This document shows, one piece after another, positions 1 to 64,000 of a DNA stretch of 64,000 bases. Origin of the DNA: Felis catus (lineage: Eukaryota); NCBI RefSeq assembly GCF_018350175.1, contig NC_058382.1, positions 8,370,001 through 8,434,000 on the forward strand, given 5' to 3'. The notes under the pieces are model-generated. The model was not told the DNA's origin, did not search any database, and worked only from the letters and a program-made list of their open reading frames with translations. A program made the translations under genes and the position numbers. The stretch's first letter is position 1. The number at the start of each line of letters is the position of its first letter.

Positions 1-721
1 AGCCCCCCAGGAGCCCCTGGAGAAAAATATTTCTAGGGCTTATGTATTGATTTGTTTATTCCTCTTTTTCCTCCAATCGGCTGTGAGCTCCATGCGGGTG
101 ACAGGAACCTTATCTGTCTTATTTATTGCCAGACCCTACTACTTAGTGCTCATTAAGTAATATTATAATAGCTTAATTTCATAAGTTAGATATCTGGCCA
201 AATGACAAATTGACAAATGGGTAGATAATAAAACGGTCAAAGACCCTTCCCCGTATACGCTCACCCCATTCTCTCTTCCCTTCACCCACTGGGCTCCAGC
301 CACATGTGTCCCTTCACTCTTCCTTAAACACATAGGCAGGTTTCCGCCTCAGGGCCTTTGCACTGGCTGTTCCCTCATTCTCAGCTTTCAGTGACTTTCC
401 AGCCAACCACCTCAGACCATGCTTCCATCACCCTGTTGTAATTTGCCTGCATAGGGCTCCTTATACTCAGCTGTTTTTCTCTTTAATTATTATCCTTACA
501 TGTTTACCGTCTTTCTCCTCAATTAGTATATCAGCCCCCCATGTGCAAGCACTTGGTCTTGCTCTGGGCTGTGTCATCACCAAGGACATGGTTCATAAAA
601 CGTGGTCAAATGAATGAATAGTCATAAATGTAAGTACCAATGACAAATGAAGCTTGATTTAGATGGCAAAAATGATTGGAAGTGTGGGGAGAAACTGAGA
701 AAATTAGGATGGAAGGTAGCT

Positions 722-939
722 TAAAAAAATTTTGTTTTAATGTTTACCCTAGAGAGGGAGAGAGAGCGCGAGCTGGGAAGGGGCAGAAAGGGAGAGAGAG
801 GGAGACACAGAATCCGAAGCAGGCTCCGGGTTCTGAGCCACCAGTCCAGAGCCTGAGGAAGGGCTCAAACTCACAAGCTGTGAGATCATGACCTGAGCCG
901 AAGTCGGACGCTTAACCGAATGAACCACCCAGGCGCCTC
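722..939 (-). mobile_element. Can-SINE (SINEC_Fc-type)
   Basis: Reverse complement of GGGCGCCTGGGTGG...TCAGGTCATGATCTCAC...(CT)n-polyA. Confidence 0.9.
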
Positions 940-1139
940 AAAAGGTAGTGTTTAACCATCCCTCTCAAGGGCACCAGACGGGCTCAGCCAGTGGAGCGCG
1001 TGACTCCTGATCCTGGGGCTGTGAGTTCCAGCCCCGGGTGTGGTATGGAGAATACTAAACGAAAACAGAAATAAAAACCAACCAATCTGACAGATCTAGT
1101 AACAAATACCAGGACAGGAACCTCCAAATAATATCATAG

Positions 1140-1340
1140 TAAGGTGGGGAGGAAATATGTACACACAGATTCAACTCGGATCCTGCCAAAAAATAATCTA
1201 TGTTTTTTCCCCCCTTTTCCTCCTAAGACAGGGTCAGTTACATAACGGATTATGTACTTGGCCACAGAGTAAACCTTACTATGCTGAAGAAGTCATGTTT
1301 TCACAGGGCGTAGTCTCTCATTATATTCTGATTCTGTGAT
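1140..1340 (+). mobile_element. Possible ancient L1 ORF2 endonuclease-domain fragment
   Basis: The conceptual peptide TDYVLGHRVNL resembles the L1 endonuclease motif IDHILGHKTSL; the frame is disrupted. Confidence 0.4.
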
Positions 1341-1919
1341 GTCCCATTGATCCTTTAGAGTTGGTGAGTCCCCTCCCCCAGCAACTGTTGACACACCTCC
1401 TACGAGAGTCTGAATTCACATGTGTCAGCAGTGTGAAATGCACACTGGTTCCTAAAGATTTAATAGGGGACAAAGGACGTGAAATGTCACACTAAATAAT
1501 TATTTATTTATTTTTGTAAGAGCCTATTTATTTATGGGCCTGGGTTCGAGCCCTGAACTGGGCTCCTCGCTGATAGCACAGAGCCTGCTTGGGATTCGCC
1601 TCTCCCTCTCTCTGTCCCTCCCCTGCTTGTGCTCGCTCTCTCGCTCTCTCTCTCAAAATAAATAAGTGAAACTTGGGGAAAAAAAACCTGGAAAAAAAGA
1701 AAAAAAAAGAAAAAGGCAGGGATGACTGTTCACCTTCTCAGAGATGGGTAAACTGAGGCCTAGAAAGAGGAATGAACTTGGGGGGACATGCCCCAAGGTC
1801 ACACAGCCAATGGGAGCAGAGCAGGGTCTGGGATGGCCTGAGGGGAAGGGGTGAGGGGCTGTGGGATGCGAGAGGTGAGGGTAGGAGGTGGGGGCTTGGG
1901 GGGCTTGGGGGGGCTTTAC

Positions 1920-4067
1920 CGGGCTGACACTGTAGCTCCAGGCACCCCGAGAAATTCCTGCGGGTGATCCAGGGCTTCAAGGCCGCCAGCTGCTCGGAGG
2001 TGTCCTGCAGGAGGTGGGAGATGTTGGTCTGGACGAATCGAAGACAGCTGGGGAGGGGCTGGGGGCAGGGGAGGGAGACGTCACCACCGCATCACCCTCC
2101 GCTCAGGCCAAGGGCCTTCCCTGCCTGGCGATGCCTAACAGGGTCCCTTGAGGGTCTCTGAGGGAGAGTTTGGACCCCTGCCCCCAGGACTGCTAAGGGG
2201 AGATGTCCTTAGCGATGCACAGCGAGCGGGCCCAGTCAGATCTGGGTCCCGAGGGGGTTTGGATCGCCTCCTTCTGGTTGCTAGGGGAGAGAACCCCTCA
2301 GCAACGCCCAGCAACGGGCCTGAGAAATCAACTCAGAACTGGATCATTAGGCCCACGACCCTCGCCATCCTTCAGTGCCCAGGGAAGTGTTCTTTTCAGC
2401 AGTGGGGCCCCCCAGGGGGACTGGGGTTCCAGCCCCACCACCCGTGGGTTGCTAGTCTAAAGAAATCTCCAGTAAGTAAGCCCTAGGAAGGCATTTCACG
2501 CACTCCCCTGGCTGTCTCCCAAGTTCAGGGCTAACCTGGAAGGCACACAAGGTGACAAAATGTATCTCGGTGTTGACCGCCTCCAGCAGGCTTTGCATCT
2601 GGGACCCAGCCACAGCCTTGAGCCGACCCATCCAGCGCTGGGCCAGGACCAGGTGCCAGAATGGCCCACAGAGCTCGTCCTGGGAGAGAAAACCCAAGTT
2701 CGGGGGCCCGTGGGCGGAGGGGGCTGGGGGCCGGTGCTGGTGGGGCTGGAAGGATGAGGGGCCAGGGCCTGGGGTCCTGCATCCCAGGGGAGGAAGGGGC
2801 AGGTCGGCCGGCTGGCGAGTTCCTCCCCCCCCCAAGGGGTGGTGCTTCCTGAGTCTACCCCCGCCCCAGCCCCTCCCATCTGCGACTCACGTCCTGTAGG
2901 TTGGAGGCGACGGTGACTGGGTAATCCTGAAGCAGGTAATCAGACTATGGGAGAAAACAGGGTCAGACGCGGCTGAAGACAGGAGAAAACGGAACTATGG
3001 AGACCCAGAGGGGGATAGGGAGCCACAGAGAGAGAGGGGGACAGAGAGCCAGAGAGAAGGGGACAGAGAGCCAGACACCTAGAGGGGGGAAGTTAGCCCC
3101 AGTGGGCGCAGAAAGGCGCACCGGAGACGATGGGACCGGGCCCTCACCAGCTTTCGGATGGTGACCTTGAAGGTGGAGGAGATGGGGCTGTGGCTGAAGG
3201 AACAGTCGGGGGACCCGCGGAGGCCAGGGCTGAGCAGTAGCAGCAGCAGCAGGGAGGTCTGCGGGCGAGGCACGGGGTGGGGGCGCCCTCTGTTGGCTCC
3301 ACACGCACCCCTCACCTGGGCACTCCCCACCCCCCCCCCAACCCCGGCTCCCTTCTCTCTGTCTCCCCTCTTTCTCCCTTCCCAGGTCTCCTTCCCTCTC
3401 GTCCAGCAGTCGGCCTTCCTGCCTGGGGCTCCCGTGCCCGTCTCGGACCAGCCCCCCCCCCCCTCCACGCTTCCTCTCTGCCTGTATCCGATGCTGGCCC
3501 CGTCCGTCCCCCCAGCTCCCCATTTCCCCGCTGCGCCCACGGCTCCCCGTGTCTGCTCACCTCAGCCCGGGACTTTCTCTCTCTGTCCACCTACCTGCCC
3601 CTCTCCGTCCCGCTCTCCTCTTTCTCCACGTGGGTCCTGCCTTCCCCATTTGTACCTCCATTTCTTCCCCGACCCTGTCCATCTCTCCCGTACCCCTGTC
3701 GCTGTCCCCCACCCCTGTCCAAGTCCCCCTCCTCTGTGCATGTCTCCCACCATTGTCCGTCTCTTCCCTGCCCCGTGTCCCCCTCCTCTATACATGTTCC
3801 CCACCCCTGTCCGTGCCCCCCACCCCTGTCTGTGTCTCCCACCTCTGTCCATGTCCCTCTCTTCTGTACATGTCCCCCACCCTTGTCCGTCTCTCCCCTG
3901 CCCCTATGTCCCCTCGCTCTGTGCGTGTTCCAGCCCCTGTCCAGGTCCCCCACCTCTGTCCATCTCCTGTCTCAGATCTGCCCATTTTGATCCGGCTCTG
4001 CCTCTCCCCCAGCTTGCCCCCCAGGTATACGCACAGTTGGGCTCCAGGCTGGCGCCAGCACTATCAT
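1920..4067 (-). CDS. FLT3LG: Fms-related tyrosine kinase 3 ligand, 5' coding exons (gene continues left beyond the window)
   Basis: Coding exons 4067-4035 ([11 protein letters not shown]), 3258-3148 ([37 protein letters not shown]), 2944-2891 ([18 protein letters not shown]), 2679-2536 ([20 protein letters not shown]...CAFQ) and 2058-1920 ([19 protein letters not shown]...CLELQCQP). All have GT-AG junctions and consistent phases. The TM and cytoplasmic exons are not in the window. Confidence 0.97.
3560..3970. repeat. Degenerate pyrimidine-rich ~20-bp tandem repeat (CCCCACCCCTGTCC-like) in FLT3LG intron 2
   Basis: tcccccacccctgtcc/ctctgtcc units recur throughout the interval. Confidence 0.7.
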
Positions 4068-4414
4068 CTCGGCCGGAGGCCCCTCATGCCTATGGCCAGA
4101 TCTTGGAAGGGACAGAAGAGGGAGTCTCAGACCCCCACACCCCAGCCCCTTCCTCACCCGCCCCTTCACCTCCCCACCCCTCCCTCGGCTCCTTGATGTG
4201 GCTAAGTTTCCGCCTCCTACTCCCTCGGGCTTCCTGCATGAGCCCCAGTTACGGTGAAAACTCATCTCCCCTTCTAAGAACCCCGACGTCCGGTCCCCGG
4301 AACCCTCCCCAGGCCAGGGACCCAGGAACCTGACCCCCATCCCTCCTCCCTCAGCCAGGAGGGGGACCCCAGCCCCGCCCCTCGGGGACCCGGAGTCCAT
4401 TTCTCCTCACGCAC

Positions 4415-4560
4415 CAGGCTTGCCCCGGCTGGGCGTGGAAGGGGCCAGGCCGGGTGACAGCCAGAGATCGAAAGCGAAAGGAAATTTTGGGGGGCGATAG
4501 AGAGCCCGGGGTGGATCGGGCTGAGGCAACGGGCGCCACCTGGTGGTGACAGGTGGCGTC
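4415..4560 (-). promoter_or_regulatory. FLT3LG: FLT3LG non-coding exon 1 (~4487-4415) and proximal promoter with IRF-E/ISRE-like and CTCF motifs
   Basis: Donor GTGCGT follows 4415. GAAAGCGAAAGGAAA lies at 4470-4484 (+) and CCACCAGGTGGCGC at 4546-4533 (-). The region is CpG-rich. Confidence 0.7.
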
Positions 4561-4697
4561 TCACGCGCGCCCCGGAGCACCGAGTTGGGTTGATTCCCCG
4601 GTGGGACCCACAGCGAATGGGGAGCGGGCTCCAGCCAGAACCAGTGCACACGGGGCAAGGAGAAGGTCGCCCTGAGGACTTCATCCTCTCCTTGAAT

Positions 4698-4972
4698 GGG
4701 GAAGGCTGGTCCGAGATGCGCGCAGGAGTCAGAAGGAGGAGGGCCGAGCGCTGGAAGAGATGGAAGGAGAGCTGGGAGGGGAGAAAGAGGGGAGACAGAG
4801 AGAAGGGGGCTGTGTGTGTCGGGGGGTCGTCCAGGTGAGGGGTGCGAGTGGAGCCGACAGAGGGCGCCCCCACCCCGTGCGTCGCCCGCAGACCTCCCTG
4901 CTGCCGCTGCTACTGCTCAGCCCTGGCCTCTGCGGGGACCCCCGACTGCTCCAGCCACAACGCCATCTCCAC
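4698..4972 (+). pseudogene. Inverted, degenerate duplicate of FLT3LG exon 3 and the 3' end of intron 2
   Basis: Reverse complement of ~3172-3455. It keeps the acceptor cccgcag|ACCTCCCTGCTG but has a +1 insertion and a 3-nt deletion and is truncated before the donor. Confidence 0.9.
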
Positions 4973-4989
4973 ATTGGATGCGTGGCCTG

Positions 4990-5490
4990 AGCGTAGCTCC
5001 TGGGAGCTCCGGGGTTCCTTGGCTTGTGTCTGCATATCTCCATCTCTGCCTCTGTCTTCACCTGGCCTTCTCTAGAAGTGTCTCCCCTCTGGGTGTCTCT
5101 TATAACACTTGTCATTAGATGTTGGGCCCACTCGGATAACCCTGGATGATCTTTTTTTTCTTTCTTTTTTTTTTTAAGCGTTTATTTATTTTGAGAGAGA
5201 GAGAGAGAGAGGCAAAGAGAGAGGGACAGAGAGAATCCCAAGCAGGCTCTGCACTGTGAATGCAGAGCCAGTGCAGGGCTTGAACCCACGGACTGTGATA
5301 TTATGACCTAAGCTGAAGCCGGACACTTAACCAACTGAGCCACCCAGGTGCCCCAACTCAGGATGTTATCTCGAGATCCTTCAGTTAATTATATCTGCAA
5401 GGACTGTTTTTCCAGAGAAGGTCGCATTCATAGGTTCCAGAGGTGAGGGCAGGGACGTATCTTTTGGGGGGGGCACTATTCAAACCACTA
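4990..5490 (-). mobile_element. MLT1 (MaLR) solo-LTR fragment interrupted by a Can-SINE (5150-5355)
   Basis: MLT1-like text (ccttggcttgtg...catctctgcctctgtcttcac; ttaattatatctgcaag...cactattcaaaccactaca). Confidence 0.7.
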
Positions 5491-5649
5491 CAGCCCCCCC
5501 TCCCCCGCCGGGCTGTTTCCCACCTCTGGGCCTTTGCACATGCTGTTCCTTCTGCTTGGGATTCTCTCCCCCTCTCCCTCTCTGCCCCTCCTGCGTGCAC
5601 TCTCTCAAAATAAATAAACTTTCCAAATAAATAAATAATATGATGTGGC

Positions 5650-6860
5650 AATGCCACTTCTGTTATTTCTCCAAAGGAAATGAAATCAGTCTCTCAAAGA
5701 GATATCTGCACTCACGTGTTCATGTGGCTTACTCACGATAGCTAAGGTACAACCTAAGTGTCCACTGATGGATGAATGGATGAAGAAAATGTGGTATATA
5801 TACACAATAAAATATTATTCAGCTACAGGGGTGCCTGGGTGGCTCAACTGGGGAAGCGTCCGACTTCGGCTCAGGTCATGATCTCATAGTTCGTGGGCTC
5901 GAGCCCTGAGTCGGGCTCTATGCTGACAGCTCCGAGCCTGGAGCCTGCTTCGGATTCTGTGTCTCCCTCTCTCTGCCTCTCCCCTCCCTTGCACTCTCTC
6001 AAAATAAATAAACATGTTAAAAATTAAAAAAAAAAATTACTGGGGCGCCTGGGTGGCGCAGTCGGTTAAGCGTCCGACTTCAGCCAGGTCACGATCTCAC
6101 GGTCCGTGAGTTTGAGCCCCACGTCAGGCTCTGGGCTGATGGCTCAGAGCCTGGAGCCTGTTTCCGATTCTGTGTCTCCCTCTCTCTCTGCCCCTCCCCC
6201 GTTCATGCTCTGTCTCTCTCTGTCCCAAAAATAAATAAACATTGAAAAAAAATTAAAAAAATAAATTACTCAGCTACAAAAACAAGGAAATCCTGCTGTT
6301 TGCAACATTGCAGATAATAAATCTGGAAGGCGTTGTGCTACGTGAATTAAGCCCGACAGAGAAAGACAAATCATGTATGGAATCACTTCTACGTGGAATC
6401 TAAAAAAGTCGATTCATAGAGTCAGAGAGTAGAATGCTGGTTGCCAGGGGCAGGGGAGGGGAAATGGGGAGATGTTGGTCCAAAAAGTACAAAGTTTCAG
6501 TTTTAAGATGAGTAAAGTTCCGAGGATCTAATACAGCATGGTGCCTGTCATTAACAAAACCGTATGGTACATTTGAAATTTCCTAGGAGAAACGTTTGTT
6601 TTGCTTTTGGATAGATCAGAATTTTTCTTTTTTTTTCCAGAGGCACTGAGCTAAGAGAGTGGATCTTCAATGTTCTCATCGCACACAGAAAAGGTGACTT
6701 TGTGAGGCAATGGACGTGTTCATTAAGTTGATTACGGTTAACTGTTTCACGATGTATAGGTATAGTAAACCAACACGTTTTATACACTTAAAAAAATCAG
6801 GTCGTATCACCAAAATAGATGCAACCTTTGTCAATAATACCTCAACAAAGCTGGAAAAAA
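5650..6860 (+). mobile_element. L1 3' end interrupted by two nested Can-SINEs (5828-6035, 6042-6265)
   Basis: L1 3' motifs (aacctaagtgtccactgatggatgaatggat...aaaatgtggtatatatac; aaagacaaat...atcactt). The SINEs have TSD-like flanks tcagctaca and aaattact. Confidence 0.85.
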
Positions 6861-8039
6861 AAACAAACCCTGAACGCACACGGCACCTTCCTTGGGAAGG
6901 TGGCCGCCGTCCCTCACCCTCCCCTTGCACATGCGCACTCGGGTTGGATAGGGTGACATCTCTGGGTACCCTGAGCTCCTTCTCATATCATAACACCTGT
7001 CACCTCAGGTTATGTGGTATCTTCCAACCACAGCTGAGCCTACCTACCTCTCTTCTGCTCACACACCTTCTGTGGCTCCCTATTGCCCTTGGAACAGCTT
7101 TCTAGCCCTTCTGCCGTGCCACTCACTTCCTCTTTATCTCCTCCCCGTTCGCCCACACCAAAACTCTTATAAGATCCTCAGTCTCCAGGTGGTTCCCCAC
7201 CCCCCCCCCCATGTCCCCTCCACAGTCGCACAGATTATGGGTCTCCCTGGCACAGGCCAGGAACTTGTTGTGTTGCTGGGGTCTGACCGTCCTCTGGGCC
7301 TCTGGCTTTGTCCTGCCAGGGCCCACGACCCAAGGGGACTTGGGGAATAGGTCTTGTTGCATCAGGCCTGGCAAATACCACTTTTAGCTCTGGCTGGGTC
7401 ATTGTGGGAGTTTGGCCAGCCCCTTATCCTCAATAAACCTCAGTTTCTTCGACTCCAACCTGGAGGTAAATGAGAAAATATAAGGTCCCTTCCACATCCG
7501 TGCTTCTCTGAAGCTCGTGCTTGGCCCACCCATCCCCGGCAGAATTGTTCACAAACATCCGGGGGCCTTCCTCTGCAGGAGTCTAGGACCATGTGCCCTG
7601 TGGAACTCAGGCACAGTCACGTGACTCCCTTTGGCCAATGAAAGGAGGGTGGAGGTGCCGAGCGTCACTTCTGGATGAGGATTAAGTGGGTCAGGGAGTG
7701 GCTCTGTAATGACACAAGCCACTTTGAGATCGGGCCACAGTCAGCCTGGGTCCCTGCGTGGCTCTGATGAACGGAGGGGCCCCTACCGCCCCTTGATGGA
7801 CAGGTTACCGTGAGCAAGAAATGAACTTTGTGGTTGTCGACCGCAAAGGTCTGGGGGCTGTTACTGCAGCAAAGCCTCACCCAACCCGTGATATCATCCC
7901 TCTCTCCTCCTTGCCTTCTTTACCTCGCTTCCTGTTCAGCCTGGCGTAGCGTGTCGCGCCAGGCAGATATTTTCCCCATTACCTAGTTTTGTGTCTCCTC
8001 TTGCAGTGGGCAGAATGGCTCTCGAAGAGGTCTCCTGGA

Positions 8040-8412
8040 GGGGTGCCTGGGTGGCTCACTCGGCTGAGAGTCCGATCCTTGGTTTTGGTTTTGGCTCAGG
8101 TCGTGAGCTCGGTTTGTGAGATCGAGCCCCGTGTTGGGCTCAGCGCTGACAGCTCGGCGCCTGCTTGGGATTCTCTCTCTCCCTGTCTCTCTGCCCCTCC
8201 TCTGCTCACACTAGTTCTCTCTCTCTCTCGATAAACTGGGGCCCCTGGGTGGCTCAGTTCATTAAGCGTTTGATTTTGGCTCAGGTTGTGACCTCCTGGT
8301 TCGTGGGTTCAAGCCCTGCGTGGGGCTCTGTGCGGACAGCACAGAGCCTGCTTGGGATTCTCTCTCCCTCTCTCTCAAAATAAATAAATAAACTTAAAAA
8401 AAAAAAAAAAAA
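8040..8412 (+). mobile_element. Two tandem Can-SINEs, followed by an MLT1 fragment (~8420-8720)
   Basis: GGGTGCCTGGGTGGCTCA heads, CT-rich tracts and polyA tails. Confidence 0.85.
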
Positions 8413-10460
8413 AGATGTCCAGTGGAACCTGTCAATGTTACCTCACATGGCCAACGGGCCTCTGCAGACAGGACTTGTCTTGAGGTGGGGGGACGATCAT
8501 GGATTGGGGGGCTACTAAGAGCAGCACAGGGTCACGTGCCAAAGAAGAAGCAGGGAGAACATTCTTCCCTTGAGCTCCAGTCAGGAACGCAGCGCTGCTG
8601 ACACCCTGAGTTTAGTTTGGTGAGGCCCATTTTCAGACTTCGACACCCAGGGCTGTTAAGATCAAACACTTGTGCTTAAGCCGCTAAAACTTTGTTACAG
8701 CGGCGACAGGAGGCTAACACAGCTCTCGCTCGCTAGAACATCAGCTCCTGAGGCCTAGCTTCTCTTGTTCCTGGCCGTCTCCCCAGCACGTGAACAGTGA
8801 CTGGCTCAGAGTAAGGCACTCAGTGGACAGCTTCACAGACTAGGAGCTTCCACCCCTGGCCAGACATGATTGATTGGCCCAGAAGTGTATGCCTGACCCA
8901 AACTGGCCAGATTTCCTCTCCCTGGATGCAGCACGGACGCTTGCCAGAGGTCAGGGCTGGGGTTACATCGACCTGGTAGTTGCCCTTGGCTGGTTAAAGC
9001 CACGGGATTAATGGGCAGGACACTGAGGCAGCCCGTGGAATCCCGGAGGGAGTTGTCAAAACACAGACATAAGCTAGAGCCTTCCAGGGACTTTCCTCTA
9101 ACTCTCTCCAAACGTCCAGATCCTGGGAGAGAGAATGATCCGGTCCAGCTTGAATCAGATACTGACAGGAGGCTTCTTGGTCTCATTTGCCCCATGACAG
9201 AATCAGCCTCGATTTAACAGCTAACACTGGTGAAGCATGTGCTGTGTACCCATCACTAAGTTAACCAGTCTGGTTAGAACTATCAGTCCCATTTTACAGA
9301 TGAGGAAACAGGCTCAGAGCAGTTAAGCTTTCCTAAGATCACATGGCTGAAAGAGTTGATTGAAGCAGACAGGTAGAGAGAGAAAACCCCAGAGATGGGG
9401 CGCCTGGCTGCCTCAGTGGGGGGGAGCATCCAACTCTTGATCTTGTGGTCATGAGTTCGAGCCCTATGTTGGGTACAAATTACTTAAAAAAAAAAAAAAA
9501 ATTCCAGTGATCACATGCCCACAGAGAAAGGACCAGCCCCTGGTTCCTGCCTGCGTCTAGGTTCTCAAGACCTGGGGCACCTCAGATGCACGTCTTGCCC
9601 TATTTTCTGTAAGACATCTCTGTAGCCTTCTAGAAAATTCCTTCATCCTGAGCTAGCGTGAGTGGGTTCCTTGCATCAAAAAGAATTCTAGGGGTGCCTG
9701 GCTGGCTCAGTAGGCAGAACATGTGATTCTGGATCTCCGGGTTGTGAGTGCGAGCCCCACATCGGGGGTAGAAAGGACTTAAAAATAAAACCTTTAAAAA
9801 AAGAAAAAAAAATAATTCTAAAACATGATGTGCTCGAGCCGCTCAGATTCGCTCATGGGAGCGGACTGTTAAAAATTTAGGAATTCTGGGGACGCCTGGG
9901 TGGCTCAGTCAGTTGAGTGTCCGACTTCTGGCTCAGGTCTTGATCTCACAGTTCGTGGGTTCGAGCCCCGCATCTGAGCTGTCAGCGCAGAGCCGCTTCG
10001 GGTTCTGTGTCTCCCTCTCTCTCTGCCCCTCCCCCGCTCACGCTCTGTCTCTCTCTCTCAAAAATAATGAAACATTAAAAAGTTTAGGAATTCTGTTAGC
10101 CTGTTGTTCAGTCATCGGGAACATGGTGGGAGCCTTTATACCATGGGAATTGGGAAAAGTAACTTACCAGGGTTTTTAGTGCATTCCTGAGAGCCACTGT
10201 GTTTTATTGTTTGTCTGCAAGCTATGGGTCCTAAAACAATGCATAGGCAGAGAAAGTCAAAGGGGAAGAGCTACCCGATGGAGAAGACCAAGGGGGAAAC
10301 ACGAGGCTCTGAGGGCCTGCCTGGGGCTCTTCAGAGTTGGGTTATACTGGAGCCAGCCCACCCAGCTGCTGAGTCTTAGAATTCAAAAGGCCTCAAACGG
10401 AACAGAAGTCGCTACTCCCCCGCTTCCTCCCCTGAGAGGCACAGCCAAGGTCGGTCAGAG

Positions 10461-10466
10461 TTTATT
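10461..10466 (-). terminator. ALDH16A1 polyadenylation signal AATAAA
   Basis: tttatt on +, about 100 nt downstream of the stop codon. Confidence 0.8.
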
Positions 10467-10567
10467 GGAGGGCATCAGAGCCATGATAAAAGAAGGCTCC
10501 AGGCTTCTGGTGTCCGTCGGGGTCCATCTCTCCTCTGTCCAAGACGGAGTGTGGGGGCACTCAGGCG

Positions 10568-12218
10568 TCAGTCGCCCATGGGCAGCCACAGGGCCTTGGT
10601 CCGTGCTGCCCGCAGCCCCAGCTCTGGGCCTGCTCCCTGGGCTTCCTGATCCCAGGCCCGAGGGCGGCCCCTGTTCACCCACACCGGCTTCAGGTTTCCT
10701 GCTGAGGCCCACTCCACAAACTGGGAGCCCTGACACAGAAAAGGGGGATCAGCCCTTCCGCCAGCTTGGTTGCCAAGCAGCTGCTTCCTTGGCAACCAGG
10801 ACTATTACTGCGGAGGGGCCCCAAGGCTTGACCTAGGCTCTGGTGCTACAATGCTCAGCTTGTAGCAGGCAAACCTTCCAGATGTGGAGGGAGACAACGT
10901 TGACCTTTGCGGCCGGGGAATTTCCTCCCCATTAACAGCCCACATTCAAAGGAATGAGGCCTGAGGTTCTTATGACAAGGAGTTCCCCTCCGTCACCTTC
11001 AGGCTTGAGGGTGGACTGTGGGCTTCTGAGTCTGTTACAGGGTGTGGTCCCTTAGCAACGGGTTGTCCAATGAGATTGGGTCTTTGGGCCGGGCAGGATC
11101 TCAGGCCCTTGTTGCTATACTAAGGAGATCCTCTCCCTTAGCAACAGGGACTCTGGAGGGCGGGATCTCAGGACCCGGTTGCCAAGGAATTTCTCCTCCT
11201 TAGCAACGGGAATTCTAAGGGGGCACTGCCAGGTTTCCAGAAAAGGAGGAGACCGTTGGTGAGGTTTAGGACGCTGGAGAGATGGCAAAACAAAGGGTAC
11301 CTGGGCAGATCCGAAATACCACAGGGCCTGGACGTCCTGGTGCAAGGCCAGGCAGCGGGTCAGGTGGTCCCGGTCTCCAGTCACCACATTCACCAGGCCC
11401 GCTGGCAACAAGGTGGCCATATCCTAGGGGATGGGGGAGGGGGTCGGGAGGGAAGGGAGTCAGAGACGCCGAAGGCAATAGGTTGGGTGAGGAGCGAGCT
11501 TCCGGGGAGGGCTCACGGGGTCCTGGCCAGAATGGTCACGGGCTCCATGAGCAGTGCAAGCTTGGATGGAGGGCGGGGGCCATGGGGACTGGGGTTGCCG
11601 TGGTTACAAGGGGGTGGGGCTAGTGCAGGCCTTGGGACACCGTCCATCCCTCTGCTGCCCCAGGGGCCGCTGGGAGCAGCGGCAGGAAGGCGGGCAACCG
11701 TACCTGGCAGACCTCCAACGCGGGGATGGGGCAGACCCCGCTGGGCACCAAGACCACGGCGTTGCCATGGGCCAGGGCGGCGGCCAGCAGGGACGCAAAG
11801 GCAAGCAGGGGCCACTCATCAGGGCACACGATAGCCAGCACGCCCAGCGGCTCCCGCAGCCGGAGCACAGGGCCTCTCAGCTCTGCCACCTGCAGGGACA
11901 GGCAGGAAGGAGGTCAAGGGCTGGGTTGAAGAGCCTCATCGACCGCCCCCTTCCTCCTCTACCTATCTTTGCTTCTCTGTAACAACTCCAACAATAATTA
12001 ACCAGGTGACGGTTCAGAGCAGACTCGGGCCAGGCAGCTGGGTTGAAGTCCCAGCTCTGCCACTTACCAGCTGTGTGACCTTGGGTGAGTTACTTAACCT
12101 CTCTGGGCCTCAGTTTCCCACCTTTCAAATGAGGCTCATAGTGCTTACCTCGTAGATTTGTTTCCAAAATGAAACAAGTTAATGTGTGTAGAGGGCTCGG
12201 AATCTGGCCCATGTTTTG

Positions 12219-12262
<44 letters not shown>

Positions 12263-15200
12263 ATTAAAAAAAACCCACAAAATTTTATTGAATATAATTG
12301 AAATTCACTAATCTGCATGCATTTTAAACGGTACAATTTGATAATTTTTTTTCTTTTTTTTAAGTAAGCTCTACGCCCAACATGGGCTTGAACTCATGAC
12401 CCTGAGATCAAGAGTTGCATGCTCTAACGACTGAGCTAGCCAGGTGCCCCAATTTGATACATTTTGAGATCTATATGTCCTCCTAAAACCGACACTATAA
12501 TCAAGGCAATGAACTTCACCCTTCAAATCTCCTTGTGCCCCTTTGTGATCCTTCCCTCCTGCCTCCATTTGTTTTTTTTTTTAATTTTTAATTTTTTTTA
12601 ACGTTTTATTTATTTTTGAGACAGAGAGAGACAGAGCATGAACGGGGGAGGGGCAGAGAGAGAGGGAGACACAGACTCGGAAGCAGGCTCCAGGCTCTGA
12701 GCCATCAGCCCAGAGCCCGACGCGGGGCTTGAACTCACAGACCGCGAGATCGTGACCTGAGCTGAAATCTGACGCTCAACCGACTGAGCCACCCAGGCGC
12801 TCCCCTCCTGCCTCCATTTGAACCCTCTTTGTCCTCAACCACTTCCTCTCACCATAGTTTGTATTTTTTTTAAGCTGATTTATTTATTTTGAGAGATTGA
12901 GAGAGTGCAAGTGGGGGAAGGGCAGAGAGAGAGGGAGAGAATCCCAAGCAGGCTCCATGCTGCCAGTGTAGAGCCTGACATGGGGCTTGAACTCATGAAA
13001 CTGCGAGATTATGACCTGAGCCGAAACTAAGAGTCAGATGCTTAACTGACTGAGCCACCCAGGCACCCCTATAATTTGTACTTTCTAGAATTTTCTAGAT
13101 TTGCAATTATAGAGTCTGTACTATTTATTTTATTTTTTTTAATCTGGCTTCTTTCACTTAGTGTAGTAATTCTGAGATTCATCCACCATGTAGCATGTTC
13201 ACTCCTGAATGCTGAGTAGGATTCCTTGTAGGGACCTACCACAGTTTATTTATTAACCAATCCAGGGACATTAGGATTGCTATTTTTACGTATTTAACTA
13301 ATTATTTAAATAAAAAAAATTAATGTTTTTATTTATTTTTGAAGGAGAGAGAGACAGAGCGTGAGTGGGGGAGGAGCAGAGAGAGAGGGAGTCACAGAAT
13401 CCAAAGCAGCCTCCAGGCCCCGAGCCGTCAGCACACAGCCCGACGTGGAGCTCAAACTCACAGACCGTGAGATCATGACCTGAGATGATCTGAGAGTTGG
13501 ACGCCTAACCGACTGAGCCACCCACGTGCCCCAATTATCTCTCATTTCTATCCCTGAGTGCTCTGGTGCCATTGCCTGACTCACTGAATCCTCACGCTTT
13601 CTTTCTTTTTTTATTAAAAAAATTTTTTTAAATGTTTTATTTATTTTTGGGAGAGAGAGCACGAGCGAGCGAGAGTGGGGGAAGGACAGAGAGAGGGGAA
13701 CAGAAGATCCCAAGTGGGCTTTGCACCGACAGCAGCAAGTCTGATGCAGGGCTCGAACTCACCAACTGTGAGATCTTGACCTGAGCCGCTGTCGGATGCT
13801 CAACCAACAAAGCCACCCAGGCACCCCTCCTCAACCTTTCTTCCCGGACTCACTGTATGTTTCATATCAACCCTGTATTTGGTTGCCTGTCATGTATATA
13901 AACAAAACCAAAGTCACACGAAGCAACACTCTGTGTAAGACATTCTATATTTCCTGTTCTATTCTGTTTAAAAAAAAAAAAAAAAAAAAGCTGAGTGGCT
14001 CAGTCAGTTGAGCGTCTGACTCTTGATTTCAGTTCAGGTCATGATCCCAGGGATGGGGGATCGAGCCCTGTGTCGGGCTCCATGCTAAGCGTGANNNNNN
14101 NNNNNNNNNNNNNNNNNNNNNNNNNNNNNNNNNNNNNNNNNNNNNNNNNNNNNNNNNNNNNNNNNNNNNNNNNNNNNNNNNNNNNNNNNNNNNNNNNNNN
14201 NNNNNNNNNNNNNNNNNNNNNNNNNNNNNNNNNNNNNNNNNNNNNNNNNNNNNNNTGGGCGGCTCAGGCGGTTAAGCGTCCTACTTTGGCTCAGCTCACG
14301 GTCTTGCAGTTTGTGGGTTCGAGCCCCGCATCCGACTCTGTGCTGTCAGCGCAGAGCCAGCTTTGGATCCTCTGTCTCCCTCCCCCCCTCTCTCTCTCTC
14401 TCCGCCCCTACCTTGCTCGTGCGCACTCCCTCTCTCTCAAAAACAAATAAACATTAAAACAAAAAAAAGAGTAGGAAAAAAATCATACTGCAACCACTAA
14501 ACTGATTTTACGGTCCAGAAATGGGTTACTAACGACAATCTGAGGTGCTACACTGTGATGCAGACCATATGCCCATTACACAGATGAGGAACTCGAGGTG
14601 CGGAGAGGGGAGGCCACTTGCTGGTGATCGTGTGCAGCTGGGATGCTGTGTGGCTGGGCTCACTCCAAAGTCCTTGCTCTAACCTCTACTGCAGACCGCC
14701 CCCCCCGTCTGCTGGTCCCCAGAATCCTCTTACCTGCAAGAGGTGGCCTTGGGCCTGGGCGCGGGCCCCCCACGCCCGCAGCCGCCTCGCGCTAAGCTCC
14801 ACCTCCACCTTGGCGGTCTTGAGCTCCACTCCGTGCCTCTCCAGCGCCGAGGTGAAGGCAGACTCCCGGCGCTCCAGTGCAGATGCCAGGGCCCACAGCA
14901 GGGACGCCCGGGCTCCTGGTGGCTGGCTCACCCAGCTGGGGGAGGGCAGTGCACGTTACGGGGCGGCTTCCTGCTCCTGGTTCTTTCCAGGTGCCCCAGC
15001 TCTGTCCACAGCCCCTACTGCGGGGCTCCAGACCCCACGGCCCATCTGCATGGGGAGGGGTGTGACCCATATCCTGTCAGCTTTGGGAGCTCAGCCCTCA
15101 GGACCCAGACCCCAGATCCCACAGCCCTTGGAGGGGGGGGGTCTCAGGCTACCCTCTGAAATGCCCACGACGTCTGGGTTTTCCCACGGGGTTCCCCTTA

Positions 15201-18200
15201 CCCAGGGGCAGCCTGGTGAGCGGCCTCCACGGCACCTCGGATATCCTTGGCTCCGCCCTCAGCCACGTAGGCCTGGAGATTGCCTTTCGAATCCTGGATG
15301 CATCTGGAGCTCCGGGCCCCAGGAGCTTGGAAACGGCCCCCGATGAAGAGCCCATAGGGGGCCGCTGGGCTGGAGCAGGGTGAGGTGTGGGGGTGGGGCC
15401 TGGGGCCAGGTCTACTCGGACCCCAGGCCCCACCCACTGAGCCTCTGGGAGGGCACTCCTTCATTTAGCAGAACTGAGACTCCCTTCAGGCAGGGGTGAG
15501 GGGGGTGGGTGTGAAGCCACAGAGAATGCAATTCTGGGCAGGACTCGGGGACCCCCCTCAAGATGGCTCTAATGAACCCCTCCTCCAGTCCCTGGGCAGC
15601 CTGCTACAACTTCCCTTCTCGCCGCCTGCCGTACCCCCAGAGATTCTGGAGTTGCAGCTCACCTGGGTCCTATTTCAGGCCCAGATGGTAGGGTCAGGGG
15701 GACAGCAAGGCCAAAGGTGTCATAGTTCAGATTCTCAGAAAGGGAAGGCAGCCGGGCAGGGGTCCCGGAGGGCCGCAGATACTCATACAGACCCTGTGAG
15801 AGGGGCAGAGTGTCAAAAGGACGCAAGGTGGGCACTGGGTGGTTGAAGGGGGTGCTGATGGGGGGCAGGAGGAGGGAACTCACGTCTGGGCCCCCGTGCC
15901 AGGAAGACCCACTCTCCTTGCAGCCACCCGTGGGCACTTCGGGGTGTCTAAGGCCGTGGGCGTTGATCCAGACCGTGCCCACCCGGAGCCTGTGCGGGGA
16001 GAGGAGGCCATCAGCAAGAACGGAAGGTTGCAGGGGGTAAGTGGTCGGAGGGGCAGGGTGGAGAGAGACCCAGAGACCCACAGAGAGTGGAATGGAGACC
16101 TCAAGACCGAGAGAAAGAGCAGAAGCTTGAGCCTCCCCCTCCCCCCGCCCAACAGACTGCCTTTGCGCCCCAGCAGGCGCCGACTGACCCATAGCCCAGC
16201 TCCAAGGCCTGCCCTAGTCTCTCGCTCCACACACTGGCACTGCCTCCTCGGGGCGTCCCGTTGGCCACGGCCAGTGCCTCCTTAGCTGTGCGGAATGGGG
16301 AGGCCACGACCACAGGCCAGGGCACCTGGAAGGGGTGACGACAGAGTTCAGGTGGCCCGGCCAGCTTCCCCCCTCCCCAACACCCCACCCATTCAGCAGC
16401 CCCCAGACCCGGACCAAATGGTCACTCCGGGGGCCTCTGCAGGTGTAGTGTTGCTGCCCATGTGTGGCTGCAGACGGGTGGATGGAAAAGGATTTCCGGG
16501 GCCCTGAAGGGCTCACCTCTGCCTGGGTACATGGGGAGGCTGGGGGCAGGTCAGACACCAAAGTTGGGGGGAAGAATGGGCTGACTGAGGGAACATCGCC
16601 AGCCTGGAACACCTGAGGGGAAAGGAANNNNNNNNNNNNNNNNNNNNNNNNNNNNNNNNNNNNNNNNNNNNNNNNNNNNNNNNNNNNNNNNNNNNNNNNN
16701 NNNNNNNNNNNNNNNNNNNNNNNNNNNNNNNNNNNNNNNNNNNNNNNNNNNNNNNNNNNNNNNNNNNNNNNNNNNNNNNNNNNNNNNNNNNNNNNNNNNN
16801 NNNNNNNNNNNNNNNNNNNNNNNNNNNNNNNNNNNNNNNNNNNNNNNNNNNNNNNNNNNNNNNNNNNNNNNNNNNNNNNNNNNNNNNNNNNNNNNNNNNN
16901 NNNNNNNNNNNNNNNNNNNNNNNNNNNNNNNNNNNNNNNNNNNNNNNNNNNNNNNNNNNNNNNNNNNNNNNNNNNNNNNNNNNNNNNNNNNNNNNNNNNN
17001 NNNNNNNNNNNNNNCTAGCCCCTCTTCCCTCAGACCCAGAGTCTTGGTCCCCACCCCCTCCTCCCTCAGATTCAGTCTCGGCCCCCAGCCCCTCCTCCCT
17101 CAGACCCAGGAGTTGGGTTTCCAGGTCCCTCCTCCCCTGGCGCCGGGGGTCTGTACGCCTTGCTCACCTGTGCGCCCTGACTCTGGGCCTCGCGCACGTA
17201 GCGCTGGGCCAGGTCATGTGCGGCAGCCCCTCGAGCCCCCATGTCCACAGCGCCGTCCAACCCTCGACCGCCCCGAAGCCGTGCCATGCGCTCCTGAAGC
17301 CGCCTCATCGTCTCGTCCCATACGGACTCCTGGATGAGGAGCCGGAGTCCCCCCTGTGAGGAAAAGGGATGTCAGGGCAGGCAAGGTCGGGGCTCATGTT
17401 GAGGGGACGGGCCCCCACAGAGGGTGGAGACTTGGGGATGTACATACACAGATCAGAGGAGGGTCAAGGGGGGGTGGCTGGGGACCCTAGAGACTCACTG
17501 AGGCCCCAAACCCGGGCAGGAAGTGAAGTTACAGAAGTTGGTGATTCAGAGTGAAGACAGAGATTGGAAAAGTAGGGACACGGATACTTAGAAAAGTGAA
17601 GACAATCTTAAAGAACAAGAGATGCGAGCCCTCTGCAAAAACTGGAGAGCCGGGATGTGGAAAGGCAGAAATCCGACGTGCGGGAGCCCCACACGCGCCA
17701 TGGTGCGGAGACAGAATCTGAGGCACAAGGAACTGAAAATTATAATCAGTGGAGACATGAGGCCCTGAGGTCTGGAGAGGGACACGCACGATCCCCAGGA
17801 CTTGGGGGCACACGAGTGCACGGGCCTCACCGCGCTGCGGTCGGACCAGGCTGCATCCACGACGCCCTCCACGGCCGAGTCCACGTCCGCTGCCTCCGTC
17901 AGCACCAGCAGGGACTCGGCCCCCAGTGCCAGGCCCAGCTCAGCACCCTGACCCGCCAGGGTCCGCCGAAGGACACGTCCTTCCTGCAGGGCCCCCGCGG
18001 GATTCAGCCGAGGGGCCTTTGGGCCTCCCCGCCACGTCCCGTCCCCCTCCCGACCCCGAAGATACCTCGACGGCTCCACAGAAGGTCACCTTCTGGACTC
18101 CAGGCTGGGAGGCCAGGATGGGGCCCAGGGAGGCAGGGCCGTTGATCACGTTGAGGATTCCTGGGAAGGAGCCTAGCTCCCCTGCCAGCTGGGCCAGGAG

Positions 18201-21200
18201 GAGGGGTGTTGGAGAGCCTGGGGGCACCAGCACCACCACAGTGCACCCTGGGAAAGGTGGGCAGCGCAAAGATCNNNNNNNNNNNNNNNNNNNNNNNNNN
18301 NNNNNNNNNNNNNNNNNNNNNNNNNNNNNNNNNNNNNNNNNNNNNNNNNNNNNNNNNNNNNNNNNNNNNNNNNNNNNNNNNNNNNNNNNNNNNNNNNNNN
18401 NNNNNNNNNNNNNNNNNNNNNNNNNNNNNNNNNNNNNNNNNCCTCTTCCCTCAGACCCATGAGTCCCAGCCCCCTCCTCCCTCAAACCCAGGAGTCCGGA
18501 CCCCCAGCCCCCTACTCCATCAGACCCAGGGGTCAAGGCCCCCACAAGCATCTTCCCTTAGACCCTTGAGTCCCAGCCCCCTCCTCCATCAGACCCAGGG
18601 GTCAAGGCTCCCCAGCCCCCTCCTCCATCAGACCCAGGCGTCAAAGCACCCAGATCCCTCCTCCCTCTGACCCAGGGGATAAGGTCCCCACACCCCTCTT
18701 CCNNNNNNNNNNNNNNNNNNNNNNNNNNNNNNNNNNNNNNNNNNNNNNNNNNNNNNNNNNNNNNNNNNNNNNNNNNNNNNNNNNNNNNNNNNNNNNNNNN
18801 NNNNNNNNNNNNNNNNNNNNNNNNNNNNNNNNNNNNNNNNNNNNNNNNTCTCAGACCCGGCCCATCAATTACCCACAGCCAAGGCAGGGCAAATCCTCCA
18901 CATCATCTCAAGGAAGGAGAACGTGGGTGACAAGATGAGACCAATCACTCCTGTAAAAGTGAATGAGACAATCGGGGCAGGCACTGCTGGTTCACGAGGG
19001 AGGAAGGGGCTGGGGACCAGGACTCCTGTGTCTCACCCATGGGCTCCCAGCCTGCCAGCGTCTCCTCCTGGGTGTATGCCTGGACTGCATGCCATTGGAG
19101 TAGCTGCTGGGCCAGTGGGATATCCCTGTCTCGAACCTCTCGAACGGCTCTCCCGGTCACCAGGGACTCCAGGGTCCAAAGTAGCCGCTGGTGCTTCTGG
19201 ATCATCTTGGCCAGCCTGTAGAGAAAGCCAGGGGGAGAGTCATTTCCCATTGCCTCTCAGTCAGAGTCCTGGAACACCCCCTACATACCTGGACTACAGT
19301 CCCCGTGATCGCCTCCACCATTTACCAGAGGCGAAGAGCACCAAAGATTTATGGGAAATGTAGTCCGAGAAACACAAAACCCAAGGGCGCCTTTTGCAGA
19401 TCTCGGCCGCCCGCAACCCCCAAAGGTGCTGAGAAATTGGAAATTCAACCTTTAATCTCAATTGCATTTTAGAAAATGGAATGTTGGTCTCTAATTGCTC
19501 CAAGAGTATGATGGAAAACGGGTGGTGCTGAGGCTCCAGCAGCCCCAGTGAACTGCCAGGAAATTGGGGCCTCGATGAGGCCTGAGGCTATTCTGGGAAA
19601 CAGAGCTTCGTCACTACTAGTCCTGGTGGATGGATGCTTTAGCTGCTACAGGCTCAAAGCATGCTGGGAATGTGAGCCTTAGCTACGCAATCAATTCCGC
19701 GAGACATCAAGACATCGGGAAATAGAGTCTTTGTTCCCAGAGTCTCAAGTGGTTGCTTGAGGCGCTGGCAGGCTGGGAGCCCATGGGTGAGACGCAGGAG
19801 TCCTGGTCCCCAGCCCCTTCCTCCCTCGTGAACCAGCAGTGCCTGCCCCGACTGTCTCATTCACTTTTACAGGAGTGACTGGTCTCATCTCGTCCCCCAC
19901 CTCCCAAGGTCCACACCTCGACCGCATCACCTGGTCAGGTACTGGGCCCGAGAGGCTCCAGGGAGTCCGCTCCAGTTCTCCCACGCAGTCCTTGCTGCCT
20001 CCACGGCTGCCGCCACATCTTCAGCCTGTGCCTGGGGGCAACTGGCCAAGTTCTCTCCTGGGGAGATGAAAGGAGGGACCCCCAGGCAGTAGAGCTGCTC
20101 CCCAGCCCCACTCTATTATAAGTATTTTGGTTGTAGGGGCGCCTGGGTGGCTCAGCCAGTTGAGCCTCCGACTTCAGCTCAGGTCACGATCTCACGGTTT
20201 GTGGGTCGGAGCCCTGCATCGGGCTCGCCGCTGTCCGTGCAGAGCCCGATTCAGATCCTCTGTCCCCCTCTCCCTCTGCCCCTCCCCCGCTCGCACGCTC
20301 GCTCGCTCTCTCGACAATAAATAAAACGCTAAAAATACATAAATATATTAATCAAGGAAGGGATCTTGGTAGACACTGACTTCAAAAAGCATCCACAGGC
20401 ACTTGGAGCTATTATTTGGATGACTTTAACAGGAAGAGCCAGAAATCGTGGGCTTCTCCCCCCACTGGCTACTTCCTGCCTTCAGGGCCCTGAGCAAAGA
20501 GAATGGGGTGTTGTTGGTGGATACGGCTGGGGATATGGAGGCCTGCCTCTCCCTCCCCGAACAACCGGGGGACACTTCATACCTGTGATAGGATCCCGGC
20601 AAGGTACTGAATTCCTGTGTTCCGGCTTTAGCCACTTTCCATTTACATAGTGACCCAAGTGCCGGTCTTGGGTGTCCAGCCAGGCCTGGGGGAGGCAAAG
20701 ACAGTTTAGGACAACGTCTGAGAGGCAGCTAGGGGAGTTCAGTCCCTACCTAGGGTCCTCTGGGAGGGGGACACTTGCACCCCTTTGCCCCACCTGCCAA
20801 TTCTTTGCCGGTGTGGCAGGAAAATGCACACAAACATAAGATACATGTAACAAATGGAGCGCCTGGGTGGGCTCAGTCGGTTGAGTGTCCGGCTTCGACC
20901 CGAGTCACCATCTCACGGTTCGTGACTTTGAGCCGCGCATCGTGCTCTGTGCTGATGCGAGAAGCCTGCTTTGGGTTCTGTCTCCCCCACCCCCACCTCT
21001 CAAAAATAGATAAACATTAAAAAAAACAACAACAACAACACGGAACATAAAACCCACCATGTTAACCATTTCAAGGCGTACAATTCAGCGGCACGTGGTA
21101 CGTTCACAATGTCGTGCAACCATCACGACCTAGTTTCAGAACATTCTCGTCCTCCCAAAACGAAACTCGGCACCCATCAGGCAGTCACTCTCTCTTCCTC

Positions 21201-24200
21201 ATGCCCCTAGCCCCTAACTGCTACTCTGCTTCCTGTTTCTGCGGATTTGCCTTCTCTGGATATTCCACGTGACTCGGGACCCCACAACACGTGGCCTCTT
21301 TGGCTGGCTTCTTTCACCCAAGATGGTGGTTTGCTTTTTACATTTCTTTTTCACTGTTTACTTATTTTTGAGATGAGAGAGAGAGAGAGAGAGAGAGAAA
21401 GCGCAGGCTGGGGAGGGGCAGAGAGAGAGAGAAAGCCCGAGGATCTGAAGCAAGCTCTGAGCTGTCAGCACAGAGCCCAATGCAGGGCTCGAACTGATAA
21501 ACTCTGAGATCATGACCTGAGCCGAAGTTGGACGCTTCACCGACTGAGCCACCCAGGCGCCCCCAACATGGCGTTTCTGGAGCTCATCCAAGTTGTAGCA
21601 CGTATCAATCGTTCCTTTTTGTGCTGTAGGACATTCCATTGTCTGGAGAGGCTACGTTTTGTCTCTGTTCATTACCACTTGACACATTCCGTTTGTTTCA
21701 GCCTTCTGGTTACTGTGCACAGTGCCGCTGAGGCAGCTTCCCGTACCTGATTTTGTCTGAACACCCGCCTTCACTTCTTTTAGGCAAATGTACCCAGGAG
21801 CGGAATGGCTGGGTCATACGGCAACTCTCTGGGTAACCTCTTGACGGACCACCAAACTGTTTGTCACGGTGGTTGTGCCATTTTACGTTCTCACCAGCCA
21901 CACGTGAGGGCTGTCCTACTGACTTTGACATGCGGCTTCATAAAACCCATTCTCCTGGGGCGACTGGGTGGCTCAGTCGGCTGAGCGTCTAATTTCAGCT
22001 CGGGTCGTGATCTTGAGTCCCTGGGTTTGAGCCCCACGTCGGGCTCCGTGCTGACAGCTCAGAGCCTGGAGCCTGCTTTGGCTTCTGTGTCCCTCTCTCT
22101 CTCCCTGTCTCTCTCTCAAAAATAAATAAACATTAAAAAGCAAAGCAAAGCAAAACAAAACGAAGCGAAACAAAACAAAAGAATCTGTTCTCCTCCATGC
22201 AGAAGTGACCTTAGGTGAACTTTTCTAATACTCAGGGAACCTGAGACAATTCAGCTGTATTACCAGACAACAATGACCCCTGAATGGTCCACTGCACCTG
22301 AACGGGACAACTGGGGACACACCCTAAATATCCAATGGGAAGCCAGGGCACTGAGGCTGTCTGGAGTTGTCTGCATTCTTTTTTTTTTTTTTTATGTTTA
22401 TGTATTTTTTTTTAATTTTTTTAACGTTTATTTATTTATGAGACAGAGAGAGACAGAGCATGAACAGGGGAGGGGCAGAGAGAGAGGGAGACACAGAATC
22501 TGAAACAGGCTCCAGGCTCTGAGCTGTCAGCACAGAGCCCGACGCGGGGCTCGAACTCATGGACCGTGAGATCATGACCTGAGCCGAAGTCGGACGCTTA
22601 ACCGACCAAGCCACCCAGGCGCCCCTATGTTTATGTATTTTTGAGAGACAGAGAGAGCATGAGCAGGGGAGGGGCAGACAGAGAGGGGGACAGAGGATCT
22701 GAACTCTGAAGTGGGCTCTGTGCTGACAGCAGTGAGCCTGAGGGTGGGGCTCGAACTCACGAACCGGGAGATCGTGACCTGAACTGAAGTTGGACGCTCA
22801 ACCCACTGAGCCCCCCAGGTGCCCAGAGTCCTCTGCATTCCTGTGATGGGGCATATACCTTGGGGCGTACAAGACTCTGGAAGCAACGCCCATGACACTG
22901 TATTAGGCACCATCGGGTTCTTTTTGGAAGGTGGGGTTTCTAAGCCGGGTAGTCCCTGCACCCAACCGTGTGATGGCATTCCCTGCCCCCTCGGCGGCCG
23001 CCACTTAGAGGAGCAGTGTGGACCCCCAGTGAAGACACAGGCCCCACAGGTGCAGCTTCTTGGGCTGAGCCCCAGGCGCGGCACGTAGGCATTGCCAAGG
23101 GGGCAGCAGTGTGTGGATTCGAAACCCCGTTCTGGGACTGAGCGGTGCAACCTTAGCCAGGGTATTATCACACTCTGGTCCCCGCAAGGTCATCTGAAAG
23201 ATGGGGATAATCCCAGCCCCTCCCTACTTCACAGGGTTGTGGCGAGGATGAAATGGATCAATGCACGTGACACGCTGAGAGCAGCACTGCGTAAGACTTG
23301 CTCTTAATCTCTCCCTCCCCGTCTGCTTCAGATTTCTCTCCCTGCTCCTGTCCCCCCCAAAATCCTCGCTAAATCCGAGTCACGCTTCCCATTTTTTCCT
23401 TCCACAGATGTTCTCTCTCTTCTCTTAGCATCCCAAATGCCCCATTCTCCTAATCTTTCTCTTACCCTGCCAACTGGCTCTTCGTATGGGGCTGGCACAC
23501 GAACGGTGAGATCATGACCTGAGCCGAAATCAAGAGTCAGACGCTTAACAGACTGAGCCCCCCCAGGCACCCTGACATTGGATGATATTAAAGAATGGCC
23601 CCTAGGGGCACGGCTGGCTGGCTCACTCAGTAGAATGTGTGACTCCTGGTCTCAGGGTTGTGAGTTCCAGCCCCACGTTGAGCGTGGAGCCTACTTAAAA
23701 ATATTCAAAAAATTAAAGACTTGGCTGCTAGTGTGAAGTGTGAAAAATGGCCAGGTGGGTTATGTTATCAAGTGAGTTCTTATCAGTTAGAAAAGACGAT
23801 TCAAATATTTATGGGAAGATAACATGACATCTGGGATTTAAATCATTCCAGAAAAAAGAGAAAACCAAAGACTACAACTCTGGCCCAAATGTTGACGATT
23901 CCTGAAGCTGAAGTAAATAGCGATTCATAGTATCAAGTTCTCTGTGGAAGTTTGCAAATCCCCCCCTCCCAAAGAAAAACAAAACCCTAAAAGAATGTCT
24001 ACGGGGTCCTGGCAGGTCACGCTAGTGTGAGAAGAGGGCCTGGTGGAGACTGGGAACTCACAACTTGCCTAAAAAAGACAGTCACTATTGGATCCAGATG
24101 ATTTTTGTCAGGGAATGTGAGCCAAACATTGCCAAATTTTGGGATTTTATTTTCAAAAGAAGCTGGAATCCTGGGATGTTTCCATGGAATTAGTTGACCA

Positions 24201-25932
24201 CGAATTCACATTTTCAAAAATAAAGTTCGGGCCAAAGAAAACAATTTGTTGGATGAATCGGGCCCACATGTTGTAAGGTCGAGACCTTTGCTTGGGAGGC
24301 TGTGGGGGAACCGCGAATCCGAGGGTTCAGGTTCAAATCTCAGCTTTACCTATTTTAAACCGTGTTGGCCGTGGGCAAATTACTTACCCCCTGAAGCCTC
24401 CGTGTGCTATCACTAAAAGGACGACAACCATCCCCTCCCACAGCTGTTCTGGGGATTAAAGGAGATCACACTGAGCACAGAGGCTGGCACATAGAAAGCA
24501 CCCAGTAAATATAAGCTATTTCTACATTATTGCTATTTCAGTATATTCCATCTCAAGCCCACCTTCAAGTGTGGGAATTCTGTGTGCTCTGTCCCAGATC
24601 ATCACTCCCACCGTCCAATGGTCTTACGGTGGTGACTCCCAGGTCCCTGTCTCCAGTCCTGAAAGGCTCAAGCCCAAGTAACATCAGACTCCTGCACATA
24701 ACTCAAGGCTGTCCCCGGGTCCCTCACACTTTCACCATGCGATAATCACGCTCAGGGTCTTTCCTTGCAACTCTAGTCCTCCTGGGTTCCTCCCTGGTGG
24801 TGGTGGTGGAGGGATGGAGACACAGCTGGACCCCAGGCATTGCCCTTGCCCTCTCAACTCCTCAGACGGTTCCCCTGCCTCATCCCCTCCTATCCACCTT
24901 ATCCATTTTCACAGCGGGCTCCTGGCTCTGACCTCATCTTCTTCCACTTGGACCACGGTTCTAGACTCCTCTTCTCTCCTTGAAGAGAAGCCCAAGCTTC
25001 TCATTCCTGGGTGCTAGAAGACCCTGTGCGATCACGAGAGCCCCAATGAGGGAATTCTGAGGGGGCTAGGTAATTACAGGATATTCCAGCCACCCTACTT
25101 CTCCCTAAGAACCACAAGAGGTTCTGGGGGGACCCTGAGGGATCACAGAAGTCTCATGAGGCTTTGAAGAGGCCCTGAAGAATCACGGGAGCCCCATGGG
25201 GGGTATTCTGAGATGGGTGAGGGGGTCATGGGAGCCCCATGGGGATATTCTGGGGGGTGTAGGTTAATTACAGTTTAGTTCTGATGTATTCTGGAGTTCT
25301 GAGTTCACAAGATCCTAGGAGACCCTCAAGTATTGGTGGGGGCCTTGAGGAATCCCGGGACTCCATGGGAAGGCGCGGGGGGAGGGGGGGAGACTCAGGA
25401 TCATGGGAGCTACAGGATGTTCTGGGGAAGTCTATGGGGCTTCTGAGGGTCCTTGGAAGATCAAGGGAGCCCCACAGGAATTTCGAGTCCCGGGGGATCC
25501 CGGGAAGTTCTGAGGGGGCTGGAAGAATCACGGGAGCCTCCGGGGAATCCGAGGCCTCGAAGGACTCGGGGAAACGCCATCCCAAGTAGGTACCAGGGAG
25601 CAGGAGAGCTACCACCAAACAACGGAAGAGGATCCAGGGTTAAGACGAAGCAACCGCAAAGGCTTAAGGGAATGCCCTTCTAGGGTGGGTCCCAAGGGGT
25701 GGCGAGAATCACGGGAACCGAGAAGGGCGGAGCTGCTGAGCTGCCGCGGTGGATCACGGGAGTCCGCGCGCTAAACTGGACCTGGATGCCTGGTTGGGGG
25801 AGAGGGGGCGGGAATGGGCAGCGCTGAACGGCAGGCCCTCACCAATGCGCATGCGTGGCTCTCAGGCACAGGTCCGTACTCCAGCGTGGTGAAGATCTCT
25901 CGGGTGCTGCGCTGTGCGTGCGTCGCAGCCAT
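10568..25932 (-). CDS. ALDH16A1: Aldehyde dehydrogenase 16 family member A1, complete 17-exon CDS, 802 aa
   Basis: Exons 25932-25843, 20685-20583, 20057-19931, 19215-19037, 18950-18873, 18247-18066, 17983-17831, 17353-17168, 16612-16517, 16325-16189, 15989-15884, 15793-15663, 15369-15202, 14935-14734, 11889-11704, 11423-11301 and 10729-10568 sum to 2409 nt. The protein starts [30 protein letters not shown] and ends [11 protein letters not shown]. Confidence 0.97.
12015..12200 (+). mobile_element. MIR SINE
   Basis: MIR core: cccagctctgccacttaccagctgtgtgaccttggg...ttacttaacctctctgggcctcagtttcc. Confidence 0.85.
12572..12802 (-). mobile_element. Young Can-SINE with an 18-bp TSD, inside an old L1 fragment; further SINEs at 12860-13069, 13310-13532, 13600-13827 and 13992-14470
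   Basis: TSD ccctcctgcctccatttg at 12554-12571 and 12803-12820; near-consensus SINEC_Fc body. Confidence 0.92.
18442..18702. repeat. MSR1-like ~37-bp GC-rich minisatellite (CCCCTCCTCCCTCAGACCCAGGAGTCC...); also at 17015-17135, 32540-32590, 44510-44590, 45690-45850 and 48320-48430
   Basis: Tandem units are directly visible, and the arrays abut the N gaps at 16628-17014, 18275-18441 and 18703-18848. Confidence 0.85.
19759..19900 (+). repeat. Inverted duplicate of the ALDH16A1 exon 4 end, intron 4 and exon 5 start (partner 18923-19064)
   Basis: Ungapped 142-bp reverse-complement alignment with 6 mismatches. Confidence 0.95.
20156..22823. mobile_element. Cluster of Can-SINEs (20156-20335 +, 20856-21040 +, 21340-21564 -, 21957-22180 +, 22391-22823 - nested pair) and an L1 fragment (~21045-21930 -) in ALDH16A1 introns 1-2
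   Basis: SINE heads and tails; antisense L1 3' motifs (ggaatggctgggtcata, accaaactgttt...ccattttac). Confidence 0.8.
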
Positions 25933-26870
25933 CACTCGCCCGGACCGCTTTCCACGAAGGAGTGCGGGGCGCTCTGCCCAGAGGAACCTTGAGGTCGAAG
26001 GGCGACACCGCCCCCTCCAGCCCAAAGGGCGGGGCTACGGGAGATAGAGCGTAACCCCACCTTAGACCCGGTGGCCCCGCCCATGCCCCCCAAGCTGGGA
26101 AGTGTAGTTTGGAGCATGCGCAGTCCTCAAAGTGGGGGCGGCGGGGAACCGAGATGTGGGCGCCTGGCCGGTAGTTAGGTGTGCTCTAGATTTAGAAGAA
26201 TGACCGTGTGGTTCTTCCCGCCACCCTTTTTATACTGAGGACCAGAAGTATATTTAGTCCGAAGTGTATTTACTAGAGAATCGAATCTAGCTCTGGGACG
26301 AAGCGATAGTTCAGAGATCAGAAGGGAATCTTTTACGATGGACACTGAAATGAAGGTTTTGAAAGTGTGCCAGTCTGGACTGCCCCGTAGTTTGGCTAGA
26401 TGTTGTTGGGAAGGAGAAATACGGCTTTAATCGGCACAGGAAGTGTGGCATTTAGAACCTAGGTTCAGGATTTGGTTTTGATTGGTTGAGGTGAGAGGCG
26501 GGGCTTAATCCTTAGATTATGATTGGTCGGAACGTAATGAGGTTGCAGGATTGGTGAATGAGCTTTTGAGGCAGACGGAAGCGTGGTCGGCCGAAGTCCT
26601 TGGTTACATAGTGACTAGAAGCGTGGCTGTCATTTACATAGCACGTAGGACGTAGAGAGCATCTGGAAATATTGGCTCCAAACAGATTTGACAGCCGTAT
26701 CTGGTCTGAGTGGAATTACAGTTTCAGGACAGATTCTTAGACTTTCATACGGAATAGTGGGCACCAGGAGCCGGGGGTGGGTCTGGCAGCAGGCTCCACA
26801 ATTCGCATCCTGGAGAAGGTTCCCGCTCACGTCGGAGTTACTGAGGACGCCTAGGTCTTTTCCCCAGGGC
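25933..26870. promoter_or_regulatory. Bidirectional CpG promoter of ALDH16A1 and PIH1D1
   Basis: The start codons are 940 bp apart head-to-head. Motifs include GC boxes, ZNF143-type TGGGAAGTGTAGTTT (26096-26110), NRF1 GCATGCGCA (26114-26122) and several ATTGG boxes (26470-26555). Confidence 0.85.
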
Positions 26871-26871
26871 C

Positions 26872-27017
26872 ATGGCGGACTCGAAGCTGCTGGTGCCCGA
26901 GCTAAACGAGGCAGAGAAGATGGGCGCTGAGACCATGCGTTTCGAGGAGCTACTGCGGCAGGTGCGGACTGACCGGCCTCCGGGTCCTGGGTCCCTGGGT
27001 CCCTGGGTATTCTGGGG

Positions 27018-27068
<51 letters not shown>

Positions 27069-30000
27069 GTGTATATGTGTGTACGCCCGCGGGTGCTCTG
27101 AGATGGGACTACATTCCCGGAAGGCACTACGTGGGATTGTAGTTGGTTAGCTCCAAGTTTGCTAGGATCTGGAAGAAATGCAGATGGGGTTGGGATTGTT
27201 CATAGGGGTCCTCAAAGGAGGAGAGGGACATAGTATGTCTTATTCTGCTCATATCTCACATGCACAAAATTTCTCCATAAACTTTTGAAGAACAAATGAG
27301 GGTCTGATAGCATAGACACCGTGACTGGAGGGTGTTTTCCTTCACACAGGCCTCCAAGGAGCTCCAGCAAGCCCAGACAAGCAGACCAGAATCCACACAG
27401 ATCCAACCTCAACCTGGTAAGAAAGGCAGAAAGCCAGAGAGAGAGGGATTGAGTCTCAGAGAGAGGTGGACAGAGACTGGGGGCAGGGGACAGAGACAGA
27501 GGAGGCAGGAGAGAGGCAGAATGATGGAGTATAGAGGTCTTTGGCAGGGAGAGGGGGAGGGACCAAGAGCTAAAGAGAGAAGGAGGAGGACAGGAGTGAC
27601 TGGGGGACAGACTCAAAGATAGAAGGAGAGTCAGAGATCCCAGGAATGGGGAGGGGAGCAGGCCCAGAAAGCAGAGGACTGAGACTCAAAGCAGGGACAG
27701 ATCAAGGGAAGGACAGTGATGCACACAGAGGCAGACATCAGGACAAACCCATTTCCACCAGGTTTCTGCATAAAGACCAACTCCTCCGAAGGGAAGGTTT
27801 TCATCAACATCTGTCACTCCCCTTCCATCCCTCCTCCGGCTGATGTGACCGAGGATGAGCTGCTTCAAATGCTGGAGGAAGACCAAGCCGGGTTTCGCAT
27901 CCCCATGAGCCTGGGAGAGCCTCATGCAGAACTGGACGCAAGTCAGTGCCCTCGGGGGACCCAGGAAGCTAGCTCCCTGGGTCCTTTCTTCCCTAGGATC
28001 CAAGATCCAGGGCCCAAGATCCCCCTCCCCCCTTTCCCCCTAGAAATCTGGCCCCCTTTTCCTTGTGACATAAACCTAACCTCCTGGGCCTCCAGTGCCT
28101 GCTACACGGGGTAGTTCTGTCCTCGTTCTGCCCACCTGGCCAGGCTGGCACTTCTCCCTGCCCTACCCCACAGTGAGGGAGAGCTGGGCGGGTGTCCTCA
28201 TTAGCTGGCCAGACCAGCTCTCAGTCTTGTTCCTGTTTCCTTCTTCACTCTTCTCCCCTGTCTCTGTCTCTCTGCCTTGTCTCACGTGTCTCTGTTGAGT
28301 TTCTGTGTCTATATGCTTGCTTTTTCAATTAACGTATGTCCCCTGAAGCCTCCTGGGACCAAGCTTTGGGCAGTGCCCTGGGGAGTAGGGACTGATCCAA
28401 CCCAGAACTTGCCCTTGAGAGACTCCTAGTCTTAGGTGAGGGCAGAGAAGACAGATGCGATTTCATTATGGTGTGATCTTTGCTGCTCTGGAGTTGGAGG
28501 GGGGTGGGCTCTTTACCCGAACTGAGGAGTCAGGGAAGGCTTCCTGGAGGAGGTGGCAGATATAAGATGCAAAGGAACCGAAGGAGTGTGTCAGGCCAAG
28601 ACACAGAAGAGGGTTCTAGGCAGAGGGGACCGAGGAGTCCAGAGGCTGGAGAGAATGGTTGAATTGGATCGGTCAGTAATTGGAAGAGACTGGAAGAAAT
28701 TTAAAGGGACGAGGTCCCCAACAGAGAAGTGAGCTTCTCTTCAGGTGGGAGGAGCTGACCACACAGGGCCTCCAGCGCCAGACTGAAGGACACAAACCTT
28801 CGTCTGGGGCGCTGGGGAGCCATGGGAGGGCTGTGAGCAGGGAAGGGGCAGGGTCATTGCTGGGATGTGGTGGGAAAGGACCAGAGCAGTAGAGAGGAGG
28901 CTGGTATGACTGGCAAGAGCCCTCACTTTCTAATTGTCTCTGGGTCTTTCTGGTTCGTGTGGCCGCTGTCCTTTATCGTTTTTGCCTCGTCGTTATCTGG
29001 GCGGTGGGGTTCCTACCGAGGCCTGGGGGTCTCACCCCCTTTCTCTCCCCACAGAAGGCCAGGGTTGTACCGCCTACGACGTAGCGGTGAACAGCGACTT
29101 CTACCGGAGGATGCAGGTTGGGGGCGGGGCTGCGGGTGAGGCCTGGGCTGGGGCCACTCCCTCCATCCCGAGCCCTCCGGCAAATCTCCCTCTCTCACTT
29201 CTAGAACAGCGATTTCTTGCGGGAGCTCGTGGTCACCATCGCCAGGGAGGGCCTTGAGGACAAATACAGTCTTCAGCTGAACCCAGGTGAAGGGCGTGGC
29301 CTGCACTAGCGGGGACTCCGGGAGCCAGAGCAGCTCGGGGACAGCCCTTGGAAAAGGTGGTGCTGGTGTGGGCAGGGATTGTTTTGGTCCCTGGGTTGCG
29401 GGTTACAGGGAGAAGGCGGGTTACAGGGAGAAGGTGAGGCTTCCCAAGGTGGGGGTGGGGGTGGAGATGGGACTGGCCCAGGAGCCAGATAAGGGGCGGG
29501 GTCTGGCGAGCCAGAGGGCGGAGCCAGGAGCACCTCTGGCGACAGATCCCGCCCCCCATACCCCTAGAAGGGCGGGGCTAAAGTGGGCAGATTTCCTGAA
29601 GCCCAGCTCGGGGGTGTGGCCAGATCCCTGGCATCCTGGGAGGGGCGGAGACTTTCCCCTGAGGCTCTTGCTGCGTGGGGACCGCTAAGGAAAGCCAAGG
29701 GAACCCGCGCCTGAGCCACCTTTGACCCTGAGCTTCCTACTCACAGAATGGCGCATGTTGAAGAACCGACCTTTCCTGGGCTCCATCTCCCAGCAAAATA
29801 TCCGCTCCCAACAGCGTCCTCGGATCCAGGAGCTGGGAAACCTATACACTCCCGACTCCCCGAGACCTGAGGAAGGGTGGGCCTTCGCTGGGTTCTGTCT
29901 CTCTCATGTCTCCCCAGTAATTTTTGGAATCCCTCCCTCAATCCTGCCTCCCCATAGGAGGCGGTGTCCTGGGGCCCTGGGAACCCAGAGAGGGGGGAAG

Positions 30001-30382
30001 CAGGATGGCCACTGAGAAGGCTCCCCGAGGCAGCAGGGTTTGTAGGAGGGAGAAAGGGAAAGAATAGCCTTGGCAGAGACCTAGTGGGCTCTCCTCAGTT
30101 TTGGGTCTTGGTCTTTCGCAGCCCCGAGAAGCCTCACCTGAACCTTTGGCTGGAAGCCCCTGACCTCCTCTTGGCTGAAATTGACCTCCCCAAACTGGTG
30201 AGTGTACCTCTGACCAGAGTGGGAGAATGAGGTCTGGAAGGGTTGGGGTCTCCGAGGGAGACTGAGCTGGGCCTATGCAGACAGCGCTGAGCCTGGAGCC
30301 TGCTTTGGGTTCTGTGTCTCCTCCTTTCTCTGCCCTTACCCTGCTCGCGTGCTGTCTCTGTCTCAAAAATAAATAGACATTA

Positions 30383-30414
<32 letters not shown>

Positions 30415-30786
30415 CACAAGGCTTTTGTTCCTGGCCCATATTATCATTGGCCTATTGCTGGGAACGGAAGGGTGGGCCCACTCCATTAATATTCCCAGGA
30501 TGGAGCTCTGGGGCTGTCGCTGGAGATTGGGGAGAACCGGGTAGTGTTGGGGGGCCCCCAGCAGCTGTACCATCTGGATGCCTGTATCCCCCTGCGGATC
30601 AACTCTGAGGAGAGCAAAGCAGCCTTCCATAGGAAGAGAAAGGTACCTGGGGAGGTAGAGGGAGGTGTGCAGGGGGAGCGGGGGCGCTGGGGAGGCCTGG
30701 GCTCCTGGTCCTGAATCCTTGATCTGTTTCCCGTCTCTCCTCAGCAATTGATGGTGGCCATGCCCCTCCTGTCGGTGTCTTCTTGA
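26872..30786 (+). CDS. PIH1D1: PIH1 domain-containing protein 1 (R2TP complex subunit), 9 coding exons, 290 aa
   Basis: Exons 26872-26961, 27350-27416, 27762-27941, 29055-29116, 29205-29286, 29747-29876, 30122-30197, 30499-30642 and 30745-30786 sum to 873 nt. Contains GFCIKTNSSEGKVFINICHS and RIPMSLGEPHAELD. Confidence 0.97.
27019..27082. repeat. (TG)n microsatellite; others at 12223-12259 and 45314-45341
   Basis: Directly visible dinucleotide runs. Confidence 0.95.
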
Positions 30787-30847
30787 CCTGCTTTCTTTTC
30801 TGTGCTTCTAAGTGGAGAGAGGAGGCTCGTGGCTTCTCTAAAATGGA

Positions 30848-30853
30848 AATAAA
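30848..30853 (+). terminator. PIH1D1 polyA signal AATAAA (second candidate at 31280-31285)
   Basis: About 60 nt after the stop, followed by a GT/T-rich element. Confidence 0.8.
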
Positions 30854-32099
30854 AGATGTTTGCCTTTGTTCTGTGTCTGGCTAGGAATGCACGGGGAGCG
30901 GGAGGGAAAAGGGACATTGGACCGTGTCCTGGAGTCACAGAGAAGTCACTGTCCCCGCTGAGGCCTCAGCCTCTCCCCACCAGAGCCCCTCCCTGGCCGC
31001 CAGTCTCTCCCGTCGTGTTGCACACGGTCCCAGAGCCGACCCTCCCCTCTCCACTTCAGGGGTCCTCGGCTCCCCAGGGTCCCAGGAGAAGGTCCCAGAG
31101 CCCCCTGCAGCGCAGCACTCCAGGCCATGTGTGGTGTGGTCCCCTTTATGCTTCATTTTCTCCCTGTCCTTCCTGTCACTCAGTCCCAGCACAGTGAATG
31201 GTGTCCTGAGCACACCTGTGTTCTGCAGCCCCTCTTTAGTTTCTGCTGTACCCGCCCCCTCCCCTTAGTGTGCCTCGTCAATAAAACCGGAATTTTTTTA
31301 AATTTTAAATTAAAAATTGTTTGATGTTTATTATTTTTGAGGGAGAGAGAGAAAGAGACGGCGTGAGTGGGGGAGGGACAGAGAGAGAGGGAGACACAGA
31401 ATCCCAAGCAGGCTCCAGGCTCCGAGCTGTCAGCACAGAGCCCGTCGAGGGGCTCGAATTCACGAATTGTGAGATCGTGACCTGAGCTGAAGTCAGATGC
31501 TCAACCAGCTGAGCCACCCAGGCGCCCAAACCCAGGGAATTTCTAATTGCCCTCCCAGGGGGCCTTGCCCAAGTCCATTGGTGATCCGATGCATGCCATC
31601 ATCTCCAGCCTCCCCTGCGTCTCGTCCTGGAACAGTGCTTCATGTCACAATCACACAAAACTGTGTCCCACTTTCCAACTCGGCAAGCACCGTTTCCTGT
31701 ACCGCGGACACTCCCAAAGTCGTCCCTTTCAGTGAACTTTCTCTGGGAAGCTTTTCCAACTTCCAGCTGTCTCTGGTCTCCCCTGGCTGAGTTAGAATCC
31801 TCCTGTGGCAGTGGCAGTGTCTGGAACCAGTGTTACCTGGTTGTAGCTCCGCCCCTGTGGTGCGGTAACGCTTTACAATGAGCAGGAACTCAAAAAAGGA
31901 GTTCATGAACGAATGCTAACTCTCTCCTTCCATAGTGAGTCCTAAGAGGATAGGTAAACGGAGGGGCCTCAGTGGTAAACGTTGGAAGAACGGCGAGACC
32001 AGTGCGGTTGGAATGGAGTCAATGAGGTCGGGTGGCAAGGAGCAGATGGTGGGTGAGAAGGTGAAAAGGTAGCGGGGATGATCTCGGGTAGGGTCTGTT

Positions 32100-32800
32100 G
32101 GACCTGAAGGAGCGAGCGTGGGCTCCGGCGTCCACCAGAGGGCGCCTCGCAGCCTCAGGCTGTTGTCTCAAAACTACAACTCCCAGCGGCCCTCGGGGAG
32201 CGCGGCTCTTCTGAAGCGCACGGTGAGGTCCAGCGACCGCTGGGACTTGTAGTTAGCACGGGGACCCTCCGTGGGAGGCCGAAGAACTCTTTTTCAGGTC
32301 CCCAAAAAAGTGTGGAGCTGGGTCCTTTCCGCCTTCTTCGGTCTCCATGGTGACGGTTCCGGCGCAGGCCCGGGATTTGGCAGCGGCCGGGGCCCCCCTC
32401 CCACTGCCTCCTCTTCACCATCTGCTCCACCTTCACACCTGGCCCGGAGCCGCGGCCGCCGCCTCCGCACCCGGGCCGGGGATTCTGCCGCCACAGGGTG
32501 GCGCTGGTGGACGGCTCCGCGGGCTACTCCTCCCACAGACCCGGGAGTCCGGGTCTCCACCCCTCCTCCCTCAGATCCTGAGGTCCCGGCCCCCAAACCA
32601 CCACCCCTTGCCAGGGATGCGGGGGGTTCTCAAACACTGGCAAAACTGTGAGCCCCAGGGACCCAATGGGACAAGGCGATAAACGGGAGGCCGCGGTGGG
32701 CAGTGGCTGCCGGGCCACCGGGTCAGTGGCGCCCGCCCGCCGCGCCGGCTGCTCCCTCCCAATCCACTTGAGGGCCTGTGCCACATCATGAAAATTTAAT
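32100..32800. promoter_or_regulatory. Orphan CpG island with a CTCF motif and paired ZNF143 motifs
   Basis: CCACCAGAGGGCGC at 32132-32145, AACTACAACTCCCAGC at 32172 and CTGGGACTTGTAGTT at 32240-32254. Confidence 0.65.
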
Positions 32801-34127
32801 CCCAAACGCATTTGCGGCCCGACTCAGGGAGGCGGAGAGGAAAGGAGCACCCTCCCGGCGCTTGGATCTGGAAGTGGCCTCAGCATCGGGGAGAAGGGCT
32901 GGTCTGGAGAAAGGAGCAGGGGCAGGATCTGCCTGCGGGCCAGGGACCTAGAAATAGTCCGGGTTCAACCCCAAAGGGGCAGGGCTGGAAGTCAGAGATG
33001 GAGTAAGAGGGCGGGGACAGGTCCTAGCAGGAGGGGGCACAACTCAGGGGGCGGAGAAAGAACTCCGGGTGTGGGTGGGGACAGAACTCAGACGGACAGA
33101 TTCCAGGGGAAAGGGGCAAAAATTAGGGCAGGGACAGATGTCTGGGGAGGGGACCGAACTCAGGGAGCGGGTAGAGAACTCGGGGGAGTGGGGACAGAAC
33201 TCAAAGGGCGGGTTAGATTCCAGGCTGGGAGGGAATTATGGGGGTCGCAACTGGGAACTGGCATATAACCGTCAGGGGTTAGGAAACAGAGGATGCAGAA
33301 ACCATGAGGGGCATGCGCCCCAGAGGGAAATAGAGATGGAAGGGGGTAGAATTTTGAAAAGGAAAGACGGAAACAGGTGGATGGAAGTCCAGAGGGAAGA
33401 AACTGGGTGTGGGGGAAGAACAAGAGGGGACAATGGGTGGATCGAAATGGGGAGTTGGAATTCAGGGGGAAAGAATTCTCTGAATGAGAAAGCACCCTCT
33501 GAATGAGGAAGTCGGAGCTGAGGGACGACGCGGGATGGGGGTGGAATTCGGGAGGCGGGATGTGGAATTGGAAGGCACAGAAACTCGGGGGATAGGGCTG
33601 GAGAATGAAACGTAGAAGATGGAACCGTAGGGGGCGAAAGCGCCAGGACGAAATTAGGGCGAACTAAAAAGGAGAGGGAAACCTCAGGTGGGCAAGAGAA
33701 CTCGGGAGGAGAGAAAAGAGATAGAAGGAGCTGGGGGGAGGATGGAAACGGAGGGGGGGAGTAACTCCGGGAAGGGATAGAATTGGGGCGACGCAACCCG
33801 GAGGAGTGAGTTCAGAACCCAGAGGCGTGGTCTTGGAGTGAAAGGGGCAGGCGGAAAGGAGCCGGAGGGCTGCGGGAGGGGGCGGGACTAGAACACAAGA
33901 GGCGTGGTCTATCGAGGGTGGGCGGGGCATCGCCACCGCCCGCCCCGCCCCCGACGCTGAGTCCACTGACAGCCCCTAGGCAGCCGGCACACGCAGCCTC
34001 CTTCCCCCCGAGCGGAGCTGCGGGGCCGGCCGGGCCGGGGCGGACCCCGGGAACCCGGACGCGGCCGCCCGGGCCCGCGGGCGGGGGGATCGGCGGGGGG
34101 GGGGGACCGGCGGCAGGGGCAGCCACC

Positions 34128-43366
<9,239 letters not shown>

Positions 43367-44456
43367 CCATGTGCCTCCCACTGAATGGCAGTTTCCAGGA
43401 CCTCCATTCCACACGTCACTGGCCGGAGTGACTGTCAAGGAACCCCAGTCCTCTCTGTCCTGCTGCAGGCCTAAGAAGCACTCGCCCTCTTCCCCAGTGC
43501 TGTCAAATCCTCTTCCCCTCCCAATTGCCTCTCAGGGGTAGTGAAGCTGCAGACTGGCAGTTTCAAGGATACCCAAATTCCCCTAAAGGTTTCCTTCTCC
43601 ACTTGTTCTGCCTCAGTGGTTTCAAATCTCTCCTTTCAGGGCTTTATTTGAATGGACAGTTCAATCTTTGACTCTCTCTTGTGGTTTTGAGGCACCCTCC
43701 CCACCACCTTCTCTTGAACCCCTGGGACTCTCTCGGGTTAAGCCCTGAGATTACTCAGCCTTCCTCTCCTTTCGGAAAAACTGAAGATCTTCCTCTAGAA
43801 GTTCCCAACCTCTCCCGGTTCCATTTTGCATTTTCCAGGTTGGGTTAACCAGTCGCCCATCCCCGCCATTCTAGGGATTGATTCTCACCAGCGTTTCTGA
43901 GGGAAAATGGCGGTTTCAAGCCCCCCTCCCCCCTTCACCCCCTCCCTCCACCAGCAGGTTCTGCTGAAGCACCAAATTCCCCAAGACCTCCCTAGCTTAG
44001 CACAATGTCTAGGGAAACAAGATGGCGGTTTTAACACTATGCCTCTCTCCACCCCCATGCACTTTTTCTGACACGTTTTCAGGTCTAAATAGTGGCTGCT
44101 CAAGTCCATCCACTCAACGGTGTGAAGCCACCATCACTGAACTTCCCCATGGTGGTTTCAAGATGCCCCTCTTCCCCCAGTTCCTTGCACTTTATTCTCC
44201 TGGGTGGTTTCAAACTACCCTCATTTTCTCAGTGGCCATTTGTTGTGTCCCTCAGGGGCTAAATGACTCAGAACCTGGGATCCTTCCCCTCTCAGACTCC
44301 CCTCTTTCGGCTTAGAATTTGGGGAACCTATGCAGGAGAAGTCACAGAATCCCAGGAAACGGAATGGGGCTGGGGGAGAGGGGTGTTTTTCCCCGGAGCA
44401 GGGTTGTGTCTTTGTGTCTGTCTCTGTGACTGTGAATCCTGCCCTGCCCCACTCCC

Positions 44457-44462
44457 AATAAA
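44457..44462 (+). terminator. SLC17A7 polyA signal AATAAA
   Basis: Ends a ~1.1-kb 3'UTR. Confidence 0.8.
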
Positions 44463-44792
44463 ATGCTTTGGTGTTCACACTCAGTCGTCCTTGGCCTTGG
44501 CAGTCACAGGAGTCTGGGCCCCCAGCTCCCTCCTCTCTCAGACCCGGTATCCTAGGGTCCCAGCCCCCTCCTCTCCCAGGACTCAGGCCAGAGCACGTGT
44601 CTAGCTTTGGGAACAGTCGATTTATTCGGCCGCACTCAAGACGGTGTTCTCCGGTCACAGCGAAAGCTTCTCTGTGGGTGGGACTTCCTATCCAGGAGGA
44701 CTACTAGGTAGCAAAGCATGCCAGGAGGTCAGGACCTCTGGGTCCTTCCTCGGCCTGGGGATGGCGCAGGTCTGGCGGGACGCGAGCGGGGC

Positions 44793-45310
44793 TCACACGA
44801 AGTTGTTGGGGAGCGTGGCGGGGGAGAGCGGCTCCAGGCTCTGGGGGCGCCTCCCGCAGGGCGGCGGGGGCAGCTTGGGCGGCAGCGGGGGGGTGGGCGG
44901 CGGCTGTTTGGTGGCGATGTGTGAAGGGACCCAGGCATCCGGCGCGTAAAAGTAGAGGTCGTAGGGGTCCTTCGGGGCTTCCAAATGCATAACTGTGGGA
45001 GCGAAGGGGCGAAGTCATCCCCAGGCAGACAAGGGGCCTGTCCCCTCACTGTGCCGCGGGCCAGTGAGAAGGCGGGAGAGAGGATTACGACTGTTCTTTA
45101 GAACCGGGTTTTCAAGTTAAAGGGCGGGCGCCCCATTCCCCAAATGGAAGAGGAGGCGTGGCATCCGCGTAGCAGGGGCGGGGCCCGCAGTGGGGGGGGG
45201 CGGGGAATGCGGGGCTCCGGCCCCGCCCAGGGAGGGGGAAGAGGCGGGGCTTGTAGGGACCCTTGGCTCCCAGCCCACAGCAATTCCCAGCTGGGCTGGG
45301 GGCGGCGCTG

Positions 45311-45344
<34 letters not shown>

Positions 45345-47046
45345 TTCGGAGAATTGGGGGCAGGATCATGGAGAGGGGTCGGGGCTTCTATGGATCTAGG
45401 ATGGAGGACCTGTACTTTTTGGCAGGCGAAACCAGGTTAAGGGAGCGTGCCTTCGCTGTAAGGGTCGCTCACCCGGTTCATCTCCGTCGTTTGGAAGCCG
45501 GTGATGTGCGAAGGGCCGGTGTCGAGCCGCCCGGCGGTAGAGACACCACAGCAGCAGGAAAATGCCGATCAGCAGGCCGATCCCGGCGAGGAATAGGCAG
45601 AGGGCCCCTCCCGCCGCGCCCCGGGGGCGCCCCACCAGGGTCACGCCTGAAGGACGAGGGGCCAGGAATTGAGCAATCTAAACCCCTAGCCCCCTTCTTC
45701 CTGAGACCCCCCTCTTTCCTCAGTCCCAACATACCCGTCCTCAGCACCCTCCCGCCTTAAACTTAGGAGCCAGGTCCCCAGCCCGACCTCTCCGAGACCC
45801 AGGAGTCCCGGCCTCCAGCCCCTTCTTCCCTCGGACCCAGGAGTCCGGGTCCTGGCCCCTCACCGGTCTCCTCCACTCGTTCCACCACGATGATAGTGTT
45901 GACTCTCTCACCTCGGCTGCGCCGCTGGGGGACCCGCGGAGTGGCAGGGGCCAACTGACTGGGGGACCCTGGAGGAGCAGGGGGGCCCGCAATCCGGGCT
46001 GAGGGAAGAAGGGCGTCGGGCCCTTTAGGGCTAGAGTCCTGGGAGGCCTTCAACTCAACTGTTCCAGGAGACTCTGAGGTGGGCAATTTAAGGGAGTCAG
46101 GCTGGGTGACTGCAGGGGTTTCTGCTTTGGGATTCAGGGGCAGCTCATTTAGGGCAGCTGTTGCTTCGTCCTTGAAAGGTGTAGTGGTTTCTGAGTGAAG
46201 ACTGGCGGAGATCTCAGGGTCCGAGGTCATGGGGTTGTCTGTTGCATCTTGGTAGTGGGTTGTGGGGGATTCTGTCTGGGGAATTTCAGTGGGGTTGGGG
46301 TTGCTGGTTACATGGGATTCTGGGTGGGGGCTTTCAGTAGAGTCAGGATACAGGGTCTGGAGGAATTCAGAGTGGGGGGTTTCAGTGGTGTCAGGGTTTG
46401 GGGCTTCTGGAGTTTTGGGGTGAAGGCTCTTGGTGGGGTCAGGATTTGGCGTCTCAGGGACTTCTGCACGTGAGACTTCGATGGAGTTAAGTTTGGGAAT
46501 CGCTGGGGATTCTTGGTGTGGAGTTTGTGTAGGGTCAGGGTTTGGGGTTTCAGGAAATTCTGGGTGTGAAGTTTTGGAGGGACTAGGTTTGAGGGTCTCA
46601 GGAGATTCTGGGTGTGGGATATCAGTTGGGTCAGGTTTGGGGGCCGCAGAAGGTTCTGGATGTGTTATTTTGGAGGGGTTAATTTGGGGGGTCTCCAGGG
46701 AGTCTGATATTGAGGTATTGAGTGAGTTAGATGTAGGAGTCTCAGGAGACTCTGGGTGTGGGCTCTCTTGGAGGTCATGGTTGGGAGTCTCAGGGAAGTC
46801 AGGGCGGGAGGGTTCAGGGGAAACTGCATGAGGTATTTTGGAGGGCTCAGGATAAGTAGCCACGGGGGAATCTGGGTTAGGCTGGTCTCCAGTGGAATTC
46901 TCAGAAGCAGGAGGGGAGGTCTGAGAAGGGTGGCCCATCTCAGGGAGGTCGGAGCCTCTAAGCGGTGAGGCCGAAGGGTCAGCCTTGGAACCCAGCCTGG
47001 CGAGGAGGAAGATGAGGACGAAGAGGATGGGGCAGAGGGATTTCAT
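44793..47046 (-). CDS. GFY: Golgi-associated olfactory signaling regulator (Goofy), 518 aa
   Basis: Exons 47046-45864, 45646-45473 and 44992-44793 sum to 1557 nt. The protein has a signal peptide, a Pro/Ser/Thr/Glu repeat luminal domain, a TM segment ([23 protein letters not shown]) and ends PATLPNNFV*. PolyA signal at 44626-44621; synteny between SLC17A7 and PTH2. Confidence 0.93.
46280..46860 (-). repeat. GFY: ~48-nt (16-aa) coding tandem repeat HPExPETPxPDPTxxP in GFY
   Basis: Visible in the translation of ORF 45763-47046. Confidence 0.8.
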
Positions 47047-47978
47047 GGCTCTGGGAGACGCCTATAGCTGCGGGGAAGCAGGAAGGAAGGGGTTAAAGTT
47101 GGAAGCCTCCTGGGACCCCCCCGCTCCCGCCCCTGCCTGGAGGCCACGCCCACTGGTCCCCAGGTGGGCCGTGATCCCGCCCAGCTCCGCGCCAGGGAAA
47201 GGAGGACCTAACTGCAAAGCCCTGAAGGCTGTGCAGTAGCTCAGGGAGACTGAGGCGCGGGGCTTCTTGGGAGTCGTAGTTAATTTCCTTATGTCTTTCC
47301 CCGAGGCAGGGGGTGGGGGGCAGGGAAATTGGGAAAGAATGACACCTCTCCAAGCCCTCACACCTCCTCAACTTCTATTTCAGAGGATGTAGACCTCCAA
47401 GGAGATGCAGGATCCCTTCCTCTCTGAGGGCTCCAGGGACACCATCAGGGCACAGTTGTTTACGCCAAAGCAGGCTCAGAAGGAATGGCTGGGGGTTGGG
47501 GGCCCGAATGCCTGGATCTGAGGGAGAAGGGAGATTCCTAGGATCTGGGGGAGAAGGTTGCTGGGGGTTCAGACTCCCTGTTTCCAGAGGGTGGAGGGCA
47601 CTGTGGGTCTAAATTCCTGGTTCTTTAGAGAGAAGAGGCCTGAAGGTTCACACGCCTAGAATTTTGAAGGGGGGGGGGAGGCTGGATAACGGGGGAGAAA
47701 GGAAACAGGAGTATCGAACTCTAGGGGACTTGGAACTCGGAGTCCGAGTCTTGGGTCCTCCACAGATAGGCGTGGAGGGTTCTGGATTCCTTAGCCTTCA
47801 AGAGGGGAGAGCTGTGGGGCAGGACTCCTCTAGTCCCTCTGTTTATTGACGATGGAGCTGAGATCCCAGACTCTCAGGACTGGTCTGAGGCAGAGACACC
47901 TAGGTCTGTGCCCAGTGGGAGGTGGAGGCGGCAGATACCTGGATAGGACAGGGTCACTTGGGGCCTGGGGTCTCTTAC

Positions 47979-48160
47979 CTGCTCAGTGGGGTCCAAGATA
48001 ACAGCAGGTGAGCAGAGCTGGATGCAGAGATGGGTGAATGTTGCAGAATGGCTCTGGGCGGGGCAGCAGGAGGTAGGGTCCCAGGGGCGCAGATGACGCA
48101 CCTGACCCCCTCCCTGGGGAGCCTGGGAGCCTGGCGACAGGCTTGTTCTCTTAAAGGGAC
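47979..48160 (-). promoter_or_regulatory. GFY: Putative GFY non-coding exon 1 and promoter with an Olf-1/EBF site
   Basis: Donor CAG|GTAAGA follows 47979. TCCCTGGGGA lies at 48111-48120 and a TATA-like TTTAAG near 48155-48150. Confidence 0.55.
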
Positions 48161-49289
48161 AGAGATAAAGAACATTGTTTCTGGAATGGGGAAGGGAGTT
48201 AGGGACTGGATCATCTATCCGGTGGAGGGATGTAGCCCAACCAAGCTATCTTTTCTTTGAAACCAGGCGTCCAGGCCATCTTGTGTCTCCTACATGCGAA
48301 CCCAAGAGCCTAGGTCCCTGGTGCCCTTTTACTTCAAGACCCAGGAGTCTGGGTCTTCAGGTCCCTCCCCTCAGATCCAGGAATCCAGGTTCCCAGGCCC
48401 CTCCTGCCTGGGAGAACTAGGAGTCCAGGTTCCCATGTCTTGCCATTCAGATACCCAAAGGGCGTCAGCCAACTTCCCAACCTTGGCCTACCTCCCCACT
48501 GTGTAGAAAGCACACTCTTAAGAGCCAGTGTGAGAGGACTGGGCCTTTACAGCACCCCCAAACTCCTCCCCAAGAAGGCTTAAACCGATGCACGGGGTCA
48601 CTCTTGTGTCTTTCCCCTCTTTGCGGTTTTTCTGACTCCTGATTTTGCTCATCATTTTACCAGCCTTCCCCCCCCCCCGCCCCCCCGCCCCATACCCTTT
48701 GCCTTCTTCTGCCTTCCCTTCCCTGCCCTCTATCTCTCACTCTATCTTTCTGGTTCTCTCCCGCCCGGATTCATCTGTGGGCATCCCTGTCCGGGCTGGC
48801 TGTCCTTCCATCTCCTGTCGTTCTCAGAGCCTCCTCCCTCCACCCTCCATCTCTAGCTGGCTCTTTGTCTTCTTCCCTGTTCCCCCTTTCTTTCCTTCTT
48901 CCTCTGTTGCTCCCTTTCCTCCTCTCTGTCCTTTCCTCTGTCACTCTGTCTTTGTCCTTCCATCTCATGGTTACTTCATCTACGTGTCTCTGCTTCTCTC
49001 CATCAGTCCCTCTTCTGTTGCTTTCCCTGTCTCTTTCTCTGTGTCTCTGGCTTCTGCTCTGATGGTCCCTCTGCTGGTCTCTATTTTTATCCCTGTGACA
49101 CACCTCCCGTGTCCACTTCTCTGTCTGTCTGTCTCTCCCCCTCCTGCTTCCCCTCGGGTCCCAGCTCCTGGTCCCAATTAGTTGGTGGCTGCCAAGGCAG
49201 AGGCAGGGCCCCCACTCCTGGCTCCTCATTACCGCTGGCGGCTCCTAATGAGCCTGGTGGAGGGGCTGACCCTGCGCCCCCAGCCCCCT

Positions 49290-49397
49290 GGTCTGCGTCA
49301 CTGCCCGCTGCGGGGGCTGTGGAGGCGATATAAGGGGGCTGAAGCCTCGCTGTCCGAGCCCACTGCGCGGTATCGGGCCCTGCAACCGGGCGCAGGA
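49290..49397 (+). promoter_or_regulatory. PTH2: PTH2 promoter (CRE-like TGCGTCA 49294-49300, TATAA 49329-49333) and probable non-coding exon 1
   Basis: The TATA box is followed by a donor GAG|GTGGGT at 49398 and an acceptor ccacag at 49472, just before the ATG. Confidence 0.65.
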
Positions 49398-49475
49398 GGT
49401 GGGTGGGTGGTGGGGTCCGGGGTTCTGGGCCAGGACGTGGGCCTCACTGAGCTCTTCCGTGTCTTTCCACAGGTG

Positions 49476-50297
49476 ATGGAGACCCGCCAGGTGCCCAGGA
49501 GCCCCCGAGTGCGGCTGCTGCTGCTGCTGATTCTGCTGCTTGTGCCCTGGGGCGACCACACCGCCTCAGGAGTCGCCCTGCCCCCTGCGGGGGTCCTCAG
49601 GTACCTGCGTCGCCCCGACTTCCGACTCCCAGGGAGGGGCGGGGGTTCCGAGAGGTGGGAATAGACCCAAAGAGAAAGGCGCACAGAGACTCTAGAGAGA
49701 GGAGGACAAGAGACTAGGGGTGGAGAGAGGTGGAGTGTGGACAGGGAATCAGCCCGAGAAAGAGATACAAGAAGATTCAGAGAATGGCGTTGGGAGATTT
49801 GAAAGGAGTCCAACAAGCAGCGGCGGATTCGTTGCTTGAGCAAAGTTTACTGGGTTCTCAGTGTGTGCCAGGTCGTGCGCTGAGCGCTGGGGGTGGACAC
49901 ATGCATCAGACTCGGTCTCCGTACTCAGGAAGCTTCGAGCCCGGTGAGCAGAGAGACAGAGACCCACACAGAGAGAGACGGGGGACTGAGGACAGACAGC
50001 GAGCCACTCCACAGGACGGTGCAGGGACAGGGCTTCGAATTAGACCGCGGGGGGCGGGGGTACAGGCGGCGGCTGGCGGGGGCCTGGACCCGCGGTAACC
50101 GCATCTCTTGGTCTCCTGGCAGCCTCCGCCCCCCCGGGCGGGCCCGGGAGGGCCCCGCCACCCCGCTGTCGCGGCGGAGCCTGGCGTTGGCTGACGACGC
50201 GGCCTTCCGGGAGCGCGCGCGGCTGCTGGCCGCCCTCGAGCGCCGCCACTGGCTGAACTCGTACATGCACAAGCTGCTGGTGCTGGACGCGCCCTGA
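49476..50297 (+). CDS. PTH2: Parathyroid hormone 2 / TIP39 precursor, 99 aa
   Basis: Exons 49476-49600 and 50123-50297. The mature peptide SLALADDAAFRERARLLAALERRHWLNSYMHKLLVLDAP (50178-50294) follows an RR cleavage site. AATAAA at 50319-50324. Confidence 0.97.
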
Positions 50298-51299
50298 GCG
50301 CGGTGCCCGCCCAACCTCAATAAAGATCCTCCCGAAAGCCTCGGGTCTGCGCCTCCTTCCTGCGCCCTCCGTGTGCTCGCGCGGGGCCTGGGGGCGGGGC
50401 TTGCGTCGCTGCTCCAGCGGCCCTCTTCCCCGGTTCACTCTCTCTTTGCTCTCCCCACTTTTTTTGTTTGTTTGTTTTTTTATATCATCTTCTAACCACC
50501 CATAGTCCCTCTCCCTCTGGATTTCTGCTCTGCCCTCCCTCCATGCCCCAGCTCTGTCCCCTCCTCTCTGTGCCTCTGTCTCTCCCCACCCACGGGTCTC
50601 TGTCCTCCTCCCTGGGTTTCTGTCCCTTTCTGTTTCCCTCTGAGCCTCTGCCCTCTTCTCTTATCTAGGCCTCTGTCACTCTCTGGGTATCAGTTCGCCT
50701 TCTCTGAGTCTCTGTACTTCTGTCTGTNNNNNNNNNNNNNNNNNNNNNNNNNNNNNNNNNNNNNNNNNNNNNNNNNNNNNNNNNNNNNNNNNNNNNNNNN
50801 NNNNNNNNNNNNNNNNNNNNNNNNNNNNNNNNNNNNNNNNNNNNNNNNNNNNNNNNNCTCCTGGCTTGCTAACCCTTTGCCTCCTCTCTCTACTCTTCTT
50901 TCTGCTTCTAAAACTCTTCCTTCCATTCTAAATCACTTTCTTTTTTCTCTGCCTGATTCCCTCATGTCTTTTCTTTCCTCTGTTGTTTCCGTCTCACCTT
51001 CTTCCAGTTCTCATTTTCTCCTTATTTCCGCTCTCCCATCACCTCCTGACTTCTGTTTGGGCGCAGTGGAAAGATCGGGGGCTCTGGTGTGAAGAGGTAC
51101 CTGCCATTCAAGACCTAGTTCCCCCAAACCTAGCTGTGTGGTATGGGAAGGACCGCTTAATCTCAGCCTTTCCCCCCCTCATCTGAGGATTAATCCAGAT
51201 ACACCATGAGAAAACATCACAGCACCCGCGAAGCAAAGCGCTTTTGTTGGAGACGGGTTTCTGCCTCTCTAGCAGCAGCTTCCCGAAGTTTGTTCAGGG

Positions 51300-51750
51300 T
51301 TTTCTGACTGCGCCCTTCCCGGGAGATCACCAGGGCGCCACGCTGGGGCCGGAGGAGAGAGCAGAGGGTACCAGGCGTGAGGCTCCACAGGCACAGGGTG
51401 CGGGCTCAGGTGAAGCGAAGCAGCAGCCAATCACAATCTGTCTCTGTTTCTATCTCTGTTCCCGTCTCTCTCACCGGCGGCTTGGCCAACCCTTCATCCC
51501 AACCCTCAATGGTAACCATGGCAACCTACTCTTTCAGCTGCACTGAAGGCTCTGAGGCGCGTCCCGGGGGCGCGGCTCGTGCGGACCGCGCGTTGATTGG
51601 CCTACACAAGAGGGCGGGGCTGGGAGCGTGGGCTCGCGGGGAAGGGGGCGGGGCTGGCGCTTGGTAACTGGCAAGCTCTCCTGCAATTTATTTCTGGGAG
51701 GCGGACCGCGCCCTAATTGGCCCTTAGACTGCAGGGGTGGGGCTGCTTCT
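51300..51750. promoter_or_regulatory. Orphan promoter-like element (RFX X-box, CCAAT boxes, GC boxes)
   Basis: GTAACCATGGCAAC at 51512-51525, CCAAT/ATTGG at 51427, 51596 and 51716, and GGGCGGGG boxes; CpG-rich. Confidence 0.6.
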
Positions 51751-53213
51751 CTGATTCAGAAATACTGAATAATGAATGAATAACTATACTCCTCAACACC
51801 AACCCGGGTTGGCCAAATTTCACAAATAAGACTCTAAAAGTCAAGAGTAATTCCCCCAAGTTATCAGCGACAGTAAAGGACAGAAGGGTAACTGGAACCC
51901 AAATCTGTAAAGTCTAGACCTTTCCATAACTCTCATGGAGAAATGGGATTAAAGTTATGTGCAGTTACCATATGCCGGGCACTCCTGTAAATATTGCACC
52001 CGCATTGGCTCTTTGAAACTCACAACCCTGGGAGGAGCCTTACAGGCTTTCGGCTGGAGGGCCTGGTGGTTGGGTCTTGGCCTGCGCTCCTTCCATACCT
52101 TACTTCTTCTCTAGATGTCTTGACTAGCGTTTGAGGCTTTTCATGAAATGGTGCCTGGAAGTCTTCCCCTCTCCCCTCTCTTATCCCCAGGAAATTTCAG
52201 CAATTCCCCCAAATGTCAATCACCATCCACAGGGAATAACACCTACACCCCCATCTCCAGACTGTGGGCTCAAGGCTGAGGGCTCCAGCCACATCTTGGA
52301 ACCCTGACACTCACCCCATCCCACAGGGGCTGGGTGTTCCCCCAAACCCACTCCCCCTCCTGGGTTCCTGTTTTGGAGATGCTTCACTGTCTACCAGTCA
52401 CTGGGTCAGACCCTCGTGCTGTCCTTGCCCTTTCCTTTTTCATCCTCCTTCACAGCCATCAGTCTGTCTCCATCCTTCCCACTCTGCCTCTCTGCCCTTC
52501 CCCTTCTTTCCATCCACATCCCCAGTGCAGCTCAGGCTTCGTCCTCTGCCACCTGGACCACGGCTCTAGCCTTCTCCCCACCTCCTGCCTCCAGCCTCAC
52601 TTCGTATTCATCCCGTGCAGGATCGAAGCTCTGTCCCCCACCCATCATTGATTCTGCCCTTTCCCTGCTCACAGCCCTTTCTTGGGCACTTGGGATGGTG
52701 TTCAAAACCCTTCATGGGCTCTTGCCTCTCTCTCTCTCTCCTCACCACCTCTGTAGCTTCTTTCCTGGCTCCAAATCCCCCCCCCCTTTTTTTTTAAATC
52801 CCAGCAACATAGTGCTTTCTATAGCTCTCTACACACTGAGGCGCTTTCCCACCACCTGGTCTGCACACACACTGTTCCCTCTGCCTGTGACACCTTCGGT
52901 CGGTCCCTGCTCACTGCAACAAACCTTACTCATCTTTCAAGACTTACACACAGATGCCACCTAACTGGGACAAACTCTCTATCCTCCTGGGAGGGCGTAA
53001 GTGCATTTTGTGGGCTCACATGGAACCTACCGTTACCTCTATCACTATCTGCCTTTAAATAGGGGTGACTCTGACCCTCCCTTGCTCAGAACTCTCCTCA
53101 TGAAGCCTCTGCAGTGCTGAAACTGTTCTATATCTTGACCCAGATTTTGCTTTCATGGGTGTTTACATATGCAAAAATTCATGCACCTGAGACTTTAAGA
53201 TTTTGTCCATTTA

Positions 53214-53258
53214 TCTGTATGGTTCCAACTTTAGTATATGTGCTGCCGAAGAGAGCAC
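53214..53258 (-). pseudogene. 3'-truncated U6 snRNA retrocopy (U6 nt 1-45)
   Basis: The minus strand reads GTGCTCTCTTCGGCAGCACATATACTAAAGTTGGAACCATACAGA, 3 mismatches to the U6 5' end. TSD GTCCATTTAT at 53205-53214 and 53259-53268. Confidence 0.9.
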
Positions 53259-54099
53259 GTCCATTTATGTGTACATAACTTACATCTCAAGTTAAAACAT
53301 AAGTAACCAAAAACAAGCAATAAAATCTCCCAGAGCTCCCATCATCCTTAGGAGCAAACCAGCACTCCCCAGCCTGGCATTGGAGGGCCTGTTTTTCTAC
53401 AGCTTTATCTTCAAAGGTCTAATTGTGGCAAACAAATGAGCAGGAAGTGATGAGTGAACAAATGGCACACTGGTCCATTTCCCATGGGCTGTTTGCACCG
53501 CATAGGACATCTGTGGGGTGGGCCCGTCCCACATCTCCTTCTCCCTCTGTCTGCCAGGAGGGTGCTCGGTCTCTGAGCCTCTCTTGCAGCTAAGAGTGGT
53601 CACGACAAGAGATTTTGGCCAGTGAGACATAAACACAGGTCTGCTGCTGGCCCTGAGAAGGCTACCGCTTTTTCTTTAAAAAAGGTGCACCCTTCCTGCA
53701 GGTGCGACATGTGAAGCTATGCCTGCCATCTCCTGAGCAAAAGGGAAGGGCCAAGAGAATCATAGAGAATCACAGCCCTCCTGGCCCCCAAGTTGTGGAG
53801 ACTCTGAGCTGTGGGCCCACAGCTGTCCTTCTCCAGACTTATTTCATGAGAAAAATACCCACCTAGTATTTAGTCCATTATTGGATATGTTTGCTATTAC
53901 GAAATGTAGTCACCAATATCAAAAAACCAAACCAAAACAAAAGACATCACCTAAAAACCCAGTATGGGGGTGCAGATCCTGGAGTACTGTATCTGGGGTC
54001 CCCGAACTGGGGTGCTCCCAGGTAACGATGGCACAACAATGGTAATAACAGTAGAAAGAGTCCCGGGGCGCTCATTGACTAGACCTTACTCAGGGTGTC

Positions 54100-57000
54100 T
54101 CACACTGGGGGCGGCTGAAGGTAGCAGAGCTGAAGGTGGGGCCAGGTCGGAGGTGGGGACTGGCCCAGCAGCAAGACAGAGAGAAGCAGCAGCAGCAGCA
54201 GCCCCAGGACTGGAGCGGGGATCAGCGGGTGCCGGGTGACCCTGGTGGGGGGCAGTACAGAGTTTAGGGAGGGGCCGGGGAGCTGCCAGAGTCTCAGCAG
54301 TGGGCAATGTCCCCGTGTGTGACCATCACCCTCCCTTCCGGGACTGCCTTGGGGCACACCTGAGCGGCTGGGGGTGCAGGGGGGCCAGGCAGAGCTGGCC
54401 CCAGTCCGGCCTGCTGACTGGGACCAGCTCTTTCACCACAGGCACCAGGGCTCGCTGCAGATCTGGCTTGGCAGGGCTGCTAGGCAGAAAAAAGGATGGG
54501 GCAATCATGCCGGACTTTCCCCTACCTCCAGGTCCCTTCCAGTCCCCGTGGGTCCTGTTACCTCTCAGGAAGGCTTCCTGGAATGTCTCCAGGGTGAGGG
54601 TCTCCCAGAGGGATGGGGAGATTGGCCTGAAAGGACAAAGGAAACGGACTTGAGACACTGGCTCCTGGATTAGGAGAGGCCTTTGGTTTAGCCCAGTGGA
54701 CAGAAGTGACTGCATGGAAGGGGTTGGAACACAGGGGCTCAGTGCCGTGACATACACCACCAGGTGGGCTTCCCAGCTCTGCCAGCTTCTACTGTGTGTC
54801 CTTCTGGAATGTCACCCCACGTCTCCAGGCCCCACTTTCCCCATCTGGGCACAGGGTCGTTGACATGTACCCACCTCACAGGGCTGAAGGAGAGTCTGCC
54901 TGAGGGAACACAGGTAAAAAGCAAAATAGTGGAGGGTGCTTGGAACAGTTTCTGGCACCGAGTGAGCACTGGGTAATTGTGTGTGCTGTTCAATATTGCT
55001 AGCTCCATTTGCATCTGATTCTGGAAGGATCCAAGTTCCCAGAGGGCAGAGACCTCATCTTCTCCAAGAGTCCAACCTTGTGCTGGGCCTAGTCCAGCGT
55101 GGGCACTCTCTTTGGGTCTGTCTCCCTGCCTGTATCAGAACCTGCAGGTGCCTTAAGATTAAAGCCCCAAAGGGGAGCCTGGGTGGCTCAACTGGTTAAG
55201 TGTCCAACTTCAGCTCAGGTCATGATCTCGTGGTTCGTGAGTTTGAGCCTCTTGTTGGGCTCTGTGCTGACAGCTCAGAGCCTGGAGCCTGCCTGGAGCC
55301 TGCTTCTGGTTCTGTGTCTCCCTCTCTGTGCCCCTCCCCCACTTGCTTGCATTTCCTCTCTCTCTCTCTCTCTGTCTCTCTCTCAAAAATAAACTTAAAA
55401 AAAAAAGCCCCAAATATTTGTTCAGGGGCCATCTCATCCCCTCTGTTGCTCTCAGGCTTTCGCACCCACACTTTTGTTCCATGGATGATGCTGATGGCAA
55501 TAGTAACAATAAGGAATAACAGGAACACCAGTCTCAGCCACCACCTTGACCACTGCCACCTAATGTACACCTGTTCTGCGCCAGGCCCTTTACACATGGT
55601 CCTTAACCCTCACCCCACCCTGACAGCTAGGTAAAGATCATTGTCAAGTCAGCTGTGAGGATAACTGAGGAGGGTACCAGTCTCCATGGAAGGGAGTAGG
55701 AGGTGGCTTTGGGGTCAGGCTGTTCAGAGAGACCACGTTGGATGGTCTGGAGCCTGAAAGAGCCCAGATACCAGGTGTACATTTGGGCTCTCACATTCCT
55801 AACCTGAGGACCCAGGCTCCTCACCCCTCCTCTCCAGGCTACCTTCCTTCCCTTTCCTTGCCAGAGAATGGGGACTGTCACCCGCACCTCACCCTGTGCC
55901 CTGCCGCTATGAGGAACAAAGCAGCGGGTGTGTGTGGTGATAGGCAAGGGGGCTGTGACAGGCGCTGTGCCCCAGGGAGTTCTGGGGCTGGCTGGGGAGG
56001 GCCCGGCCCCTTCCTGTGTGTGGGCACATGTGCGTGTGCATTTTCGCATTCCGGGGGTGTAGCCACGTCTGTGAGGCCTGTGGCTTAGCGGCTGCAGCCC
56101 TGTGTATGTGCTTGGGGGGTCCCCTGGGAACATTCTGGCCGCCCACTGGCCTGCAGGCCTCCCCCCACAGCACTGTCCGCTCTCATTAGCTATAGCAAGG
56201 GCCTTGTTATCTCTTGGCCAAATGATTTTTCTGTCTGCTCAGGAGAAGTGGGGGTGTGGGGTGAGGGCTGGGAGGAGCTGCCCGTACATCAACCTCCTCC
56301 AGGGCCTGGAGTAGGTAGGGGCTGGAGACTGCCTACCCTGACCTGGGTCTCTGCTTCCTCCTCTTCCTGTCTTCTGGGTAACCTGAGAAGACAAAAAAGT
56401 CACTGCAAGCATCTTCCCTCTGCCTAGCTTCCCTTTGCCCACTATGGAGCTGGATGAACCTTTAAAGCAGGGGTCTTAATGCAGACCGGGCATCATGGAT
56501 GAGCGTGGGGGTGTCCTGGAGCCCCAAGAGCAAACTGCTGTGTGTAGGTCAGCGTATGTATTTTGCAGGGGAATTTTCAACACGCTCTTCATACAACTGG
56601 CTTTCTCAGCTGCTATGTTTCCAGCTGATGCCTTAGCTGGGAGCCATGGCTTCTCTTCTCCTACTCTCCCGACACCAGAGACTCAGGGCTCTCCCAGACT
56701 CCGGGGCAGGTCCAGACCCCACCCCCCACTTTGTGTCTGGTGGGCTGTGCCACTTTTAGTGAGTCTCAGTCTTACTGGATCTACTTTTAGGACTGAGATT
56801 CCAGAAGCCAACTGTGTGAGCAATTCCCCCCACCCCACAAGTCATTCTCTGGGGTGGGCAAGCATCCACTCTCTGCTCCCCCGAGGGCTACAGCTCTCTG
56901 AAGTGCCTCTTTGGAGACTCAGACCTCAAGCTGTCTGGCCCAAATGCCCCTCAGAGACCCAGACGTCCACACCACCAGCTACCACCTCCATTTGGGTTCA

Positions 57001-60000
57001 GGGATCCATCCTCCAGCTACTACCACTTTGACAACCTCAGGACACAGCTGTTTCTTCAATTAGCACCCCAAAGTCAGCTAGGCTTGGTAAGCCCCCAGTC
57101 AGACACAGAGGTGTCTCATCCCCTGGGACTTCTACTTGGGACCCAGGTGGCTCCTCCCCCAGCTCCTCTCGGATCCGAGCCTTCACCCCTACCCATTGTT
57201 AGGGACCACAGGATTCACTACCTCCCTTGCTTCCCAATCTGTGAATCACACTGTCCTGCTCCTGGGAAACAGATGGCCAGCCCCCGCCCCTGTCGCTGCT
57301 CAGCCCCTTCTCCCCTCCCTCCCCTCCCTGGTGACGCTAGGGAAGGTCATAGCTCTGGAGCCCCCCTCCCGCCCAATCTCAGCTTTCTCAGAGGAGCCCA
57401 ATTAGAGGCTGGTGGCAGGAAGCCTCATTAGCTGCCTCAGCGGAGAGCCTGAAAAAGAGGAGGGGGTGTGGAAGGCCCCAAGGCCAGGGCCCCGGAGGAG
57501 AGTGGGCCCAGACATCTAGTGCTTTATCTCTCCTTGGAGGCCTGCATCCAAGCTTCGGAACAATCACAAGGCTGGGGTTCCATGGCCCACCACCCCATCA
57601 CTAAGTCACCAAGCTGGGATTTGAACCCAGGCTGTCTGATTCTAGAGTCCCCAATTGTCTTGTAACTACATGGGTGTTCGCCCTTGACCCAATGGGTTTC
57701 ATTCATCCCAGGGTTCCCTGGAGGCCTCGGGAGAAGCGTGTTCAGTGACCTAGTGACTGAGCTGTCCCATCTGCCTGACAACTGCCTTCTTGTCTGAGAG
57801 TCTCCTAGATGAAAATTGCTCCTACAGGACTCCATTCAAGCATTACCTCCCAGGGAAGCCTCCCCCGCAGGTGGAGTGAAGTGTCAGATGTTCTCATAGA
57901 GCCAGCCAGGTCAGAGTCTGTGTCCCTCTAGGCTAGGAGATGCTGAAGGCAGGGCTGGGTGTGACTCATCCTGGGTCACAGGCCCAGGGTGGCCTCAGTG
58001 TGAAGGAATGAGTGAATGAATGAATGAATGAATGATGAGCAGCTCCCCCAGGGCTCTTCCAGTCCTTGTATGCTATTCAAATTCATTCAAGAATTTGGTG
58101 TTACCTCAACGCAGGGGGATGGCTCTGGAAGGAACAAGCTTCTTACCACATCGATTGCTCCTTCCTTCCTCCTTGAGGGTGCGCTGGCTCTCCCTGGAAG
58201 TTTCTCTGTGGGAAAAGAACAGGTTAGGTCTCCCAGGCTGCGACACCTGCAAGAATTCACCACCTTGGGGCGCCTGTGGCTCAGTTGGTTGAGCGTCTGA
58301 CTTTGGCTCAAGTCATGATCTTGCAGCTTGTGAGTTTGAGCCCGCGTTGGGCTCTGTGCTGACAGCTTGGAGCCTGGAGCCTGCTTTGGATTCTGTGTCT
58401 CCCTCTTTCTCTGCCCCTAACCCACTCGCATTCTGTCTCTGTCTCTCTCAAAAATAAACAAACATTAAAAAAAAAAAAAAAAAAAAAAAGAATTCACCAC
58501 CTGCATCTAGGACCTGTCCTCCTCTTGGGCTCTGTCACTGAGGCTGGCTCTGCATCCCTCTCAGAGCAGAAGCCAGAAACGGGAGAGTTGTTCTGGACCC
58601 CTTTCTATTCAGGACCCAGGAGTCCAGGTCCCCCAAACCTCTCGTACTCCCACAAACTTCTCACACTCACGTGGACCCAAAGGAGGCCCAGTGTTTCCCT
58701 TCAGATCCCCTTTCCCTCCCAGGTTCCTGGTCTTGGGCAGCTCCACAGCTGTTCTCCTTCAGGATCCAGGTCCTGTTTTCTCCGGAGACATCTCCGTGTG
58801 TGGCCCGGACCACCGACTTGATATTGTTTTCTAAATACATTCCTGAGCTCCAGCCTTGTGTACCCATTGACCTCAGGTAGCCCCCCAAATGCCCCTCAGG
58901 ATCTGCATCTCACTAGGACGCAGTATAAGTTTGGCATCTTTCTGGCTTCTCCCTTCCCAGCACTCTGCGTGCCCAGCCCACTTGCCTGCAGCTGTGTCCC
59001 CCCCGCCCTACTTTTCTCTGCCCATCATTCCTCTTTCTCCATCCCAGGGCCCTGGCCTGGCTCAGACTTCATCCTCTGGACTCTTGCCCCAGCCTCCTCC
59101 CTGGCCTCCTGGCCTCTAGTCAGAATCCATGTGGCCTGCAAGGTCTTTCTACATTCAGAGCTGACCTTGTCCCTCCCCGCTCTCAGCCCTCCTGTGCCTC
59201 CTGTGGCTCCTGTGGCTCGATGGAGAAAAGTAGAGTCTCCCAGCCTGATGTTCAGGGAATCCCAGTCGTGATATGGCCTCCCGGCTCACTAGACACCTCA
59301 ACTCCCTCTGCTTTCCAAGCTTGTTATATGCTTTTGTGCTGCCAGGAAGGCATCTCTTTCCTCACACCACTTCTCCCTCCAGTTTTCCCCAAATAAGCTC
59401 AAGTGTCAGTTTCCCTGTGACACCTCTCCAGTCTCCCACTTGACACAGGTGCCCCCTTTGCTGGGCTCCCTCAGGGCCTGCCGCCCACCTCCGCACACCC
59501 ATCGTCCTGCATTAGGATGGCCGCTCTGCAAAATCTCTCCCTCTGGCTCCAAGTGGCTCCACGTGGTAGCTCCAGGACCCAGAGCAGGTGGCAGCCAGAA
59601 GCCTGGGTCCGTGTCCCCCTGGATGGGGCATCAGAGAGCTCACAGCAGAATCCACTCTAACTTACACCTCCTCTGAGGGCTGTGACTCTGCTGCCCATAG
59701 GCTGTGTGACTGGGGATGTGTGACCTATCTGAGCCTCAGTTTCCCATACGTGACAGGATGAGGGATGAGGATGTCTACCTCACAGAGATGCTGGGGGAGG
59801 TAAATGAAAAATCAAACAGCACTGATGTCGAAGGGAAACACAGAAGCATCTCTCAATCCAGGGAAAACGTGAGCAGAGAGACAAGTTTCTCCTTTAAGAA
59901 TGGTAAACAGGGGCGCCTGGGTAGCTCAGTTGGTTAAGTGTCCTGACTTACTCTTGACTCTTGATTTCAGCTCAGGTCACAATCTCATGGTTCAGTTCAT

Positions 60001-63000
60001 AAGTTCGAGCCCTGCACCAGGCTCTGTGCTGCTGGTGCAGACTCTGCTTGGGATTCTCTCTCTCCCTCTCTCTCTGCCCCTCCCCACTCGTTCTCTTTCT
60101 CTCTCTCTTAAAAATATAAATAAACCCATGGGGCGCCTGGGTGGCTCAGTCGGTTAAGCGTCCGATTCCAGCTCAGGCCATGATCTCACAGTTTGTGAGA
60201 TGGAGCCCTGTGTCAGGCTCTGTGCTGATGACTTGGAACATGCTTCAGATTCTGTCTCCCCCTCTCTCTCTCTGCCTCACCCCTGCTGTTCTCTTTCTCT
60301 CTTTCAAAAATAAATAAGAATAAACATTAAAAAACCCAATGGTAAACAGGTAATTCTGAAGCAGTATAATTCTCAAGATGATGCAGTTACAGAGCTGTGA
60401 GCAATATTTTCTCTGGAAAAAAAACAAAAAACAAAAACCAAAGACTTCTGGCACGAATGGATTAAAATCTCACTTTTCTGTTGTGGACACTGAAGATGAG
60501 CTGTGCCAGTTGTTTCAAAGGGTGTTGAAATACTGTTCAGGCAATTACAGAAGTCCTAAAACAACAGCTATTGGTTGAGTTCAAGATTTCACAGTGGGCT
60601 TGCTAAGCTTTTCCTAAAGGTGCTTGCATCCAAAAAGTAAAAGTTTTAGAAAAATAAAACCAACAAGAAAACACACATGCAAAAACCACCCCCAAAAAAC
60701 CCAAAAGTAAAAGCTTAACGTATCTTTCCGGTGTCTGGAAGAACGCTTCACGTCTTACCTTCCCCCTGCAGACCCTGGTAAATAATGATTCCTGACAGTG
60801 TTTTCCACCTGACAAAAACTACCAGCAGGCAATTTGTGTTTGCTTTGTTTACGGTCTATTGCACTCCTGAGCTGGTCTCTAGGGGGCAGGGATGGTGTCC
60901 TGCTGGCTTGGGCTCTGTGTCCAGCAGGCCCTTCAACACTTGCCTGTGGGATGGGCAAGAAGCTGGTGGCAGGTGGAGCCCCAGGCCCCTTTCCCAGGTC
61001 CTGGACGCCGGTGGTCTCTGAGCCCCTCCCATGCTCACCTCTGCCCCAGCTGGGGCTTCAGGTGGAAACTCAGCTTCCTCGTCTGTCTCAGTCTCGATGA
61101 TGACCTCCTCCCACTGCCACACTCCACAGAGAGGGCTGGAGAGAGCAGAGTCTGCCACTTCTTGTTTCTGGGAGGGAAGGCATTTCTGAGACCAGGGATG
61201 CCAGGGTGAAGGCAGAAGATGGGGATGGAGATGGGCTGAGGCATGGGGTGGGGGAGGGCAGGGGACTGGCGTGAGGCTGGGTCGGGGTAGGGATGGGGTT
61301 GAGGATGGAGATGGTCCTGGGGGGCAGATGGGCTGGGGTGAGAATCGGGGCTGGGTCAGAGCCGTGGCCGGCCGGGGGTTGGGGTGTTTCCATGGAGCTG
61401 GGCCCACCTGCCGAATGGCCTGGATCTCCACGCCCAGTGACGGGGGCAGCGCCTGGGTCCAGCCCGCTCTTCTCACCTGGGCCCCTTCCGGTAGCCTAGT
61501 GACACCGTCAGGAGGGGGAAGGTTCTCTCTGTGCCTGCCTACTACCCCTCGGTCCACCTACTCTGGGGTCGTGGCCCTGCCCACCTTGTGGCTGGAGGTT
61601 GGGGGTCCCTGCCTTTGGGCTCTCCTCCTGCCTCCTCCACCCCTGACGTTCCACTCACTCATCCGGCCCCTCATGGATCTGACTCAGCTGCTCCTCCAGG
61701 TGTGAGATTTCCAGCCTCAGTTCCTGCAAAGGGGGCAGTGGGGGACCCTGGCCTGTCTGTTCTTCTCTACCTCCCAGCCTTGGGCTCCCCTTACCGTCAC
61801 TTCTACTTCCCCCACTTTTTTGAGCTCTCCAGACACATATTCCCAAGAGACAAGGAGAAGAAACTTAGGAAGCCAAAAAGAGACAGAGAGCAGCAGGAAC
61901 CTAGAAGGTAACCTACTGGCCAGGAAAATTAAGAAAAGGAAGGCAGAGATGGAGACGCACAGAACAAAAGACATGGATGGACACAGATTCACAAGGGGGC
62001 AAAAGACAAGCAGGGTGTAAGAGACTCATAACAACCAGGGACCAACAGAGAGTAGTGACCCCTGGAGACGGACAGACTAGATCAAAGAAAGGCAGACACA
62101 GAGCAAGAAGAGCAGGGGAGATGCGGTGAGAAGACCCCCACAAAGAATGAAAGTGGACCCAAGATGGAGATACACAGAGTGAGAGAGAAAGGAAGGAGCA
62201 GAGAGCAAGAGAAAAGGCAGAGAGAGAGAGATGGAAACAGAGAGGGAGAGACACACAGTAGTAGAGATGGAAGAAACCAGGTATAGAGACTCCACAAAAG
62301 ATGGGCAGGAACAGAGAGAGGCAGCAGATCCCAGAGATGGCAAAAGAGCGGGGCTGGGCAGGGGGCCGAGGGTGGGAGGGCAGCCGCCTACCTGGGTCAT
62401 CGTTCTGTACTCCTCCAAGGTCTTGGCCAGACTCTCTGCATGTTGAGTACGCTGGGAAGGCCCAAAGGTAACTGAGACTGGGCCCAGCCCCAGAGAGACA
62501 CTGAGGCAAGGGGTAGGGAGACTGGAAGGGTGAGCTTGGGGGGAAGAGCTAGGGCCTGAGGGAAAGCACCAGGTTTCTAGATCCTGCAGGGTCATGCTTG
62601 TGAGCCTGGTGTTGGGAGCAGGGAACCCTCTGACCTCTCCAGGCTGCATATCCATGGAGGAGATCCTGGCGGGACCTCCCTTTCTAGACTAGGGGCGGGA
62701 GATGGCCAGGCACATATGGAAGGTGAATGTCCCCTTACCACCCTAGGGCCCCTCACCTCAGAGAGGACAGCATCTCGTTGGCAAATGAGGCGTTCACACT
62801 CAAAGAGCTGCCGCTGCCAAGGAAGGAGCCCGTCCATCTGTCCCGCCTTCCGGGACTTGCCTCAGCAGGCGCTGCCCTCCCCGGCCCACCCAGCTCTCTC
62901 GAGCCCCTCTCCTCAACCTCCCACGATGTCTCTGGACATCAGCTATCCCGAGAGGGATTTCAGCCAAGCTGCCCGGAGCCCTGGGAGCCTGATGGCTTGA

Positions 63001-63149
63001 TGGAAGTCCCCGGTTCTCACTAGGCCAGAGTGGCTGAAACTGGTAAAAATGGCAGGAGGAAGAGGTTCCACCTTCAAAGCGTCCTTTTCTGTGGCCAGCT
63101 CCTCACTTCTCCTCTTCACTCCGTCCCGCTCAGCCAGTAGTTTCCCGTT
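54100..63149 (-). CDS. KASH5: KASH domain-containing protein 5 (CCDC155), 3' ten exons; 5' part lies beyond the window
   Basis: Exons 63149-63072, 62813-62757, 62451-62392, 61723-61659, 61495-61408, 61167-61039, 58205-58147, 56382-56337, 54626-54562, 54479(or 54476)-54360 and 54241-54100 (11 segments including the terminal exon). Phases are consistent. C-terminal TM plus KASH peptide ...[33 protein letters not shown]. Confidence 0.93.
58267..58489 (+). mobile_element. Young Can-SINE with a 15-bp TSD; other SINEs at 31295-31527, 38920-39138, 55171-55406, 59910-60335 (nested pair), 63355-63560 and 63682-63888
   Basis: TSD aagaattcaccacct at 58251-58265 and 58488-58502; long pure polyA tail. 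Confidence 0.92.
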
Positions 63150-64000
63150 CTGGAAGAATGAACAACCGGTCATGTCCCCTCCGGCACATGTTAGTACTCA
63201 CAGCTGACATTTCCTGAACAGCTGATATGCAGTAGGCCTCATGCTAAGCACTTTCTATGTTTTGGCCCATTTAATCCCTCCAACCATCCTGTAAGATCTC
63301 AGTTTTGATTTCTCTGTGCATCACTGGGTGCTCGTCTGTAAAAACAGAGATGAGAGCTGCCTGGGTGGCTCAGTCATTTCAATGTCCGACTTCGGCTCAG
63401 GTCATGATCTCAAATTCATGAGTTTGAACCCCGCGTTGGGCTCTGTGCTGACAGCTCAGAGCCTGGAGCCTGCCTCAGTTTCTGCGTCTCCCTCTTTCTC
63501 TACCCCTCCCTCACTCGCGTTCTCTCTCTCTCTCAAAAGTAAATAAACATTAAAACTGATTTAAAAAATGGAGATGAGATAGACCTACTTCATAGGGCTG
63601 CTGTGTGGATTAAATGAGCTAATGGTGACTGCTAACCTGTACTGAGTGCTTTGCAAGTGTTAACTCATTTCTTATCCCCCATTTTTTTTTTAAGTTTATT
63701 TCCTTTGAGAGAGAGAGAGAGAGAAATAGTGGGAGAGGGGCAGACAGAGGGAGAGAGAGAATCCTAAGCAGGCTCCACACTGTTAGTGTGGAGCCTGACG
63801 CAGGGCTCAAACTCATGAACTGTGAGATCATGACCTGACCTGAAATCAAGAGTCTGTCGCTGAACTAACTGAGCCATACAGATACCCCTTTACTACCTCA
63901 TTGTAAAGATGAAGGCAAGTCTAGCACAGAACAGTTGTGCAACTTGCCCCGGGTTATACAGGTGATAATTCATGCAAACACATGTTACTACATATAATAA

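What the first reader, a model, noticed from the sequence alone, without database searches (positions are those of the whole stretch)
18923..19900. Antisense copy of its own exon4-intron4-exon5 junction inside ALDH16A1 intron 3: a predicted splice-masking RNA hairpin
Seen: 19759-19900 is the reverse complement of 18923-19064 (142 bp, ungapped, 6 mismatches) and begins only 30 nt after the exon 3 donor. It is complementary to the last 28 nt of exon 4, all 86 nt of intron 4 (donor, branch region, acceptor) and the first 28 nt of exon 5. In the pre-mRNA, 3 of the 6 mismatches become G.U wobbles and 2 are A.C mismatches. Known: A.C mismatches in long duplexes are preferred ADAR sites. Inference: a ~140-bp stem with a 694-nt loop could sequester both intron-4 splice sites. 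Intron 4 retention reads into a TGA at 18947-18945, and skipping exons 4+5 removes 257 nt and shifts the frame, so both outcomes predict NMD. This could be a built-in cis-antisense attenuator, an editing substrate or an endo-siRNA source. One A.C site is the first base of the exon-4 ACG (Thr) codon, where editing would give Ala, although it sits at the duplex end.
Basis: partly seen in the sequence, partly recalled or inferred. Interest (0 to 1): 0.78.

Follow-up and report, generated by a model that had tools for sequence, protein, structure and literature searches.

The report
Old backwards splice-junction copy, cat ALDH16A1
An intron of the cat ALDH16A1 gene holds a real 142-base backwards copy of a nearby small intron with both its splice sites, likely an old DNA-copying accident from the ancestor of cats; it is predicted to fold onto those splice sites in the RNA, but nothing yet shows that it changes splicing.

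Summary
Observation confirmed: 19759-19900 is a 136/142 reverse complement of the last 28 nt of exon 4, all of intron 4 and the first 28 nt of exon 5 of an intact ALDH16A1 (802 aa, identical to the Felis catus record). Public runs from six studies hold the copy's words, so an assembly artefact is unlikely. At equilibrium the stem hides both intron-4 splice sites. The G.U and A.C pairs are what neutral transitions give and show no selection. New here: the copy keeps the ancestral Ala codon, while 22 of 22 felid proteins have Thr159. So the copy likely predates living cats (11-14 My), and the 'Thr-to-Ala editing site' is an ancestral base left in the copy, in a poor ADAR context. All 22 felid records keep exons 4 and 5 joined. 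Three other unique-sequence inverted copies lie in 1.2 Mb of the same chromosome, and the scan noted similar exon copies on other DNA. Best reading: a tolerated template-switch scar with at most a minor splicing or editing effect (0.6). A measurable attenuator is open (0.2). No RNA reads were examined, so splicing and editing are untested.

The parts
19759..19900 (-). Inverted copy in intron 3 (5' arm of the predicted pre-mRNA stem). Read on the + strand it is exon 4 end / intron 4 / exon 5 start with GT and AG intact. Keeps the ancestral Ala codon.
18923..19064 (-). Source segment (3' arm of the predicted stem): last 28 nt of exon 4, intron 4, first 28 nt of exon 5
19065..19758 (-). 694-nt loop: rest of intron 3 with its acceptor, and the first 151 nt of exon 4; 19216-19750 is single-copy in the genome
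19931..20057 (-). ALDH16A1 exon 3 (127 nt); its donor lies 30 nt upstream of the copy
19037..19215 (-). ALDH16A1 exon 4 (179 nt); skipping shifts the frame
18951..19036 (-). ALDH16A1 intron 4 (86 nt), wholly inside the predicted stem; retention gives a stop at 18947
18873..18950 (-). ALDH16A1 exon 5 (78 nt); skipping it alone is in frame
19059..19061 (-). Codon 159 (Thr in 22 of 22 felid records, Ala in 81 of 96 other mammal records); its first base faces C in the copy (A.C mismatch)
10568..25932 (-). ALDH16A1 coding span, 17 exons, 802 aa, intact

Best explanation
The 142-base segment is a backwards copy of the exon 4 / intron 4 / exon 5 junction, likely made once by template switching in an ancestor of living cats and likely tolerated since as a near-neutral scar, with a predicted RNA stem that would trap only a minority of transcripts. 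Shown: the copy, its 6 differences, the intact gene, the ancestral Ala codon in the copy against Thr in all felid records. Inferred origin: a replication or repair polymerase jumped to the opposite strand 0.7-0.8 kb away, copied 142 nt and returned. Inferred working: the copy is transcribed first and waits 694 nt for its partner. In most transcripts protein coating, local folds (about -50 kcal/mol per arm) and early spliceosome commitment (the intron 3 acceptor appears 151 nt before the partner; removing intron 3 removes the copy) would win, and normal mRNA is made. In the rest the stem (-316 kcal/mol) would zip from the exon 4 end, hide the exon 4 donor and the intron 4 acceptor, and give intron retention or exon 4(+5) skipping, degraded by NMD, plus scattered ADAR editing before splicing. 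The cost would be a modest loss of output, not a selected switch.
For: Local inverted copies are common: 3 other unique-sequence ones (>=60 nt, >=85%, <=5 kb apart) and 72 repeat-derived pairs in 1.264 Mb of this chromosome. Inverted templated insertions are known germline variants (PMC8421209, sections 9 and 10 part 1 read; PMC5453318, abstract and section 6). The mismatch types match neutral drift. Two of the three G.U pairs arose by changes in the copy that would alter conserved residues (Ile169: no Thr in 115 records; Leu173: no Ser in 115), so the copy is decaying. Six differences give 12-27 My at 2.2-1.0e-9 per site per year (95% range 4.5-59 My), which fits the Ala/Thr date without gene conversion. 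22 of 22 felid records from 9 genera keep exons 4 and 5 joined, among them an 802-aa frame on a 4,974-nt Logan contig, which must be a spliced transcript since the gene spans 15.4 kb. With pairing limited to 150 or 400 nt the splice sites are as open as without the copy; folding near the polymerase is described as the general view in PMC2724269 (passages).
Against: No RNA reads were examined, so the share of unproductive transcripts is unknown. The duplex is far stronger than any rival fold and reaches -80 kcal/mol once the exon 4 donor is made. Long-range stems do change splicing: PMC2724269 (passages), PMC12519161 (passages), inverted Alu pairs (10.1101/2025.03.07.642063, passages). Protein records cannot show NMD isoforms, only 15 of 29 members of the main felid cluster were listed, isoforms of one species are not independent, and it is not shown that felids other than the two organism labels carry the copy. 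The intronic 86 nt carry only 2 of the 6 differences (P 0.08-0.17), a weak hint of conversion or constraint. The pre-insertion allele was not seen, so the origin is inferred.
Confidence: 0.6

Rival explanations
1. Cis-antisense attenuator: the stem forms in a large share of transcripts, masks both intron 4 splice sites or loops out exons 4-5, and sends them to NMD, so that cats make measurably less ALDH16A1, in a way that depends on elongation rate or ADAR and helicase levels.
For: Both splice sites fully paired at equilibrium. The stem shortens the exon 3 donor to exon 6 acceptor path from 1683 to 705 nt. All outcomes but exon 5 skipping carry early stops. Splice-site-sequestering duplexes act as kinetic switches in NISCH, GAK and MEGF8 (PMC12519161, passages). 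Likely kept for 11-14 My or more.
Against: No sign of selection in the differences. All 22 felid protein records have the normal junction, while 3 of 96 non-felid records lack exon 5. The loop is 694 nt. Survival of an intronic insertion needs no function.
Confidence: 0.2
2. Newborn editing-complementary sequence with restorative editing: the copy made a duplex over the exon 4 end, the gene then changed Ala159 to Thr (G to A), and ADAR edits that A, which faces the copy's ancestral C, back to an Ala codon (harm-permitting model).
For: The order of events fits: copy ancestral, gene derived in 22 of 22 felids; meerkat and 81 of 96 other records have Ala. A later back-mutation in the copy has a chance of about 0.015-0.025. 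An upstream-intron ECS exists in NEIL1 (PMC4053975, passages). The harm-permitting model is published (PMC6881472, abstract).
Against: The A has a 5' G neighbour and only 3 pairs on its 5' side (that ADARs disfavour both is recalled). Position 159 varies anyway (Val in 14, Glu in 1 of 96), so no rescue is needed. The transcript-sized felid contig reads Thr. Any gene-side G-to-A change after duplication makes an A.C pair by itself.
Confidence: 0.08
3. The copy works on the other strand: intron 3 holds a THAP11/ZNF143-type element, and an antisense transcript started there would read the copy in sense, with an intact donor and acceptor, as a ready-made intron or as a first-exon donor towards PIH1D1.
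For: An ACTACAnnTCCCA match at 19364 (minus strand), a second ACTACA at 19293 and TTCCCA-type sites at 19670 and 19599; the motif is the THAP11 site of PMC3627581 (passages). The copy's GT and AG are intact.
Against: No CpG island there (CpG o/e 0.37-0.50 against up to 0.88 at the real promoter). No transcript evidence. Intact splice dinucleotides are expected with 6 changes in 142 nt.
Confidence: 0.06
4. Endo-siRNA or innate-immune dsRNA source: the hairpin survives in retained-intron RNA and is diced or sensed.
For: A near-perfect duplex of 142 pairs.
Against: It exists only while intron 3 is retained. ALDH16A1 has 0 occurrences in the 4 supplementary files of the feline miRNAome paper (PMC5569061; a weak test). 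Inverted repeat-derived pairs are far more numerous (30 of 100 nt or more at 90% or more in 1.264 Mb).
Confidence: 0.04
5. Assembly artefact.
For: No reads were laid across the junctions.
Against: Six differences between the arms; 14 runs from 6 studies hold more words than a genome without the copy should; the copy carries a base that no felid coding record has and that outgroups have.
Confidence: 0.02

Closest known systems
Templated inverted insertions: MMBIR-type MMB-TI (PMC8421209; abstract, section 9, section 10 part 1 read) and four-point template switches (PMC5453318; abstract and section 6 read)
   Same: A short inverted copy of nearby unique DNA, sharp ends, present in the germline.
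   Different: Template 694 nt away, whereas MMBSearch calls templates within 100 bp; junction microhomology cannot be resolved without the empty allele; here the template is a whole intron with both splice sites.
Splice-site-sequestering pre-mRNA duplexes: NISCH, GAK, MEGF8, BRSK2 (PMC12519161, passages) and long-range Drosophila stems (PMC2724269, passages)
   Same: An intronic element complementary to a splice site of the same pre-mRNA.
   Different: Those were captured in cells or are conserved, and were tested by oligonucleotide or mutation. This one is a 142-pair duplication product that covers donor, branch region and acceptor at once; nothing is tested.
Inverted Alu/SINE pairs that loop out exons (10.1101/2025.03.07.642063, passages)
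   Same: A long intramolecular duplex around an exon, lineage-specific, possible skipping and editing.
   Different: Not transposon-derived; one arm is the exon-intron-exon junction itself.
Editing-complementary sequences in an upstream intron, NEIL1 K242R (PMC4053975, passages); restorative editing (PMC6881472, abstract)
   Same: Upstream intronic sequence pairs with coding sequence; an edit would restore the ancestral residue.
   Different: No editing shown; the candidate A is in a poor context at the stem end.

Membership tests
Local templated inverted insertion (template switch / MMB-TI) | Insertion is a reverse-complement copy of nearby DNA | tested here: met
   136/142 identical, 694 nt apart, only two full copies found in the genome
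Local templated inverted insertion (template switch / MMB-TI) | Template within 100 bp (MMBSearch working definition) | tested here: not met
   694 nt between the arms; definition. Lowers 'classical MMB-TI', not 'template switch'.
Local templated inverted insertion (template switch / MMB-TI) | Microhomology at the junctions | tested here: inconclusive
   Flanks of copy and source differ at once on both sides; the empty allele is needed
Local templated inverted insertion (template switch / MMB-TI) | Absent from the orthologous site in an outgroup | not testable with these tools
   No related eukaryote genomes are held; one search found no look-alike windows
Retroposed or L1-mediated insertion | Introns removed, poly(A) tail, target-site duplication | tested here: not met
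   The copy keeps intron 4; no A tail or flanking direct repeat seen by eye
Splice-masking RNA structure | Stem predicted to pair the splice signals | tested here: met
   Unpaired probability 0.00 at donor, branch region and acceptor; MFE and centroid agree
Splice-masking RNA structure | Stem forms in cells and changes isoform ratios | not tested
   No reads were laid; 22 of 22 felid protein records show the normal junction, a weak test
Splice-masking RNA structure | Conservation or compensatory changes | tested here: inconclusive
   Within one genome the 6 differences fit neutral transitions; no cross-species DNA
Editing-complementary sequence (ADAR site-selective substrate) | Duplex with the target A, often opposite C | tested here: met
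   A.C at 19061 and 19029
Editing-complementary sequence (ADAR site-selective substrate) | Favourable neighbours and position in the stem | tested here: not met
   19061: 5' G, 4th pair from the end; 19029: 5' C, intronic; 23 of 25 gene-arm and 24 of 30 copy-arm adenosines have a 5' G or C. The preference itself is recalled.
Editing-complementary sequence (ADAR site-selective substrate) | A-to-G seen in RNA and not in DNA | not tested
   No reads were laid

The most novel reading that the evidence does not exclude
A single copying accident in the ancestor of cats gave ALDH16A1 a built-in antisense strand against one whole intron. It throttles the gene through intron retention and NMD in all felids, and as a newborn editing guide it let an Ala-to-Thr mutation fix that ADAR now partly reverts: the dated birth of a splice switch and of a restorative recoding site from one event, with the copy as the fossil of the ancestral codon.
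Probability: 0.08. Interest if true: 0.75.

Novelty: new member of a known kind. Interest (0 to 1): 0.33.

Why it matters
If ordinary, it is still a clean natural test of an old question: can a very strong long-range duplex (142 pairs, 694-nt loop) beat co-transcriptional spliceosome assembly on a constitutive intron of an intact gene? Cat against dog RNA-seq would answer it. It is also a trap for editing calls: at both A.C sites the edited gene base equals the copy's base, so misplaced reads of the copy mimic editing exactly. If the stem acts, it would show how unique-sequence inverted duplications, of the order of 2-3 per Mb in this sample, can create lineage-specific splice switches and editing guides without transposons.

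Tried and rejected
1) The 776-aa felid isoforms (cat X2, jaguarundi X2, Geoffroy's cat X3) have the length of an exon 5 skip, but they use another first exon and keep exon 5: rejected. 2) G.U and A.C pairs as a sign of selection: rejected. 3) Gene conversion or constraint in the stem centre: 4 of 6 differences lie in the exonic 56 nt, P 0.08-0.17, not significant. 4) RNA rows: shares 0.71, 0.62, 0.42, 0.21, 0.12, 0.06; exons alone give 0.24 and exons plus intron 4 give 0.36. Three rows exceed that and so hold intron 3 words, but nascent RNA and DNA carry-over cannot be told apart and none was laid: no evidence either way. 5) Read-level splicing, editing and junction data were not obtained. 6) The copy as a transposon or dispersed repeat: only two short further hits, to a motif inside intron 4; the rest of intron 3 is single-copy. 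7) Literature: no listed paper described this element in searches for ALDH16A1+intron (45 papers, 25 listed), ALDH16A1/A-to-I/editing (15 of 4,939 listed, none naming the gene), Felis catus+RNA editing+ADAR (6 of 7 listed), ALDH16A1/splicing/inverted/feline/Felis (15 of 757 listed, none naming the gene). Listings and abstract starts only; subscription papers and bioRxiv supplements were not visible. 8) Solnick and Lee 1987 is not held and Eperon 1988 was seen only as cited. 9) The sigma-70 scan does not apply to a mammal and was ignored. 10) Earlier scan notes near this place or in look-alike windows: none.

Full report
1. The observation. From the window I built a 17-exon minus-strand gene with one open frame of 802 aa that is identical to the Felis catus ALDH16A1 record. 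The copy lies in intron 3 (715 nt), 30 nt after the exon 3 donor, and mirrors 28 nt of exon 4, the 86-nt intron 4 and 28 nt of exon 5. A genome search found the two arms and two short hits to a motif inside intron 4; 19216-19750 is single-copy. In the pre-mRNA the differences give three G.U, two A.C and one G.A pair.

2. Is it real? No reads were laid, so the test is indirect. Of 1221 31-mers in 18860-20110, 144 are specific to the copy, so a genome without it should hold about 0.88 of the words. Fourteen runs not labelled RNA (10 'DNA?', 4 unlabelled), from six studies and two organism labels, hold 0.94-0.96; the chance that the 125 sampled words held so few copy-specific ones is at most 0.016. 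The rows share one word sample and one may be the assembly's source. Six differences, one of them an outgroup-type base (section 4), also argue against an artefact.

3. How unusual? In 1.264 Mb of the same chromosome (120 stretches plus the window) there were 76 inverted pairs of 60 nt or more, 85% or more alike, within 5 kb: 72 repeat-derived and 4 unique within the sample, this one included. The other three are 98, 245 and 449 nt. That is about 2.5 per Mb, so thousands per genome if the sample is typical (one chromosome; uniqueness judged only inside the sample; I did not check whether the three touch exons). Some will hit splice junctions by chance. Earlier scan notes list several such copies in this genome and exon copies in other genomes (unchecked leads, not support). 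What sets this one apart is that it covers a whole intron with both splice sites.

4. Which arm changed, and when. An exon 4 peptide search gave 212 relatives, 120 listed; cluster look-ups added 22 more, with 15 of 29 members of the main felid cluster listed. Among records over 500 aa, residue 159 is Thr in 22 of 22 felid records (21 named, from 9 genera including Panthera and Neofelis; 1 unnamed) and Ala in 81, Val in 14 and Glu in 1 of 96 others, meerkat being Ala. Five records were dropped because the pattern did not match: four read Ala by eye, one lacks exon 4. Records include several isoforms per species. The copy has the Ala-type base. The simplest reading is that the copy was made before Ala159Thr fixed, hence before living cats split (about 11 Ma; Felis-Neofelis 14.08 Ma; PMC7612286, passages); a later back-mutation has a chance of about 0.015-0.025. 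At codons 169 and 173 the gene keeps the conserved residue and the copy's version (Thr, Ser) occurs in 0 of 115 records, so the copy changed there. The other three differences cannot be polarised. Six differences over about 222 free sites give 12, 17 or 27 My at 2.2, 1.6 or 1.0e-9 per site per year (95% range 4.5-59 My). The first rate is quoted in, and the second derived from, 10.1101/2024.04.06.587788 (passages); the third and the site count are my assumptions. The two dates agree, so neither conversion nor constraint is needed. Presence of the copy in other felid genera is a prediction, not a result.

5. The mismatch types. A transition in either arm gives G.U or A.C with equal odds. With 67-75% transitions, P(3 or more G.U of 6) is 0.32-0.40, and the three control copies show 14 G.U, 13 A.C and 18 transversions. 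The pattern carries no sign of selection. The exon 4 A.C pair exists because the gene moved away from the base that the copy kept. Editing it would restore the ancestral Ala, which is the harm-permitting scenario of PMC6881472 (abstract), and an upstream-intron editing partner is known from NEIL1 (PMC4053975, passages). But this A has a 5' G and three pairs on its 5' side, both poor for ADAR by recalled rules, and the position tolerates other residues. Only 2 of 25 gene-arm and 6 of 30 copy-arm adenosines have a 5' U or A. The acceptor A (18952) is in the stem; editing of acceptor AGs can alter splicing (PMC5991522, passages). A caution for any test: at both A.C sites the edited base equals the copy's base, so misplaced reads look like editing.

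6. Folding. The arms pair at -315.7 kcal/mol against -51 and -50 for each arm alone; MFE and centroid agree. At equilibrium the exon 4 donor, the branch region and the intron 4 acceptor are fully paired (0.00 unpaired), against 0.67, 0.30 and 0.40 without the copy. With pairing limited to 150 nt the values are 0.67, 0.30 and 0.40, and to 400 nt 0.58, 0.28 and 0.42. So all turns on whether a 694-nt loop closes before the spliceosome commits. For closing: the hybrid reaches -62 kcal/mol after 28 nt and -80 after 37 nt of the partner, and long-range or splice-site-sequestering stems do alter splicing (PMC2724269; PMC12519161; 10.1101/2025.03.07.642063; passages of each). Against: the copy is already about two-thirds paired locally before its partner exists, the intron 3 acceptor appears 151 nt before the partner, and PMC2724269 reports the general view that folding occurs mainly within about 60 nt of the polymerase.

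7. Outcomes if it closes. Retention of intron 4 (stop at 18947), of intron 3 (19929), skipping of exon 4 (18910) or of exons 4+5 (17942) all leave 10-13 junctions more than 50 nt downstream and predict NMD (the rule is recalled). Skipping exon 5 alone is in frame, but needs the masked exon 4 donor. The closed stem shortens the exon 3 donor to exon 6 acceptor path from 1683 to 705 nt. What the records show: all 22 felid proteins keep exons 4 and 5 joined, while 3 of 96 non-felid records lack exon 5. One felid-type 802-aa frame lies on a 4,974-nt Logan contig, so it comes from a spliced transcript, and it reads Thr159; whether that animal has the copy is not shown. Normal mRNA is therefore likely the main product, but protein records cannot show NMD isoforms.

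8. Verdict. Best explanation (0.6): an old local template-switch copy, tolerated, with a minor leak into unproductive splicing and scattered editing. Rivals: measurable attenuator (0.2), restorative editing guide (0.08), splice cassette of an antisense transcript from a THAP11/ZNF143-like element in intron 3 (0.06; motif in PMC3627581, passages), small-RNA source (0.04), artefact (0.02). It works, if at all, like known splice-site-masking stems. By origin it resembles templated inverted insertions (PMC8421209; PMC5453318), though its template is farther away than the 100 bp of the MMBSearch definition. No listed paper described it (listings only). New member of a known kind; interest 0.33, for the whole-intron coverage, the internal date and the cheap decisive test.

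Noticed in passing
window 19290-19370 and 19599, 19670 (ALDH16A1 intron 3): An ACTACAnnTCCCA (THAP11/ZNF143 SBS2-type) match, a second inverted ACTACA and two TTCCCA-type sites inside the loop; the same motif occurs at the ALDH16A1/PIH1D1 promoter (26108) and in a PIH1D1 intron (27143). Possible internal promoter or enhancer; exon 4 has an in-frame Met110, and 2 non-felid records start there.
   Followed up: partly
window 18996-19031 and 17035-17112, 18444-18702: Intron 4 holds one unit of the roughly 37-nt GC-rich minisatellite that fills introns 5 and 8 (MSR1-like; name recalled), so the copy could also pair weakly (81% over 36 nt) with intron 5 units.
   Followed up: no
window 20136-20312 with 21387-21563 and 22515-22627: Inverted SINE pairs flank exon 2 (74-80% complementary), ordinary editing or loop-out candidates in the same pre-mRNA.
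   Followed up: no
window 19092-19094 region, codon 148 of exon 4: Trp148 appears only in the domestic-cat records; other felids have Cys and most other mammals Tyr.
   Followed up: no
ALDH16A1 intron 1 (20686-25842): Cat, jaguarundi and Geoffroy's cat records of 776 aa use another first exon joined to exon 2; exon 7 (in frame) is missing in 24 of 123 mammalian records.
   Followed up: no
G000:C39:13049316-13050245, 13130281-13131808, 30097105-30101671: Three other unique-sequence local inverted copies (98, 245 and 449 nt; 88-96% alike) found in the background scan; gene context not checked.
   Followed up: partly
window 19744-19761: A 6-pair mini-hairpin straddles the loop-side junction of the copy, possibly a relic of the return switch.
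   Followed up: no
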